A stretch of DNA of 43,548 bases from Patescibacteria group bacterium. GTDB taxonomy: Bacteria; Patescibacteriota; Patescibacteriia; Patescibacteriales; UBA12465. Under the pieces are notes generated by a model. The model was not told where the DNA came from. It worked only from the letters and a program-made list of their open reading frames with translations, and did no database searches. Each line of letters starts with the position of its first letter. The first letter of the stretch is position 1. The DNA is taken from assembly GCA_038323715.1 (NCBI GenBank), contig JBBQHF010000001.1, positions 1 to 43,548 of the forward strand, read 5' to 3'. The position numbers and the translations under genes were made by a program. Positions 1-43,548 of this stretch are shown piece after piece.

Positions 1-1
1 A

Positions 2-388
2 AAACGTTTCATTGAAGCAGAATTTGTTGAAATAGCTGCGCCTCGGGACATAACTCCCAAGGATGCCAGCTTGCTGCCTAAAAATCAGCAATCAATAAAC
101 GAACCCAGCCAATCAAATCAGCAATCAATTGTACAAGACTCCGTCTTCACGCAAGGCACTTATATCATTGATGTAAAAGGAGAAACTCCTTTTAACATCG
201 TGGTTGTGCCAACTAAAATTGGTTGCGCTCGCTACAGCTTAGCTTCTCCGAGTTGGAATTATCAAATTTTAATTCCAGGGATGCCTCCTGTAGCCGGGAG
301 CCCAACAGCTCAACTCCCTTATCGAGATAGACCAACTTTTAGATTGGCATCTCAACAAGGTGACCAGGTTGTGCTAACAGTAAGTTAG
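2..388 (+). CDS. Hypothetical protein, 5'-partial (begins upstream of the window)
   Basis: Frame is open from position 2 (KRFIEAEFVEIAAPRDITPKDAS...) into the 71..388 ORF; followed by a terminator. Confidence 0.7.
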   Translation, partial: KRFIEAEFVEIAAPRDITPKDASLLPKNQQSINEPSQSNQQSIVQDSVFTQGTYIIDVKGETPFNIVVVPTKIGCARYSLASPSWNYQILIPGMPPVAGSPTAQLPYRDRPTFRLASQQGDQVVLTVS

Positions 389-409
389 CAATTTACGTAC
401 ATTATAATC

Positions 410-441
410 AGAGGACAATTAATACAATTGTCCTCTTTTTT
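410..441 (+). terminator. Intrinsic terminator
   Basis: AGAGGACAATT-aatac-AATTGTCCTCT perfect stem followed by a T-run. Confidence 0.8.
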
Positions 442-490
442 ATTTTCTAAAATACTGGTATAATAATATTAAGAATAAAATATTATTTTT

Positions 491-853
491 ATGAAAAAAG
501 TTATTTTTGGTTTTACTTTGTCTTTAATAATGATGAGTGTTGTTCTTGCCCCTCAGGTTATTGCACAAACAGAGAGTTGCCCTGGTGGTGCTGGAAAATG
601 TCTCCAGAATCCTCTCAACGTTGATACCCCCCAAGCACTTATCGGACAAATCATTAATTCCATTTTGGGAGTGGTCGGCTCAATCGCTTTGCTTATGTTT
701 GTCTATGGTGGAATAACCTGGATGACGTCTGCTGGTAGCCAGGAAAAAATTAAAAAAGGAAGAGATATTATCGTTTGGTCAGCAATCGGTTTAGTTATTA
801 TTTTCTCTGCTTACGGATTAGTTAGAGTCTTAATTGAGGGTGTTAAAAAGTAG
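491..853 (+). CDS. TrbC/VirB2-like (T4SS-type) pilin, CPR-type
   Basis: Signal peptide, L-x-NPL motif, two hydrophobic helices around 'YGGITWMTSAGSQEKIKKGRDII'. Confidence 0.8.
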   Translation: MKKVIFGFTLSLIMMSVVLAPQVIAQTESCPGGAGKCLQNPLNVDTPQALIGQIINSILGVVGSIALLMFVYGGITWMTSAGSQEKIKKGRDIIVWSAIGLVIIFSAYGLVRVLIEGVKK

Positions 854-867
854 TTTTTTGTTCCCGT

Positions 868-896
868 TTGACAGAAAGAAATAATTTATTTATTAT
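868..896 (+). promoter_or_regulatory. Sigma70-type promoter for tRNA-Tyr
   Basis: TTGACA(868-873)-17 nt-TATTAT(891-896). Confidence 0.7.
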
Positions 897-951
897 TAAG
901 CAGTAATTGATTTGCCGCCTCGGTTAATCTTTTTACGATATACAAATAAAC

Positions 952-1035
952 GGGTCGATACCAAAGCGGTCAACTGGGGCAGACTGTAAATCTGCTGGCC
1001 TTGTGCCTTCGTAGGTTCGAATCCTACTCGGCCCA
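952..1035 (+). tRNA. tRNA-Tyr(GTA)
   Basis: Acceptor GGGTCGA/TCGGCCC, anticodon arm GCAGA-CTGTAAA-TCTGC, long variable arm, T arm GTAGG-TTCGAAT-CCTAC; CCA not encoded. Confidence 0.97.
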
Positions 1036-1047
1036 CATTACAAACAT

Positions 1048-1071
1048 AAACAGGTAAATACCTGTTTTTTT
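1048..1071 (+). terminator. Intrinsic terminator after tRNA-Tyr
   Basis: AAACAGGT-aaat-ACCTGTTT plus T-run. Confidence 0.7.
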
Positions 1072-1085
1072 GTTGGCCTATATTA

Positions 1086-1114
1086 TTGACAATAAACAAT
1101 AAATATGATATTAT
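1086..1114 (+). promoter_or_regulatory. Sigma70-type promoter with extended -10
   Basis: TTGACA(1086-1091)-17 nt ending TGa-TATTAT(1109-1114). Confidence 0.7.
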
Positions 1115-1164
1115 AAATAGTTAAAATAGTTCGTTAATAATTATAACCTTAAAAATAAAATACC

Positions 1165-1767
1165 ATGAAGACATTTATTTGCTTTCTTCTTTTACTGCTA
1201 ATGTCTAGTAGCGCCTTTACTCAGTCAAAAAATGATTCAACGAGTATCCGCCTCTCAAGTATTGATATCTCGTCTGGCAAGGGGGCAATCACCTCCGGCC
1301 TGTACGTGTATGTTAATTTTGAGAGTAACAAGACTATGTTGCAGGCGACAATTAGTGAGAATGATTTAGAAATAACCTATTTCTACCGGCTATTTAAGGA
1401 CAAGCTTTTAGTCGGACCTAATGTTGGTTATTTTTATAATGTCCCTTACGCTGGGCCGATTGTTATTTTTTCTCCGGTAAAATTTATTTCAACTCTGCAT
1501 TGGTATGGTTGGTCTGCGGGCAAACCAGGGGAGAAAATTGAACCTAATACTTCATTTTTGTATGGCATCAATGCGATTACCTTAAATGCTTGGCGGTTTA
1601 ATGCCACTTATTGTCTCATTAATTATATGAACACTAAGCCGCAGCATACTGTTTCGCTGAAGTATTCCCAGCCGGTAAATAAAAACTTTTCAATTTACAC
1701 CGATGTCGGTTATGATTTTTTAAATCAAAATCAATTATTAAAAATTGGTATTAATTGGAAACCGTAG
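1165..1767 (+). CDS. Secreted protein, putative beta-barrel-like fold
   Basis: Signal peptide MKTFICFLLLLLMSSSAFT|Q; aromatic/Gly-rich alternating strands; C-terminal LLKIGINWKP. Confidence 0.65.
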   Translation: MKTFICFLLLLLMSSSAFTQSKNDSTSIRLSSIDISSGKGAITSGLYVYVNFESNKTMLQATISENDLEITYFYRLFKDKLLVGPNVGYFYNVPYAGPIVIFSPVKFISTLHWYGWSAGKPGEKIEPNTSFLYGINAITLNAWRFNATYCLINYMNTKPQHTVSLKYSQPVNKNFSIYTDVGYDFLNQNQLLKIGINWKP

Positions 1768-1774
1768 TTTCACA

Positions 1775-1804
1775 GGGAGTCTAGAATATCAGACTTCCTT
1801 TTTT
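1775..1804 (+). terminator. Intrinsic terminator
   Basis: GGGAGTCT...AGACTTCC stem (one G-U pair) plus T-run. Confidence 0.7.
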
Positions 1805-1888
1805 ATTTCTCAAAAGCTATAATATTAATATCCTTATTATAAGCGAGCCAAGTTCCTAAATTGTACTAGGCTTTTCACATTTATATTT

Positions 1889-1993
1889 ATGGCAATAATT
1901 AATTCTGATAAAATTGGAGTTGGGTTAGCTAAAATGTTTGCGATTGGGTTACTGGCCTTAGTAATTGTTATCATTCTTCTTTTATCATTCTAA
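1889..1993 (+). CDS. Small single-TM membrane peptide (34 aa), not in the ORF track
   Basis: MAIINSDKIGVGLAKMFAIGLLALVIVIILLLSF*; ends 10 nt before the mutM ATG. Confidence 0.5.
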   Translation: MAIINSDKIGVGLAKMFAIGLLALVIVIILLLSF

Positions 1994-2003
1994 TCGTTTA
2001 TAT

Positions 2004-2900
2004 ATGCCAGAACTGCCAGAAGTAGAAACTATTAGGCGTGATTTGGCCGATAGCATAATCGGTTGCGAGATTGTTAGTGTCCAAATATTGTCTTTGAAGA
2101 CCGCTCAAAATGAGGCGGCTTTTTTTGTTAATGTCCTTCGCTCACATAAAATAGAAAAAATTGAGAGAGTGGGGAAGTTGCTGATTTTAAAAATAAAGAA
2201 GAAAGTCGGCGATAAGGAAAATTTTTATTTGTTAGTTCACCTTAAAATGACGGGGCAACTAATTTTAGTAAGTGGAAAAAAGAAATTCGGCGGGGGGCAT
2301 AGTTTGGGCGGGAATTCATTTACGGATTCCGTTGGCGGAGAATTACCCAATAGACACACTAGAATAATTATTGATTTTAAAAATGGAGATAAAATATTTT
2401 TTAATGATTTGCGAAAATTTGGATATTTAAAAATTGTAGATGAGAAAGAATTAACGAGAATTATTAAGGTTGGCTATGGACCGGAGCCGCTTAAGTCAGA
2501 ATTTTCCGTGGCCTATTTAACACAAAAATTGAAAAATCGTAAAAAGAATATCAAGGCTTTTCTGCTAGATCAAAAAATGATTGCTGGTTTGGGCAATATC
2601 TATGTTGATGAGTCGTTATTTTTAGCAGGCATAAAACCGATGCGTTTGGCGGGGAGCTTAAAGGTTGCAGAAATTAAAAAATTGCATCAGGCAATTAATA
2701 CGATTATTAAAAAAGCGATCGCAAATAGGGGGACAACCTTTAATAATTATGTTGATTCGGCCGGCAAAAAAGGAAATTTCTCGCGCTTGCTAAAGGTTTA
2801 TGGCCGCGGCAAGTTACTCTGTTTAAAGTGTGCCCGTCCGCTTACAAAGATTAAATTGGCTGGCCGAGGGACTCATTATTGTGATTTTTGCCAGAAATAG
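2004..2900 (+). CDS. mutM: Formamidopyrimidine-DNA glycosylase (Fpg)
   Basis: MPELPEVET N-terminus (true start 2004), HLKMTG, H2TH GLGNIYVDESLF, C-terminal zinc finger CxxC...RGTHYCDFCQ. Confidence 0.97.
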   Translation: MPELPEVETIRRDLADSIIGCEIVSVQILSLKTAQNEAAFFVNVLRSHKIEKIERVGKLLILKIKKKVGDKENFYLLVHLKMTGQLILVSGKKKFGGGHSLGGNSFTDSVGGELPNRHTRIIIDFKNGDKIFFNDLRKFGYLKIVDEKELTRIIKVGYGPEPLKSEFSVAYLTQKLKNRKKNIKAFLLDQKMIAGLGNIYVDESLFLAGIKPMRLAGSLKVAEIKKLHQAINTIIKKAIANRGTTFNNYVDSAGKKGNFSRLLKVYGRGKLLCLKCARPLTKIKLAGRGTHYCDFCQK

Positions 2901-2919
2901 CCGATTTATTAAGTTTTAT

Positions 2920-2948
2920 TTGACTTTTAACCTGTTTTTATATATTGT
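2920..2948 (+). promoter_or_regulatory. Probable sigma70 promoter for rpmG
   Basis: TTGACT-17 nt-TATTGT. Confidence 0.5.
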
Positions 2949-3022
2949 TAAAGGGTGATAATAATTAAAAGTTCGTTTGGCTTTATTGGTAAGTATTAAA
3001 AGCTTAGACGACAGAAATAGAT

Positions 3023-3178
3023 ATGTCCCAAGACAACATGATCAAGCTGGAATGCACGGTTTGTAAAACTACTAACTACCATTCTCACAAAAACAAAAAG
3101 ACTCTTAAAGAGCGTTTAGAGATGAAAAAGTATTGCAATAAATGCAAGGCACACACTCTACACAAAGAGACTAAATAA
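3023..3178 (+). CDS. rpmG: 50S ribosomal protein L33, zinc-binding form; not in the ORF track
   Basis: [51 protein letters not shown]; two CxxC motifs. Confidence 0.96.
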
Positions 3179-3242
3179 TTAATTTTTTTTGTCGCTTCCC
3201 CAACCCTTCTTAAGAGGGTGCGGCCGAGAAATTACAATCAAT

Positions 3243-4358
3243 ATGTCAAAAAGTTTAGCAAAGCCGTTTCTTCTGATACTGGTAATTTTTGTTTTGGCCG
3301 GTTCATATTTAGTATTTAAACCATTTTTAACGGAAATTTTCGTGGCGATAATTTTAGTTTCTATATTTTATCGTCCTTACGAGCTGTTAACTAAAAGCTT
3401 AAAAGGGAGATACAATTTAGCGGCGCTGTTAATGTGTTTGTTTCTCATGTTGGTGATAGTTGTTCCTCTAGTTAAGGCTTTTATATATGCTGGTGAAAAA
3501 TCAGTTATCGCTTATTCTCAAACAGTTGAATTCTTTAACCATCATGACGTAAATGATGTTTTTAAAGCTGATATTTTTCAAAATAGTTTTTTGAAGAATT
3601 TTGATATTATTAGTTTTAGCCAGCAACATGATGGTTTAAAAAATACAGTTTTGAATGTTGTCCAAAGTTCAAGTAATTGGTTAATTTCTGGAGCGGGGAT
3701 TGCCGTTAAGGAAACAACTAATTTTATTATTTCTTTGATTCTAATAATTTTGACGATGTTTTTCTTCTTTGTTGATGGGAAGAGAATGCTGCAAAAGTTA
3801 ATGCTCCTTTCCCCTTTGTCAGATAAATATGACATGGAAATATTTCAAAAATTTCGAGCGGTAAGTTATACAACTTTTATTTCTACTTTCGTAACCGCCA
3901 TTGCTCAAGGCGCTGTTGGCGCTATCGGGTTTGCTATTGTCGGCTTCCCGCCATTTTTGGCTGGTGTTTTAGTAGCTATGCTTTCTTTAATTCCATATAT
4001 CGGCTCAGCTTTATTTTATGTTCCGGTTGGAATATATTATTTGTTAATTGGTAACGTTTGGCAGGGAATTTTTATTCTTCTTTGGGGCTCACTTATCATC
4101 GGGACGGTTGATAACATTATTAGGGCCTACATGATTAAAGATAAAGCTGAGGTTAATCCAATTTTTGTGCTTATCTCTATCTTGGGCGGAATAACTCTAT
4201 TTGGCTTCTGGGGAGTTGTTTTGGGACCGCTAGTAGTTGCCTTAACCGCCTCCGTACTTCATATTTATGAATTAGAATTTTGTGAATCTCCAAGTATTAT
4301 TGATAAGCCATTAGAAGCTCAGCTTGAATCTAAAAATAAGAAACATAAACATAAATAA
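3243..4358 (+). CDS. AI-2E family (PerM-like) transporter
   Basis: Multi-TM protein; 'LSLIPYIGS', 'DNIIR', 'GGITLFGFWGVVLGP'; likely start ATG 3243. Confidence 0.9.
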   Translation: MSKSLAKPFLLILVIFVLAGSYLVFKPFLTEIFVAIILVSIFYRPYELLTKSLKGRYNLAALLMCLFLMLVIVVPLVKAFIYAGEKSVIAYSQTVEFFNHHDVNDVFKADIFQNSFLKNFDIISFSQQHDGLKNTVLNVVQSSSNWLISGAGIAVKETTNFIISLILIILTMFFFFVDGKRMLQKLMLLSPLSDKYDMEIFQKFRAVSYTTFISTFVTAIAQGAVGAIGFAIVGFPPFLAGVLVAMLSLIPYIGSALFYVPVGIYYLLIGNVWQGIFILLWGSLIIGTVDNIIRAYMIKDKAEVNPIFVLISILGGITLFGFWGVVLGPLVVALTASVLHIYELEFCESPSIIDKPLEAQLESKNKKHKHK

Positions 4359-4364
4359 AAATAT

Positions 4365-4895
4365 ATGTTAGGACCAAAAACAAAAAAGAATTTAGAAGAT
4401 GCTTTCGCGGGCGAGTCAATGGCGCGTAATAAATATGATTACTTTGCTTCCGTTTTTTTGAAGGCGGGGTATGTGCAGATTGCTAATATTTTTGAAGAAA
4501 CTGCTCGCAACGAAAAAGAGCATGCTAAGCTTTGGGCTAAGTTGTTGGGTTATATTAGTAGTGATTTACGAGAAGACTTGCAAGCGGCTATTGATGGAGA
4601 AATGCATGAAACTAGTACTATGTATCCCCAAATGGCTAAGGAAGCTTTAGAAGAAGGACATCCAGAGATTGCTAAAATATTTACTGAAGTGGGAGAAGTG
4701 GAAGCCTCTCATGCCGCTCGTTATAAAAAATTATTAGAAAATTTAGAGAAGGGGGAAGTTTTTAAAAAGCCTGAGATTAAACGCTGGAAGTGTAATAATT
4801 GTGGTCATATTCACGAAGGGACTGAAGCGCCTCTAGTTTGTCCGGCTTGTTCTCATCCTCAAGCACATTTTGAAGTGTTTGAAGAAACTTATTAA
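4365..4895 (+). CDS. rbr: Rubrerythrin
   Basis: AFAGESMARNKY, ExxH di-iron motifs, C-terminal rubredoxin domain WKCNNCG...CPACSHP. Confidence 0.95.
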   Translation: MLGPKTKKNLEDAFAGESMARNKYDYFASVFLKAGYVQIANIFEETARNEKEHAKLWAKLLGYISSDLREDLQAAIDGEMHETSTMYPQMAKEALEEGHPEIAKIFTEVGEVEASHAARYKKLLENLEKGEVFKKPEIKRWKCNNCGHIHEGTEAPLVCPACSHPQAHFEVFEETY

Positions 4896-4936
4896 TTTCT
4901 AAATTAGCCGATGTAGATTGGTCAATATAAAAAAAT

Positions 4937-5077
4937 ATGAGTAATAGAATAAACAAAACTTATTTTTGCCGTATCTGTGGGAATGAAGTAAAATTTGAAA
5001 AAGATGGTGGCGGAAAGTTAATCTGTTGTGGCGAAGAGATGAGTATTAAGAAAGAAGGATTTGACGGCGAGGAGTAA
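4937..5077 (+). CDS. Desulforedoxin-type Fe(Cys)4 domain protein (46 aa); not in the ORF track
   Basis: MSNRINKTYFCRICGNEVKFEKDGGGKLICCGEEM...: YxCxxCGNxV...GGGxLxCCGxxM signature. Confidence 0.88.
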   Translation: MSNRINKTYFCRICGNEVKFEKDGGGKLICCGEEMSIKKEGFDGEE

Positions 5078-5120
5078 TTTTGTAATCATAGACAAGAGGA
5101 TTAAAATTGTTGTAATATAC

Positions 5121-5144
5121 AAATACTCCTTTTTAGGAGTATTT
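5121..5144. repeat. Perfect inverted repeat just upstream of tRNA-Trp
   Basis: AAATACTCCT-TTTT-AGGAGTATTT. Confidence 0.7.
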
Positions 5145-5146
5145 TT

Positions 5147-5217
5147 GCGGGATTCGTATAGTGGTAGTATAACGGTCTCCAAAACCGCTGGCGGGGGTTC
5201 GATTCCCTCATCCCGTG
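5147..5217 (+). tRNA. tRNA-Trp(CCA)
   Basis: Acceptor GCGGGAT/ATCCCGT, anticodon CCA at 5179-5181, T arm GGGGG-TTCGATT-CCCTC, discriminator G; CCA end not encoded. Confidence 0.96.
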
Positions 5218-5473
5218 CTAAACAAAAAACACAGAACTTTGTTCTGTGTTTTTTGTTTATGTTTGGGAGGGAATCGAACAGGTTGGAAGTGAGCGAGGAC
5301 TGAGGTCGGAAGACCGATGGACGAAGCGAGTGTCGGACGATATGCCAGTGGGCATATCGGACGCCAACCCAGGACAAGTGAGCTTTTTGCATTATGGCAA
5401 AAAGCGAGCGCGATAATTCCCTCATCCCGTGCTAAATAAAAACACAGAGCTAGCGTTCTGTGTTTTTTTTGTT
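5202..5473. mobile_element. Putative miniature tRNA-associated element bounded by a duplicated tRNA-Trp 3' end
   Basis: 21-bp direct repeat ATTCCCTCATCCCGTGCTAAA at 5202-5222 and 5416-5436, each followed by a similar terminator; GC-rich multi-hairpin core; no convincing ORF. Confidence 0.6.
5220..5258 (+). terminator. Terminator-like hairpin after tRNA-Trp (copy 1)
   Basis: AAACAAAAAACACAGAAC-ttt-GTTCTGTGTTTTTTGTTT. Confidence 0.8.
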
Positions 5474-5626
5474 GGCATAAGACAATATTATTTAATTTTA
5501 TGCTAATGTTAATTTAATCTTTTGAATATGTTATAATATAAAATAGTTATATTAAAATAAAAAGTTAAGTTTCTTATTAATTATGGTTAATTTCCTGTGT
5601 ATTATGGGAAAATCCAAAATAAACAT

Positions 5627-6034
5627 ATGAATATTCTAAGTTTTGCAAAAATGTATTTAGTTACCGTGCCGATCTTTTTCTTAATTGACCTTGTTTGGCT
5701 CGGAGTGATAGCCAAGGACATTTATCAAAAATATATGGGGCATCTTATGCGCCCTACTCCAAATTGGACGGCATCTATAGTTTTTTATCTACTTTTTATA
5801 GTAGGTCTAGTCATATTTGTTATAAATCCCGCAATTCAAAAAAATTCCTTAAACTATGCATTATTGTATGGGGCCATGTTTGGATTCTTTACTTACATGA
5901 CATTTGATTTAACGAGTCTAGCGGTTCTTAAAGACTGGCCTTGGCAAATAGTAATTATTGATATTATCTGGGGAGTAGTCCTTTCCACGTCGGTATCTGC
6001 AATTAGTTACTTTCTAATTAATAAATTTTTTTAG
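5627..6034 (+). CDS. DUF2177 family membrane protein
   Basis: 'IDLVWLG', 'YMTFDLTSLAVLKDWP...DIIWG'; likely start ATG 5627. Confidence 0.88.
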   Translation: MNILSFAKMYLVTVPIFFLIDLVWLGVIAKDIYQKYMGHLMRPTPNWTASIVFYLLFIVGLVIFVINPAIQKNSLNYALLYGAMFGFFTYMTFDLTSLAVLKDWPWQIVIIDIIWGVVLSTSVSAISYFLINKFF

Positions 6035-6066
6035 AATTAATTTAGATTACTAATTAAATTAAGAGT

Positions 6067-6831
6067 ATGAGTATCTTAGCCAGACAAGTGATTTCTTTAT
6101 TCATATACTTTAATCTTTGGTCATTTTTTGCGATAGCTAAAAAGAGAAATGATGTGGCTGATATCGCCTGGGGGACAGGTTTTGTATTACTGGCGTTAAT
6201 CGGGCTAATTTTTAACCCAACTATTAGAATGCAAGTTATTGCTATCGTTGTTATAGTTTGGGGAATGAGGCTAGCTATTCATATCGGAACCCGTTTTGCT
6301 AAAAGTGATAGCGAGGATAAACGATATGTATTAATGCGCAGTGGTTGGAAGGGAAAAGAAGCATTAAATTCTTGGTTTAGAATTTTTATGTTGCAGGGCT
6401 TATTGTTATTTTTTGTAGCAATGAGTATTATTGTTGTCGCTAACTTTGATAAGGGAGGTTGGAATTACGGACTTATTTTTGGTTTTTTGATTTGGGTTAT
6501 TGGGTTTGTTTTTGAAGTTGTTGGTGATAATCAATTAAAAAAATTTGTGGCTACAAAAAAGCAAAGTGGTGATATTATGAAAACAGGTCTTTGGAAATAT
6601 TCAAGGCACCCAAATTATTTTGGAGAAGCAGTGATGTGGTGGGGCATATGGGTAATGACTTGGGGGGTAGAGTATTTTTATCTTGGTATTATTGGGCCAG
6701 TACTCATTACATATTTACTGCGTTTTGTGTCCGGCGTTCCCATGGCAGAAAAAAGATATGCAGACAACCAAGAGTTTATTGAATATAAAAAAAAGACGCC
6801 GCCAATGATTCCAAATTTTTTTATAAAATAA
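6067..6831 (+). CDS. DUF1295 family membrane protein (steroid 5-alpha reductase/ICMT-like fold)
   Basis: 'DIAWG', 'WGMRLAIH', 'EDKRY', '[14 protein letters not shown]', 'SGVPMAEK'. Confidence 0.92.
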
Positions 6832-6845
6832 TTTATTGATGAACT

Positions 6846-8096
6846 ATGAAAAAAAAACTAGCCATTGTGGGTACCGGTATCTCGGCGATGACTTGCGCAC
6901 ATTATCTTAAAAATGATTTTGATATTACAATTTTTGATAAAAATGATTATCCTGGAGGGCATACTCACACTCATAAAATAGAAGAAGGGGGGCACAAGTT
7001 CACGATTGATACAGGTTTTATTGTTTTTAATAAGGAAACATATGTACATATGTTAGAGATGTTTAAAGATCTCGGCATAGAAAAGAGAAATAGTAACATG
7101 TCTTTTTCAGTATTTAATAAAAATACAAATTTACAGTATGCTGGAACAAATTTTAGTACTATTTTTGCTCAAAAGAATAATATATTTTCTTTGAAATATT
7201 GGAAGTTTTTACTTGATATTAAAAAATTTTTTACAATCGCCCTGGCTGATTATCATTCTATTATTGGGACCGATGAAACCATCGCTGCTTATTGTAAGCG
7301 TAATGGGTTATCTGATTTTTTTATCAAAAATTATTTAGCACCAATGTCGGCTGCTGTTTGGTCTACTTCCCAAAAAGAAGCTTATAATTTTCCAATAGCA
7401 CTGCTGCTACCGTTTTTTTATAATCATGGGTTGCTACAAGCCTCAGGCCAGTATCAGTGGTATACGGTTAAAGGAGGCTCCAATACTTATACTAAAAAAA
7501 TATTAGAGAATAAAGAAATTAATCTGCATCTAAATGAAGAGGCACTGTTAGTAACGGAAAATAGCGATGGCGTATATTTAAAAACAGAGAAAGGCGAATA
7601 TAATTTTGATTATATGGTTTTGGCTAGTCATGCCGACGAAAGTTTAAAGATTGCCTCTAGTCTGCCGGGCGAAAAAAAGAAAATGCTAAGTGCTTTTAGC
7701 TATAATCCTAATTTAGCCGTGCTTCATACCGATGACAGTATAATGCCCAAAGTAAAAAAGGTTTGGTCAGCCTGGAATCAGATTATAGAGAAGGGGCGCG
7801 AAGAAATATCCTCAACGGTCTATTGGGTTAATAAATTACAGGACATAAAGTCAAAAACTAATTATTTTATTTCTGTTAATCCGACCGAAAAAATAAAAGA
7901 AGAAAAGATAATCAAAAGAATACAGTATCAACATCCAAATTTTACAGTTCATAATTTTGCTTTACAGAAACATCTTCAGGATTTGAATAAAAACACAAAA
8001 ATATTTTTTGCCGGAGCATATTTTGGTCATGGTTTTCATGAGGATGGCGTCAGGGCGGGGTTGGAGGCGGTTAGACAATTAAAAGCTAAATTATGA
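6846..8096 (+). CDS. FAD-dependent oxidoreductase, COG2907 type (UfaD-like)
   Basis: GTGISA dinucleotide motif, GGHTHT, DTGFIVFNxxTY, WSAWN, GAYFGHGFHEDG. Confidence 0.9.
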   Translation: MKKKLAIVGTGISAMTCAHYLKNDFDITIFDKNDYPGGHTHTHKIEEGGHKFTIDTGFIVFNKETYVHMLEMFKDLGIEKRNSNMSFSVFNKNTNLQYAGTNFSTIFAQKNNIFSLKYWKFLLDIKKFFTIALADYHSIIGTDETIAAYCKRNGLSDFFIKNYLAPMSAAVWSTSQKEAYNFPIALLLPFFYNHGLLQASGQYQWYTVKGGSNTYTKKILENKEINLHLNEEALLVTENSDGVYLKTEKGEYNFDYMVLASHADESLKIASSLPGEKKKMLSAFSYNPNLAVLHTDDSIMPKVKKVWSAWNQIIEKGREEISSTVYWVNKLQDIKSKTNYFISVNPTEKIKEEKIIKRIQYQHPNFTVHNFALQKHLQDLNKNTKIFFAGAYFGHGFHEDGVRAGLEAVRQLKAKL

Positions 8097-8941
8097 AAAT
8101 GAATTCTTGCATTTATAAAATTAAAATCGATCATGTTAGAGTTAAGCCTCAAAAAAACTCATTCAGTTATGGGGGTTATTTTGTATATTTAGACCTGGAT
8201 GAGCTGGCCGAGATAAATAAAAAATATTTTTTGTTTGGCCTAAATAAGGGAAATCTTTTTAGTTTTTATGACCAGGATCATTTTCAGTTCATTCAAAATA
8301 AAAATAAAACATCCGACATCATTTTAAAAGAGAAGGTTAAATATGACGCGCACAAGTATGTTGAAAAAAATACTAAAGAAAGAATTAAAATCATGATAGA
8401 TGATTTGGGGCTTGGTTTTGAATTGGGCAGTGTTTTTATTCTAACTAACTTAAGAAATTTTGGGCATATCTTCAATCCAGTAAGTTTTTATTATTGTTTT
8501 GATACCGAGGGTAAATTTAGAACATTGTTTAGCGAAGTTAATAATACCTTCCATGATCAAAAGATGTATTATGTAAAAATAGATAATCCTAATGGTTTAT
8601 TTTTTGAATCTAAGCAGAAAAAAAATTATTATATTTCGCCATTTACCGGAACTGAAAATACGCTCCATTGGAAGTTTCAACTACCGACTGAATCGCTTTT
8701 TATGAGTATAAATTCCTTAAAGGACAATGGAGTGGAACTAACCACAGTCTTGAGAGGGAAGCGGAAGGAAATAAGTAATTTTGCTTTTGTGTATTTACTT
8801 TTTAGATACCCTGCATATACGGTTATGATTGTTTTTAGAATACATTATCAAGCATTAAAACTATGGCTTAAGAAGGTCCCGTTTAGCGAAAAAGCTGAAA
8901 CTGATGAAAAAATTGTAAACAATATAAATAAAAATACATGA
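8093..8941 (+). CDS. DUF1365 family protein (UfaO-like)
   Basis: HxRxxP, FNPVSFYYC, EVNNTF, YISPF, IHYQALKLWLK; ATGA overlap with the upstream gene. Confidence 0.92.
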   Translation: MKMNSCIYKIKIDHVRVKPQKNSFSYGGYFVYLDLDELAEINKKYFLFGLNKGNLFSFYDQDHFQFIQNKNKTSDIILKEKVKYDAHKYVEKNTKERIKIMIDDLGLGFELGSVFILTNLRNFGHIFNPVSFYYCFDTEGKFRTLFSEVNNTFHDQKMYYVKIDNPNGLFFESKQKKNYYISPFTGTENTLHWKFQLPTESLFMSINSLKDNGVELTTVLRGKRKEISNFAFVYLLFRYPAYTVMIVFRIHYQALKLWLKKVPFSEKAETDEKIVNNINKNT

Positions 8942-10155
8942 TAAACATATACCAAAAAATATTTTTTTTATTATTTAATAGCAAAAATATAGAGGGCGTT
9001 TTAGAGTTGGATATAGATGGTAGAAAGCATAAATTAGGCAATGAATTAGTATCGGGAAAAAGAGATAAGATTTCTGGAATTGAAATTAAAATATTAGATA
9101 ATAGATTTTTTAGAAGGGTGATTTTGTTTGGCGACATCGGTTTTGGTGAATCTTTTTTTAAAAAATATTTTTCTACTAGTAATTTAGATGATGTTTTAAA
9201 ATTTTTTATTCAAAACAGAGAACATATTCCAGGCTTTAATGCTAAAAATCCTTTATTTTTTTTGTTTGAGTGGACAAAGAGCTTGTCTCGCGTATTGCAT
9301 TTATTAAATAAAAATACAAAAAAAGGAAGCAGAAGAAATATCAAAAAACATTATGATGTTTCTAATGATTTTTATAGTCTTTGGTTAGATGAAACAATGG
9401 CATATTCAGCCGCTATTTTTGAAAATGGTCTTGACTTAAAAGATGCTCAAATAAATAAATATAGAACAATTTGTGATAAGTTGAAGTTAAATAAAAACGA
9501 CCATCTTCTTGAAATTGGTAGTGGTTGGGGAGGCTTTGCAATTTTTGCTGCTAAAAATTATGGTTGCCGAATAACCACAATTACAATATCTAAAGAGCAA
9601 TTTTATTTTGCAAAGGAAAAAATTAAAAACGAGGGCCTGGGAGATAAGATAGAAATAAGGCTAGAAGATTATCGCGATTTAGACGGCCAATATGATAAGA
9701 TAGTTTCCATTGAGATGATGGAGGCCCTGGGGAACGAATATGTTGGGCTATTTGTAAAGAAATGCCATGATTTGTTAAAGATGGAAGGGCTAATTTGTTA
9801 TCAATGCATTACTTTCCCGGATAAACAGTTTAAAGATTATTTAAAAAATAATAATTATATAAAAAAATATATATTTCCTGGCGGAGAATTAATTTCTATC
9901 GCTCAACTGAAAAAGGAAATAAAAAAGTTAACAAATCTTTACGTGCTAGACATAGAGAGTATCGGTCTTGATTATGCTAAGACTTTAGATTTGTGGAAAG
10001 AAAATTTTGTTAGGCAGAAAGATAAAATTTTAAAACTCGGTTTTGATGATGAGTTTTGTAAAAAATGGTTGTACTATTTTATTTATTGTAAAGTGGGCTT
10101 TGAAACTAGATATTTAGATGATGTTCAGATTGTAATTCATAAAATTGAAGCATGA
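8938..10155 (+). CDS. cfa: Cyclopropane-fatty-acyl-phospholipid synthase family SAM methyltransferase (Cfa/UfaM-like)
   Basis: HYDVSNDFY, MAYSAA, LEIGSGWGG, DYRD, SIEMMEA, YIFPGG. Confidence 0.92.
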   Translation: MINIYQKIFFLLFNSKNIEGVLELDIDGRKHKLGNELVSGKRDKISGIEIKILDNRFFRRVILFGDIGFGESFFKKYFSTSNLDDVLKFFIQNREHIPGFNAKNPLFFLFEWTKSLSRVLHLLNKNTKKGSRRNIKKHYDVSNDFYSLWLDETMAYSAAIFENGLDLKDAQINKYRTICDKLKLNKNDHLLEIGSGWGGFAIFAAKNYGCRITTITISKEQFYFAKEKIKNEGLGDKIEIRLEDYRDLDGQYDKIVSIEMMEALGNEYVGLFVKKCHDLLKMEGLICYQCITFPDKQFKDYLKNNNYIKKYIFPGGELISIAQLKKEIKKLTNLYVLDIESIGLDYAKTLDLWKENFVRQKDKILKLGFDDEFCKKWLYYFIYCKVGFETRYLDDVQIVIHKIEA

Positions 10156-10958
10156 ATTTGAATTATCTTAAAAAAATAAAAAAAGTTTCAAGTTTAAATA
10201 ATAGCTCTATTTCATATTGTCCGGAACGTGGTGGAATCATCACCTCTATAATTTTAAGGGGTAAGGAAATATTATTTTTTGATGAAGGTACGTTTTGTGA
10301 TTTATCAGTTAATGTTCGAGGTGGTGTTCCTATCCTTTTCCCTAATGCCGGAAAATTATTAGAGAGCAACGTATTCCCTAAATTAAAACAGCACGGCTTT
10401 GTTAGAGAGAAAGGTTGGTTAGATGATGTGGTCGAAGATGGTTTCAAGGAAACTTTAATTGCTGATTCTGAGACTAAGGCTTTATATAATTTTGATTTTA
10501 AACTTGCTGTTGGTGGGAATTTTGAAAGTGATGAATCGGTTACAATAAGTTGCGAGATTGAAAATTTAGAAACAACCCGAAGTATGCCTATCTCTATGGG
10601 CCTGCATCCTTATTTTAGAGTTTTGGATGAAGAAAAGAAAAATATTAAATTTAATTTTTTAGGCGGAGAAGAGGTCGCTAGCAAAATAGACGTTTGGTCT
10701 AATGGCGGCACGGTCGTAATTGATAATCCAAAATTAAAATTTCCAAATGAAAAAATTGAAATAATAATTCCCGATTTAGGCTCTTTAATTTTAGATATTT
10801 CCCTGGAGTACGAAAAAATTTGGGTCTGGTCTTTGCCCGGAAAGAATTTTATTTGTGTTGAGCCAATGATGAGAGCTTTAAATGGCTTAGTTGATAGGCC
10901 TTGGTTATTAAAAGCGCAAGCAAAATTATCTTGTTTGATAAATTTGAAGTTACTTTGA
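10152..10958 (+). CDS. Aldose 1-epimerase / galactose mutarotase-like protein
   Basis: RGGVPILFP, QHGFVR, GLHPYF, FICVEP. Confidence 0.88.
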   Translation: MNLNYLKKIKKVSSLNNSSISYCPERGGIITSIILRGKEILFFDEGTFCDLSVNVRGGVPILFPNAGKLLESNVFPKLKQHGFVREKGWLDDVVEDGFKETLIADSETKALYNFDFKLAVGGNFESDESVTISCEIENLETTRSMPISMGLHPYFRVLDEEKKNIKFNFLGGEEVASKIDVWSNGGTVVIDNPKLKFPNEKIEIIIPDLGSLILDISLEYEKIWVWSLPGKNFICVEPMMRALNGLVDRPWLLKAQAKLSCLINLKLL

Positions 10959-12731
10959 CTCCTCTGTGTCAGAAGTTAGCATTAACCATAATTCTTCTTT
11001 ATCGTTTATTCTTCTTTTTATTTCTTCAAGTTCTTCTATTTTTTCGGATCGGTAATCGCTGTAATGCTCAAGGAAGTAGGCCATTAATTCATTTTTGTAA
11101 GCATGCATTTTTTCCAAGTCTCTTTCTAGGACTTGGATTTGTTTTTGCTTAGCCCTATTTTCTAAATATTTTTCTCTATCGCCACTTTTTGATTTAATAG
11201 CCTCGTCTTGTTTGTTTATTTTATTTTCTGAAGTTTTTTGCCATAATTTTTTTTCCAGTTCTGCCACGTATTCTCCATAATCTTCGTGTCGTCTCTTTGC
11301 TTTGCCTTCAGCTATTTCAACAATACCGGTTGACACTAGACTAGAAAACGTTCTGTCATGGCTGGCAAATATTATTGTTCCGTTGAATTTATTTAAACCG
11401 TTAGCTAGGGCTTCGGTAGTTTCAAAATCAAGGTGACAGGTAGGTTCATCAAGAATTAAAACGTCGGGCTTAGATAGAAGTAGCCCGGCCAGCAAAAGAC
11501 GAGATCTTTCGCCTCCGGATAAGACGGAAATTTGTTTCTTTAATTCTTCATCTTTAAATAAAAAATCTCCAGCCATTTTTAATACGGCTTCTGTCTTTAA
11601 CTCCGAAGAAGCTACGCGCCTCAAAAAATCTCCGGCTTGTTCTTGCTCGTTCATGTTGTCTATTTCTTCTTGGCCGTGATAGGCGAAATGGGTATTGGCG
11701 GAAAAACGAAAAGATCCTCTAAGTGGTTCTATTTTTCCAGTTAAGGTTTTGATAAGAGTTGTTTTGCCTTGGCCGTTTAGCCCTAAGATAGCTAACTTTT
11801 CTCCAGCCCGACAATCAAAATCAATTCCCTCAACTACTTTTTTATTTCCATAACCAATATCAAGATTGTCTATTTTTAAAGCGAAATTTTTTCTTTTTTC
11901 AACTGGAGGAATCGTGATTCTGGTTATGCCCGCTTTATGTTCTATCGTTATCCGTTTTTTTTCCATCTTATCTATTTTGCGGATAACGGCTTGGGCCTGC
12001 TTAGCCTTAGAAGATTTATAGCGAAAACGATCAACAAATTCTTGCCAATGTTGTTGTTGTCTTTCTAGGCTTTCATTTGCTTTTATTAAAGTGGATAATT
12101 TTTGTTCTTTAAAGGCGAGGTAAGATTCTATGTTACCCGGATAATGATAGCAGCCTGTTTTTGAGATTTCTATTGTTTCCTTGCAAGTACGTTTTAAAAA
12201 TTCTCTGTCATGAGAAATAATTAAGAAGCTTCCTTTATAAGCTCTCAAATAATCCTCAAGTAAAATAAGGGTGGTCAAATCTAAATAATTGCTGGGCTCA
12301 TCAAGTAAAAAAAGATTTGGCTCTTTAAGTAACATACCAGTTAATCTCAAGCGCATGCGCCAACCACCCGAAAGACTTTCCGCCTTCTGCTCTAGTTTCT
12401 CTTTGTCTAATTCAAATTTACTGGCGATTTGGCACGCTCGCCATTCCGGTTTGCCACTTTGACGGATTAGGTATTCAAGGGCACTCTCTTTCTCGTCCCA
12501 ATCAGCATTTTGCTTTAGATAGCCGATATTTGTTTCTTCATTTATGATTATTTCGCCATTATCAGCTTTTTCTTCGCCGGTTATAATCTTAAATAAGGTT
12601 GATTTTCCGGCGCCATTTTTACCAATTACCCCAATTTTTTGTTTTTCAGATATTGCAAAAGAAAGGTCGGAGAATATTAAATCCCCGCTATATTCTTTGC
12701 TTAAATTGCTTACCTGTAGAAGTATAGGCAT
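10950..12731 (-). CDS. ABC-F family ATPase
   Basis: Two NBDs (GKNGAGKS/LSGGW/LLDEPSNYLD; GLNGQGKT/LSGGE/ILDEPT), interdomain linker, no TM segments; likely start 12731. Confidence 0.93.
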   Translation of the reverse strand: MPILLQVSNLSKEYSGDLIFSDLSFAISEKQKIGVIGKNGAGKSTLFKIITGEEKADNGEIIINEETNIGYLKQNADWDEKESALEYLIRQSGKPEWRACQIASKFELDKEKLEQKAESLSGGWRMRLRLTGMLLKEPNLFLLDEPSNYLDLTTLILLEDYLRAYKGSFLIISHDREFLKRTCKETIEISKTGCYHYPGNIESYLAFKEQKLSTLIKANESLERQQQHWQEFVDRFRYKSSKAKQAQAVIRKIDKMEKKRITIEHKAGITRITIPPVEKRKNFALKIDNLDIGYGNKKVVEGIDFDCRAGEKLAILGLNGQGKTTLIKTLTGKIEPLRGSFRFSANTHFAYHGQEEIDNMNEQEQAGDFLRRVASSELKTEAVLKMAGDFLFKDEELKKQISVLSGGERSRLLLAGLLLSKPDVLILDEPTCHLDFETTEALANGLNKFNGTIIFASHDRTFSSLVSTGIVEIAEGKAKRRHEDYGEYVAELEKKLWQKTSENKINKQDEAIKSKSGDREKYLENRAKQKQIQVLERDLEKMHAYKNELMAYFLEHYSDYRSEKIEELEEIKRRINDKEELWLMLTSDTEESK

Positions 12732-12855
12732 ATATAGGAATATAATAGGCCAACCAAAGATTAAAGGCAATATTACGCTTGGAAATGATTGGTTTTTTGG
12801 TTGATTAATGATAGAGTATTGTTTACAATGTATTAAGTGAACAAAGCTTTAAATT

Positions 12856-13158
12856 ATGTCTCAAAATGGAATAGTAAATTATATAGTTGTTTTTTTATTA
12901 ATTATAAATGTTATTGCTTTTCTAATAATGTTTATTGATAAAAATAAATCTAGAAATTCCGATTTGTCTAGAATCTCTGAGGGGATGATGTTTTTTCTAG
13001 CTTCCGTTTTCGGTAGCTTTGGAGTTTACTTGGGAATGTTTGCTTTTAGACATAAGACTAAAAAATGGTATTTTTTAGTTGGCGTTCCCTTATTAATGCT
13101 TCAAAATCTCGCTTTTGCTTATTTGTGTTATTTATTTCTTTCTAACCAATTAAACTAA
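12856..13158 (+). CDS. DUF1294 family membrane protein
   Basis: 'DKxKS...RISE...GSFG...GMFAFRHKTKKWYF'. Confidence 0.9.
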   Translation: MSQNGIVNYIVVFLLIINVIAFLIMFIDKNKSRNSDLSRISEGMMFFLASVFGSFGVYLGMFAFRHKTKKWYFLVGVPLLMLQNLAFAYLCYLFLSNQLN

Positions 13159-14450
13159 TGTCTATTAATACTAAATTCGGTTTGAAACCCGGACAACTGA
13201 TAGGGTCCTTAGCTATTATGCTCGCTGCTTTATTTTGGAGCATTGATGGTTTATTTATTAGACCAAAGTTCTATATATTGCCGGCCGAACTAGTTGTTTT
13301 TTTGGAACACTTTTTGGGTTTTATAGTCTTGAGCCCATTTATTTTCTTATCTTGGCATAAAATTAAATCCTTGAGCACTAAAGGCTGGTTGGCCCTTGGC
13401 TGGATTAGTTTGTTTGGAGGGTTGATAGGGACTATTTTTATTACCAAAGCTTTTTTTGCGGCGATGGACGGAGAAGTTAGTTTTTCTACTGTAGTTATCT
13501 TACAAAAATTACAACCAATTTTTGCTTTGCTACTTGCGCGGATGATATTGAAGGAAAAGCTTAACAAGAAATTTTATGTTTGGGCGCTAATCGCTATTAT
13601 CGCTGGTTATTTTATTGCCTTCGCCAAAACAGGCTTAGACATTTTTTCTATTAACTGGTTGCACAATGGTGCTTTGTTTGCTTTTATTGCCGCTTTTGCT
13701 TTCGGCTCTTCTACGGTTTTTGGAAAAAGAATCTCCAATCATCTTGATTATAAGGCGGTCGCCGCTCTTCGCTTCGGGTTAACTTCTGTTTTAGCAATTA
13801 TTTTAGTATTGTTAACCGGGGCATTTAGAAATTTTGGTTCTGTTAGCTCAACGCAGTGGGGCCTCTTAGGAATTATAGTTTTGACTTCCGGCGCGGGCTC
13901 AATGTTTATTTATTATTTTGGCTTACGCCGCATTCCTGCTTCATCGGCGACGATTCTTGAACTTTTTTGGCCTTTTTCTACGATAATATTAGATTATATA
14001 TTTAATCACAATTATCTTAATTTTACTCAACTCGTTGCCTTAGCGGTATTGCTATTTGCTTTTTATAAAATTTCTTTTTTAGGTAAATTGAAAAAAACTA
14101 TTTTTGTGGGCAAGGTTATTCATGGCCAGGGAAGAGGAAAATTATTAGGCTTTCCAACGGCTAATTTAGATAAAGTTGATTTAGATATTTCTCATGGAGT
14201 GTATGCAGTTAAAGTTTTTTTTGACGGAAAGACATATTTTGGTTTGATGCATTTCGGATTTAAGGATGTATTTAAGGAGGAGGTTTCTTTGGAGGTTTTA
14301 ATTAAAGATTTTACTGGTGATATTTATGGCGAAAGTTTAGAAGTTGAAGTTATAGAAAGAATAAGAGATTTGCAAAAATTTGAAAACCCAGAATTGCTGG
14401 TAGCAGCAATAAAAGATGATTTAAAATTCTTTGACTCTAAACCATTATGA
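13158..14450 (+). CDS. DMT/EamA transporter fused to a C-terminal riboflavin kinase domain
   Basis: ~10 TM EamA region (QKLQPIF..LARMILKEK), then GKVIHGQGRGKLLGFPTANL, GVY, LEV, DFTGDIYG, RIR...KF. Confidence 0.88.
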   Translation: MSINTKFGLKPGQLIGSLAIMLAALFWSIDGLFIRPKFYILPAELVVFLEHFLGFIVLSPFIFLSWHKIKSLSTKGWLALGWISLFGGLIGTIFITKAFFAAMDGEVSFSTVVILQKLQPIFALLLARMILKEKLNKKFYVWALIAIIAGYFIAFAKTGLDIFSINWLHNGALFAFIAAFAFGSSTVFGKRISNHLDYKAVAALRFGLTSVLAIILVLLTGAFRNFGSVSSTQWGLLGIIVLTSGAGSMFIYYFGLRRIPASSATILELFWPFSTIILDYIFNHNYLNFTQLVALAVLLFAFYKISFLGKLKKTIFVGKVIHGQGRGKLLGFPTANLDKVDLDISHGVYAVKVFFDGKTYFGLMHFGFKDVFKEEVSLEVLIKDFTGDIYGESLEVEVIERIRDLQKFENPELLVAAIKDDLKFFDSKPL

Positions 14451-15685
14451 AATATGATTTAGTGATAATTGGTGGCGGGCCATCCGGGCTTATGGCCGCT
14501 TTGCAGGCGACGGAAGCGGGTGCCAAAGTTTTATTGTTGGAAAAAAATTATCGTCTAGGAGTTAAATTGCTTGTGACCGGCGGCGGTCGTTGCAATATTA
14601 CTAATAATATTCCCGATTATCATTTGTTGGCGCAAAATTTTGATGAAGGCGCAAAATTTTTATTATCTACTTTTAGTCGTTTTGGTGTTTTGGAAACTAT
14701 GGCTTTCTTTGAGAGTCGCGGCCTTAAATTAAAAACCGAAAATGATAATAAAGTTTTCCCCGCCAGCGATAAGGGAGCTGATATCCTTAAGGTCTTTATA
14801 GAAGGGATAAAAGATGGGGGTGGAAAAATAAGGACGAATAGTATAGTCAGCGATTTAGAAATTGTGGATCAGAAAATAATTAAGTTGATTTTGGATGGTG
14901 GTGAGGAAATTTTAGCTGATAATTTTTTAATTGCGACTGGAGGTTTGTCTTACCCAGCTACCGGGTCTAGTGGCGATGGTTTAAAATGGTTAAAAAAAAT
15001 TGGTCATCATGTAATAAATACCAGGCCCGCTTTAGCGCCTCTAATCGTGAGCGAAGAATTTGTCAAAAATTTAGAAGGTTTGAGTTTGGAAAATGTAGTT
15101 TTAAATTTGTATTGTGAAAATAAAAAGATTGCTCAAGAAAAAGGCTCGGTCATTTTTACCGCCCGTGGTCTTAGCGGCCCAGCGGCTTTAAACATTAGTC
15201 GCTATGTTGATTTTGGGTCTTCTAAAAATTGGCGCCTGGAAGTAGATTTACAGTTAGATTTTTCTAAAGAAGAATTAGATAAAAAATTAATTAGTTTATT
15301 TGCTACTAGTAACAAATTCTTAAAAAATAATTTGGAAAATTTGTTGCCAACGCGTTTAGCGGAAACTATTTTGTTATTATCAAAAATTAATCCTGAACGC
15401 GCGGCAAATTCTTTAAGTAGAGCTGAGCGCCAAATTTTAGTTGAAACTATAAAGAGTTTTCAGCTTAATGTGTTGCGAGTTGAGGGATATGACAGGGCGA
15501 TGGTGACCGTTGGCGGAGTTGATTTGAAAGAAATTAATCCCAAAACTATGAGATCTAAACTCATTTCTAATTTATTTTTGGCGGGAGAAATTTTAAATAT
15601 TGCTGGACCGACTGGTGGCTACAATCTTCAGGCCGCCTGGAGTACCGGGTTTGCGGTAGGAAACGCAATTAATGCTGAAAAATAA
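14447..15685 (+). CDS. HI0933/YhiN/BaiN-family flavoprotein
   Basis: GGGPSG, TGGGRCNITN, ATGGLSYPATGSSGDG, GLSGPA, GPTGGYNLQAAWSTG. Confidence 0.93.
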   Translation: MKYDLVIIGGGPSGLMAALQATEAGAKVLLLEKNYRLGVKLLVTGGGRCNITNNIPDYHLLAQNFDEGAKFLLSTFSRFGVLETMAFFESRGLKLKTENDNKVFPASDKGADILKVFIEGIKDGGGKIRTNSIVSDLEIVDQKIIKLILDGGEEILADNFLIATGGLSYPATGSSGDGLKWLKKIGHHVINTRPALAPLIVSEEFVKNLEGLSLENVVLNLYCENKKIAQEKGSVIFTARGLSGPAALNISRYVDFGSSKNWRLEVDLQLDFSKEELDKKLISLFATSNKFLKNNLENLLPTRLAETILLLSKINPERAANSLSRAERQILVETIKSFQLNVLRVEGYDRAMVTVGGVDLKEINPKTMRSKLISNLFLAGEILNIAGPTGGYNLQAAWSTGFAVGNAINAEK

Positions 15686-15721
15686 TAATCCTGTTGCTAT
15701 TATTTTAGTTTGTCGCTCTAT

Positions 15722-15750
15722 TTGACAAAATAGAGCTTTTTTATTAAGAT
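15722..15750 (+). promoter_or_regulatory. Sigma70-type promoter for purCE-purM
   Basis: TTGACA(15722-15727)-17 nt-TAAGAT(15745-15750). Confidence 0.65.
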
Positions 15751-15807
15751 AAGACGATTCTTTAACAATTAAATTTTCGTTAGTATTAACCAATAAATTC
15801 TTTAAAA

Positions 15808-17112
15808 ATGAAGAAAAAAGAAGAGTTGTATCGCGGTAAAACCAAGGCGGTTTTTGCGACAGATGATCAAAGTGTAGTTCTATTGCAGAACTTTGATGCT
15901 TTAACTAAGTTTGACGATCCTAGCCAAACTAAGCAAATGACAGGTAAGGCCGTTCACGCCACCAACACAACCTGTAACGTGTTTAGATTGCTACAAAAAG
16001 CTGGAATTCCAGTGGCGTTCAGAGAGCAAATTTCGGAAACGGAATTTACAACGGAAAAGTGTACTATGATTCCGCTTGAAGTAATTGCCCGTCGTTATGC
16101 GGTGGGTAGCTATTTAAAGCGTTTTCCTGGATTGGCTGCTTCTTCCGGTGAAACTCCAAAACGTTTTCACCGTTTAGTTTTTGAATTGTTTTTGAAAACT
16201 ACGGGAAAGGTTATTAAATCTTTTGCGGGCGAAACAATCGGCGAGGTGTCAGTTGAAGACCCATTTATTGAACTGAGCAAGCTTGGTGACATATTCCATT
16301 TGTGCAACCCGAAGCTTCCCAGTTGGGAAGATGGCCATGATTTAGCGGTTGACGTTAATGCAAATTATATTTTGCCCGATGTTGAAGGCCGGAGTTATTT
16401 ACCCCAAATTGAGCAAATTACCAGAAAAACGTTTCTTCTGTTGGAGGGCGCCTGGAGTCAACTCGGGTTTCGTTTAATTGATTTCAAGATTGAGTTTGGA
16501 GTAACGAGTTCCGGGACATTGGTTGTTGCTGATGTTATTGATAACGACAGCTGGCGCTTGCGGACTTCAGATTGGGAAGAAGTCTCCAAACAATGTTTCA
16601 GAGACAACGCGAGCATGGAAGAAATTGGTGACAAGTATGCGATGGTTAGTAAGCTGACCGACTCTTTCCGTTTGCCAAAACAAAAAATTGTGATTTGGCG
16701 CGGTTCTCAAAACGATTCCAGTATTGAAACAATTTTTGTAAAAAGTGCTGGAATTACCGGAGAGGACATAGTTGTGTCAGGGCATAAATCTCCGAGCGTT
16801 TGTCTTCAGACTTTGGAAAACATTCTTAGTAGCTCTCCTGAGGGAGGCGTTATCATTGCGATGGTGGGCATGAGTAATGGCTTGGGCCCGATTCTTGCCG
16901 CGCGTACTAGTTGGCCGGTAATTACCGTTCCTCTGACAGCAGCTGAAAATTCCATTGATATATTCAGCAGTTTGAATGTTCCCAGTAACGTGCCTTTACT
17001 GACCATTATCTCTAAAAAGAATGCTTTATTGGCGGCGTTGAATATTCTGGCGCAGAAAAATCCTTACGCCTATATGTTGAGGCAGTATGACCTTGAAAAT
17101 TTGGATGTCTAA
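15808..17112 (+). CDS. purC: Bifunctional SAICAR synthetase / class II AIR carboxylase (PurC-PurE fusion, PAICS-like)
   Basis: LYRGKTK, MIPLEVIARR..GS, DFKIEFG, ADVIDNDSWRL; C-terminal SGHKSP, GMSNGLGP, PSNVP. Confidence 0.9.
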   Translation: MKKKEELYRGKTKAVFATDDQSVVLLQNFDALTKFDDPSQTKQMTGKAVHATNTTCNVFRLLQKAGIPVAFREQISETEFTTEKCTMIPLEVIARRYAVGSYLKRFPGLAASSGETPKRFHRLVFELFLKTTGKVIKSFAGETIGEVSVEDPFIELSKLGDIFHLCNPKLPSWEDGHDLAVDVNANYILPDVEGRSYLPQIEQITRKTFLLLEGAWSQLGFRLIDFKIEFGVTSSGTLVVADVIDNDSWRLRTSDWEEVSKQCFRDNASMEEIGDKYAMVSKLTDSFRLPKQKIVIWRGSQNDSSIETIFVKSAGITGEDIVVSGHKSPSVCLQTLENILSSSPEGGVIIAMVGMSNGLGPILAARTSWPVITVPLTAAENSIDIFSSLNVPSNVPLLTIISKKNALLAALNILAQKNPYAYMLRQYDLENLDV

Positions 17113-17130
17113 CTAAAAAAAAATCATGCG

Positions 17131-18366
17131 ATGACAGAAAAAAACGCACCCGATCAAAAAAATGATCAAAGAAGCTCCGCAGTCCAAGAAGACCTTTACA
17201 AAAAACTCGGCGTCGCTTCTGATAAAAGCAGCGTCAAGGCAAACTTTGAGGGAATAATTTCCAACGAGTATAGGAATGCATTTGTAAACATTGTTACTGA
17301 TCCGTTTGAACCCACTCGCGCTGTTACTATGCATGTTGATGGTGACGGGAGCAAGTTTATTCAGCGATTATTGGATTACTACGAAAATGGTGATGAAAAT
17401 GTATTTGCCGGGATGGTAGACGACGCATTGTCTATGAATCTTGGTGATATTGCCGCTGCCGGATTTGTATTCGGTCCAATGATGCTCATAGATGTTATTG
17501 ATTCAGGCTTGAGTGAAGTCATAAAACCAATTGTTTTACGTCAAGTAAAACAACGTTTTAAAGAATTGATTCATCTCTATACTCAGTATGGATTTAATAT
17601 CAAATTCATAGCTGGCGAAACTGCCGATTTACCATATCAAGTAAAATCCGCAGTGTTTAATGCCGCAGTCATGGCCTGGGCTGATAAGTCCGATATTATT
17701 AAGGGCAATGTCAATGTTGGTGACGTTATTCTTGGTTTGCACAGTGATGGGCAAGCCGCTTGGGAAGATTTTCCAAACAGTGGGATTATGTCTAATGGAC
17801 AGACTTTGCTGCGTAGCGGTGCTATGGATTCGTCGTTTAACATCTATTCTGAACTTGGCGACGGACAATTTTATAAAGGACGCTACAAACCCAGTGATTG
17901 TCCAGCAATTTTGCAGGGCATGTCGGTCGGCGAAGCAATCCTTTCGCCAACCCGCCAATGGGCCCTGGTTATTAGGGAAATTCTGGTTGAGTTAAATCGA
18001 CAGGAACTCCTTTATATGCTGCATGGTATAACTATGAACACGGGAGGAGGAGCTACAAAGATCAAAAACATCGGCAAAGGTGTAACTTATGTAAAAACTA
18101 TGCCAGCCCCTTCACCCTTATTTCGCTTCATTCAAGCGGAAACTAAACAACCATGGGAACATATGTTCACTACTTTTAATTGCGGTATCGGAATTGATAT
18201 CGTCGGCGAAGATCACATCGATTTCAAAAATGCTGTTAAAACAGCCGTTGAAAGTTGTGGGATTAAAATGAGTGAACTTGGCCATGTTCAGTTAAGTAAA
18301 CACTGGAGCGATGATACTCCGAATCAAGTTGTTCTCTACACTCCCTATGGGAGATTTGGTTACTAA
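17131..18366 (+). CDS. purM: AIR synthetase (PurM), divergent
   Basis: MHVDGDGSK, MNLGD, GETADLP, SNG.T, LSPTR, TGGG, FNCGIG. Confidence 0.85.
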   Translation: MTEKNAPDQKNDQRSSAVQEDLYKKLGVASDKSSVKANFEGIISNEYRNAFVNIVTDPFEPTRAVTMHVDGDGSKFIQRLLDYYENGDENVFAGMVDDALSMNLGDIAAAGFVFGPMMLIDVIDSGLSEVIKPIVLRQVKQRFKELIHLYTQYGFNIKFIAGETADLPYQVKSAVFNAAVMAWADKSDIIKGNVNVGDVILGLHSDGQAAWEDFPNSGIMSNGQTLLRSGAMDSSFNIYSELGDGQFYKGRYKPSDCPAILQGMSVGEAILSPTRQWALVIREILVELNRQELLYMLHGITMNTGGGATKIKNIGKGVTYVKTMPAPSPLFRFIQAETKQPWEHMFTTFNCGIGIDIVGEDHIDFKNAVKTAVESCGIKMSELGHVQLSKHWSDDTPNQVVLYTPYGRFGY

Positions 18367-18388
18367 GTATAACTTGGAAATTTTAAGT

Positions 18389-18419
18389 GAGCCCTTCATG
18401 AAAATGGGGGGCTTTTTTT
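18389..18419 (+). terminator. Intrinsic terminator
   Basis: GAGCCCTTCAT-gaaa-ATGGGGGGCTT (G-U pairs) plus T-run. Confidence 0.75.
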
Positions 18420-18492
18420 ATTTACAAATATGGGGGCAAATAAAGTTTCTATGCTATAATATAGTTATTAATAAAATTTTTTATAATTATAT

Positions 18493-19518
18493 ATGGCTCA
18501 TAAAATAAAAGTGTCTTTTTTTGAATTAGAAAAATGGGAGGAAAAATATATTTCTGAACGTTTATCTAAAGATAAAGCCTTCTCTTTGAAATTTCATAAA
18601 GTTCAAGTTAACAAGAAAGATGCTAAAAGTTTGCGTGATATAGAAGTTTTGGCGGCTTTTATTTATTCCGCTATTGATAAGGATGAGTTGGGCAAATTGC
18701 CAAATTTAAAAATGATTTCCACTATGTCTACCGGTTTTGATCATATTGATTTAAAGACTTGTGCGGCTAGAAACATTAAAGTTAGTAACGTCCCTTCTTA
18801 TGGAGAAAACACTGTAGCCGAACATACCTTGGCCTTGTTGTTGGCATTATCCAGAAAAATCATTCCATCAGTTGAACGAGCGCGTACGGGAAATTTTTCT
18901 TTGGATGGTTTGCGGGGCTTTGATTTAAAAGGGAAAACTATAGGGCTCATAGGGCTAGGGCATATTGGTTCTAAATTTGCGGCTTTGGTTTCTAGTTTGG
19001 GAATGAATATTTTAGTGCATGATTTGAAGCCCAATAGGGACCTAGCTAAAGAACTAAAATTAAAATATGTAACCTTGGATTATTTATTGGCCCACTCGGA
19101 TGTGATTAGTCTACATGTTCCTTATCTGAAATCAACCCATCATCTGATTAATAATAAAAATATTAAGTTAATTAAGCGCGGTGCTTATTTATTGAACACT
19201 TCTCGTGGCGGACTGGTAGAATCCGCGGCTTTGCTCAAGGCTCTCGATAAGGGTATTTTAGCTGGAGTAGGGCTTGATGTTCTTGAAGAGGAGGGCTTTA
19301 TTAAGGAGGAGAAAGAATTATTATCCAAGGCCTACAATAGTAAGGTTGATTTAACCACCGTTTTACGTAATCATTTATTGTTACAGAATCCTAAAGTTAT
19401 TATTACGCCACATAATGCGTTTAATTCTCAGGAAGCACTGACGAGAATTTTAGATACTACGATTGAGAATATCTTAGCGTATAAAAAAAATAAACCGATT
19501 AATTTAGTGTCCGCATAA
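18493..19518 (+). CDS. D-isomer-specific 2-hydroxyacid dehydrogenase (D-lactate dehydrogenase-like)
   Basis: STGFDHID, VAEHT, GLGHIG, NTSRGGLV, LDVLEEE, TPHNAF. Confidence 0.92.
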   Translation: MAHKIKVSFFELEKWEEKYISERLSKDKAFSLKFHKVQVNKKDAKSLRDIEVLAAFIYSAIDKDELGKLPNLKMISTMSTGFDHIDLKTCAARNIKVSNVPSYGENTVAEHTLALLLALSRKIIPSVERARTGNFSLDGLRGFDLKGKTIGLIGLGHIGSKFAALVSSLGMNILVHDLKPNRDLAKELKLKYVTLDYLLAHSDVISLHVPYLKSTHHLINNKNIKLIKRGAYLLNTSRGGLVESAALLKALDKGILAGVGLDVLEEEGFIKEEKELLSKAYNSKVDLTTVLRNHLLLQNPKVIITPHNAFNSQEALTRILDTTIENILAYKKNKPINLVSA

Positions 19519-19610
19519 TCTCTAAATGTTGTTTTTCTCTCTAATATTGAAAAATTATCAGGTTTGTATTAATATAGGGTTGTTAGTCTAAATAGATAAG
19601 TAGTAAAAAT

Positions 19611-21005
19611 ATGGGTTATATAGACATTAAATCTCTACACCGTGATTCTAAGGCATACTTTAACCGAGAAATTAAGGTTGGTGCTTGGGTTAGGACGCTT
19701 AGAAGCTCTAAGGAGTTTGGCTTTATTGAGGTTAATGATGGTAGTTTTTTTAAAGGCATCCAGGTAGTGTTTGATAGTAATATTAGCAATTTTTCCGAAA
19801 TAGAAAAAGTAACTGTCGGCTCATCCTTAGAAGTTGAGGGGATGCTAGTTGAATCACCGGCCGCCGGTCAAGCATTTGAGATTAAGGCGAGTAAAATTAC
19901 GGTAATTGGTTTAGCGGAAGCGGATTTTCCTCTACAAAAGAAAAAACATAGTTTTGAATTTTTAAGAGAAATTGCTCATTTACGCGGACGCAGTAATACT
20001 TTTTCGGCGGTTTTTAGATTACGCTCAGTTTTAAGTTTCGCAATTCATAAATTTTTTCAAGAAGAAGGCTTTTCTTATATCCATACCCCAATTATTTCTG
20101 GTAGCGACTGCGAAGGTGCTGGCGAGATGTTTAATGTTACAACTTTTGATTTAGAAAAAGGGGCTCCTAAATTACCATCAGGTGAATTAGATTATTCTCA
20201 GGATTTTTTTGGCAAGAAGGTTGGCTTAACAGTCAGTGGTCAATTAGAAGCCGAAGCTTTAGTTATGGGCTTAAACAGGGTTTATACTTTTGGTCCAACT
20301 TTTAGAGCAGAAAATTCTAATACGACCAGACATGCTTCTGAATTCTGGATGATGGAGCCGGAGATGGCTTTTGCTGAATTAAAAGACGATATGGATTTAG
20401 CGGAAAAAATGATTAAATATTTAATTTCTTATATCTTAAAAGAGTTGCCAGAAGAAATGGAATTTTTTAACAAGTTTATTGATACGGGATTATTAGAAAG
20501 ATTAAACAATATTTTAAATGCTGAATTTGTTCGCTTGCCATATACCGAGGCGATTGATTTATTAATTAAGAGCGGCGAAAAATTTAATTATCCGGTTTCC
20601 TGGGGAATTGATTTGCAAACTGAGCATGAAAGATATATTACCGAGAAAATTTTTGGTAAGCCAGTTTTTTTAACGGATTATCCTAAAGAAATCAAAGCTT
20701 TCTATATGCGCCAGAACGATGACGGAAAAACTGTCGCTGCGATGGATTTGCTTGTGCCTGGGATTGGAGAGATTATTGGCGGCAGTCAAAGAGAAGAGCG
20801 CTATGAAGTTTTAAAAAATAGAATTGGAGAATTAGGAATGGATGTTAAAGATTATGATTGGTATTTAGATACTCGTCGTTATGGCGGAGTTAAACATGCT
20901 GGTTTTGGTTTGGGATTTGAAAGAGCAATTATGTATTTTTCCGGCATGGCTAATATCCGCGATGTTATTCCTTTTCCGCGCACTCCCAAGAATGCTGAGT
21001 TTTAA
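19611..21005 (+). CDS. asnS: Asparagine--tRNA ligase
   Basis: OB-fold N-terminus, [46 protein letters not shown]. Confidence 0.97.
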
Positions 21006-21057
21006 TTTTGTGTATAGTAAATTATATTGTTGAACATTTAAAATAGGAGGATGAGTC

Positions 21058-21375
21058 ATGAGTAAAACATCACGTGTTTATTGGTTTGTAGAGCCGGAAG
21101 ATTCTCATACCAACAAGGTAATTGCCAGCCAATTATTGGCTATTAGTCAATTTGAGGAAAGCGTTGCCATGGAAGATTCTGAAGGCAAAGAACATTCCGT
21201 TTATCAAATTGAGACGCATTTTTTTGCCACTCGTCTCTATGCCGATAGAATAAACCTTAATTTAAAATTTAAAGTTTACTATCGTGCTGGAATGAATGGT
21301 AAATTGTATCCCTGGAAATACGGAGGCCAGCAGTCGCAAACAAAACCGGTGGTTAAAAAAAATCTTAAGAAGTAG
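21058..21375 (+). CDS. Hypothetical protein
   Basis: 105-aa ORF with AGGAGG SD at 21045-21050 and its own terminator. Confidence 0.75.
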   Translation: MSKTSRVYWFVEPEDSHTNKVIASQLLAISQFEESVAMEDSEGKEHSVYQIETHFFATRLYADRINLNLKFKVYYRAGMNGKLYPWKYGGQQSQTKPVVKKNLKK

Positions 21376-21379
21376 ATTT

Positions 21380-21407
21380 AAGGAGGCTAGAAATTAAGCC
21401 TCCTTTT
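21380..21407 (+). terminator. Intrinsic terminator
   Basis: AAGGAGGCT...AGCCTCCTT plus Ts. Confidence 0.8.
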
Positions 21408-21443
21408 GTTATTTTTAGATTTTTTTGTTAATATTTAATTAAT

Positions 21444-22208
21444 ATGTTAAATAATCTTCAGAAAAAACGTTTACTGTTCTTGGTGGCCTATGTCATTATA
21501 GCCTGCGCCCTGGTTTATTTTTGGCGCCCAGTCTATCTTGTCTCAGTCGTAATTGTTTTGATGCCCCCGGCTGTTATTAATTTTTTATGGCTTAAGAAAT
21601 CTCGTTTTAAAATACTATTATTTTCTGTGTTGACAACACTGTTGTTTGCGCCGCCAGTAGAAATGGCCGCTCGTTTGGCAAGCGCTTGGGATGTTCAATC
21701 AATTTTGCCACGTTTGTTTGGAATAGCGCCGTTAGAAAATATTTTATTTGCTTTTCTAAACTTCTTCTGGGTGCTTTCATTTTATGAATATTTTGTTGAT
21801 AAAGATAGGACAAGACAAGTTTCTTCTCGTATACGCTTCATAGTATTAGCTTATTGTCTATTGTCGCTTTTAACGTTTTCCTTATTTTTTATTAATCCGG
21901 GGCTGATAACGATTAACTATTCGCTATTGGCCATAATTATTTTAATAGTTCCGGGGGCTGTTATTTTTTATTTAAATCCTAAGTTATTGAAGAAAGTGTG
22001 GCTGACGACTGTATTTTTTGCTTTTGTTTTTTTTATCTATGAGGCGGTTTCCTTGATAATAGGTTCTTGGTGGTGGCCCGGAGATTATCTTTTGCCAATA
22101 AAATTAGCTGGCAAAATATTTCCGCTCGATGATGTCATAATTTGGTATTTTTTGTCTACCCCAGTTTTAATTGGCGGATATGAATTTTTTATAGATAATA
22201 ATAAATAA
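21444..22208 (+). CDS. Membrane protein with tandem lycopene-cyclase-like (CrtYc/Yd-type) domains
   Basis: Two repeats of E...W...G..P-L-[ED]-[ND] ('GIAPLENILF', 'IFPLDDVIIWYF'). Confidence 0.6.
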   Translation: MLNNLQKKRLLFLVAYVIIACALVYFWRPVYLVSVVIVLMPPAVINFLWLKKSRFKILLFSVLTTLLFAPPVEMAARLASAWDVQSILPRLFGIAPLENILFAFLNFFWVLSFYEYFVDKDRTRQVSSRIRFIVLAYCLLSLLTFSLFFINPGLITINYSLLAIIILIVPGAVIFYLNPKLLKKVWLTTVFFAFVFFIYEAVSLIIGSWWWPGDYLLPIKLAGKIFPLDDVIIWYFLSTPVLIGGYEFFIDNNK

Positions 22209-22212
22209 AAAT

Positions 22213-23091
22213 ATGGAAGCAAAATTTATTAAAATTGAAACACCAAAGCATTTAGTCCTCAATGGTTTTATATTTGGTCCGAAAAAGAATAAAATTATTT
22301 TTATTTTTTTACATGGATTGAGCGGCAGTTTATTTTCTCGCATAACGTTAATGGAAAAAATGACTTCTTCTGGAGCAACCGTTATGACTTTTAATAATCG
22401 GGGGCATGGTTTAATTAATCAGTTTAGAAAAATTAATCCTCATAAACCAGAAGAGTATAATTCAGTGGCAATCGGAAAGGCGCATGAAGTTTTTGAGGAA
22501 TGTGTTGACGATATAGACGGAGCAATTAATTTAGCCAGAAAGGAAGGTTATAAAAAAATAGTTTTAGTCGGACATTCTACTGGTTGTAATAAAATTTCTT
22601 ATTATTTATCAAAAAAATCCCCTGATGATATTATTGGCGGTATATTGTTAGCGCCAATGAGTGATTATGCTGATTTTATAAAATTTACTGATGGCAAGAT
22701 TGCAAAAACAATTACTGAAGAGGCTAAAAAATTAGTAGTAGCCGGAAAACACCATGAATTATTATCAGATCAAATATATCCTTATTACGCTGACGCTCAA
22801 AGATTTTTAAGTTTGTACACGCCAAACAGTAACGAGGAAATTTTTAGTTATGCTGTGCCTGCAAAAAAACCAACTATACTTTTGAAAATAAAAAAACCAC
22901 TGTTAGTGGTTTTGGCTGGGAATGATCAATTCTCCGATAGGCCGATGACAGAGATTTTTAATTGGTTTAAAGAAACTTTAAATAATAAAATAGCCCAAGT
23001 TATAATGATAAAAAAATCGCTTCATGGTTTTGCGGGTTATGAAACGAAATTAAAAAATGAGATATTTAATTGGACTAAAAATTTAAAATAA
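22213..23091 (+). CDS. Alpha/beta hydrolase (DUF1749-like)
   Basis: FLHGL oxyanion region, GHSTG nucleophile elbow, D in GNDQ, H in LHGF. Confidence 0.87.
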   Translation: MEAKFIKIETPKHLVLNGFIFGPKKNKIIFIFLHGLSGSLFSRITLMEKMTSSGATVMTFNNRGHGLINQFRKINPHKPEEYNSVAIGKAHEVFEECVDDIDGAINLARKEGYKKIVLVGHSTGCNKISYYLSKKSPDDIIGGILLAPMSDYADFIKFTDGKIAKTITEEAKKLVVAGKHHELLSDQIYPYYADAQRFLSLYTPNSNEEIFSYAVPAKKPTILLKIKKPLLVVLAGNDQFSDRPMTEIFNWFKETLNNKIAQVIMIKKSLHGFAGYETKLKNEIFNWTKNLK

Positions 23092-23093
23092 AT

Positions 23094-23594
23094 TTATTCT
23101 ATTTTAATAATTTTATAATAAACCTCCTTATCAGTGAGGTTTATTTTTATTACGTCTCCTTGGCGACGATACATAAGAGCTGACCCTAGCGGAGAGGAGT
23201 GTGAAATTGTCCCGGTGGTTGGGTTGGTTTCGGTGGAGCCTAAAATTTGGTAAGTTTTAGTTTTTCCGTCTTTTTCAATCGTGACCCAGTTGCCCAGCTG
23301 GACCGTCTCACTGTTTTTAATTGGATTAATAATTTCGGCCTTAGATAATAAATCTTCCATTTCTAAAATTCTTTGGTTTAAGCCCCGCAATCTTCCTTTA
23401 GCGATTTGATACCCGGTATTTTCCGAAAAATCCCCCATTAAAGCTAGGCGTTTGACCTCTTCTGCTTCTCTTGGCCTTTTAACGCGTTTCATAAAATCAA
23501 GCTTTTTTTCAAGCTCTTCATATTTTTCTTTAGTCATTGATGGGTCTACTTTAGTAAAAAGACGAGCGTCGCCTTTTCTAATCGGAACACGCAT
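23094..23594 (-). CDS. greA: GreA/GreB family transcription elongation factor
   Basis: GDFSEN acidic tip, ISHSSPLGSALM. Confidence 0.9.
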   Translation of the reverse strand: MRVPIRKGDARLFTKVDPSMTKEKYEELEKKLDFMKRVKRPREAEEVKRLALMGDFSENTGYQIAKGRLRGLNQRILEMEDLLSKAEIINPIKNSETVQLGNWVTIEKDGKTKTYQILGSTETNPTTGTISHSSPLGSALMYRRQGDVIKINLTDKEVYYKIIKIE

Positions 23595-23644
23595 AAAATT
23601 ATTATTATTTTAATATCATAAGACAAACCTGGTCTTTGCGCAAG

Positions 23645-23676
23645 TAAAATTCAAGCCCGATTTTTGGTCGGGCTTG
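23645..23676 (-). terminator. Probable terminator of the 23691..24719 gene
   Basis: CAAGCCCGA...TCGGGCTTG inverted repeat. Confidence 0.6.
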
Positions 23677-23690
23677 TTAATGTGTTTTTC

Positions 23691-24719
23691 TTATTCTTTA
23701 AAGTTTATTACCTCCTGCTCTAAGAAAGGGAAGAGTGAAGGAATATCACCTAGGATTGCCTTACACCTTTCCAGTAGTTCAAAAATTGGGATTTTACTTG
23801 AAGTAAATAATACCCCAGGGCCATCATCAATGTTATAATTTATGATAAATAACCAGGGAAACATTTCTCCCCCATATTCTAGTAACTCACTTAAATCTAG
23901 ACTAGGATTTATGTTTTTTAGTTCTAGATATCCTATTGGTCTGCCAATATTTTTAGCGGCGGTAAAAAATTTGTGATTATCAGTGGCTAATTTTTTTATT
24001 TTTGGCATTTGTTTGTTAGCCTTTAAAAAATCAGCAACCAACTCATCAAGATAAGCATTTCTTTCTCCAGTAAAAATTTCGTTAACCACTGAAGTGAAAG
24101 CGTCAAAATAATTTTTAATACCAGTGCTAGAGTTATTGTCAGTGATGCAGGCGGCTGATAAAGCGGCTATATAACGAGCAGCTAAATCGGTTTTTACGGT
24201 TCCATCTCGGAGTTCATCAGATAGTTGAAACAATTCTTCTGAGATTTTGAAACCATATTCTTTTAACATTTGCAAAACACTTTTGTTTTCATCAAACAGA
24301 AACTTACAGGTTTCGTCACTTTTTAAATAACGTAGGACGTGTGGGTCCCAATCATTATAAACGTCTACCCATAATTTTATTTTTCCCTGATGTTTTTCAA
24401 AAAAATTTATTAAATATTCGCTTTCCTCTTTATTTAGAGGATGAATGTTTAATAAAATTATTTTATCATCAGCTGACAAGTCGTCGTAAATTTGATTGTC
24501 GGGAATGAGATTTTCTTGGGCCTCTATTTCGAGAACTTCATTATTTATTTTTTCTGCTTCAAGAAAAACTTCTTTTTTCATCTCGTCTTCATACTGGACC
24601 ATTTGCCAGGGGTCGCTAGCAATTAATAAAATTAGGTGTTTTTGGCGATAAGATTTCATGATAGCGGCTACTGATAGCGCTAATTCTGGACAACTTGGGT
24701 TAAAATAAATTTTAATCAT
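23691..24719 (-). CDS. Hypothetical protein (possible degenerate DHH-fold protein)
   Basis: 342-aa acidic ORF with its own promoter and terminator. Confidence 0.7.
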   Translation of the reverse strand: MIKIYFNPSCPELALSVAAIMKSYRQKHLILLIASDPWQMVQYEDEMKKEVFLEAEKINNEVLEIEAQENLIPDNQIYDDLSADDKIILLNIHPLNKEESEYLINFFEKHQGKIKLWVDVYNDWDPHVLRYLKSDETCKFLFDENKSVLQMLKEYGFKISEELFQLSDELRDGTVKTDLAARYIAALSAACITDNNSSTGIKNYFDAFTSVVNEIFTGERNAYLDELVADFLKANKQMPKIKKLATDNHKFFTAAKNIGRPIGYLELKNINPSLDLSELLEYGGEMFPWLFIINYNIDDGPGVLFTSSKIPIFELLERCKAILGDIPSLFPFLEQEVINFKE

Positions 24720-24787
24720 GATTTATGGTTTTAGATTGTTAATGTTCTGGTTCTTATTAAGCCTTTATCTTTTTAAAGCTTCCAAAT

Positions 24788-24816
24788 AAATTATCATTTT
24801 TTCTAAATAAAGTCAA
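24788..24816 (-). promoter_or_regulatory. Probable sigma70 promoter (minus strand)
   Basis: TTGACT-17 nt ending TGa-TAATTT on the minus strand. Confidence 0.5.
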
Positions 24817-24905
24817 TTTAATTGGCTAAAAAACAATGTTGGTATTTTAAATTTTATGCTATAATGCGAGTATATATAATTCCAAATTAGGAAAATTAAT
24901 CTTTT

Positions 24906-26831
24906 ATGACACCAAAAAGAAAAAAAATTATAATAGTAGTCGTTATATTAATAGCGATAGTTGTGGTTTGGCTGGTTATTAAGGGAAAAAAACCAAAAGA
25001 ACAGTATTCAACCGCTGATGTTGTATCGGGTTCTTTGATTCAAACTGTTAATGAAACCGGAACCGTTAAGCCAATCCAGGAATTATCTCTAGGCTTTATG
25101 AGCTCTGGCAAGATAAGCTCTATAGATGTGAAAGTTGGTGATGAGGTTGTCGCCGGCGCTTCTTTAATATCTTTGGATAAAGAAGCTTTAGAGCTAAAAA
25201 AGAAAGAGGCAGAAGCTGGGCTGATGATTGCGAACGCAACATTATCTAAAATAAGAGCTGGGGCAAGTTACGAAACCGTAGCGGTTAGTCGTTCTCAAAT
25301 GGACCAGGCCTTAGCGAGCGAAGTATCCGCCAGTACAGACTTGGAAAAAGTTAAACAAACTACTGCCGAAAATGTTTTGCAGGCCGAAAAAACTTTAGCT
25401 GATTTGGAATCAAGTGATAGTAGTACTCAAACATCTCAAGAGCAGGCTGTATATTCTGCTCAGACCGCCTTAGATAATGCTAAAAAATCTGGTCAAAAAA
25501 GCATAGATAATAGTCGTGATTCTTTGTTGCTTATTTTGAGTGATAAAATTTTGGCAGGGAAGATTGCCCTTGATAATTTAAACACTATTTTAGAAGATGA
25601 TAATGCTAAAAATGTGTTGGGCGTAAAAAATAGTTCACTGCTTCCAAGCACCAAGGAAAGTCGTCTAAACGCTCTAGATTTAATTGCTGGCGCCGAAGCC
25701 GATGTTGCAACTGCTAAAAAAACACAATCAACTTTTGATATTGATAAAGCGGGGCAATCAGTAGGAACATTTTTATTAAAGACTGGTCAGTCTTTAAATT
25801 ACGCTTATGCTTTATTAGAGGCGACGATAACCTCATCTTCATTCTCGCAGACTAAATTAGACTCTTATAAAACTTTAGTAAGTTCTCAAAATACTCAAAT
25901 CAGTGCGGCTGCTTCTACCGTAGAAAATTATTTACAAGCATTTAATAACGCCCAATTGAGTTATGGGACGACGGTTGCTACCGCTGAAGAAACTTTACGC
26001 CAAGCAAAAGTGAATCTAGATAGCGCCATAACAACCGCTAGAAATAATTTAAGAAATATTCGCTTAGCCGCTGATCAACAAATCTCTTCCGCTAAATCAA
26101 GGCTGGATAGTGCCAAGAAATCTGTTGACTTGGCCAGGGCACAATTAAATAATATTTCCGCGCCTGCTAGATCTCAAGATGTAACTCTTGCCGAGGCCCA
26201 AGTAAGCCAAGCTAATTCCAGTTTAGAAAATATTGAAAAACAAATTACCGATAGCGTTTTAACCGCCCCATTGAATGGGGTTATCACTCAAATAGCTTAT
26301 GAGGTGGGTGAGCAATTTTCTCCTGCTCAGCCGGCAATTAAAATGTTGGCCGATGGTGATTTTGAAATAGAGGTTGATATCTCAGAATCGGATATTAATA
26401 AAATAAAAGTTGGCGATGAAACGGAGATAACTTTAGATGCTTTTTCTAGTGATACCTCTTTCCCTGGAATGGTTAGTTTTATAGAACCAGCGCAAACTTT
26501 AATCCAGGATGTGGTGTATTATAAAGTTAAAGTTGCTTTTTCTGATTTGGATAAAATAAAAACTGATTTGGCGACACGTGGTCTTTCTTTCAAATCAGGC
26601 ATGACGGCCGATATTGTGATTACAACTGATAAACGGGATAACGTTTTGCAGGTTCCAGCCAGAGCTATTATTGAAAAAGATGGCAATAAAATTGTTCGTT
26701 TAGACACGGCCGCGGGAGTTAAAGAAGTAATAGTGGAGACTGGATTACGTGGCAATGATGGCTTAACGGAGATTACGAGCGGGCTTACAGCTGGAGAGAA
26801 GGTTATTACCTTTATTAATACCACTCCTTAA
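24906..26831 (+). CDS. Efflux adaptor (membrane fusion protein, MacA/YknX-like) with a very long helical region
   Basis: N-terminal TM anchor, split lipoyl halves (SGKI..VKVGDEV / LTAPLNGVI), ISESDINKIKVG, VLQVP, GL..GEKV. Confidence 0.9.
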   Translation: MTPKRKKIIIVVVILIAIVVVWLVIKGKKPKEQYSTADVVSGSLIQTVNETGTVKPIQELSLGFMSSGKISSIDVKVGDEVVAGASLISLDKEALELKKKEAEAGLMIANATLSKIRAGASYETVAVSRSQMDQALASEVSASTDLEKVKQTTAENVLQAEKTLADLESSDSSTQTSQEQAVYSAQTALDNAKKSGQKSIDNSRDSLLLILSDKILAGKIALDNLNTILEDDNAKNVLGVKNSSLLPSTKESRLNALDLIAGAEADVATAKKTQSTFDIDKAGQSVGTFLLKTGQSLNYAYALLEATITSSSFSQTKLDSYKTLVSSQNTQISAAASTVENYLQAFNNAQLSYGTTVATAEETLRQAKVNLDSAITTARNNLRNIRLAADQQISSAKSRLDSAKKSVDLARAQLNNISAPARSQDVTLAEAQVSQANSSLENIEKQITDSVLTAPLNGVITQIAYEVGEQFSPAQPAIKMLADGDFEIEVDISESDINKIKVGDETEITLDAFSSDTSFPGMVSFIEPAQTLIQDVVYYKVKVAFSDLDKIKTDLATRGLSFKSGMTADIVITTDKRDNVLQVPARAIIEKDGNKIVRLDTAAGVKEVIVETGLRGNDGLTEITSGLTAGEKVITFINTTP

Positions 26832-26867
26832 AAATAAACTTTTCCGAATAAAATAAATTATTAATTT

Positions 26868-27590
26868 ATGGCAGAGATATTAGTGGAAGTAAAAAAATTA
26901 AATAAAGAATATATTAGCGGTGATTTAAAGACCGTCGTCTTAAAAAATATTGATTTTTCTTTAAAAAGAGGAGAATTTGTGTCTATTATGGGTCCATCTG
27001 GATCGGGTAAATCAACTCTGATGCATATTCTGGGAATGCTTGACCGGCTTTCATCCGGTCATTATTTTTTTGCTGGTAAGGACGTCTCTTCTTTTAGTGA
27101 TGAAGAATTGGCCCATTTAAGAAATGAGCAGATTGGTTTTGTTTTTCAGGCTTTCAATTTATTAGCCAGAACTTCTGTGCTTGATAATGTTAAATTACCT
27201 TTGATTTATTCGGATAACAAAAAGAATATGGATGAGCGGGCCAAAAAAGTTTTAGAAAGTGTTGGTCTTGGGCATCGCTTGGGTTATTTTATTAATCAGA
27301 TATCTGGTGGAGAAAAACAAAGAGTGGCCATTGCACGTGCTTTAGTTAACAATCCTTCCGTTATTTTCGCCGATGAGCCAACCGGAAATCTAGATTCTAA
27401 GTCTGGTGATCAAGTCATGAATATCTTACAGCAATTACATAAACAAGGCAGTACTATTATTTTGGTCACTCATGAAATATTTACGGCCGAGCATGCCGAA
27501 AGAATTATTAAATTACATGATGGGGAACTTATTTCTGATGAAAAAGTGAAAAATAGGCGTTTTGCCGGAAGTGGAAATTTGCTCAAATAG
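26868..27590 (+). CDS. ABC transporter ATP-binding protein (MacB/LolD family)
   Basis: [33 protein letters not shown]. Confidence 0.95.
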
Positions 27591-27593
27591 TTT

Positions 27594-28841
27594 ATGTTAG
27601 AAAATCTGCATCAAATTTTAAAAATTGTCGCGCGCGCCCTGCTTAGCAATAAAACAAGGAGTTTTTTAACCATGCTCGGTATAGTTATTGGCGTTGGGGC
27701 CGTAGTTTTAATAATCTCTCTTGGCGCTGGAGCGCAATTTTTAATTTTAGGTCAAGTTGATAGTTTTGGCAGTGATTTAGTGGGAATTTTACCTGGGCAA
27801 TCGGACGAGAAGGGTCCGCCAGCATCGGTTTTTGGTGTTAAGGTTACAACTTTAAAAGAAGCTGATACCGAAGCAATCAAGCAGGAAAAAAATGTGCCTC
27901 ACGTTGTGGCGGCCGTTTCTTACTATGATACTAACGTGAGCTCGTATTATAAAGATTTAAGTTATGACGCAAAATTAGAAGGTGTTAGCGGAGATTATTT
28001 AGAAGTAGAAAGGGCGGAATTAGATTACGGTCGTTTTTTTTCTAATGAAGAAATTAATTCGGCCACTGGCTTGGCGGTTTTGGGCAGTAACGTTGCTAAA
28101 GAATTATTTCCTAATCAGGATGCAATTGGAAAAAGAATTAAAGTTAAAAATCGTAATGCGCTGGTTGTGGGAGTTATGAAATCTAGGGGGCAGGCGGGAT
28201 TTTCTAGTCCGGATGATATGATTTTTTCACCGTTAGCATTTGCCCAAAAAGAAATTGCCGGTGTAAATTATATTAGTATGATAAGAGTGAAGGTCGATAA
28301 TGAACAAAATATTGATGAAGTTATGGAAGCAATTCGGCAAACATTACGCGAACGTCATGATATTAGTAATCCGGCCGATGATGATTTCTCGGTCCGTAGT
28401 TTTCGCGACGCCCTGAATGTTATTACTAATATTACTAATTCTCTACGTTATTTTTTAGCAGCTATGGCGGCGCTATCTCTTTTGGTGGGCGGAATAGGAA
28501 TTATGAACATTATGTTGGTTGGCGTTAAAGAAAGAACTAGAGAGATAGGCTTGAGAAAGGCTCTCGGCGCCACTGGTAAGCAGGTAAGACTTCAATTTCT
28601 ATTTGAAGCCATCGCTTTAACTTTAGTTGGCGGAACAATTGGATTAATGGGCGGCTCTTTGATTTCATATTTAATTTCTGTGGTGGTGAAGTCCTTGGGC
28701 TATGACTGGGCGTTTGTTATCTCTTTTTCTTCAATATTTTTAGCGCTTGGCGTTTCGGTTGTGATTGGAGTTATTTTTGGTTATTATCCCGCTAAGCAGG
28801 CCAGTCAATTAAATCCGATTGAAGCTCTTAGATATGAATAA
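27594..28841 (+). CDS. MacB/FtsX-family ABC permease
   Basis: RSFLTMLGIVIGV, GGIGIMNIML..VKERTREIGLRKALGA, PIEALRYE. Confidence 0.94.
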   Translation: MLENLHQILKIVARALLSNKTRSFLTMLGIVIGVGAVVLIISLGAGAQFLILGQVDSFGSDLVGILPGQSDEKGPPASVFGVKVTTLKEADTEAIKQEKNVPHVVAAVSYYDTNVSSYYKDLSYDAKLEGVSGDYLEVERAELDYGRFFSNEEINSATGLAVLGSNVAKELFPNQDAIGKRIKVKNRNALVVGVMKSRGQAGFSSPDDMIFSPLAFAQKEIAGVNYISMIRVKVDNEQNIDEVMEAIRQTLRERHDISNPADDDFSVRSFRDALNVITNITNSLRYFLAAMAALSLLVGGIGIMNIMLVGVKERTREIGLRKALGATGKQVRLQFLFEAIALTLVGGTIGLMGGSLISYLISVVVKSLGYDWAFVISFSSIFLALGVSVVIGVIFGYYPAKQASQLNPIEALRYE

Positions 28842-30081
28842 TTTTATACAAAAAATACAGACCGCTTTTGAACTTGCTTGGCGCTCTTTACGTCTTAATA
28901 TTCTTAGAACTAGTTTGACGGTTTTGGGTGTTGTTATTGGCGCCGCTGCAATTATTATTGTTTTCTCAGCTGGCGATGGAGTGAGCCAATTAATTCTTGG
29001 AGAAATACAGTCTTATGGGACTGATATTATCCAAACAGAAGTTAAGGTCCCCAGCTCAAAAAATAGTTTTTCTAGTGGCGAAGTCACGACACTAAAGATT
29101 GCGGACATGGAGGCGGTTAACAGGATTAGGAATGTGCAGGATAGCTATGCCGCCTCACTAGGACAGCAAAAAGTTAGTTTTAATAATGAGAGTAAAAAGG
29201 TATTTTTATTTGGCGTGAGCGCCGCGTATCAATTTATAGATAAAAAATCTAATTTATCAGAAGGTACTTTTTTTACCGAAGAAGATGACAGGAGTCAGGC
29301 CTTGGTAACCGTACTGGGAAGTAAATTAAAAAATTATCTTTTTAATGATCAGCCAGCGGTTGGTAAATCTGTTAAAATTGGTAATCAAAAATTCAGAGTC
29401 GTTGGGGTTTTAGAAGAACAGGGAGGATCGTTTGGACCGATGGATTTTAATGATATGGCTTATTTGCCCATTGGGACCCTACACCAGAAAATATTAGGAA
29501 TAGATTATGCCATGTATTTTATTCATCAGTTAAAAGATGTTAACTTGGCTAATGAAACCGCCGAAGAAATTAGGCAACTAATTCGTGAGCGGCATGAAAT
29601 TACTGATCCTGCTAAAGATGATTTCAGGGTTTCCACTATGGAGGAAATGATTAAAACTTTAGGAACTGTTACTGATGCCGTTACCTATTTGTTGTTAGCC
29701 ATCGTACTAATTTCTCTTTTGGTGGGCGGAGTGGGGATCATGAATATAATGTATGTCACAGTAACGGAAAGAACTCCAGAAATTGGCTTGCGCAAGGCTC
29801 TCGGAGCGACAAAATCTGATATTGCTTACCAATTTTTATTTGAGGCGGTGATGATAACTTTTTGGGGGTGGCTCCTAGGAACAATTATTGGTTTGTTAGC
29901 CGCGTACGGCCTCAGTTTAGTTGCAAATTATGCCGGACTTTCTTGGAATTTTAGCTTCCCCTTTCAGGGGGTTTTTATATCATGGATATTTTCTTTGGGT
30001 TGCGGTCTATTATTTGGTTTAAGACCGGCGCGCCAAGCTTCAAAGTTAGAACCGATTGTTGCCCTAAGGGCGGAGCAATAA
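28834..30081 (+). CDS. MacB/FtsX-family ABC permease (second paralog)
   Basis: RTSLTVLGVVIG, GGVGIMNIM..VTERTPEIGLRKALGA, PIVALRAE; likely start ATG 28834. Confidence 0.94.
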   Translation: MNNFIQKIQTAFELAWRSLRLNILRTSLTVLGVVIGAAAIIIVFSAGDGVSQLILGEIQSYGTDIIQTEVKVPSSKNSFSSGEVTTLKIADMEAVNRIRNVQDSYAASLGQQKVSFNNESKKVFLFGVSAAYQFIDKKSNLSEGTFFTEEDDRSQALVTVLGSKLKNYLFNDQPAVGKSVKIGNQKFRVVGVLEEQGGSFGPMDFNDMAYLPIGTLHQKILGIDYAMYFIHQLKDVNLANETAEEIRQLIRERHEITDPAKDDFRVSTMEEMIKTLGTVTDAVTYLLLAIVLISLLVGGVGIMNIMYVTVTERTPEIGLRKALGATKSDIAYQFLFEAVMITFWGWLLGTIIGLLAAYGLSLVANYAGLSWNFSFPFQGVFISWIFSLGCGLLFGLRPARQASKLEPIVALRAEQ

Positions 30082-30090
30082 TCCGGGCGG

Positions 30091-30117
30091 AATGAAGAAA
30101 AATCTTAATTTTACGTA
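30091..30117 (+). promoter_or_regulatory. Putative ECF-sigma promoter (autoregulatory)
   Basis: aaTGAAGAaa...CGTA (TGAAGA-N15-CGTA); same motif and spacing at 31558-31584. Confidence 0.6.
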
Positions 30118-30145
30118 ATATTTATAACAGCCTTTAATTCGGTTT

Positions 30146-30727
30146 ATGATAGAGATTTTAGATTTTGCACAAAAATCAGATGAAGAATTGGTCAATATAG
30201 TTCTGGAGAATCAGAATGCTTTTTCGCATATAGTTAATCGTTATCAAGAAAAATTATTGCGTTATATAAGGAGAATCTCAAGCGTGAGTCTAGAGGAAGC
30301 TGAAGATATATTACAAAATATTTTTATAAAGGTGTATCTTAATCTTAATGAATTTGACGATGGTTTAAAATTTTCATCATGGATATATCGTATTGCTCAT
30401 AATGAAGTTATTGATAATTATCGTAAGCGGAAAGCTCGCCCCCAGATTATTGACGTAGATATAAAAGATAGCCAAATTAAAGAATTGGCGGGGGATGGTA
30501 ATATTATTGAAGATCTTACCCGCGCTGAATTAAAACAGGAAATATCATTAGCTTTGGGGAAATTAAGCTTGAAATATCAAGAAATTATAATTTTAAAATA
30601 TTTAGAAGAAAAGGATTACCGAGAAATATCAGATATTATTAAAAAACCACTAGGAACGGTTGCTTCCAGGATGAACAAGGCTAAAGCGGAATTAAAAAAA
30701 GTTATGGCAGAGAAAAAAATAAATTAA
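30146..30727 (+). CDS. ECF RNA polymerase sigma factor (SigW-like)
   Basis: EAEDILQNIFIKVY, FSSWIYRIAHN..IDNYRK, region 4 YREISDII..PLGTVASRMNKAK. Confidence 0.93.
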   Translation: MIEILDFAQKSDEELVNIVLENQNAFSHIVNRYQEKLLRYIRRISSVSLEEAEDILQNIFIKVYLNLNEFDDGLKFSSWIYRIAHNEVIDNYRKRKARPQIIDVDIKDSQIKELAGDGNIIEDLTRAELKQEISLALGKLSLKYQEIIILKYLEEKDYREISDIIKKPLGTVASRMNKAKAELKKVMAEKKIN

Positions 30728-30731
30728 ATAT

Positions 30732-31562
30732 ATGGAAGATAATAAATTTGAAAATAAAATATTAGAGAAAATAAAAACGAGTCATATAACACCTACTTCT
30801 CGTTGGCATTTTGTTTTAAAGAATTATCTGATTTGGCTATCTGGATCCTTGGCGCTGATTGCTAGTGGCGCCGCTATTTCAATCATGGTTTATTTTTTTA
30901 ATTATAATGACATTAGCTTAAGGGGCCAAATAAATAAAAGTTTAGCGGAAATGCTTTTACTAACTCTGCCTTATTTGTGGATAGTTTTTCTTAGTATTTT
31001 CATTTTCATTGTTTATTTTAATTTAAAGCATACAAAAAATGGCTATCGCTATCCTATTTGGCTAATTGCTGTTTTAGCTTTTGCGACAAGTATATTTTTA
31101 GGTGGAATATTTACTTTTGCTGGTTGGGGAGAGAAAATAGATGAGACGCTAGAGCAAGGCGCGCCTCTTTATAGTGAAGTCATGAACCCTCATCTAGATT
31201 TTTGGTCTAACCCCCAAGAAGGCCGTTTAATGGGGGTGGTTATTTCTGATGTTGAAAATGGTGAATTTAATTTGGTTGATAAGGACCAGAAAGAATGGTC
31301 AATTTCATTAAATTCAGAGGAAATAATTGAAACACCAATTGGGATTGCGCAGCCGGTAAAAGTTTTGGGGGAGCAAAAATCTGAAGACGTTTTTGAGGCA
31401 ACGCTTATTTTGCCAGTTATGCCCGGAAGAGGTTTTTTCAAAAGAATGAGGCCAGATTTATTATTACCCCCATTAGATAATGAGAATGTGCCAATGTTTG
31501 AAAATAACAACAATGAAGACCGGGGTGGTGGCGGGTCCAAAATGTATAAAAATATTAAATGA
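30732..31562 (+). CDS. Membrane protein, putative anti-sigma factor
   Basis: Starts 4 nt after the sigma gene; short cytoplasmic N-terminus, 3 TM segments, C-terminal soluble beta-rich domain. Confidence 0.6.
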   Translation: MEDNKFENKILEKIKTSHITPTSRWHFVLKNYLIWLSGSLALIASGAAISIMVYFFNYNDISLRGQINKSLAEMLLLTLPYLWIVFLSIFIFIVYFNLKHTKNGYRYPIWLIAVLAFATSIFLGGIFTFAGWGEKIDETLEQGAPLYSEVMNPHLDFWSNPQEGRLMGVVISDVENGEFNLVDKDQKEWSISLNSEEIIETPIGIAQPVKVLGEQKSEDVFEATLILPVMPGRGFFKRMRPDLLLPPLDNENVPMFENNNNEDRGGGGSKMYKNIK

Positions 31563-31584
31563 AGAAATATTTTTTATTCGCGTA
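31558..31584 (+). promoter_or_regulatory. Putative ECF-sigma promoter
   Basis: aaTGAAGAaa...CGTA (TGAAGA-N15-CGTA). Confidence 0.6.
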
Positions 31585-31672
31585 TTAATTAGTGCATGGG
31601 GGGTTAAGATCTTAAACTGTAAACTAATTAATTTAAAGCGATGATTACAAACATTGCACATAAAACAAAAAT

Positions 31673-32149
31673 ATGAAAAAAGATAATTTAATAAAAGGAG
31701 CTGCAGTTTTTGGTGCTTTAGCGCTGATGGCTGGAGGTGTAGTAGCCGCAGATGCTGCCACCAATAGATCCTTTACTAATAATTTAAATAAGGATGGTAA
31801 TTTTGAACACGGCAGAATGATGGGCCAAGGTAACGGTCTCGGAAAAAATGCTAGTTCAACCGAAGTTCAGAAAGCTAGAGAAGATAGACAGGCTGAAATG
31901 GAAACCAGAAAGGCCGGAGTTGAAGCTGCTATAAAAGCTGGGAGTTATACTGATTGGGTAGCAGCCATGGGGACTGATAATCCTATTATTACTAAAGTAA
32001 CTGAAGCTAATTTTGCTGAATTTTCTAGAGCTCATAATTTGATGGAGGAAGCTAGAGCAATTTTTGAAAGTATTGGCGTAGATAATGGAAACGGAAATGG
32101 CGCCGGCATGGGAAGAGGCCTTGGTCTCGGACACATGTTTAATAAATAA
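31673..32149 (+). CDS. Secreted helical protein with Gly/Met-rich termini
   Basis: Signal peptide; 'HGRMMGQGNG' and 'GNGAGMGRGLGLGHM' flank a helical core. Confidence 0.75.
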   Translation: MKKDNLIKGAAVFGALALMAGGVVAADAATNRSFTNNLNKDGNFEHGRMMGQGNGLGKNASSTEVQKAREDRQAEMETRKAGVEAAIKAGSYTDWVAAMGTDNPIITKVTEANFAEFSRAHNLMEEARAIFESIGVDNGNGNGAGMGRGLGLGHMFNK

Positions 32150-32181
32150 AATATCTTTGTTAGGAAGGATATATCGTGGGG

Positions 32182-32214
32182 AAAGGCGTCGCTTGATAAG
32201 CGGCGTCTTTTTTT
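32182..32214 (+). terminator. Intrinsic terminator
   Basis: AAAGGCGTCGCTT-gat-AAGCGGCGTCTTT plus T-run. Confidence 0.8.
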
Positions 32215-32278
32215 GTTTTTAAAAAGTCTCAACTTATGTTAAGATTTTAGTATGACTAAGTTAACTTAACTTAATATA

Positions 32279-34906
32279 ATGGAAAAAGTATTTTTTTATA
32301 AATTATCGGTTAACGCCATTTTTAAAGAATTAGCGTCTTCTAGCACAGGGCTTACTAATGCCGAAGCAGCTAAGCGTTTAAAAGAAAATGGTTCCAATAT
32401 TTTGCCTCGGGAAAAAGCCTTAACTGGCTTGAAATTATTTTTAGGACAATTTAAGAATCCTCTCATTTTTATTTTAATTGCCGCTTTTGCTATTAGTTTG
32501 TTGGCTGGCCATGGCAGCGATTCTCTTATTATTTTAATTGTAGTACTGGTAACTAATACGGTTGGATTTTTGCAAGAATGGAAGGCAAATAATGCTTTAG
32601 CGAAATTAAGCGGCGCAGTTTCTTATAAAGTGAGAACCTGGAGAGATGGAGAGTTAGTTATTGTTGATAGAGAAGATTTGGTTATTGGCGACGTTATTCA
32701 ACTCGCGGCGGGAGACGTTATCCCAGCTGATGCGAGAATATTCTTGGCTAAGAATTTAAAAATTAGTGAGGCCCCTTTAACGGGAGAATCTTTGCCGATT
32801 GAAAAAGGTGAACAAGAATTAAAAAAGAATTTGCCTTTAGCTGAAAGAACTAACATGGCTTATCAGGGCACAGTCATTGTTGATGGTTCCGGGCAAGCGA
32901 TTGTAACGGCTATCGGTTCAGATACAGAAATAGGACAAGTCGCTAAATTAATTAAAGAAACGGGGGACACTTTAACCCCCCTTCAGGAACAAATTAATAA
33001 GTTCGGTGTAAAGTTGGGGCTCTTTTTGATTGCGGCTAATGTCGTTATCTTTTTAATTGGGGTTATTTCTGGTCGTGATATTTTTGAGATGTTTATGGTA
33101 TCGGTGGTGATTGTTGTATCGGCTGTTCCCGAAGGACTTATTCCGGCGATGACAATTATTTTAGCGATTGGAATGCAGCGGTTAGCTAAGAAAAAAGGTT
33201 TAGTTAGAAGAGCGATTGCTGCTGAGACCTTAGGTTCCGTATCGGTCATTTGCGCTGATAAAACAGGGACGCTTACTCAGGGAGAGATGATGATCGATAA
33301 GTTAATTTCTTATGGTAAAAATTCAAAAGTAACTAATCAATCATTAGCTTTAAAGATCGGGGTGATTTGTAATAATGGCTTGATAGAAAATCCTGGAGAT
33401 AAAATGGATAATCTGGAGGTGTCGGGAAATCCTACTGATAAAGCTTTGTTATTGGCAGGCGCCGCATTAGGTATGTACCGTAAAGAATTAGAAGTTGTTG
33501 AAGCACGTTTAGATGAAATTGCTTTTTCTTCCGATTTAAAAATGATGGCCACGCTAAACAAAACGGCGACCGGAGGAGAAATAATTTATATAAAGGGTGC
33601 GCCAGAAAAGATCCTTGGATTATCAATCATGGTTGATGTCAATGGAAAAACAAAAAAAATTCAAAGTAAAGATAGGGAAGACTTTGTAAAACAAATTAAT
33701 GAATTTACTGGCACCGGGAAGAGAATGATAGCCTTAGCATACAAGAATAGGGTTAATTTAGAAGATAAGGGGCTCACTGTTACTGAATTGAAGGATTTAA
33801 CATTGGTGGGATTTTTTTCTTTACGTGATCAAATCAGAAATGATGTTAAGCAAGCAATTCAAGCTTGTCGCGAAGCGAGTATTAGAGTGGTTGTTATTAC
33901 GGGCGACCATGCTCAAACAGCGATATCTATTGTGAGAGATCTTGGTCTTGAGATAAACAATCATAATGTGATGGATGGAGAGACTCTTGATAAAATTAGC
34001 GACAAAGAACTCAAGGCTAGAATTAAAGATATCCGTCTCTACGCGCGCGTAAGTCCACATCATAAATTAAGAATTGTAACTGCTCTTCAGGAAATGGGAC
34101 GCGTGGTGGCGATGACGGGAGATGGGATTAATGATTCGCCGGCCCTAAAGAAGGCTGATATCGGGGTCGCTGTTGGTAACGGCACCGACGTTGCCAAAGA
34201 GTCGGCCGATTTAATATTACTTGATAATAGTTTTCTAACTATTGTTGAGGCCGTTAAACAGGGAAGGATAACCTTCAATAATATTCAGAAAGTAATTTTA
34301 TATTTATTTACTGACTGTTTTCAGGAGATGATTATAATTGGGACCACGGTCATTTTGGGTTGGCCCTTACCTATTTTGCCGGTTCAAGTTTTGTGGATTA
34401 AATTAATTGAAGATCCTTTACCAGCTGCTAGTCTGGCGTTTGATTTGTCAGATGATGATGTTATGAAAGATAAACCTAGACATAAAAATCAGCCGTTTTT
34501 GACGGCTGGATTACAAAAAATAATTGCTTTTTATGCGGTTATAATGGACGTGATGGCTCTGTCCCTATTCTATTATTATTTTAAAGTGGTTGGCGATATT
34601 GATTTAGCGAGAACGGTGATGTTTGCCACCTTAGGTCTAAGTACCATGTTTTATATTTATGCCGTTAGGAGTTTGAAAAAAAGCATCTTTAAGAGTAAAC
34701 CATTCGCTAATCGTTTTCTGATGGCCGCTACTTTTCTGGGAGCCTTGTTAATATTTGTGTCAGTGTATTCTCCGATGTTAAATAGATTATTAAAAACTGT
34801 CCCCCTATCAATCATGGATTGGGTACCAGCCATTCTATATGGAGTAATAGGCGTAGTTATTTTTGAAATCGGAAAAAAAATATTTTGTGAAAAAAAGAAT
34901 TGCTAG
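32279..34906 (+). CDS. Cation-transporting P-type ATPase (type II-like)
   Basis: TGES, PEGL, DKTGT (D327), KGAPE, TGDH, TGDGINDSPALKKADIG. Confidence 0.93.
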   Translation: MEKVFFYKLSVNAIFKELASSSTGLTNAEAAKRLKENGSNILPREKALTGLKLFLGQFKNPLIFILIAAFAISLLAGHGSDSLIILIVVLVTNTVGFLQEWKANNALAKLSGAVSYKVRTWRDGELVIVDREDLVIGDVIQLAAGDVIPADARIFLAKNLKISEAPLTGESLPIEKGEQELKKNLPLAERTNMAYQGTVIVDGSGQAIVTAIGSDTEIGQVAKLIKETGDTLTPLQEQINKFGVKLGLFLIAANVVIFLIGVISGRDIFEMFMVSVVIVVSAVPEGLIPAMTIILAIGMQRLAKKKGLVRRAIAAETLGSVSVICADKTGTLTQGEMMIDKLISYGKNSKVTNQSLALKIGVICNNGLIENPGDKMDNLEVSGNPTDKALLLAGAALGMYRKELEVVEARLDEIAFSSDLKMMATLNKTATGGEIIYIKGAPEKILGLSIMVDVNGKTKKIQSKDREDFVKQINEFTGTGKRMIALAYKNRVNLEDKGLTVTELKDLTLVGFFSLRDQIRNDVKQAIQACREASIRVVVITGDHAQTAISIVRDLGLEINNHNVMDGETLDKISDKELKARIKDIRLYARVSPHHKLRIVTALQEMGRVVAMTGDGINDSPALKKADIGVAVGNGTDVAKESADLILLDNSFLTIVEAVKQGRITFNNIQKVILYLFTDCFQEMIIIGTTVILGWPLPILPVQVLWIKLIEDPLPAASLAFDLSDDDVMKDKPRHKNQPFLTAGLQKIIAFYAVIMDVMALSLFYYYFKVVGDIDLARTVMFATLGLSTMFYIYAVRSLKKSIFKSKPFANRFLMAATFLGALLIFVSVYSPMLNRLLKTVPLSIMDWVPAILYGVIGVVIFEIGKKIFCEKKNC

Positions 34907-34934
34907 GAATATCTTTTTAACTTATTTTTCTTAG

Positions 34935-36290
34935 TTAACGTAAATCAGTCTCATTATCAACAATTAAAAATTGACCAGTATACATTCCCATAGAGCAGGA
35001 GAATTTAATATCTCCTGTTTTATTTGGGGTAAATTCAAAAATATTTTCGCCGGGAGTTAATTGGGCTTGTATTTTCAATGCTGGGACGACTAGAGCACTC
35101 GCGCAAGAATAAGGAGCTTCCGCTGAGATTATCCATTTAACCGGTTGGTCTTTTAAGAGCGTAAACTTATCCGGTACGTAGCCTTGAGTGGTTTCTGACA
35201 TGCGAATAATTCTAACGCCATTTTCTATTTCTATTCCTGATATTTTTTTAGAATTAATTTCTTTTGATTTTAACTGATAGCCCGATTGGTCTGTAAATGG
35301 TGAAGCAATTTTAAATAAACGGAAGCCATTTACTAAATTAAATAATCCAAAAGCAATTACAACTATGCCCGCGATAACAAAAAAGTTTTTTGATTTCTTT
35401 TTCCCCAAGATAGCATTAATGCCGCCCAACCCAAGCAGCCCCGGAGCAGTGCCAAGCGCAAAAAGTGCCATGATTATTCCTCCTTCAAAAAAGTTCCCTG
35501 TGCCTAGAGCATAAATTTGCATCGCTTGTGTAAATCCGCAAGGTAAGAAAAAAGTTAAGGCGCCCAGAAGTAGTGGGTTATTAATTTTAATAATGTTGCC
35601 AAATTTTTTAGGTAAAGAAAAATCAAAATTGTTTAGAGCTGGGAAAATTTCTAATAACTTTAAGCCAAGGGTAAAAATTACCAAGCCGATTATTATCGTG
35701 ATTATAGAATTAAGAATCACCGACATTTTAAAAGCTGAGCCGAGAACACCCAGCAGTCCTCCTAGTAGAAAGAAGCCAAGAATACGTCCAGAGTTAAATA
35801 ATATGTGGGGCCAGAATTTTTGTTGGCTGCTGGCCTCTGGATGATTTTTAGCATAATTAGCGGCGAGGCTAAAAACTAATCCGCCAACTAATGCTAAACA
35901 AGTTGAAACTCCTGCGATTAAGCCCACAATGATTGCTAAGGGCCAGGAAAAATCTCCACTTATAAAACTACCCATGTCCAATACATTTGACTTATTTATG
36001 AGCCAATAAACTATTAGGACCGAGGTAATAATGGTTATAAAATAGCTAAAATCTTTTTTATCTTTTTGACTATTATTTTCAGTGCCAATTTCATATCCAG
36101 CTTTCTTTAGGCTAGAACTTATTTCTGTTATTGTTGGCCTGTCTCCTTCATAAGTTATTTCGGCTAATCCCGTATGATGATTTACGTTTACGTTTACAAT
36201 ATTTTTTATTTCTTTAAGGGCGTCCTCAGTTAATATTTCACAAGCCTTGCAGTGTAAGCCCTTTACAGGGATGCTTATATTTTTTGTCAT
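34935..36290 (-). CDS. HMA domain + DsbD_2/TauE-like membrane domain + cupredoxin-like domain protein
   Basis: GLHCKAC; TCLALVGG, GRILGF, FLPCGF; C-terminal C...FSCSMGMY. Confidence 0.85.
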   Translation of the reverse strand: MTKNISIPVKGLHCKACEILTEDALKEIKNIVNVNVNHHTGLAEITYEGDRPTITEISSSLKKAGYEIGTENNSQKDKKDFSYFITIITSVLIVYWLINKSNVLDMGSFISGDFSWPLAIIVGLIAGVSTCLALVGGLVFSLAANYAKNHPEASSQQKFWPHILFNSGRILGFFLLGGLLGVLGSAFKMSVILNSIITIIIGLVIFTLGLKLLEIFPALNNFDFSLPKKFGNIIKINNPLLLGALTFFLPCGFTQAMQIYALGTGNFFEGGIIMALFALGTAPGLLGLGGINAILGKKKSKNFFVIAGIVVIAFGLFNLVNGFRLFKIASPFTDQSGYQLKSKEINSKKISGIEIENGVRIIRMSETTQGYVPDKFTLLKDQPVKWIISAEAPYSCASALVVPALKIQAQLTPGENIFEFTPNKTGDIKFSCSMGMYTGQFLIVDNETDLR

Positions 36291-36489
36291 ATTTTTATTT
36301 TAAAACCATTACTTATGGTATTGGTGATAGAATTATATCTTAACAAGATTTCAGCGTCAAACCATTAACCAGGTTAATAATAGGGCAATTTTGAGTATTG
36401 ATTTTTTTTATTAATTATGGCATTATTATATGTACATAATCTAGGTTTTTAGCTAATAAAGATTAAAATATATAAGATAGAAAATAAAT

Positions 36490-38394
36490 ATGAAAAATAA
36501 AAAGATAATAATTTTGTTATTGTTTATCTCGTTTGTGCTCAGCGCTTGCGGCAAGAAGGCGGAGATCAAAGTAGAAGATAAAACACCTACGACTCCGGTT
36601 ACTACTCAAGCTGTCAGAAATAGCTTAAGCATAAAAAGGGACTTAAATTATCCTGGCGTGGTGTCTGCGGAAAGTGAAGCTAAGGTTGTGGCCAAGTCTT
36701 CAGGAACTTTAACGGCCATAAAATTTAAAGTTGGTGATAAAGTTTCTCTCGGTCAACAGCTAGCCAAAATTGACGATATAAATAATGCTAAAGTTTTGTC
36801 TGGGGGAGAGTTAAATAGTAGCCAAATAAAACAGGCTAAGCTGGGAGTTGAACAAGCCCTTGGTGCTTTCCAGCTATCTAAAAATAATTATGAAAATTTA
36901 TTAATTTCTTCAGTTAAGGATTTAAGACAGGCGGAAATTTCTCGTGACCAAGCCGCTAAAGGCGAAACTAATTTAACTATCACAACCGGAGAAAGCGTAA
37001 AGAGCGCAGAGCTCGCTTATGAAACAGCAAAATTGGCTGTAGCGCAAGCCAGCCTTAGTCTTGAAAATCGTACTAAACAGGCTAACCAGGGAAGCATTGA
37101 TGTAAAACAAAATGCTTCTTTGGCAATCCAGTCAGGAATTGCCTCAATCAGCTCTCTAATTACTAATATAAATAATATTACCGCTTTTGATGATAATAAT
37201 AGCGTTACTATAAATTATCGTTCTAATTTGGGAGCGCTTGATTCTTCGGTTTATGATAGCGCTAAAAAAGCTTATCAGAAATTAAAGGAAGAGTATGCTA
37301 AATATGACAGCTTAAAATTTAGTTCTATTTCTGAACAAGTAAGTTCTGTTTTAGTCTTGTCCACACTAGCGCAAAATTTAGCGGAGGAAACAAAATTGCT
37401 ATTTGATAAAACTATCACCTCGGCTTCTTTGCCACAAACATCAGTTGGTGGTTCATCTTTATCTGGCTTACAAGCCGCCGCCGCCGGATACCAGGTGCAA
37501 ATGAATGCGGTTGCTAGTCAAATAAATGGTGCTAGCCAGGCGCTAACTAATACGGCCCTAAATAATGATAGTTTATTAGATAGTTTAAAACAGGGGCTTG
37601 ATTTAGCTAAAAAGCAGGAAGCGAGTGCTTTGCAAAATTTAAATAATTTAAAGGCCGGGAATGTGAGTCAGAAAGATCAGGCCATTTTTGTCTATAGTTT
37701 GGCTCAAAATCAATACGATAATTTGAAGGTGAAAATTGAATCTCAGGTTTCAGGCGCTAGAACTCAAATGGAAACTGCTAGGTTGCAATATGATAATGCT
37801 TTAGTTTCTTTGCAAAGCTTGTATGATACCCGCTCGGTAATTGCGCCACTTGATGGTACCATTACTCAAGTTTTTGCCAGCGATAGTGAAACAGTTGCTC
37901 CCGGCCAACCGATTTTGGTAATTTCTCAAACGGACAATATAAAAGTTAATTTTTATGTTGAAGCCGATAATCTCTTAGCTATGAATCCTGGATTGCCGGT
38001 TTCTGTAGTAGATGAAAAAGGTAAAGAATATCCTGGGGTTATTTCTGGAACATCGCTTCAAGCCGACACGGTTACGAGAAGATTTTTGGTTGAAGTAAAA
38101 ATGGAGAACGCTGAAGATTTATTTTTAGGCACGATAGTCAATATTAAAGTGGCGGTCGAAAAAAAAGCCGATCAAGGATTTTATATATTGCCACTATCAG
38201 CCGTTAATATTTCTCAAAACGATAGTTATATTTTTATAGTTGATAACAATAAAGCTAAAAAAATAAACATTGAAGTGGGCGAGGTGTCCGGCGGGCTAGC
38301 GATAATTAAAGCCGATTTATCATATAACGATTTGATTATTATTGAGGGAAATAAATTAATCACTGATGGACAAGACATAAATATACAAAATTAA
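36490..38394 (+). CDS. RND efflux adaptor (membrane fusion protein), lipoprotein, very long helical region
   Basis: Lipobox LSA-C; VKFKVGDKV-like / IAPLDGTI lipoyl halves; LPLSAV; IIEGN. Confidence 0.88.
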   Translation: MKNKKIIILLLFISFVLSACGKKAEIKVEDKTPTTPVTTQAVRNSLSIKRDLNYPGVVSAESEAKVVAKSSGTLTAIKFKVGDKVSLGQQLAKIDDINNAKVLSGGELNSSQIKQAKLGVEQALGAFQLSKNNYENLLISSVKDLRQAEISRDQAAKGETNLTITTGESVKSAELAYETAKLAVAQASLSLENRTKQANQGSIDVKQNASLAIQSGIASISSLITNINNITAFDDNNSVTINYRSNLGALDSSVYDSAKKAYQKLKEEYAKYDSLKFSSISEQVSSVLVLSTLAQNLAEETKLLFDKTITSASLPQTSVGGSSLSGLQAAAAGYQVQMNAVASQINGASQALTNTALNNDSLLDSLKQGLDLAKKQEASALQNLNNLKAGNVSQKDQAIFVYSLAQNQYDNLKVKIESQVSGARTQMETARLQYDNALVSLQSLYDTRSVIAPLDGTITQVFASDSETVAPGQPILVISQTDNIKVNFYVEADNLLAMNPGLPVSVVDEKGKEYPGVISGTSLQADTVTRRFLVEVKMENAEDLFLGTIVNIKVAVEKKADQGFYILPLSAVNISQNDSYIFIVDNNKAKKINIEVGEVSGGLAIIKADLSYNDLIIIEGNKLITDGQDINIQN

Positions 38395-38430
38395 AAATAA
38401 GGCACGACTTCGGTTGCGTCGGGTTATTAT

Positions 38431-41400
38431 ATGGATATAAATATTATTAATAAAGGTGATGGCGGTAAGCAAAATATAGAATTTTTGGTTACCAATAATT
38501 CTTCAGAAAATAATATAGAAAATATTTCTGATGCTCAGCCTCAAATAGGTCATAAAAATTCTGATCATCTTTATCTGGAGCGTTTAAAATTTAATCCAGA
38601 ACTAAAAAAGGGTTGGCTGAATTTTTTTGTTGTCAATTTTAGAGTTGTAGTATTATTGATAGTTCTACTTTCTGGCTGGGGGCTATTTTCTTTTTTCTCT
38701 TTGCCTCGGGAATCAAACCCAGAAGTTAGGATCCCGTACGCTATGGTTTTTACGGCCTATCCTGGTGCTTCGCCGGCTGACGTTGAAGAGTTGGTAACTA
38801 AGAAAATTGAAATTGGTTTATCTGGCTTAAAAGACGTTAAAAAAATAACTTCAAATTCTTCTAATTCGGTTTCTATGGTTACGGTAGAATTTGACGCTAA
38901 GGCGAACCTCGATGATTCTATTAGAAAATTAAAAGATCAGGTTAATAGTGTAAAGAATGAGTTACCGGCTGAGGCGATTGAACCAATCGCTCAAGAAATC
39001 TCATTTGACGATACTCCAATTTGGACAATAGCTTTATCTGGTCCTTATGATGGATTAATATTGCGTGATGCTGGAGAAAAAATTCAAGAAGAACTGGAAA
39101 AAATACCGGGAGCTAGAAAAGTTACTGTTTCTGGAGGAGACAAAAAAGAATTTGAGGTGGCGTATGATCCTCAAAAGTTAGTTTTTTATAACCTTTCTCC
39201 CGACCAAGTAAATCAAATTATAAAAGGATCTAATTTAGCTATCCCGGCTGGTAATTTTAAGTCAGATAGCGACAAATATCTTTATCCAATTAGAGTTGAT
39301 GGCCGATTTTTTAAGGTAGAAGATTTGGCTAATTTACCTATTTTACATACAGCTGATGGTGCAATAGTGGCCCTAAAAGATGTGGCCAAGGTGCAAGAAA
39401 TTTCTATTGAAAAAACTATTTATTCAAGGTTGTCAGCCAGCGGAGAGGACCCTCAGGATAATGTCACCATTCAAATAGTTAAAAAGACTGGTGGTTCTAT
39501 TTTAGATACTGTTGCTGAAGCTAAACAGAGAACGGATGAAGCTTTGAAAAAATTACCGGCGGGCATCAGTTATGACGTTACTCTGGATATGGGTCAATTT
39601 ATCAATGATGATTTTAATCAACTGCAGCATGATTTTATTTTAACATTCTTATTGGTATTTATAGTTTTATTTCTTATCGTTGGGTTTAAAGAAGCTTTAG
39701 TCGCTGGGCTAGCCATTCCTTTAGTTTTCTTTTCAACTTTTGGAGTAATGAAAGCCGTCGGAATAAGTCTAAATTTTTTATCAGTCTTTTCTCTTATTCT
39801 CTCTTTGGGGTTACTAGTTGATGATGCCATCGTTGTCGTTTCCGCCACCAAGCAATATTTAAAGACCGGTAAATTTACTCCCGAGGAGGCAGTGCTATTA
39901 GTTTTAAATGATTTTAAAGTTGTCCTCACGACTTCAACGCTGACAACTGTGTGGGCCTTTTTGCCATTACTGATGTCGAGTGGGATGATTGGCGAATTTA
40001 TAAAATCAATTCCGATAACTGTTTCAGTCACCCTAGTCTCCTCACTGATAATTGCCTTAATAATTAACCATCCCTTGTCAGCTGTTTTAGAAAGAATTAG
40101 ATTAACAAAAAAATTATTTTCCTTTCTATTAGTAGGAATATTTGTTTTATCGGGGGCTAGTTTGTTATTAATAAATAATAAAGTTATCGCTGCGCCTTTA
40201 TCTTTGTTTTTTGCTATCTCGGCTATGGCGATGATTAGATGGTATTTTCAAAAAGGTCGTCGTTACTTGGAAAGAAATACAGTGTTGGTGGAATTAGAAT
40301 GGAACGATGATGAGCTTATAAAAAAGAAATTAAGAGAACAGGGAAGTCATGATAATGAAAATTTATTTGATCGTTTGTTACATGGCATTATAAATTTTAA
40401 TGCCGTTCTTCCGTATTACGAAAAGAAATTACGTCAAGTGTTGCGGACTAAGAAAACAAGACTCACAACTTTATTTTTTGTTGGCTTGCTCTTTATAGTG
40501 GCCATTTCTTTACCGCTTAGCGGAATAGTTCAGAGTGAATTTTTCCCAGTTTCCGATCAGGGTTTTATATATGTTAATATTGAAGGTCCGGTTGGTTTAA
40601 AATTAGAAGAGACCGATAAAGTAGTCCAGCAAGTTGAGAAGAAACTTTTGTCATATAAAGAAATAGAAAATTTTACTACAATTATTGGGGCGCCTTCAAA
40701 TGAAAATGCTACTTCTCCTTCAAATAGTTCTTCTCATTTAGGTTCTATTACAATTAAATTAGTTGATGTTAAATCTCGTGATGCAAAATCTTATGACTTA
40801 GCAAAAGTGATGAGACGGGATATGATAGATATAAATGGCGCCAAGATTACCATTGAAACTCCTTCCGGGGGGCCACCTGCCGGAGCGGCTTTTGAGGCCA
40901 GAGTTAGCGGAGATGATTTGCAGGAATTGGATAAAATAGCTAAAGATTTAAAACCAGTTTTAGAATCTATACCAGGGGTGATAAATGCTAATATGTCACT
41001 TAAGGATTCTCCCGCTGACTACACTTTCGTGCTTGACCCTAATCGTTTAGAATTATACGGCTTGAATGCTGCTTATGTCGGCTCAATTTTAAGATTAGCT
41101 ATTTCCGGGACTGAAGTTACAACTGTTTTAGAAAATGGGGAAGAAATAAAAGTAATGGCTCGGTTTGCCAAAGACAAAATTCCATCTTTAGAAGCGGCGG
41201 GGAATTTGCAAATTTTAAATTTACAGCGTCAACCAGTATTTTTGAAAGATGTCGCTAAGATAGAGCTTAAACCTTCAGTGGAAACCATAACTAGGGTTGA
41301 TCAAAAAAGAACCGTTTTATTATCAGCTGATACCGAAGGGAAAACAAACCCCGCGGTTGTATTAAAAGAATTTCAAGACAAAACTAAAGATTATAAATTA

Positions 41401-41946
41401 GCTTCGGGTTATGAAATAAAGTATGGTGGCGAAAATGAACAAAATGCTGAGTCGGTCTTATCGATAATTAGGGCGATGGTGGTTGCTGTTTTACTTATTA
41501 TTTCAACCATGATTATTCAGTTTAACTCCGTTAAGAAAGCGCTTATTGTTTTAGCAACTATTCCGCTTGCTTTAATTGGCGTATTTTTGGGACTAGCCGT
41601 TTCCGGAATCAACCTATCTTTCCCTGGTTTGATTGGTATCTTGGCCTTATTTGGGATTGTGGTAAAGAATGCTATTATTTTAATTGATAAGATTGGTTTG
41701 AATTTAAAAAGCAACATCCCCTTTCAAGAGGCAATCGTGGATGCCGGCAAGTCTAGACTAGAGGCGATATTTATTACCTCAATTTGTACTATCTTAGGAA
41801 TTATCCCCATCACTCTTTCTAATGAGACTTGGAGATCTTTAGGGGGTGCAATTATTTTTGGTCTTTTACTGTCTTCGTTCTTAACCCTTTTCATCGTTCC
41901 GACTTTATTTATGACTTTAGTGAAGGATAAAAAAAGAAATATATAA
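38431..41946 (+). CDS. RND efflux permease (AcrB/SwrC-like)
   Basis: YPGASPADVE, GLLVDDAIVV, GIVVKNAIILID, TLFIVP. Confidence 0.94.
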   Translation: MDINIINKGDGGKQNIEFLVTNNSSENNIENISDAQPQIGHKNSDHLYLERLKFNPELKKGWLNFFVVNFRVVVLLIVLLSGWGLFSFFSLPRESNPEVRIPYAMVFTAYPGASPADVEELVTKKIEIGLSGLKDVKKITSNSSNSVSMVTVEFDAKANLDDSIRKLKDQVNSVKNELPAEAIEPIAQEISFDDTPIWTIALSGPYDGLILRDAGEKIQEELEKIPGARKVTVSGGDKKEFEVAYDPQKLVFYNLSPDQVNQIIKGSNLAIPAGNFKSDSDKYLYPIRVDGRFFKVEDLANLPILHTADGAIVALKDVAKVQEISIEKTIYSRLSASGEDPQDNVTIQIVKKTGGSILDTVAEAKQRTDEALKKLPAGISYDVTLDMGQFINDDFNQLQHDFILTFLLVFIVLFLIVGFKEALVAGLAIPLVFFSTFGVMKAVGISLNFLSVFSLILSLGLLVDDAIVVVSATKQYLKTGKFTPEEAVLLVLNDFKVVLTTSTLTTVWAFLPLLMSSGMIGEFIKSIPITVSVTLVSSLIIALIINHPLSAVLERIRLTKKLFSFLLVGIFVLSGASLLLINNKVIAAPLSLFFAISAMAMIRWYFQKGRRYLERNTVLVELEWNDDELIKKKLREQGSHDNENLFDRLLHGIINFNAVLPYYEKKLRQVLRTKKTRLTTLFFVGLLFIVAISLPLSGIVQSEFFPVSDQGFIYVNIEGPVGLKLEETDKVVQQVEKKLLSYKEIENFTTIIGAPSNENATSPSNSSSHLGSITIKLVDVKSRDAKSYDLAKVMRRDMIDINGAKITIETPSGGPPAGAAFEARVSGDDLQELDKIAKDLKPVLESIPGVINANMSLKDSPADYTFVLDPNRLELYGLNAAYVGSILRLAISGTEVTTVLENGEEIKVMARFAKDKIPSLEAAGNLQILNLQRQPVFLKDVAKIELKPSVETITRVDQKRTVLLSADTEGKTNPAVVLKEFQDKTKDYKLASGYEIKYGGENEQNAESVLSIIRAMVVAVLLIISTMIIQFNSVKKALIVLATIPLALIGVFLGLAVSGINLSFPGLIGILALFGIVVKNAIILIDKIGLNLKSNIPFQEAIVDAGKSRLEAIFITSICTILGIIPITLSNETWRSLGGAIIFGLLLSSFLTLFIVPTLFMTLVKDKKRNI

Positions 41947-41948
41947 AT

Positions 41949-43133
41949 ATGATAAATGATATGCCGCTCGCGGCCACGCTTCGGCCTAAAAGTATAATCG
42001 AATTTGTCGGCCAAGAAAAAATTATTGGTCGGGACTCCTGGCTTTACCAAGCTATTAGCGAGGATAGAGTTCCGTCTTTAATATTTTGGGGGCCACCAGG
42101 GAGCGGAAAAACTACTTTAGCTTTTATAATTGCCAAAGAGACAAAAGCGGAATTTGTAGAATTTAGTGCTACTTCAAATGGCGTTAAAGATTTAAAAGTT
42201 GCCGTTGATAGAGCAAAAGAGAGCAGACGTTTAGGACAGAAAACAATTTTATTTATAGATGAAATTCATCGTTGGAATAAGGCTCAGCAAGACGCCCTGT
42301 TGCCTCAAGTAGAAAATGGGACGATTACTCTGATTGGAGCAACTACAGAAAACCCAAGTTTTTCCGTCAACGGAGCGTTATTATCAAGAGTGAAAGTGGT
42401 TGTGCTTGAAGCTTTATCTTTAAATAATTTAGAAAAGATTGTTAAATCGGCAACTAAGAAGCTAAATATAAAAATAGATAAAGATATTTTGAGTTTTATG
42501 GCCCAGGTGGCTAATGGCGACGCGAGAAAAGCTCTGAGTATTTTAGAAAGTGCCTATGCTCATAAAGGAGATCTTTCCATTCAACTAATTAAGGATATAA
42601 TTAGTAAGCCGGGGTTGTTGTATGATAAAAAAGGAGACGAGCATTACAATTTAATTTCTGCTCTTCATAAATCAATGCGTGGGAATAACGCTGATGCCAC
42701 AGTTTATTATTTGTGCAGGATGATAGAGGCCGGAGAAGACCCGCTTTATATTGCGCGTCGCTTAATTAGATTTGCTTCCGAAGATATAGGTCTGGCTAAT
42801 AATAGTGCCTTAATGCTGGCTACGGCGGCTTATGAGGCTTGTCATAAGATTGGTTTGCCGGAGTGCGCTGTTAATTTAGCGCATTGCGCAATTTACTTGG
42901 CCAAATCTCCCAAAAGTATTGCCGTTTATAATGCCTACAATGAAGCAAAGGCGGAAGTAGAAAATAGTGGCAATTTGCCAGTACCTCTTCATTTGCGTAA
43001 TGCTCCGACCAAATTAATGAAGGAGCTCGGTTATGCACAAAATTATAAATATACACCGCTAGAAGACGACTCAAATCAGGAGTATCTGCCAGATAAAATA
43101 AAAAATAAAAAGTTTTTTAAAGCAACTTCTTAG
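41949..43133 (+). CDS. rarA: Replication-associated recombination protein A (AAA+ ATPase)
   Basis: PLAATLRP, WGPPGSGKTT, FIDEIHR, GATTENPSF, HYNLISALHKSMRG, ASEDIG; alternative start 41961. Confidence 0.95.
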   Translation: MINDMPLAATLRPKSIIEFVGQEKIIGRDSWLYQAISEDRVPSLIFWGPPGSGKTTLAFIIAKETKAEFVEFSATSNGVKDLKVAVDRAKESRRLGQKTILFIDEIHRWNKAQQDALLPQVENGTITLIGATTENPSFSVNGALLSRVKVVVLEALSLNNLEKIVKSATKKLNIKIDKDILSFMAQVANGDARKALSILESAYAHKGDLSIQLIKDIISKPGLLYDKKGDEHYNLISALHKSMRGNNADATVYYLCRMIEAGEDPLYIARRLIRFASEDIGLANNSALMLATAAYEACHKIGLPECAVNLAHCAIYLAKSPKSIAVYNAYNEAKAEVENSGNLPVPLHLRNAPTKLMKELGYAQNYKYTPLEDDSNQEYLPDKIKNKKFFKATS

Positions 43134-43548
43134 GGGCGAGTTTATATCCTCTTCCGGAAAAGGTATGAATTAAATTAATTTTTTTTTCAATATTTAATTT
43201 TTTCCTTAAACTCGTGATATGAGTTTCTATCGAATTAGAAAAAGGGTCGGCGTTATAGTCCCAAACATTTTCTAAAATTTCACTTTTGGAAACAATGACA
43301 TTTTTTCGACGCAAGAGATATTCCAGTAGACAATATTCTTTTTTGGTTAAATATATTTCGGTGCGCCCTCTTTTGCAGCAGCCGTTTTGCGGAGACAGCG
43401 TTAAGTCTTCTAATTTTAACGTTTCCTCTTTTATATTTGGCGGCCTTTTTAGAACCGCTTGGATTCTTAAAAGTAGTTCCGCTAGTAGGAAGGGTTTGGT
43501 TATGTAGTCGTCGGCCCCAAGATTAAAAGCTTCAGTTTTATTTTCAAT
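43117..43548 (-). CDS. OmpR/PhoB-family response regulator, 5'-partial
   Basis: Frame open to the window edge: ...GADDYITKPFLLAELLLRI...LTKKEYCLLEYL...IETHITSLRKKL..IHTFSGRGY. Confidence 0.92.
   Translation of the reverse strand: MENKTEAFNLGADDYITKPFLLAELLLRIQAVLKRPPNIKEETLKLEDLTLSPQNGCCKRGRTEIYLTKKEYCLLEYLLRRKNVIVSKSEILENVWDYNADPFSNSIETHITSLRKKLNIEKKINLIHTFSGRGYKLAPKKLL

Follow-up and report, generated by a model that had tools for sequence, protein, structure and literature searches.

How does a bacterium in which no riboflavin-synthesis genes are detected obtain its FMN? Patescibacteria lack most vitamin pathways, and their cofactor supply is largely a matter of inference. The question is raised in a concrete form by one gene of the window, by which we mean the whole stretch of 43,548 nucleotides of Patescibacteria DNA that was analysed. 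The initial annotation had read this gene as a transporter fused to a riboflavin kinase, able to import the vitamin and to trap it. We consider it quite probable that the fusion is indeed a one-polypeptide riboflavin salvage module, and the conservation of the fusion, the ImpX-like permease, the kinase residues and the gaps in the genome, all read from sequence, support this reading. The gene joins a known permease family to a known kinase family. A literature search that covered listings, passages and abstracts gave no paper on a permease-riboflavin kinase fusion, just as the first reading knew of no characterised example.

One frame, two domains

The fusion gene (13158..14450, forward strand) is a single open reading frame of 430 amino acids with an ATG start, as first described. 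Pfam finds EamA (PF00892) in two stretches of the protein (E 1.8e-29, 103.1 bits against a cut-off of 28.2) and Flavokinase (PF01687) over residues 316-423 (E 5.2e-30, 104.7 bits against a cut-off of 19.6). The ImpX-type DMT permease half, with its two EamA repeats, occupies residues 1-311 (13158..14090, forward strand), and the ATP-type riboflavin kinase half, joined to it by a short linker, residues 312-430 (14091..14447, same strand); the kinase part, first placed from about 14090, thus begins near residue 312, that is, at base 14091. The AlphaFold2 model of the full-length protein (mean pLDDT 90.4, pTM 0.89) begins with ten long helices, after which comes a beta-rich domain; hydropathy gives nine clear segments plus a weaker one, the ninth helix, in agreement with the roughly ten membrane segments originally counted. 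From the alternation of Lys/Arg-rich loops, both the N- and the C-terminus of the permease half are predicted to lie inside. The linker is of conserved length: among 50 fused proteins, with identities down to 33%, all but two have 13-18 residues in the span from residue 305 to residue 320 (48 of 50).

The partner of the kinase is not the usual one. The NCBIfam RibF models align to the fusion protein by their C-terminal halves only (positions 172-283 of 290 for TIGR00083, for example), with scores far under the model cut-offs, so the FAD-synthetase domain is absent from it, as had been claimed. The integrity of the junction, for which a check in raw reads had been proposed, was examined in public run data: the contigs of one run match positions 12800-14285 with 0 differences and bridge the domain junction, contigs that are not independent of the assembly, the run being perhaps its source sample. 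Two minor public runs cover short parts of the stretch only.

The best solved relative of the kinase half is the RibF of Thermotoga maritima (1mrz, E 1.9e-19), and Foldseek places its fold with human riboflavin kinase (1q9s, TM 0.71 by target, rmsd 2.0) as well as with 5a89 and 1s4m. The motifs pointed out at the start are all in place, with GFPTAN at residues 331-336, HFGFKDV at 365-371 and LEV at 378-380. When aligned to the RibF of C. ammoniagenes, T334 corresponds to T208, N336 to N210, the catalytic E379 to E268 and R403 to R292; of 50 fused proteins, every one has T334, E379 and R403, and 48 have N336. We take the Thr and Asn of PTAN, the Glu and the Arg to be catalytic, in keeping with the titles of mutant entries in the PDB. 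The flavin-side loop had been singled out as unusual. It does depart from the MNVGFRPTV of T. maritima and has its own conserved form in the fusions (H365 and a Lys or Arg at 369 are each found in 42 of 50), but the same loop varies among the solved kinases of S. pneumoniae, C. ammoniagenes and human, with Gly alone common to all, so the departure is a mild one. The kinase half thus retains its catalytic residues and would be active as a riboflavin kinase.

The kinase half is in this respect the same module as that of the RibF proteins of known structure (T. maritima 1mrz and 1s4m, C. ammoniagenes 5a89, S. pneumoniae 3op1), with which it shares its Pfam family, fold and catalytic residues, and it also shares family and fold with the monofunctional eukaryotic riboflavin kinase (human 1q9s and 1nb0). 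The fusion differs from RibF in that it has no FMN-adenylyltransferase half, its N-terminal partner being a membrane permease, and in its own form of the flavin loop.

The permease family and its kinase partners

The initial annotation had named RibN as a riboflavin transporter of the DMT superfamily. Membership in the DMT superfamily stands: Foldseek matches the permease model to YddG (5i20, TM 0.77 by target) and LicB (7paf, 0.82), with TPT and SLC35 carriers matching too, and a search for look-alikes of the permease half in the ESM Atlas gave nothing beyond generic DMT clusters. RibN shares this superfamily, and the substrate that we propose, with the fusion permease, and is described as restricted to Proteobacteria (PMC4418817). 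Among the transporters whose sequence or fold was compared, the closest characterised one is ImpX. ImpX of Fusobacterium nucleatum is described as a riboflavin importer that rescues an E. coli ribB mutant, a riboflavin auxotroph, and, in the account given there, ImpX is reported solely from riboflavin-making bacteria (PMC4418817).

We reached the prototype locus of F. nucleatum through the forward primer taken from PMC4418817, and this locus carries an FMN riboswitch (119 bits) followed by a DMT of 299 amino acids. The reverse primer of the same paper had no site in the strain used when up to 2 mismatches were allowed, so the frame is identified as ImpX by its forward primer, its riboswitch and its monocistronic layout. 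It aligns to residues 16-294 of the permease half with 38% identity over 281 columns (E 1e-56). This identity falls right at the ortholog cut-off used for ImpX (>38% identity, >=80% coverage; PMC4418817), and the coverage is as required there. In trees, the clade that holds the fusion's permease has as its sister the group with ImpX, with a support of 96-99, and the other DMT encoded in the genome of the fusion has no match to ImpX (E 0.3). ImpX and the permease half are each about 300 residues long with two EamA repeats, align end to end and have family motifs in common. At the level of sequence, the permease half is thus a probable member of the ImpX riboflavin-importer family.

The setting of the two proteins is different. 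ImpX stands alone, behind an FMN riboswitch, in bacteria described as making riboflavin (PMC4418817), whereas the permease of the fusion has no riboswitch, is attached to a kinase and resides in a genome in which none of the three synthesis families tested was found. A search with RF00050 gave no FMN riboswitch across the whole genome, nor in any of 20 Bacteroidales loci (20 scanned of 80) of the unfused relatives closest to ImpX.

The family is tied to riboflavin kinases in several other ways, among which are the two-gene kinase and permease pairs of Patescibacteria described below. In four protein clusters, the permease is fused to a non-homologous, CTP-dependent kinase (PF01982); among species genomes, a search for such fusions with a single sequence found none, and one with an alignment found split forms only. 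At each of 3 further loci examined, of which two are archaeal, a gene for a winged-helix protein with a CTP kinase (RbkR-like) lies immediately upstream of the permease gene and overlaps its start. We consider this repeated pairing of two unrelated riboflavin kinases with one permease family as strong comparative evidence that riboflavin is the substrate. The archaeal RbkR and RibK also wire a riboflavin kinase to riboflavin uptake as the fusion does, with a kinase that uses CTP and whose fold is non-homologous to that of the fusion's kinase. The regulon transporters named in the relevant passages of PMC5397151 are RibU and the MFS protein RibT, with no DMT among them. Patescibacteria also have fusions in which the partner of the riboflavin kinase is an ABC ATPase of RibXY-like type.

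Flavin supply and gene neighbourhood

The genome, tiny and 95.6% complete, has one match to Flavokinase (PF01687), that of the fusion gene. It gave no match for lumazine synthase, riboflavin synthase or DHBP synthase, the three synthesis families searched, none for the RibF-type FAD synthetase (FAD_syn, PF06574), none for the CTP-type riboflavin kinase or a RibU-type ECF component, and no RbkR-type regulator was found in it. It does encode flavin users, among which an FMN enzyme (Dus) and FAD enzymes. Judged on these three families and at this completeness, the organism is unable to make riboflavin, in line with the auxotrophy that had been proposed together with a check for the absence of rib genes and ribF, and the fusion is its sole recognisable riboflavin kinase and riboflavin transporter.

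The best candidate for FAD synthesis is a RibL-like nucleotidyltransferase of 140 amino acids (C7:21387-21803), for which this role is a weak, sequence-based proposal. Among solved structures its nearest relative is 3glv (E 1.4e-23). A gene upstream of a kinase and permease in another genome (G384) encodes a protein with 42% identity to it, and 13 of 97 of its relatives bear the name FAD synthetase or synthase in their source records; the NCBIfam matches are generic only. It was also tried as a phylogenetic-profile partner of the kinase and rejected in that role, full-length orthologs being present in 1 of 4 kinase-holding genomes of the family sample.

Two genes flank the fusion closely. Upstream lies a DUF1294 gene (12856..13158, forward strand; PF06961, E 4.9e-19) for a small membrane protein of 100 amino acids, whose stop shares one base with the start of the fusion (TAATG) and which precedes the fusion in 8 of the 8 closest loci, this number being the yield of a single-sequence locus search. 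Downstream, an HI0933-like FAD-binding protein of 412 amino acids (14447..15685, forward strand; TIGR00275, E 9.3e-128) starts within the ATGA in which the fusion stops (14447-14450), as first noted. This flavoprotein neighbour is the next gene in 7 of the 8 closest loci and lies on a contig separate from that of the fusion in two further genomes (G463 and G528), so that its linkage is a feature of the closest relatives only. A terminator-like hairpin follows the flavoprotein gene (15715..15736, forward strand; a consensus match only, with a 9-pair stem and then a T run), and this hairpin together with the two overlapping junctions suggests that the DUF1294 gene, the fusion and the flavoprotein gene form a predicted three-gene unit. 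A promoter-like site precedes the DUF1294 gene (12801..12829, forward strand), again a consensus match only, with 9 of 12 hexamer matches; such sites are not enriched over shuffled sequence (18 found against a mean of 12.4).

The fusion is widespread and patchy. All 120 of the relatives listed have EamA and Flavokinase in a single frame. A fused frame of full length is also present in 19 of 120 further genomes of the order, other taxonomic families included, and, within the same family, in 4 of 40 sampled genomes; the check for the fusion in relatives thus gave a positive answer. The remaining 36 of these 40 genomes are without a Flavokinase match, as are 4 of 4 sampled genomes of the same genus, which makes the module dispensable for near relatives. 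The HI0933-like FAD flavoprotein is present in 21 of the 40.

Import, trapping and the alternatives

Nicotinamide riboside enters cells by facilitated diffusion through PnuC, and its phosphorylation by the kinase NadR traps it. The module that we propose would act likewise, a vitamin precursor entering by a permease and being held by phosphorylation, with the difference that PnuC and NadR are separate proteins of other families and the fusion is one chain. The N-terminal ten-helix DMT permease would admit riboflavin, as its probable membership in the ImpX family indicates. The kinase would lie on the cytoplasmic side, a short linker away from the last helix, according to the positive-inside pattern and the model, and, with its catalytic residues present, would convert riboflavin to FMN. 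By analogy with other pairs of facilitators and kinases, this trapping would make uptake one-way, since FMN could not leave, and ATP would pay for the accumulation. Most likely, then, riboflavin becomes FMN as it enters, and is trapped in this form on the inner side of the membrane. FAD would be made by a separate enzyme, perhaps the weakly identified RibL-like protein.

The alternative that survives best is that the two halves work independently, so that the fusion gives them equal dosage and a membrane location while riboflavin is free in the cytoplasm between the two. This reading lies inside that of the salvage module, from which it differs in mechanism only, and we give it slightly less than an even chance. 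It draws on the split forms, which are common: the permease is present and unfused in 26 of 400 sampled Patescibacteria genomes, where the kinase gene is found at most 500 bases from the permease gene in 11, within about 2 kb in 3 more and elsewhere in the genome in 8. The neighbouring kinase gene was confirmed by Pfam in 5 of 5 pairs examined, and one split pair is preceded by a RibL-like gene. These forms have the same two families and the same inferred pathway as the fusion, laid out as two genes, kinase then permease. In three genomes of the order, moreover, an unfused permease 60-61% identical to that of the fusion is found with the kinase on another contig. On the permease tree, the fused state needs at least 8 gains or losses, and a single fused clade is rejected (AU test, p 1.6e-11). 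Both the split forms and this repeated gain and loss indicate that the parts can function apart. On the other side, the short linker of conserved length and the pTM of the full-length model fit a fixed arrangement without proving one.

A bolder form of the salvage reading is that the kinase sits docked where the permease opens to the inside and phosphorylates riboflavin at the moment of release, as a "group translocator", and that this reflects a wider rule in Patescibacteria. We hold this to be possible and rather unlikely. If docking were true, ATP, and not an ion gradient, would drive the accumulation of the vitamin; if the wider rule were true, the riboflavin kinase of Patescibacteria, freed from RibF, would have been wired repeatedly onto uptake machinery, the fusions to ImpX-type permeases and to RibXY-like ABC ATPases being examples.

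It has also to be considered that the kinase-like domain is mainly a sensor, which would bind FMN, riboflavin or ATP and gate the permease as a feedback on uptake. In its favour, the genome has neither an FMN riboswitch nor an RbkR-type regulator to control uptake, the flavin-loop motif departs from that of RibF and is conserved in its own form, and archaeal RbkR, whose DNA binding is described as responding to CTP and FMN, is a precedent for a regulatory kinase domain (PMC5397151). However, all the catalytic residues are kept, and the only Flavokinase match of a genome that encodes an FMN enzyme needs a catalytic role, which regulation could accompany. That the domain is mainly a sensor is very improbable.

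Very improbable, too, is a permease that carries another cargo, such as a flavin analogue or FMN and FAD, or that exports flavins, in which case the kinase would serve a different pool. DMT substrates are very diverse, one relative of the permease (P0183) is fused to a HAD hydrolase, and for RibN the entry of FMN as well as of riboflavin is reported (PMC4418817). Two genomes carry two diverged fused copies in tandem, the second copy 46% identical to the query, which hints at more than one specificity. Against this, the riboswitch, the two non-homologous riboflavin kinases and the fusion and operon forms all indicate riboflavin, the import of FMN or FAD needs no kinase, and export makes little sense in a genome where the riboflavin-synthesis genes tested were not found.

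Finally, the reading of the fusion as an error of assembly or gene calling, or as a single lost stop in a lineage whose relatives have two genes, has nothing in its favour except that the public run containing the stretch may itself be the source of the assembly, and its probability is close to nil given the single frame throughout the relatives listed and the 19 other genomes of the order, the selection on the catalytic residues, and split relatives that do exist but have the kinase gene upstream in 10 of 10 same-strand pairs, an order opposite to that of the fusion's domains which shows that the fusion is not a simple read-through of a split operon.

The salvage module, if so read, gives a concrete route for vitamin B2, with importer and kinase in one chain, to a cell in which neither synthesis genes nor RibF are detected. 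It adds auxotrophs and archaeal relatives to the range of the ImpX family, which had been reported from riboflavin-proficient bacteria, and its patchy spread raises the question of the source of FMN and FAD in close relatives. For strain engineering, it may be a compact component that confers flavin uptake, and, should the halves prove to be physically coupled, it would offer a simple model of transport driven by metabolic trapping.

One reading frame for a permease and a kinase

The fusion gene occupies positions 13158-14450 of the forward strand of the window as a single ORF of 430 amino acids, in which Pfam places EamA in two stretches and Flavokinase at residues 316-423, both far over the cut-offs. 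From hydropathy together with the positive-inside pattern, ten helices are predicted, so that the initial annotation was right to read here a continuous ORF with about ten transmembrane segments and a flavokinase domain; both ends of the protein lie inside, and the kinase is therefore predicted to be on the cytoplasmic side, where ATP is. The NCBIfam RibF models match by their C-terminal halves alone, which means that the FAD-synthetase half is missing, as had also been claimed: the adenylyltransferase domain was looked for and is absent, and the protein is not RibF. An AlphaFold2 model of the protein, made from 50 fused relatives (mean pLDDT 90.4, pTM 0.89), resembles solved DMT transporters in its first part (YddG 5i20, LicB 7paf) and riboflavin kinases in its last part (human 1q9s, C. 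ammoniagenes 5a89, T. maritima 1s4m). By sequence and fold, the protein is a member of both the DMT superfamily and the PF01687 kinase family.

The fused form is found well outside this contig. Both domains are present in 120 of the 120 relatives among the matches listed (identities of 61-100%; 961 proteins met the E 0.001 threshold), and among 120 other genomes of the order (121 searched in all), 19 carry the full-length fused frame and one more carries it cut short. Three genomes of this sample have an unfused permease, 60-61% identical, with the kinase elsewhere, 19 have a stand-alone kinase only, and neither half was matched in 78 of the 121 genomes. The linker between permease and kinase is of almost fixed length, and contigs from a public run that may be of the source sample span the domain junction with 0 differences. 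The initial annotation had left the fusion to be checked in relatives and in raw reads; it is real and under selection. Two order-sample genomes have a tandem pair of fused genes (G459, contig C10, 3679-6238; G489, contig C21, 14667-17173), in which the second copy has diverged to only 46% identity with the window's protein, and these pairs may be paralogues differing in flavin specificity.

Among 50 fused proteins with identities down to 33%, no substitution occurs at T334, G347, E379, R403 or D421, and 48 retain N336. HMMER alignments equate T334 and N336 with T208 and N210 of C. ammoniagenes RibF, E379 with E268 (a mutagenesis target according to PDB titles) and R403 with R292, and we take these equivalents to be the catalytic residues. 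The loop that had been called odd does have a form of its own, conserved in the fused proteins, but solved kinases also vary there.

The permease half and ImpX

Searched exhaustively, the permease half by itself yielded 1073 relatives. Of the top 150, a length of 280 residues or more is reached by 114, and one of 380 or more by 17. Flavokinase is the fusion partner in 15 of these long relatives; of the other two, one carries the CTP-dependent riboflavin kinase PF01982, which is unrelated to Flavokinase, and the other a HAD hydrolase. This HAD fusion, P0183 (574 aa), joins an ImpX-like permease to a HAD-family hydrolase in place of the kinase, and in the trees its neighbour is an unfused relative.

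The impX gene of F. nucleatum rescues an E. coli riboflavin auxotroph, and its cloning primers are printed in the same source (extract of PMC4418817). The genomic part of the forward primer matched one F. nucleatum chromosome, where an FMN riboswitch (119 bits) and one 299-aa DMT ORF lie 3' of the site; the same strain gave no match to the reverse primer. The initial annotation had brought up RibN, and of this likeness the DMT superfamily stands, while the characterised relative compared is ImpX: the 299-aa protein aligns with residues 16-294 of the fusion at 38% identity (E 1e-56). The other DMT protein of the window's genome does not match it (E 0.3). Trees of 121 permease domains (FastTree) and 64 (IQ-TREE) place ImpX in the clade sister to that of the window's protein, with support of 96 to 99. 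The identity sits at the cut-off used in the extract of PMC4418817, which knows ImpX only from riboflavin producers. The riboswitch marking ImpX was not found in the window's genome, nor at any of the 20 Bacteroidales loci scanned, which hold the relatives closest to ImpX. Sequence and tree together make it likely that the window's protein belongs to the ImpX family, the riboswitch hallmark being absent, and it would then work like ImpX plus a monofunctional riboflavin kinase.

Split forms and other kinase partners

No full-length match to the fusion was found in 400 other genomes sampled from all over the Patescibacteria. The permease part without a kinase fusion is present in 26 of them at E 1e-23 or better, a count that leaves out 13 weaker matches (24-32% identity), perhaps other DMT proteins. 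The kinase gene lies at most 500 bases away in 11 of the 26, within about 2 kb in 3 more and elsewhere in 8, and 4 have no kinase match. It is upstream of the permease gene in 10/10 same-strand adjacent pairs, and Pfam confirms kinase then permease in 5/5 loci examined. This order reverses that of the fused domains, so read-through of a kinase-permease operon does not account for the fusion. Fused and unfused proteins are interspersed on the permease tree, where well-supported branches force at least 8 changes of state, gains and losses being indistinguishable; a single fused clade is rejected by the AU test (log-likelihood difference 753, p 1.6e-11).

Fusions to the CTP-kinase form a small family: among the 120 listed relatives of P0134, four have this architecture, at 47-49% identity to P0134. 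Among the matches listed, the nearest named unfused relatives come from DPANN archaea and several bacterial phyla. In species genomes, permease and CTP-kinase were found in split form only, with no fusion. A winged-helix and CTP-kinase (RbkR-like) gene overlaps the start of an ImpX-like permease gene in 3/3 loci examined (L134:2240-3825, L135:1069-2672, L140:606-2149), from an uncultured archaeon, a Nanobdellota archaeon and a Cloacimonadota bin. For the transporters of the RbkR regulon, the extract of PMC5397151 gives RibU and an MFS protein and mentions no DMT.

Other partners of the kinase occur in Patescibacteria. In another family, an ABC-transporter ATPase of 392-427 aa carries a C-terminal riboflavin kinase (L108:237-1517, minus strand, in G047; L109:696-1964, plus, in G019; L110:627-1802, plus, in G118), and its gene is preceded by one for an NMT1/THI5-like binding protein, the class (COG0715) of the riboflavin-binding RibY (extract of PMC4418817). 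Uptake machinery would then be fused to the kinase in a second way. The otherwise stand-alone kinase is also joined to riboflavin synthase with two Lum_binding repeats (L111:659-1771, plus, G374; L112:551-1720, plus, G322; L113:668-1759, minus, G268) and to 5-formyltetrahydrofolate cyclo-ligase (L114:184-1035, minus, G147).

Flavin supply in the genome and its relatives

The fusion gene is the single Flavokinase match in the window's genome (860 kb, 95.6% complete), in which no match was found for a CTP-type kinase, FAD_syn, a RibU-type ECF component or an FMN riboswitch, nor for lumazine, riboflavin or DHBP synthase. Control genomes were positive in each of these searches. The suspected absence of rib genes and ribF holds for the three rib families covered and for FAD_syn. 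Flavins are needed all the same: the genome encodes Dus, whose cofactor is FMN, and FAD-type proteins including the fusion's neighbour and an amine oxidoreductase (6846-8096).

This neighbour, an HI0933-like FAD protein, is the flavoprotein said to overlap the fusion stop by ATGA, and it does so. Upstream, a DUF1294 small membrane protein gene (12856-13158, plus strand) overlaps the fusion start by one base; translationally coupled to the fusion and upstream of it in the 8/8 closest loci, it could encode an accessory subunit. The order ABC-F, DUF1294, fusion, flavoprotein is kept in 7/8 loci of the closest fusion-holding genomes, and a terminator-like hairpin (consensus match only) follows the third gene of the set. 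Nearby on the plus strand are a joined SAICAR synthetase (PurC) and AIR carboxylase (PurE) ORF (15808-17112) and a run (6067-10155) of DUF1295, the flavin-containing amine oxidoreductase, DUF1365 and a cyclopropane-fatty-acid-synthase-like methyltransferase, the oxidoreductase being a further flavoprotein near a flavin salvage gene.

For the FAD step, the genome encodes two small nucleotidyltransferases. On mixed evidence, the strongest candidate for an FMN adenylyltransferase, otherwise missing, is a 140-aa cytidylyltransferase-like, putatively RibL-like protein adjoining metK (G000 contig C7:21387-21803, minus strand; L011:1480-1902). Its best PDB match is 3glv, it shares 42% identity with the product of the gene that immediately precedes kinase and permease in G384, and it is present at 76-82% identity in the 5/5 closest fusion-holding genomes, in all of which, one a closed chromosome, FAD_syn is absent. 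Of 97 rows listing its relatives, 13 bear the name FAD synthetase or FAD synthase from their source. Against this identity count its NCBIfam matches, generic only, and its distribution in the family sample, with full-length orthologs in 5 genomes, the kinase in 4 and one genome common to both.

In a sample of 40 genomes from the family to which the window belongs, 36 gave no Flavokinase match, as did 4/4 sampled from its genus, and the HI0933-like FAD flavoprotein is retained in 21 of the 40; near relatives must therefore get FMN and FAD another way, direct uptake of flavin cofactors being one possibility. The flavoprotein is 57-67% identical in the closest fusion holders (L002-L008) and 47-52% in the same-genus genomes holding it (3 of 4 sampled), which may mean that the genus as sampled is deep or that the block has had a history of its own.

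The initial annotation knew of no characterised example of a permease-riboflavin-kinase fusion, and our literature searches likewise found no description of one. The fusion is a real, conserved and undescribed variant from two known kinds, and riboflavin import with phosphorylation is its well-supported, sequence-predicted function.
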